Made by a program: the position numbers and the translations under genes. The notes beneath the pieces are model-generated. The model saw nothing but the letters and a program-made list of their open reading frames with translations. It was not told the origin of the DNA and did not search any database. Below are positions 1 through 9,105 of a stretch of 9,105 bases of DNA, one piece after another (the stretch's first letter is position 1; each line of letters starts with the position of its first letter). The DNA is from Naegleria gruberi (lineage: Eukaryota): NCBI GenBank assembly GCA_000004985.1, contig GG739047.1. One strand, 5' to 3'.

Positions 1-194
1 GNATTGACACTAAAGGAATATTTGGTGGCAATGACAAGCTCATTTCTGTCAATGTTGTGTTTCTTGATGAGTTGACCAATGAGTTTTTCACTTTCACCAT
101 CTTGATACAAATTGGCAGTATCGATAAAGTTACCACCAGCTTGAAGGTATCTTAAAAAGATTTTCTCATTTTCTTCATCAGTTGATCCAACACC
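1..194 (-). CDS. Aldo-keto reductase (AKR) family oxidoreductase, exon 2, partial (continues beyond window start)
   Basis: Minus-strand translation from 194 down to 3 is open. It reads GVGSTDEENEKIFLRYLQAGGNFIDTANLYQDGESEKLIGQLIKKHNIDRNELVIATKYSFSVN. The GxNFIDTAxxY...E..LG...RxExVIATK pattern is the classic AKR signature region. The frame joins exon 1 in phase 0. Confidence 0.75.
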
Positions 195-245
195 CTATTC
201 GAATAAACTTTCTAATAAAACAAATTCAATGAAATATTAACATAC
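195..245 (-). other. Spliceosomal intron, 51 bp (minus-strand GTATGT...AATAG)
   Basis: On the minus strand the intron begins GTATGT at 245-240 and ends AG at 196-195. Reading through gives an immediate in-frame TAA. An earlier AG at 213-212 would give an in-frame stop 20 codons later. Only the acceptor at 196-195 yields the AKR-like continuation. Confidence 0.6.
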
Positions 246-383
246 CATTGAAGTGGAGAAGACGGCATTGTGGCCAAAGTGACCAGTACCCAAAGCAATT
301 GGAGAAACTCTCAATCCGCTTGATCCCAACAACTTGTAGCTTGGAATAGTTTTGAGTTGACTTGTAGTTTGATTATCAGACAT
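246..383 (-). CDS. Aldo-keto reductase exon 1 (start codon at 381-383 on minus strand)
   Basis: 46 codons: MSDNQTTSQLKTIPSYKLLGSSGLRVSPIALGTGHFGHNAVFSTSM. The LGxSGLxVSxxxLGT..FG N-terminal pattern is typical of AKRs. There is an A-rich context upstream of the ATG (aaaataaaATGtct). Confidence 0.75.
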
Positions 384-723
384 TTTATTTTTGTTGGAAA
401 CTCATATTGACCTCTACTCTCACTATTTAAAGAGTAGCTTGGATTTCATACTCACTCACATGAAGGCGGACAGATTACTTTGTGCTTCCTTAGATTTTGT
501 AAACTTTCGTGAGGAATAATTTTGGTTGACTTCAACCAAGCGCTCGAAGAGTGATCTTTCAATTTTAATGGAAACCACTCCATGATGTTTGAATTCAAGA
601 AAATGTTGGATGATAATTTCAAATACGAAATTCCAGCAAGCACAAACTTTCCATGTTGAAGATTATTTTTGGATTTCGAATAATTTGTGCATCCTTTGTA
701 AATTAACCTTCAAACAGCATTAA

Positions 724-753
724 GAGAAAGTAAAAATAAACAATCCTGTTTTT
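724..753. repeat. Left terminal inverted repeat (gagaaagtaaaaataaacaatcctgttttt)
   Basis: It is the exact reverse complement of 2992-3021, 30/30. One more complementary base pair, 723/3022, would make it 31. Confidence 0.85.
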
Positions 754-761
754 AATTTCCG

Positions 762-777
762 GGTTAACATGTTAACC
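762..777. promoter_or_regulatory. 16-bp perfect palindrome ggttaacatgttaacc just inside the left TIR
   Basis: The sequence is self-complementary: two GTTAAC half-sites around an ACATGT core. It lies 8 bp internal to the TIR and directly abuts the TATAAAAG box. Function unknown. It could be a transposase or transcription-factor binding site. Confidence 0.4.
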
Positions 778-785
778 TATAAAAG
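778..785 (+). promoter_or_regulatory. TATA box (TATAAAAG) for the transposon ORF
   Basis: Canonical TATAAAAG lies about 110 bp upstream of the first ATG (896), on the same strand as the ORF. Confidence 0.4.
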
Positions 786-895
786 CGGCTCGAAATTACT
801 GAATTTTAAGAAATGGAACGGTAGCCTAACGGTAATGTTTCGTATCATTTAAACACTGGTCTGAAGATCGAATCTTGTCGGCATCAATAAACAAA

Positions 896-2869
896 ATGCC
901 ATCTCAAAACAATGCAAAGTGCAGAACATTTGTTTGCGTTTGTGGAAGCAAGTGTAATTCAAGTCCAGCCAAGAGTAGACATATTAAAAAGTGCAATCAT
1001 TTTGCCAAAGCAAGAGAGTTTATTAATACTTCATATCCAGAGCTCTCTTTAAATAAATTAATACAACCAAACATTATTGAACCAATCATTAATGTTGTTA
1101 ACAATGATCCTCTAGAAGCATCCTATATCAAGATGGGAAGGGCTGTTGTTAAGTTAATCCAAGAACTTCCAATTACATCACCTCTTAGAAGACCAATGGT
1201 TGCCAAGATTTGTAAAACTGTAAGACCTAAAGATGCTGTTATCATCTTGAATTTCGATGAATCTACCATTAGAAAGGCCAAGAAAGAAAGTGATGATTTT
1301 GTATTGATGATGAAATCTAAACCAAATAGCACTAGAGAGAAAATCTCAGCCACTGATATTGATAGAATCCAGAAGTATTGGTATGATTCATGTCGTGTTT
1401 CATCTACTGATGTTTTGCAAGCAAAGAGGAAGAGTGCAACATCTGAGGCTGTTATTGTTTCAAAATATTGGCAAGACTCACCTACTTGTTGGATTTTCCA
1501 ACAATATGTGGACTTCAGTGAACACAACCAAATTCCCTATCACTCCATTGGTACATTTGTCAAATACAAACCAAATAATATTAGACCATCCAAGAAGTTA
1601 GAAGGTATTTGCCCAATCTGTAAAGATTTCAAGAACAACAAGGCCAAGTATGAAGAAGCTGACCAATTATTGAAACATTTCAAGCAGGAGCCAGAGTGTG
1701 ATTGTAATCATTGTCAGCATTATAGTGAAAACTCTCAAGTTGAATTAATAGCACTTCAAAGAAAGTATGAGAAACATCTACTTCACGCTCAGCTCATCGT
1801 AGATAAATCCAAATATTGGGAGAAGGCAAAGCAAGAATTAAAAGAAGACGAGTTGATCGTTGTGATGGATTTTGCAAGTGGTTGGGAGGTAATCGATAAA
1901 GCTGTAGAAACAACCAACGAGTTTTTTGAGAAACATTACATCAAAGACATGATTGTTGTTGTGGTTAGAAAGTTAGGTGGAGAATTTCATTACACTTACT
2001 TTGATTTGATCAATGACAACCATACTTCTGATCATCACTACGTCAGAGAAGCTTGGGATTACTTATTATCGTCCGAAGAAATATTCACCAACAAATCTAA
2101 AATATTTCTTTTCTCCGATGGTGGGCCTGCTCATTACAAGATGTGTAAGACTGTTGTTATGATTGGAGAGATGACAAGAAAATATGATATTAATATTGAG
2201 TACAACTTCTATCCATCACACCATGGCAAGGGTCTTTGTGATGCACACATAGGAGTAGGTAAAAAGTATATCAAGAACAAAGTAAAGAGTAGAGAAGTAG
2301 AGGTGGAATCAATTGATGACATTGAGATGTTACTCAAGCAGTTGAAAGGAACCAAGGTTATTCGTTTGGACAATATTAAAACCTTTGAAGATTATAATGT
2401 AGAAAACATTGACAAGGTTAGATCATTTCACCAATATACTTACGAATTCGATTCAGAGAACAATATGTCATTATTATGTAAGATATCTTATGAAGAAGAA
2501 TCGTCTGTCATCAAGAATGTTAATTTAATAACTAATTCTGGAGGAAAGCTCACACCCAATCACTGTCTATTTTGCAACAAAACAGGACACAATCATAGAT
2601 TGTGCAAATTATTAGACGAACAATATAAGAAAGAAGATTTCGATCCTTCAGATCATCAATTCTTATCTCGTGAAGACGAGTACCTACCAGATGGGGAGGA
2701 GAGTGAAAGCGATGAATTATTGTATGATTCAGATAGTGATTATGATAGTATTAGTGAATCAGAGAGTGAGTTAGATAATGTTAGTACATCAAGCAACGAA
2801 CAACTTACGGTTGGAAAGAGAGCAGGAAGAGGCAATAAATTAAATGCCATCATTAGCAGTTTGATGTAA
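896..2869 (+). CDS. Transposase-like protein, 657 aa, with DDE/RNase-H-like core carrying a C(2)H motif, zinc-binding clusters and a CCHC zinc knuckle
   Basis: A 1974-nt uninterrupted ORF in AT-rich DNA. The first ATG is at 896. The ORF-track start at 875 is a TTG. Candidate catalytic residues are D in LIVVMDFASGW (1868-1870) and D in IFLFSDGGPAHYK (2117-2119), 83 aa downstream. E-AW-YLL lies between them. A CDAH, i.e. C(2)H, motif follows 40 aa after the second D (2237-2248). An acidic run, SREVEVESIDDIEM, could hold the catalytic E. An N-terminal Cys/His cluster CVCGSKCNSSPAKSRHIKKCNH runs about 920-1000. A central cluster CPIC...CDCNHCQH runs about 1610-1725. A C-terminal CX2CX4HX4C zinc knuckle CLFCNKTGHNHRLC sits at 2564-2605. 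An acidic Ser/Asp/Glu tail follows at about 2672-2780. Confidence 0.75.
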   Translation: MPSQNNAKCRTFVCVCGSKCNSSPAKSRHIKKCNHFAKAREFINTSYPELSLNKLIQPNIIEPIINVVNNDPLEASYIKMGRAVVKLIQELPITSPLRRPMVAKICKTVRPKDAVIILNFDESTIRKAKKESDDFVLMMKSKPNSTREKISATDIDRIQKYWYDSCRVSSTDVLQAKRKSATSEAVIVSKYWQDSPTCWIFQQYVDFSEHNQIPYHSIGTFVKYKPNNIRPSKKLEGICPICKDFKNNKAKYEEADQLLKHFKQEPECDCNHCQHYSENSQVELIALQRKYEKHLLHAQLIVDKSKYWEKAKQELKEDELIVVMDFASGWEVIDKAVETTNEFFEKHYIKDMIVVVVRKLGGEFHYTYFDLINDNHTSDHHYVREAWDYLLSSEEIFTNKSKIFLFSDGGPAHYKMCKTVVMIGEMTRKYDINIEYNFYPSHHGKGLCDAHIGVGKKYIKNKVKSREVEVESIDDIEMLLKQLKGTKVIRLDNIKTFEDYNVENIDKVRSFHQYTYEFDSENNMSLLCKISYEEESSVIKNVNLITNSGGKLTPNHCLFCNKTGHNHRLCKLLDEQYKKEDFDPSDHQFLSREDEYLPDGEESESDELLYDSDSDYDSISESESELDNVSTSSNEQLTVGKRAGRGNKLNAIISSLM

Positions 2870-2982
2870 ACGTATTTTTTTTTAAAATTTTATTCATTAC
2901 AAAATTTTCAACAAATTTCCGTTCCAATTCTGGTGTTTTAAGGTGTGAAGAGCTTTTTCAAACACAGCCTCATTTTCTATTA

Positions 2983-2988
2983 AATAAA
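2983..2988 (+). terminator. Putative polyadenylation signal AATAAA for the transposon ORF
   Basis: AATAAA lies 114 bp after the TAA stop (2867-2869) and 4 bp before the right TIR. A T9 run is at 2873-2881. Confidence 0.3.
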
Positions 2989-2991
2989 GTG

Positions 2992-3021
2992 AAAAACAGG
3001 ATTGTTTATTTTTACTTTCTC
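2992..3021. repeat. Right terminal inverted repeat (aaaaacaggattgtttatttttactttctc)
   Basis: It is the exact reverse complement of 724-753. Confidence 0.85.
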
Positions 3022-3165
3022 TAAATTAAATTCCATCAAACAACATTAAATATTTGGAGAATTTTGATTCAACCAATGTTGAACATGAAGTAATTTATTA
3101 TATTATTAAGAAATTAAATTATTAATATTGTAAATTAAGAAATAAAATTATTAAATATTAAAAAA

Positions 3166-4012
3166 ATGTCTCGATTACAGGAAGCATCTTTACATAAAAC
3201 GCTCGGATCACAGATTATGCAACTCTTGGAAGGAAAAACAACAAATTCATCTTCCTATTCCTTTCAAACTCATCAAGTTAATTATGTATATGGATTGGAT
3301 AAGATTAAATCAATGGTTCCGAATGTAATTATAAACAAAAAGTATGACAATCAACAACAGATGAATGGAATGAGCAAATTACAAATTGAAAAGGAAGAAG
3401 TTTTTGCCAAGCCGGAAGTGATGAACATTCTCGATGATATTTTCAATGTAAAACTTCAAGGAAAATACAATAATAATATAACAGAATATGTTGCCCAGGA
3501 GGAGAAACATTCGTTGGGAGAAAAGAAACAAGTTGATGTGGAAGTAAAGCTGTTCGATGATGAGGATGAGGAACTAGTTGATAAACCTGCAATTTATGAT
3601 GAAAATCAAAAGGAAGTGAAAATTAAATTATTTGATGATATTGATGATGACGATGATGTTCCATTCAAGGATCAACTAAAGGAGAGACAAGTGCAAAAGG
3701 AAAAGTCAGGACACAAGAGAAAGAGAAAGGAAAAGAAATTTTCCTTCTTGGAAGATTCTGATGATGAGGATGAGGAACATGATAAATCCATTGCATTGAA
3801 TGATGAGGATGAGGAAAGTGATGAGGATGAAGATTTACTCAAGAATAAGGCTGCAGAGACTCACAACTTTATCAGCTCTACAAAGGTCAAGAAATCTGAA
3901 AAACCAAACAAGGTAGCCAAGAGACATAAGGAACAAAATGAGTGGAAACAAATTCAAACATTAATGAAGGAAAAGGATGAAAAAAAGAAAGATTCTTCTA
4001 AGGATTCAACAG
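3166..4012 (+). CDS. Acidic, lysine-rich low-complexity protein (possibly nuclear), 5' portion; truncated by the assembly gap
   Basis: ATG at 3166-3168 with a strongly A-rich upstream context (aaaaaATGtct). There are 282 codons with no stop up to the gap. Composition is D/E-rich runs alternating with K/R-rich runs (KRKRKEKK). Codon-level repeats are present. There is a very AT-rich promoter-like region at 3040-3165. Confidence 0.7.
3556..3834 (+). repeat. In-frame acidic codon repeats (GATGATGAGGATGAGGAA) within the 3166 gene
   Basis: Exact 18-mer at 3556-3573 and 3760-3777, and a 17/18 copy at 3799-3816. Each encodes DDEDEE. Also a duplicated peptide motif, VEVKLFDDEDEE (about 3538-3573) and VKIKLFDDIDDDDD (about 3617-3654). 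Confidence 0.8.
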
Positions 4013-7000
4013 NNNNNNNNNNNNNNNNNNNNNNNNNNNNNNNNNNNNNNNNNNNNNNNNNNNNNNNNNNNNNNNNNNNNNNNNNNNNNNNNNNNNNNNN
4101 NNNNNNNNNNNNNNNNNNNNNNNNNNNNNNNNNNNNNNNNNNNNNNNNNNNNNNNNNNNNNNNNNNNNNNNNNNNNNNNNNNNNNNNNNNNNNNNNNNNN
4201 NNNNNNNNNNNNNNNNNNNNNNNNNNNNNNNNNNNNNNNNNNNNNNNNNNNNNNNNNNNNNNNNNNNNNNNNNNNNNNNNNNNNNNNNNNNNNNNNNNNN
4301 NNNNNNNNNNNNNNNNNNNNNNNNNNNNNNNNNNNNNNNNNNNNNNNNNNNNNNNNNNNNNNNNNNNNNNNNNNNNNNNNNNNNNNNNNNNNNNNNNNNN
4401 NNNNNNNNNNNNNNNNNNNNNNNNNNNNNNNNNNNNNNNNNNNNNNNNNNNNNNNNNNNNNNNNNNNNNNNNNNNNNNNNNNNNNNNNNNNNNNNNNNNN
4501 NNNNNNNNNNNNNNNNNNNNNNNNNNNNNNNNNNNNNNNNNNNNNNNNNNNNNNNNNNNNNNNNNNNNNNNNNNNNNNNNNNNNNNNNNNNNNNNNNNNN
4601 NNNNNNNNNNNNNNNNNNNNNNNNNNNNNNNNNNNNNNNNNNNNNNNNNNNNNNNNNNNNNNNNNNNNNNNNNNNNNNNNNNNNNNNNNNNNNNNNNNNN
4701 NNNNNNNNNNNNNNNNNNNNNNNNNNNNNNNNNNNNNNNNNNNNNNNNNNNNNNNNNNNNNNNNNNNNNNNNNNNNNNNNNNNNNNNNNNNNNNNNNNNN
4801 NNNNNNNNNNNNNNNNNNNNNNNNNNNNNNNNNNNNNNNNNNNNNNNNNNNNNNNNNNNNNNNNNNNNNNNNNNNNNNNNNNNNNNNNNNNNNNNNNNNN
4901 NNNNNNNNNNNNNNNNNNNNNNNNNNNNNNNNNNNNNNNNNNNNNNNNNNNNNNNNNNNNNNNNNNNNNNNNNNNNNNNNNNNNNNNNNNNNNNNNNNNN
5001 NNNNNNNNNNNNNNNNNNNNNNNNNNNNNNNNNNNNNNNNNNNNNNNNNNNNNNNNNNNNNNNNNNNNNNNNNNNNNNNNNNNNNNNNNNNNNNNNNNNN
5101 NNNNNNNNNNNNNNNNNNNNNNNNNNNNNNNNNNNNNNNNNNNNNNNNNNNNNNNNNNNNNNNNNNNNNNNNNNNNNNNNNNNNNNNNNNNNNNNNNNNN
5201 NNNNNNNNNNNNNNNNNNNNNNNNNNNNNNNNNNNNNNNNNNNNNNNNNNNNNNNNNNNNNNNNNNNNNNNNNNNNNNNNNNNNNNNNNNNNNNNNNNNN
5301 NNNNNNNNNNNNNNNNNNNNNNNNNNNNNNNNNNNNNNNNNNNNNNNNNNNNNNNNNNNNNNNNNNNNNNNNNNNNNNNNNNNNNNNNNNNNNNNNNNNN
5401 NNNNNNNNNNNNNNNNNNNNNNNNNNNNNNNNNNNNNNNNNNNNNNNNNNNNNNNNNNNNNNNNNNNNNNNNNNNNNNNNNNNNNNNNNNNNNNNNNNNN
5501 NNNNNNNNNNNNNNNNNNNNNNNNNNNNNNNNNNNNNNNNNNNNNNNNNNNNNNNNNNNNNNNNNNNNNNNNNNNNNNNNNNNNNNNNNNNNNNNNNNNN
5601 NNNNNNNNNNNNNNNNNNNNNNNNNNNNNNNNNNNNNNNNNNNNNNNNNNNNNNNNNNNNNNNNNNNNNNNNNNNNNNNNNNNNNNNNNNNNNNNNNNNN
5701 NNNNNNNNNNNNNNNNNNNNNNNNNNNNNNNNNNNNNNNNNNNNNNNNNNNNNNNNNNNNNNNNNNNNNNNNNNNNNNNNNNNNNNNNNNNNNNNNNNNN
5801 NNNNNNNNNNNNNNNNNNNNNNNNNNNNNNNNNNNNNNNNNNNNNNNNNNNNNNNNNNNNNNNNNNNNNNNNNNNNNNNNNNNNNNNNNNNNNNNNNNNN
5901 NNNNNNNNNNNNNNNNNNNNNNNNNNNNNNNNNNNNNNNNNNNNNNNNNNNNNNNNNNNNNNNNNNNNNNNNNNNNNNNNNNNNNNNNNNNNNNNNNNNN
6001 NNNNNNNNNNNNNNNNNNNNNNNNNNNNNNNNNNNNNNNNNNNNNNNNNNNNNNNNNNNNNNNNNNNNNNNNNNNNNNNNNNNNNNNNNNNNNNNNNNNN
6101 NNNNNNNNNNNNNNNNNNNNNNNNNNNNNNNNNNNNNNNNNNNNNNNNNNNNNNNNNNNNNNNNNNNNNNNNNNNNNNNNNNNNNNNNNNNNNNNNNNNN
6201 NNNNNNNNNNNNNNNNNNNNNNNNNNNNNNNNNNNNNNNNNNNNNNNNNNNNNNNNNNNNNNNNNNNNNNNNNNNNNNNNNNNNNNNNNNNNNNNNNNNN
6301 NNNNNNNNNNNNNNNNNNNNNNNNNNNNNNNNNNNNNNNNNNNNNNNNNNNNNNNNNNNNNNNNNNNNNNNNNNNNNNNNNNNNNNNNNNNNNNNNNNNN
6401 NNNNNNNNNNNNNNNNNNNNNNNNNNNNNNNNNNNNNNNNNNNNNNNNNNNNNNNNNNNNNNNNNNNNNNNNNNNNNNNNNNNNNNNNNNNNNNNNNNNN
6501 NNNNNNNNNNNNNNNNNNNNNNNNNNNNNNNNNNNNNNNNNNNNNNNNNNNNNNNNNNNNNNNNNNNNNNNNNNNNNNNNNNNNNNNNNNNNNNNNNNNN
6601 NNNNNNNNNNNNNNNNNNNNNNNNNNNNNNNNNNNNNNNNNNNNNNNNNNNNNNNNNNNNNNNNNNNNNNNNNNNNNNNNNNNNNNNNNNNNNNNNNNNN
6701 NNNNNNNNNNNNNNNNNNNNNNNNNNNNNNNNNNNNNNNNNNNNNNNNNNNNNNNNNNNNNNNNNNNNNNNNNNNNNNNNNNNNNNNNNNNNNNNNNNNN
6801 NNNNNNNNNNNNNNNNNNNNNNNNNNNNNNNNNNNNNNNNNNNNNNNNNNNNNNNNNNNNNNNNNNNNNNNNNNNNNNNNNNNNNNNNNNNNNNNNNNNN
6901 NNNNNNNNNNNNNNNNNNNNNNNNNNNNNNNNNNNNNNNNNNNNNNNNNNNNNNNNNNNNNNNNNNNNNNNNNNNNNNNNNNNNNNNNNNNNNNNNNNNN

Positions 7001-8041
7001 NNNNNNNNNNNNNNNNNNNNNNNNNNNNNNNNNNNNNNNNNNNNNNNNNNNNNNNNNNNNNNNNNNNNNNNNNNNNNNNNNNNNNNNNNNNNNNNNNNNN
7101 NNNNNNNNNNNNNNNNNNNNNNNNNNNNNNNNNNNNNNNNNNNNNNNNNNNNNNNNNNNNNNNNNNNNNNNNNNNNNNNNNNNNNNNNNNNNNNNNNNNN
7201 NNNNNNNNNNNNNNNNNNNNNNNNNNNNNNNNNNNNNNNNNNNNNNNNNNNNNNNNNNNNNNNNNNNNNNNNNNNNNNNNNNNNNNNNNNNNNNNNNNNN
7301 NNNNNNNNNNNNNNNNNNNNNNNNNNNNNNNNNNNNNNNNNNNNNNNNNNNNNNNNNNNNNNNNNNNNNNNNNNNNNNNNNNNNNNNNNNNNNNNNNNNN
7401 NNNNNNNNNNNNNNNNNNNNNNNNNNNNNNNNNNNNNNNNNNNNNNNNNNNNNNNNNNNNNNNNNNNNNNNNNNNNNNNNNNNNNNNNNNNNNNNNNNNN
7501 NNNNNNNNNNNNNNNNNNNNNNNNNNNNNNNNNNNNNNNNNNNNNNNNNNNNNNNNNNNNNNNNNNNNNNNNNNNNNNNNNNNNNNNNNNNNNNNNNNNN
7601 NNNNNNNNNNNNNNNNNNNNNNNNNNNNNNNNNNNNNNNNNNNNNNNNNNNNNNNNNNNNNNNNNNNNNNNNNNNNNNNNNNNNNNNNNNNNNNNNNNNN
7701 NNNNNNNNNNNNNNNNNNNNNNNNNNNNNNNNNNNNNNNNNNNNNNNNNNNNNNNNNNNNNNNNNNNNNNNNNNNNNNNNNNNNNNNNNNNNNNNNNNNN
7801 NNNNNNNNNNNNNNNNNNNNNNNNNNNNNNNNNNNNNNNNNNNNNNNNNNNNNNNNNNNNNNNNNNNNNNNNNNNNNNNNNNNNNNNNNNNNNNNNNNNN
7901 NNNNNNNNNNNNNNNNNNNNNNNNNNNNNNNNNNNNNNNNNNNNNNNNNNNNNNNNNNNNNNNNNNNNNNNNNNNNNNNNNNNNNNNNNNNNNNNNNNNN
8001 NNNNNNNNNNNNNNNNNNNNNNNNNNNNNNNNNNNNNNNNN
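4013..8041. other. Assembly gap (4,029 N)
   Basis: Contiguous run of n. The ORFs at 3166..8076, 3977..8047 and 4006..8187(-) across it are X-translation artefacts. Confidence 1.
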
Positions 8042-8318
8042 AAATAGATCAATGTTTTCAATGCAGTTTCGCTTAGTATTGTATCTTTTAATTTTTTAAA
8101 TGTTCTTCTTTTACGTGTTAGTTCTCTGTTCGCTTTAGTTTTTGGTGTTCCAAAAAGGTGACCACAGCTGAATGAACTTTTCTTCAACTTAAAAAAATTA
8201 TCAGAGACAGATGCTTGGTATCTTTTAAATCAGCACCCATCAAATCATTGTACATCTTTATTGATCATTAGCTGCTGATTATTTTTATTACTGTTTACAA
8301 CATCATCATCATATCGGA

Positions 8319-8960
8319 ATGGAGTTGTTAGTGGTAACTCTACTGAGAATAGCCCTCAAATTGGGGTTAATAGTAATTGATTTTGTATCATGCCTCTTTT
8401 ATTCACCAGCATTATTATTACTCACATTGGCATTGGATATTTCACATAATTATGGAAGTAGAAAGCGTTTATACTCAGACTTTAATAATGGTGTATTGTT
8501 GATCTATTATTTAATGTTTCCAGTCATGTATCCGATCGTTACACTTGCAGTACCATCCATTGTTTTGTATCCAATATTTGCATTCTATGAAACTTATGCT
8601 CTTTACATTTCGGAAAATTCTACAGGTTTTTGGAGTATGATGATTTCATTGACAGTCACCTTCTTGTCCATGTTGGCCATGTCAATTAGAGCTTTCATTG
8701 TGTGGGATGACAAGATTGGAAGAAGCTATCGTAATAGTAATGTAGATATCTTCTCTGATTGGGGTGAATTCCAAATACGTTTGCCTAAACATTTATTTTC
8801 TATTGTAATGTTGGTAAATCCTGTCAGATTCATATACTTTTTAAAACAAGGATACAAATCTCAAACATTATCTGCATTTACTGATTTAATGGCTGATTAT
8901 ACTGTTAAAGCAGTGTTAGATTATTTATGCTTGCCATTTTGTGTATGTATTATTGTTTGA
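8319..8960 (+). CDS. Hypothetical multi-pass membrane protein (213 aa as a single ORF; may continue through a downstream intron)
   Basis: ATG at 8319. It has about 6 hydrophobic helix-length segments, for example LLVVTLLRIALKLGLIVIDFVSCLF, GVLLIYYLMFPVMYPIVTLAV and FWSMMISLTVTFLSMLAMSIRAFIVW. No homology is recognisable by eye. Coding status rests on ORF length in AT-rich DNA. Confidence 0.45.
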   Translation: MELLVVTLLRIALKLGLIVIDFVSCLFYSPALLLLTLALDISHNYGSRKRLYSDFNNGVLLIYYLMFPVMYPIVTLAVPSIVLYPIFAFYETYALYISENSTGFWSMMISLTVTFLSMLAMSIRAFIVWDDKIGRSYRNSNVDIFSDWGEFQIRLPKHLFSIVMLVNPVRFIYFLKQGYKSQTLSAFTDLMADYTVKAVLDYLCLPFCVCIIV

Positions 8961-9002
8961 CTTTTAAATATTTTAACTTGAATTATCAGTTATTGATTGC
9001 AG
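8943..9002 (+). other. Possible 60-bp intron (GTATGT...TTGATTGCAG) at the 3' end of the membrane-protein ORF
   Basis: GTATGT begins exactly at a codon boundary, 5 codons before the TGA stop. A CAG acceptor at 9000-9002 is preceded by a T-rich tract and TTTTAAC. The downstream frame from 9003 (LPCGEFLIFGAKNGHTNYFSEMDAIFLWKYQHIL) is open to the window end. All three downstream frames are open, so this is weak. Confidence 0.25.
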
Positions 9003-9105
9003 TTACCATGTGGAGAATTCCTCATATTTGGAGCCAAAAATGGACACACGAACTATTTTTCAGAAATGGATGCTATATTCTTATGGAAATACCAGCATAT
9101 ACTTG

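What the first reader, a model, noticed from the sequence alone, without database searches (positions are those of the whole stretch)
724..3021. Compact, apparently intact TIR DNA transposon inserted between two host genes
A 2,298-bp unit has 30/30 identical terminal inverted repeats around a single 657-aa ORF with no stop or frameshift. It carries its own TATA box and AATAAA. Perfect TIR identity together with an intact ORF suggests a recently active autonomous element. It sits 341 bp upstream of the start codon of the minus-strand AKR gene and 144 bp upstream of the start codon of the plus-strand acidic-protein gene, inside a bidirectional promoter region. I cannot assign it to a known family by eye. 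It could be a new family or a divergent member of a CxxH-containing DDE superfamily.
Basis: partly seen in the sequence, partly recalled or inferred. Interest (0 to 1): 0.75.

Follow-up and report, generated by a model that had tools for sequence, protein, structure and literature searches.

The report
Intact Sola2 DNA transposon in Naegleria
The feature is real: a compact, apparently intact cut-and-paste DNA transposon of the already known Sola2 group, sitting between two Naegleria gruberi genes, so it is an ordinary mobile element with a few unusual details.

Summary
Window 724-3021 is a 2,298-bp unit with 30/30 identical terminal inverted repeats (TIRs), one uninterrupted 657-aa ORF (896-2869) and a TAA direct repeat on each side. 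The window is a whole 9.1-kb Naegleria gruberi scaffold.

The element is mobile. Two homologous copies with the same TIR lie at unrelated loci in Willaertia magna. One is frameshifted and full length. The other is a 1,066-bp internal-deletion derivative. Both are flanked by TAA.

The protein has no Pfam or PDB sequence match. It has 827 distant homologues. Its family profile hits the catalytic core of the Repbase reference element Sola2-1_HM end to end (98.5 bits). Direct BLASTP gives E=1e-11. Sola1, Sola3 and Zator cores score at or near background.

One departure from the literature: Sola2 is described with 4-bp AT-rich target-site duplications, whereas all three insertions here show 3-bp TAA.

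Verdict: a new member of a known kind, of modest interest.

The parts
721..723 (+). 5' copy of the target-site duplication, TAA
   Evidence: The same TAA flanks both ends in the window and in both W. magna copies.
724..753 (+). 5' terminal inverted repeat, GAGAAAGTAAAAATAAACAATCCTGTTTTT
   Evidence: It is 30/30 complementary to 2992-3021. It matches the W. magna TIRs at 28/30 (93%).
754..761 (+). Subterminal motif AATTTCCG, copy 1
   Evidence: There are only two occurrences in the window, both on the + strand and both subterminal (0.10 expected by chance). The motif is conserved in the W. magna copy.
762..777 (.). 16-bp perfect palindrome GGTTAACATGTTAACC, just upstream of the TATA box
   Evidence: It is unique in the window, with 0 expected by chance. 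Both W. magna copies have GGTTTACATGTAAACC, so palindromy is kept by a paired change.
778..783 (+). TATAAA, the putative element promoter
   Evidence: Read directly from the sequence. It is conserved in both W. magna copies. Function is inferred.
896..2869 (+). Sola2-type DDD transposase ORF, 657 aa, intact
   Evidence: establish the ORF. The family profile hits the Sola2-1_HM core at 98.5 bits, and BLASTP gives E=1e-11. dN/dS against the W. magna copy is 0.08.
935..994 (+). N-terminal C2HC-type zinc-finger candidate (C14, C16, H29, C33)
   Evidence: The model shows a beta-hairpin followed by a helix. C14 and C16 are conserved in the subset of homologues that have this region. It is also conserved in the paralogue P0002 and in P0039. 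Metal binding is inferred.
1109..1285 (+). Helix-turn-helix region (aa 72-130), the probable TIR-binding domain
   Evidence: The model has four helices with pLDDT of about 85-95. There is weak profile similarity to sigma-factor region 4. Two family members hit HTH_23. The DNA-binding role is inferred.
1610..1786 (+). Conserved C239-x2-C242 ... H297 module preceding the catalytic core
   Evidence: C239 is 99% conserved, C242 97% and H297 100% across homologues.
1850..2287 (+). RNase H-like catalytic core (aa 319-464). The D325 codon is 1868-1870, D408 is 2117-2119 and D449 is 2240-2242.
2564..2605 (+). C-terminal CX2CX4HX4C zinc-knuckle motif (aa 557-570)
   Evidence: The motif is read directly from the sequence. 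It is conserved in P0002 and in the W. magna copy but not across the wider family.
2914..2921 (+). Subterminal motif AATTTCCG, copy 2, in a conserved stretch of the 3' UTR
2983..2988 (+). AATAAA; W. magna has ATTAAA at the aligned position
   Evidence: Use as a poly(A) signal is untested.
2992..3021 (-). 3' terminal inverted repeat
3022..3024 (+). 3' copy of the target-site duplication, TAA
1..384 (-). Flanking host gene: 5' part of an aldo/keto reductase, two exons, cut by the scaffold end. Not part of the element.
3166..4012 (+). Flanking host ORF: an acidic, low-complexity protein that runs into the N gap. Not part of the element.
   Evidence: It has no Pfam hit.

Best explanation
Window 724-3021 is a full-length, autonomous-type cut-and-paste DNA transposon of the Sola2 group (Sola superfamily). 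It is inserted at a TAA in the intergenic region between an aldo/keto reductase gene and an acidic-protein gene of Naegleria gruberi.

Its single gene encodes a 657-aa transposase with these parts:
- An N-terminal zinc finger and a helix-turn-helix, which presumably recognise the 30-bp TIRs and subterminal motifs.
- A conserved CxxC...H module.
- A compact RNase H-like catalytic core with the triad D325, D408 and D449 (DD41D-like spacing, no insertion domain).
- A beta-rich C-terminal domain, a CCHC knuckle and an acidic tail.

**Inferred mechanism.** This follows the known chemistry of DDE/D transposases. The protein synapses the two TIRs, excises the element by metal-dependent hydrolysis and transesterification, and joins the 3'-OH ends to staggered positions around a TAA. 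Gap repair then produces the TAA duplication.

**What is shown.** Anatomy, family membership, fold, residue conservation, presence at non-syntenic sites in two genera, a deletion derivative, and long-term purifying selection.

**What is inferred.** Current activity, which domain binds which DNA, and the 3-bp stagger.
For: **Structure of the unit.**
- The TIRs are 30/30 identical and the ORF is intact.
- The element is flanked by TAA/TAA.

**Mobility.**
- W. magna locus L001 5627-7882 holds a 2,256-bp homologue. It has the same TIR (28/30), 73.5% nucleotide identity over the body, and TAA on both sides.
- W. magna locus L008 5833-6898 holds a 1,066-bp copy with both TIRs. It lacks aa 140-550 and is also flanked by TAA.
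- The flanks of the three loci share no similarity.

**Selection.** dN/dS between the N. gruberi ORF and the W. magna copy is 0.08 over 536 codons, with dS saturated.

**Family.**
- An exhaustive search found 827 homologues. None of the 47 scanned carries a transposase Pfam domain.
- The 150-sequence profile hits the Sola2-1_HM core from Majorek et al. 2014 (PMC3985635, supplementary file 5). The score is 98.5 bits and the match is end to end.
- The same profile scores Sola1 at 14 bits and Sola3 at 3.5 bits, and finds no Zator hit.
- Direct BLASTP of the window protein against Sola2-1_HM gives E=1e-11 over 129 aa with one gap.

**Fold.**
- The AF2 model has pLDDT 80, with the core above 90.
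- Foldseek agrees.

**Triad.** D325, D408 and D449 are 98-100% conserved and sit at the canonical positions: end of b1, after b4, and start of the helix after b5. No Glu downstream is conserved.
Against: - The literature available here describes Sola2 as making 4-bp AT-rich duplications (PMC3627910, citing Bao et al. 2009). All three insertions here share only a 3-bp TAA. A 4-bp reading (TAAG) fits two of the three.
- Copy number in N. gruberi could not be measured. Only one identical ORF and one 63%-identical paralogue are in the protein collection.
- Both W. magna copies are defective.
- No transcription or transposition data were available.
Confidence: 0.9

Rival explanations
1. It is a domesticated transposase gene. 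Under this reading it is a host gene derived from a transposon, kept for a cellular function, and the TIRs are relics.
For: There is strong purifying selection (dN/dS 0.08). It appears to be single copy on this scaffold and has an intact ORF. A divergent paralogue exists in the same genome.
Against: - The 30/30 TIRs and the TAA duplication are preserved.
- Homologues sit at unrelated loci in W. magna, with no synteny.
- Those homologues are decaying: frameshifts in L001, and an internal deletion plus a stop codon in L008. Decay is not expected of a host gene.
- Purifying selection across species is equally expected for a transposase that must work to propagate.
Confidence: 0.04
2. It belongs to a C/DxxH superfamily (Kolobok, hAT, MULE, P or Dada). 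Kolobok is the most likely of these, because it has been reported from Naegleria and has 5'-RR..YY-3' termini and a TTAA target.
For: - A C448-D449-A-H451 motif follows the second Asp.
- The termini are GA...TC.
- The 5' junction reads TTAA in two of the three copies.
- Kolobok is listed as present in Naegleria (PMC9587614).
Against: - The profile matches the Sola2 reference core end to end at 98.5 bits.
- D449 inside the motif is 100% conserved, and no Glu follows it. The motif therefore contains the third catalytic residue, rather than lying between D2 and E.
- No 3' junction reads TTAA, and the L008 5' junction reads CTAA.
- There are no Pfam hits to the hAT, MULE or P families.
- The core has no insertion domain.
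- A Kolobok reference transposase was not available, so no direct negative test was run.
Confidence: 0.02
3. It is a PIF/Harbinger or Zator element. The argument rests on the 3-bp (TAA) target-site duplication.
For: All three insertions have a TAA/TAA duplication. From prior knowledge, TAA/TTA is the classic Harbinger target, and Zator makes 3-bp duplications.
Against: - There is no hit to DDE_Tnp_4 or Plant_tran.
- The element has a single ORF, with no second Myb-like gene.
- The Zator-1_HM core is not hit at all by the family profile.
- Membership in Sola2 is positively demonstrated.
Confidence: 0.01

Closest known systems
Sola2 group of the Sola superfamily (reference Sola2-1_HM from Hydra; Bao et al. 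2009, as used in Majorek et al. 2014, PMC3985635)
   Same: - The transposase core is homologous: 98.5 bits by profile, and BLASTP E=1e-11.
- The shared motifs are DFAE/DFAS, xSDDxxHD, LF(T/S)DG..(Q/H)YK and NFFxSHG.
- It has a DDD-type triad.
- It has TIRs.
- It has no Pfam model.
   Different: - The duplication here is TAA (3 bp) in 3 of 3 insertions, against the 4 bp reported for Sola2.
- The element is very compact, at 2.3 kb with one gene.
- Whether a Naegleria Sola2 family is already in Repbase or Dfam could not be checked.
Sola2-Fanzor chimeric elements of Dictyostelium fasciculatum and Polysphondylium pallidum (PMC3627910)
   Same: They are Sola2 transposons of an AT-rich protist. They have short TIRs and an AT-rich, sequence-specific target.
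   Different: - Those elements are 7 kb or longer and carry a Fanzor1 (TnpB-like) gene.
- Their TIRs are 12-21 bp and imperfect.
- They make 4-bp AWWT duplications.
- The Naegleria element has no second gene and has perfect 30-bp TIRs.
Mos1/mariner and retroviral integrase catalytic domains
   Different: - Sequence identity is only 7-12%.
- There is no hit to Tc1/mariner Pfam models.
- The N- and C-terminal domains are different.
- The target is TAA rather than TA.
PIF/Harbinger
   Same: It makes a 3-bp TAA target-site duplication.
   Different: The transposase family is unrelated (DDE_Tnp_4). Harbinger needs a second Myb-like protein, and none is present here.
Kolobok
   Same: It is reported in Naegleria, has R-R...Y-Y termini, and has a target containing TAA.
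   Different: Kolobok makes TTAA 4-bp duplications and has a C/DxxH motif between D2 and E. Neither fits this element.

Membership tests
Sola2 (Sola superfamily) | Transposase significantly similar to reference Sola2 transposases | tested here: met
   The A3 profile against the Sola2-1_HM core scores 98.5 bits and covers the whole core. Sola1 scores 14 bits, Sola3 scores 3.5 bits and Zator gives nothing. Direct BLASTP gives E=1e-11.
Sola2 (Sola superfamily) | DDD catalytic triad on an RNase H-like fold | tested here: met
Sola2 (Sola superfamily) | Terminal inverted repeats bounding the element | tested here: met
   The TIRs are 30/30 in the window. The same TIR is present in two W. magna copies.
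Sola2 (Sola superfamily) | 4-bp target-site duplication (AT-rich), as stated in PMC3627910 citing Bao et al. 2009 | tested here: not met
   The junctions are:
- N. gruberi: T-TAA[...]TAA-A
- W. magna copy 1: T-TAA[...]TAA-G
- W. magna copy 2: C-TAA[...]TAA-G

Only the 3-bp TAA is duplicated in all three. A 4-bp TAAG reading, counting the terminal G as target, fits the two W. magna copies but not the window copy. With n=3, this is best treated as a lineage-specific deviation that needs more copies.
Autonomous, active transposon | Multiple copies, insertion polymorphism or an empty site in the host genome | not testable with these tools
   The N. gruberi assembly is not searchable here. There is only one identical ORF and one 63%-identical paralogue in the protein collection.
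Kolobok | TTAA 4-bp duplication | tested here: not met
   The 3' junctions read TAAA, TAAG and TAAG. One 5' junction reads CTAA.
Kolobok / hAT / MULE / P / Dada | C/DxxH motif located between the second Asp and a catalytic Glu | tested here: not met
   The CDxH here contains the invariant third Asp. No conserved Glu follows it. There are no Pfam hits to hAT, MULE or P.
PIF/Harbinger | DDE_Tnp_4 / Plant_tran transposase plus a second Myb-like ORF | tested here: not met
   There is no Pfam hit. The element has a single ORF.
Zator | Transposase related to Zator / bacterial TP36 | tested here: not met
   The Zator-1_HM core is not hit by the family profile. There is no Pfam hit.

The most novel reading that the evidence does not exclude
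The heterolobosean Sola2 lineage may have changed its integration geometry. It would make a strictly TAA-specific, orientation-fixed 3-bp duplication, instead of the 4-bp duplication described for Sola2.

The N. gruberi copy may also be a currently active autonomous element. Its promoter-proximal 16-bp palindrome is kept palindromic by a paired substitution between genera, and could be a functional operator for the transposase or a host factor.

If so, this would be a compact native transposon usable for insertional mutagenesis or transgenesis in Naegleria, which lacks genetic tools.
Probability: 0.3. Interest if true: 0.45.

Novelty: new member of a known kind. Interest (0 to 1): 0.3.

Why it matters
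- It turns two 'predicted/hypothetical protein' gene models of N. gruberi into annotated transposase genes.
- It exposes a mis-fused 1,135-aa W. magna model, in which a transposase pseudogene is joined to a DUF4116 gene.
- It shows that a large, widespread transposase family (827 detectable homologues) still has no Pfam model. Such genes are therefore routinely left unannotated.
- It gives residue-level and structural support for the DDD core of Sola2. No experimental structure or activity assay for Sola2 was found here.
- It flags a possible 3-bp TAA integration variant.
- An intact 2.3-kb element is a reasonable candidate for a transposition assay, in a protist group without genetic tools.
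- It does not change any general concept of transposon biology.

Tried and rejected
- Pfam on the protein gave nothing relevant. PDB sequence searches with the single protein and with the profile gave nothing significant.
- tRNA and Rfam scans of 1-4010 found nothing, including the tRNA-like-looking stretch at 811-885.
- The first AlphaFold run used only 3 sequences and was unusable (pLDDT 42). It was redone with 150 sequences.
- The afdb50 fold library was unavailable.
- Word-indexed protein searches with profiles added almost nothing.
- Looking up the N. gruberi proteins P0001 and P0002 to fetch other loci or an empty allele failed, because the assembly is not indexed.
- A metagenome scan with the TIR consensus gave two hits. 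Both lie inside a bacterial membrane-protein gene and are chance matches.
- Contigs of more distant homologues (L002, L005-L007) showed no convincing TIRs.
- L009 has a 24-nt, 96% complementary TIR pair around a related ORF but no readable duplication.
- Supplementary alignments of dictyostelid Sola2 elements were unreadable as stored.
- The original Sola paper (Bao et al. 2009) and Yuan & Wessler 2011 are not held. The Sola2 TSD length is therefore taken second-hand from PMC3627910.
- The TTAA (Kolobok/piggyBac-like) and TA readings of the junctions were considered and rejected on the three junction sequences.
Full report
**Observation**

The window is an entire 9,105-bp unplaced scaffold of Naegleria gruberi. 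The 657-aa ORF product is 100% identical to a deposited 'predicted protein' whose longest contig is 9,105 bp. Positions 4013-8041 are Ns.

The repeat finder recovers the reported inverted repeat (arms 719-758 and 2987-3026, 93%). A base-by-base comparison shows that 724-753 and 2992-3021 are 30/30 complementary and diverge at position 31.

The ORF at 896-2869 is uninterrupted. TATAAA (778-783) and AATAAA (2983-2988) are present.

The minus-strand flanking gene is an aldo/keto reductase (two exons; PF00248, E=1.2e-15). The plus-strand ORF from 3166 is acidic and low in complexity, with no Pfam hit.

I add that a direct TAA repeat abuts each TIR, at 721-723 and 3022-3024.

**Is it mobile?**

The word-indexed protein search found only three close relatives:
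- the window protein itself;
- an N. gruberi paralogue (NAEGRDRAFT_78435, 63% identity);
- a 1,135-aa Willaertia magna model.

The W. magna locus (L001) contains a 2,256-bp homologue at 5627-7882.
- It has the same TIR (28/30) and 73.5% nucleotide identity across the body.
- Its reading frame is broken by at least two frameshifts and its N-terminal coding part is degraded.
- The annotators bridged these defects and fused it to a downstream DUF4116 gene.

A second W. magna locus (L008) was reached through a 90-aa fragment protein found by the exhaustive search.
- It holds a 1,066-bp copy at 5833-6898 with both TIRs.
- It lacks aa 140-550 and has a premature stop. This is a classic internal-deletion derivative.

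The flanking genes and flanking DNA of the three loci are unrelated. The same element therefore sits at three different genomic addresses in two genera, each time bounded by the same TIR and by TAA on both sides.

Between the N. gruberi ORF and the W. magna full-length copy, dN/dS is 0.08 over 536 codons, with dS saturated. The transposase has been under long-term purifying selection. This is expected for a propagating element, and it does not by itself distinguish that case from domestication. The TIRs, the duplications, the absence of synteny and the decaying copies argue against domestication.

**What family?**

Pfam, PDB sequence, tRNA and Rfam searches on the protein and the region were negative. 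An exhaustive phmmer search of 1.84 billion representatives gave 827 homologues at E<=1e-3. They include proteins from Phalansterium, Pompholyxophrys and Lithocolla and from many metagenomes. None of the 47 scanned homologues has a transposase Pfam domain.

[quoted passage not shown] It also states that Kolobok occurs in Naegleria (PMC9587614).

The supplementary alignment of Majorek et al. 2014 (PMC3985635) contains the RNase H-like cores of the Repbase references Sola1-1_AP, Sola2-1_HM, Sola3-1_HM and Zator-1_HM. I built an HMM from my 150-sequence alignment and searched these cores:

| Reference core | Result |
|---|---|
| Sola2-1_HM | 98.5 bits, end to end, conditional E=9e-32 |
| Sola1-1_AP | 14 bits |
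| Sola3-1_HM | 3.5 bits |
| Zator-1_HM | no hit |

BLASTP of the window protein alone against Sola2-1_HM aligns 129 aa with one gap (E=1e-11). The shared motifs are visible by eye:

| Window protein | Sola2-1_HM |
|---|---|
| DFAS | DFAE |
| INDNHTSDHHYV | ISDDITHDVTYV |
| LFSDGGPAHYK | LFTDGCAGQYK |
| YNFYPSHHG | WNFFATSHG |

The element is a Sola2 transposon.

**Fold and catalytic residues**

With the deep alignment, AlphaFold gives mean pLDDT 80, with above 90 across aa 190-500. The catalytic region has the canonical RNase H order:

| Element | Residues |
|---|---|
| b1 | 319-326 |
| b2 | 347-360 |
| b3 | 363-373 |
| a1 | 380-393 |
| b4 | 402-407 |
| a2 | 417-429 |
| b5 | 433-438 |
| a4 | 447-464 |

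Foldseek returns the same classes.

Conservation in the family alignment:
- D325 (end of b1) is 98% conserved.
- D408 (just after b4) and D449 (start of a4) are 100% conserved.
- No acidic residue downstream is conserved.

The triad is therefore D-83-D-41-D, which agrees with the DDD description of Sola that I recall from Bao et al. 2009; that paper is not held here.

Other near-invariant residues are C239, C242, H297, H413 and H443. They suggest a structural metal site next to the core. This is an inference.

Upstream of the core lie a C2HC-like finger (aa 14-33) and a four-helix HTH region (aa 72-130). The HTH region shows weak sigma-region-4-like similarity, and two relatives hit HTH_23. 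Downstream lie a beta-rich domain, a CX2CX4HX4C knuckle (aa 557-570) and a disordered acidic tail.

**Target-site duplication**

The three junctions read as follows:

| Copy | Junction |
|---|---|
| N. gruberi | ...GCAT-TAA[GAGAAAG...CTTTCTC]TAA-ATTA... |
| W. magna copy 1 | ...TGCT-TAA[...]TAA-GTAC... |
| W. magna copy 2 | ...AAAC-TAA[...]TAA-GTGT... |

- TAA is the only duplication common to all three.
- TTAA is excluded, because the third copy has CTAA at its 5' side and none has TTAA at its 3' side.
- A 4-bp TAAG reading is possible for the two W. magna copies if the terminal G is assigned to the target. It fails for the window copy.
- All three have TAA (not TTA) on the strand of the transposase gene.

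The one accessible statement on Sola2 says that 4-bp AT-rich duplications (AWWT) are the family feature (PMC3627910). This lineage therefore appears to deviate, but three junctions are too few to be sure.

**Conserved non-coding features**

Beyond the TIR, the first roughly 60 nt and the last roughly 110 nt are conserved between the genera, while the 5' UTR is not.
- A perfect 16-bp palindrome, GGTTAACATGTTAACC (762-777), lies between the TIR and the TATA box and is unique in the window.
- Both W. magna copies carry GGTTTACATGTAAACC, which is still a perfect palindrome, produced by a paired A>T / T>A change.
- AATTTCCG occurs exactly twice in the window, at 754-761 and 2914-2921. Both copies are on the + strand and subterminal, and the motif is conserved in W. 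magna.

These are plausible transposase or host-factor binding sites. No test was possible.

**How it most likely works**

The chemistry follows the general DDE/D paradigm established for Mos1, Hermes and the retroviral integrases.
1. The element's own promoter (palindrome plus TATA) drives the single gene.
2. The transposase binds the TIRs and subterminal motifs through its N-terminal finger and HTH.
3. It pairs the ends and cuts them out with the Mg2+-bound DDD site.
4. It inserts the 3'-OH ends at positions staggered by three nucleotides around a TAA.
5. Repair of the gaps duplicates the TAA.
6. Internal-deletion copies such as the one in L008 would be mobilised in trans.

The domain roles, the size of the stagger and present-day activity are inferences.

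**Comparison and novelty**

This is a member of a known group, Sola2.

What is not documented in the literature I could search:
- Sola2 in Naegleria or Willaertia. No paper holds both 'Naegleria' and 'Sola2'.
- The TAA 3-bp duplication.
- The conserved palindrome.

I could not consult Repbase or Dfam, so the family may already be deposited there.

Interest is modest. The result is a sound annotation, a structural and residue-level description of an experimentally uncharacterised transposase group, and a candidate for an activity assay in an organism lacking genetic tools.

Noticed in passing
window 762-777; L001 5665-5680; L008 5871-5886: A perfect 16-bp palindrome, GGTTAACATGTTAACC, lies between the 5' TIR and the TATA box. 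In both W. magna copies it is GGTTTACATGTAAACC, so palindromy is preserved by a paired substitution. It is a candidate operator or protein-dimer binding site.
   Followed up: partly
window 754-761 and 2914-2921: AATTTCCG occurs only twice in the window. Both copies are subterminal in the element and in direct (not inverted) orientation, and the motif is conserved in W. magna.
   Followed up: partly
L001 6001-10079 (W. magna JBEGDK010000149.1): The annotated 1,135-aa W. magna protein ABK040_005658 is an artefactual fusion. It joins a frameshifted Sola2 transposase pseudogene to a downstream DUF4116 gene, with 'introns' placed over the frameshifts.
   Followed up: partly
L008 5833-6898 (W. magna JBEGDK010000103.1): A 1,066-bp non-autonomous internal-deletion derivative of the same element lies between a 2OG-Fe(II) oxygenase gene and a WD40 gene. 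Its 90-aa annotated ORF (ABK040_014070) is the truncated N-terminus of the transposase.
   Followed up: yes
window 4013-8041: A 4,029-nt run of N (assembly gap) makes up 44% of this small unplaced scaffold. A small separate scaffold could be an alternative haplotype that differs by the insertion. This could not be tested.
   Followed up: no
window 811-885: A stretch in the element's 5' UTR looks tRNA-like by eye (GGTAGCCTAACGGTAA ... GATCGAATCTTGTC). ARAGORN and Rfam find nothing, and it is not conserved in W. magna.
   Followed up: yes
window 8319-8960: A 213-aa hydrophobic ORF lies after the gap. It looks like a multi-pass membrane protein and has no Pfam hit.
   Followed up: partly
L002 1-5352 (Logan SRR28285697 contig): A 29%-identical Sola2-like ORF sits among short ORFs, one with a weak HNH_3 hit, and there are no TIRs. 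The context may be viral or virus-like. Sola2 and Fanzor elements have been reported in large dsDNA viruses.
   Followed up: no
L009 2940-5593 (JGI 3300037860 contig): A related ORF (32% identity) is bounded by a 24-nt, 96% complementary TIR pair (CGGGATTGACCACATCCACA...). This gives a 2.65-kb element of similar compact size. No clear target duplication is visible, and a second CGGGATT start lies 9 bp beyond the 3' end.
   Followed up: partly

Follow-up and report, generated by a model that had tools for sequence, protein, structure and literature searches.

The window analysed here, a stretch of 9,105 nucleotides from contig GG739047.1 of the heterolobosean Naegleria gruberi (GCA_000004985.1), contains on its plus strand an open frame at 875..2869, whose first ATG lies at position 896. 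The resulting gene (896..2869), delineated by ORF call and homologue searches, is devoid of introns and encodes 657 amino acids plus stop, the translation being identical to an NCBI entry termed 'predicted protein [Naegleria gruberi]'. Since the scaffold has a GC content of about 35%, an uninterrupted run of 657 codons, together with 827 database relatives at E<=1e-3, places this ORF far beyond chance. The remainder of the window is interrupted by a scaffold gap of 4,029 N at 4013-8041, in addition to an N at position 2, and the listed 'ORFs' of more than 1,300 amino acids that extend across the gap are artefacts of translating N. Downstream of the element described below, an ORF at 3166-4012 (+) encodes a Lys/Glu/Asp-rich sequence with repeated GATGATGAGGATGAGGA units and enters the gap, while another at 8319-8960 (+) yields a strongly hydrophobic product of 213 amino acids, which is, judging from its composition, probably a membrane protein; neither of them has a significant Pfam match.

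The gene is bracketed by an inverted repeat of 40 nt (719-758 / 2987-3026, 93% complementary), which went unnoticed in the original prediction, whereas the feature reported there is real. Within this repeat, pairing is perfect over 31 nt (723-753 / 3022-2992). If the terminus is taken as 5'-GAG...CTC-3', the element corresponds to 724-3021 (2,298 bp) and carries terminal inverted repeats (TIRs) of 35 bp, of which 30 nt are perfect. The left TIR (724..758, +) reads 5'-GAGAAAGTAAAAATAAACAATCCTGTTTTTAATTT, its first 30 nt matching the right end perfectly and being kept at both ends of a related element in Willaertia magna, while the right TIR (2987..3021, minus strand; plus-strand end ...CTTTCTC-3') was delimited by inverted-repeat search and by end alignment with Willaertia. 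On these boundaries, the trinucleotide TAA is found directly outside each end, at the Naegleria and Willaertia loci alike; in the window, the flank reads TAA at 721..723 abutting the left terminus and at 3022..3024 abutting the right one (both +). Windows of 4 bp are unequal in both genera (TTAA/TAAA in Naegleria, TTAA/TAAG in Willaertia), whereas the 3-bp TAA is exact, albeit at two loci only. TAA is hence regarded as a candidate target-site duplication (TSD), two loci not amounting to proof.

Just inside the left TIR, a sub-terminal block (762..785, +) consists of a 16-bp palindrome without mismatches, GGTTAACATGTTAACC (762-777), and of TATAAAAG (778-785) directly behind it, so that palindrome and TATA box are situated about 110 nt upstream of the transposase ATG. 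From its sequence and position, this block is a probable promoter and/or transposase-binding site. The equivalent block in Willaertia (locus L001, ~9665-9690) consists of GGTTTACATGTAAACC and TATAAA, and the symmetric substitutions that distinguish its palindrome from that of Naegleria suggest a site for a dimeric protein. Searches of the element for tRNAs and Rfam families gave no matches.

Between the window and the locus of the Willaertia magna homolog (P0003, on L001), nucleotide similarity is limited to the transposon segment, amounting to 73.6% over positions 1151-3024 of the window and to 89% over the terminal 64 bp. The Willaertia terminus recurs inverted at its other end, and alignment of all four ends of both loci yields the common terminus 5'-GAGAAA(GT/AC)AAAAATAAACAATCCTG. 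As proteins encoded in the flanks of the two loci do not resemble each other, the compared segment constitutes a mobile unit rather than a syntenic host locus. The Willaertia copy features two frameshifts and a diverged N-terminus. Over 580 aligned codons, comparison of the two genera gave a dN/dS of 0.09 with saturated synonymous sites (pS 0.71), and in view of this saturation the 89% identity of the ends reflects constraint and not recency. In the Willaertia annotation, the gene ABK040_005658 (1,135 amino acids; L001 10001-14079, GCA_041937235.1) is a chimeric model, which joins the frameshifted Sola2 remnant to a downstream DUF4116-repeat gene and places 'introns' over the frameshifts.

Reading through the translation recovered every motif and spacing that the original prediction had listed. 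Along the plus-strand product these are CPIC (aa 239-242), CDCNHCQH (aa 268-275), DFASGW (aa 325-330, nt 1868-1885), REAWDYLL (aa 384-391), SDGG (aa 407-410; 83 residues from D325 to D408), CDAH (aa 448-451; 40 residues from D408 to C448), SREVEVESIDDIEM (aa 465-478) and DSDSDYDSISESESE (aa 611-625), the last within a tail consisting to 45% of D/E/S. Several of the residues involved are invariant across about 150 relatives. Both the predicted fold and this conservation bear out the proposal of a transposase with an RNase H-like core, which is located at aa 319-464 (1850..2287, +) and encloses a DDD triad encoded by nt 1868-1870 (D325), 2117-2119 (D408) and 2240-2242 (D449). D325 and D408, rightly proposed beforehand as the first two catalytic aspartates, mark where beta1 and beta4 end in the structure model and are conserved in 137/138 and 152/152 relatives, respectively. 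D449, conserved in 151/151, lies 41 residues past D408, at the start of the helix that succeeds beta5, and no insertion domain separates D408 from D449 in the model. Among the same set of about 150 relatives, conservation extends to F326 (135/138), H443 (150/152), G444 (145/152), C448 (127/151) and H451 (105/149) as well as, ahead of the core, to C239 (105/105), C242 (104/107) and H297 (126/126).

The third catalytic position differs from what had been anticipated. The C-D-A-H sequence, originally read as a C(2)H motif, contains the third catalytic Asp, D449, and the canonical Sola2 block HGKSPCDGLGG is devoid of the His. E385, the Glu of the supposed MULE/IS256-like E-x-x-W-x-x-L block, lacks conservation among about 150 relatives; the same applies to the Glu residues of SREVEVESIDDIEM, which had been put forward for checking as the source of the catalytic Glu, and no other conserved Glu follows D408 in these relatives. 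The distance between the second and third Asp is 41 residues in 88/133 sequences and ranges from 37 to 44. Taken together, residue conservation and spacing characterize a compact DDD transposase of the DD41D type.

With regard to solved structures, the nearest folds are those of the Tc1/mariner transposases Mos1 and Sleeping Beauty and of retroviral integrases. A Foldseek search against PDB returned nothing at E<=1e-3; its weak matches include Hermes. Common to Tc1/mariner, integrases and the Naegleria protein are a compact, uninterrupted core and a third acidic residue carried by the helix that immediately follows beta5, and in its DD41D-type spacing the Naegleria protein recalls the mariner variants ranging from DD34D to DD41D. 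Nevertheless, the likeness to Tc1/mariner is confined to the fold: sequence similarity is undetectable, Pfam models DDE_1, DDE_3 and Transposase_1 give no match, the N-terminal architecture is different, and the flanks read TAA in place of a TA duplication.

Outside the core, the protein exhibits several accessory regions of uneven distribution. An N-terminal Cys/His cluster (C9/C14/C16/C20/H29/C33/H35, aa 9-35; 920..1000, +) is a candidate DNA-binding zinc finger, which is seen in Naegleria copies only and is modelled with low confidence. A candidate zinc-binding element packed in front of the core (1610..1786, +) extends from the CxxC pair C239/C242 to the invariant H297, which sits 28 residues before D325 in most family members. 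The insert between the two is variable; CDCNHCQH falls within it, and at least three Cys are present there in only 28/104 members. Towards the C-terminus, a CX2CX4HX4C knuckle, CLFCNKTGHNHRLC (aa 557-570; 2564..2605, +), represents a sub-lineage-specific addition, being found in only 9/84 relatives long enough to include it, always 104-136 residues after the third Asp, and no other relatives stand as close to the Naegleria transposase as these nine. The description of this knuckle as Gag-type holds for its spacing, but the segment alone has no match to Pfam zf-CCHC (PF00098) even at E<=10. A disordered, acidic and Ser-rich tail follows (aa 576-657; 2621..2866, +; pLDDT <40), whose acidic character is preserved in both close homologs. 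Knuckle and tail are sub-lineage accessories outside the catalytic machinery. The motifs underlying the alleged unusual domain mix are present, but they amount to add-ons of particular lineages, attached to a Sola2 core that is itself standard.

The apparent extent of the family depends on how it is searched. Sequence searches of Pfam, NCBIfam and PDB were empty for the single protein as well as for the family profile, and Pfam matches occurred in 0/41 members. Pfam holds no model for this transposase. Word-indexed protein searching retrieved only 3-4 proteins, in one case just two relatives, in contrast to exhaustive HMMER searching, which recovered 827 representatives at the E<=1e-3 cutoff, 133 of them also passing E<=1e-10, with matches concentrated around aa 280-520. 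The rarity of the family is therefore only apparent and a sensitivity artefact of the word-indexed search, which badly understates family size for fast-evolving transposases. Named members comprise the protists Phalansterium, Pompholyxophrys and Lithocolla, all of them distant, and a beetle. Within N. gruberi, the sole paralog found (P0002) is 63% identical, and no additional copies of the element were found beyond the two insertions compared. On the contig of P0004, the nearest relative with a knuckle, no clear TIRs are apparent, and the only metagenome matches to a 24-nt terminus pattern (L004 652-675, L005 324-347), on two contigs in opposite orientation, were rejected as isolated coincidences within one AT-rich coding region that is unrelated to the element. 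In the beetle Brassicogethes aeneus (OV121134.1), an FCH/SH3 host gene harbours in one of its introns an intronless Sola2-family ORF of 900 amino acids, which is flanked by inverted arms (L002 5860-5940 and 9030-9085) with repeated CACGG(G/A)ACTGAC motifs (CACGGGACTGAC); these motifs may be sub-terminal transposase-binding repeats. A further member (P0006; L003 1-5352, Logan SRR28285697) adjoins a string of small ORFs, one of them weakly resembling HNH_3, and its context could be viral or protist.

The Sola superfamily was reportedly described by Bao, Jurka, Kapitonov and Jurka in 2009 (Mol Biol Evol 26:983), with Sola2-1_HM of Hydra said to be the Sola2 type element and the abstract reportedly giving Sola a DDD catalytic triad. 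A DDD triad on an RNase H-like fold, as expected of Sola2, is present in the Naegleria transposase. A family HMM built from its relatives assigned 113 bits to Sola2-1_HM (E 7.5e-31) and 57.6 bits to Sola2 of S. purpuratus. Sola3 and Sola1, at 26.6 and 18.2 bits, share a weakly similar core motif pattern that fits one superfamily, but their scores are far below those of Sola2 and reciprocal searches with them were empty; Zator and Kolobok did not score. Among the references, only the Sola2 match retrieved relatives in reciprocal search. The Naegleria protein alone reached 37 bits (E 7e-8) against the Sola2-1_HM core, and BLASTP aligned it with the Hydra-like protein P0093 at E 2e-19 over aa 282-561 with 24% identity. 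On the strength of the HMM score, the reciprocal search and the BLASTP alignment, the family is Sola2, which replaces the hAT, Mutator/MULE, P or Kolobok affiliation suggested originally. The ORF is hence the transposase of an already described, little-studied group and not a new kind of enzyme.

Comparison with known Sola2 elements supports this placement. The cores are homologous end to end, sharing the blocks GDFAE / hhhDF, F(S/T)DG..(H/Q)(Y/F)K and NFF..SHGK..CD, and further common traits are the DDD triad, the absence of any model in Pfam, a lone ORF for the transposase, short GAG...CTC TIRs and AT-rich flanks. Sola2 families of Dictyostelium and Polysphondylium feature TIRs of 12-21 bp, AT-rich 4-bp duplications and termini of the form GAGC.../...GCTC (DFa families) or GAAT.../...GTTC, and Fanzor genes have been captured by Sola2 elements (PMC3627910). 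Differences concern the apparent 3-bp TAA duplication as opposed to 4 bp, the compactness of the Naegleria element (2.3 kb and 657 amino acids versus 888 amino acids for Sola2 DFa-2), and its extra CX2CX4HX4C knuckle, acidic Ser/Asp/Glu tail, N-terminal Cys cluster and Cys-rich insert. Moreover, the host is a heterolobosean, and neither Fanzor nor any other passenger gene is carried.

Altogether, the segment 724-3021 is very probably an intact, autonomous Sola2 transposon of the cut-and-paste type, with 35-bp TIRs, a palindrome/TATA block and an intronless ORF for a transposase with the DD41D triad D325/D408/D449. A competing reading, in terms of motif layout, is a transposase of the C/DxxH clade, which comprises hAT, MuDR/MULE, P, Kolobok and Dada (PMC9587614, PMC10045372). 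On that view, CDAH would represent the C(2)H signature, with the DDE triad completed by a Glu further downstream, e.g. in SREVEVESIDDIEM. The spacing of C448-x-x-H451, just past beta5, fits this reading, as does the appearance of Hermes among the weak Foldseek matches. Kolobok in particular occurs in Naegleria, generates TTAA duplications and possesses 5'-RR...YY-3' termini as well as C/DxxH (PMC9587614), and the Naegleria element, including in comparison with Kolobok_1/2_NaeGru, resembles it in host genus, in RR...YY termini (GA...TC), in a TTAA-like left flank (left TTAA|GA, right ...TC|TAAA, the latter being TAAG in Willaertia) and in a motif of CxxH spacing that follows the second Asp. However, Kolobok_1_NaeGru and its like (PMC9587614 Data S5) are built on the unrelated blocks DARYSSRR / HDKDS / DPNH / NESIHS, HMM and phmmer comparisons with Kolobok_1_NaeGru and Kolobok_1_CGi gave no match, and the terminal catalytic Glu of the NES motif is missing. 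Likewise, hAT, MULE (MuDR) and P are disfavoured by the lack of any family profile match and of an insertion domain between beta5 and a Glu-bearing helix, so that membership in this clade is scarcely credible.

Two other readings accept a Sola2 ancestry or affinity and interpret it differently. A Sola2 transposase domesticated as a host gene with a cellular function, and no longer mobile, would agree with the strong purifying selection (dN/dS 0.09), the small number of copies (one paralog, 63% identical), the occurrence of homologs in two genera of heteroloboseans, and the lineage-specific knuckle and acidic tail. Purifying selection is, though, equally usual in transposases whose survival depends on transposing. 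Besides, the TIRs are undamaged, with 30 nt perfect, and are better conserved between the genera than the saturated neutral level by a wide margin, the Naegleria and Willaertia loci are not syntenic, the Willaertia copy bears two frameshifts, as in a decaying transposon, and all three catalytic Asp are retained; domestication is thus very improbable. A separate, unnamed Sola-like group, sister to Sola2 and defined by 3-bp TAA duplications and a C-terminal CCHC knuckle, is suggested by the arrangement TAA/element/TAA at both loci without any matching 4-bp window, by a score of only 37 bits with the core of Sola2-1_HM and an identity of 24% with P0093, and by a knuckle that marks a distinct sub-clade. 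Yet the relatives form a continuum, from which a single HMM gives the Sola2 type element 113 bits, and the TSD length is not fixed by two insertions, TAA possibly reflecting a target preference plus decay of the fourth base. Separate rank is therefore improbable. It is somewhat easier to envisage, if still unlikely, that the Naegleria and Willaertia elements and their nearest relatives form a distinct sub-lineage inside Sola2, which would have adopted a 3-bp TAA target and gained the knuckle and acidic tail, e.g. for nucleic-acid or chromatin targeting.

For the Sola2 transposon favoured here, a mechanism can be proposed by analogy. The N-terminal and helical regions would recognise the 35-bp TIRs and perhaps also the sub-terminal palindrome, while zinc held by C239, C242 and H297 possibly stabilises these DNA-recognition regions. 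As in DDD/E enzymes of the same fold, the three Asp would bind two divalent metal ions, which would catalyse cleavage at the element ends and strand transfer into an AT-rich target. Cut-and-paste insertion would then leave a short duplication, reading TAA in this case, and the element may still be mobile today.

Sola is among the least studied superfamilies of eukaryotic DNA transposons. The RNase H-like domains of Sola, Zator, Kolobok, Novosib, Academ and Dada have no Pfam counterpart (PMC5751038), which made these the candidate superfamilies for the Naegleria protein. A search restricted to published papers retrieved none reporting Sola in Naegleria, and PDB sequence and fold searches found no solved Sola structure. 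To our knowledge, there is no published Sola biochemistry. In consequence, members are routinely labelled 'predicted protein' or, as in Willaertia, fused into chimeric models. While known transposase diversity is unchanged by this finding, it is useful for annotation and provides a possible experimental model, namely an autonomous Sola2 element that is compact and, as it appears, intact, with sharp 35-bp ends, a confident DD41D core model and highly conserved residues as mutation targets (D325, D408, D449, H443, C239, C242 and H297). Should the distinct sub-lineage prove true, this intact 2.3-kb element would constitute the most compact Sola2 candidate for a first biochemical or structural study of the superfamily.
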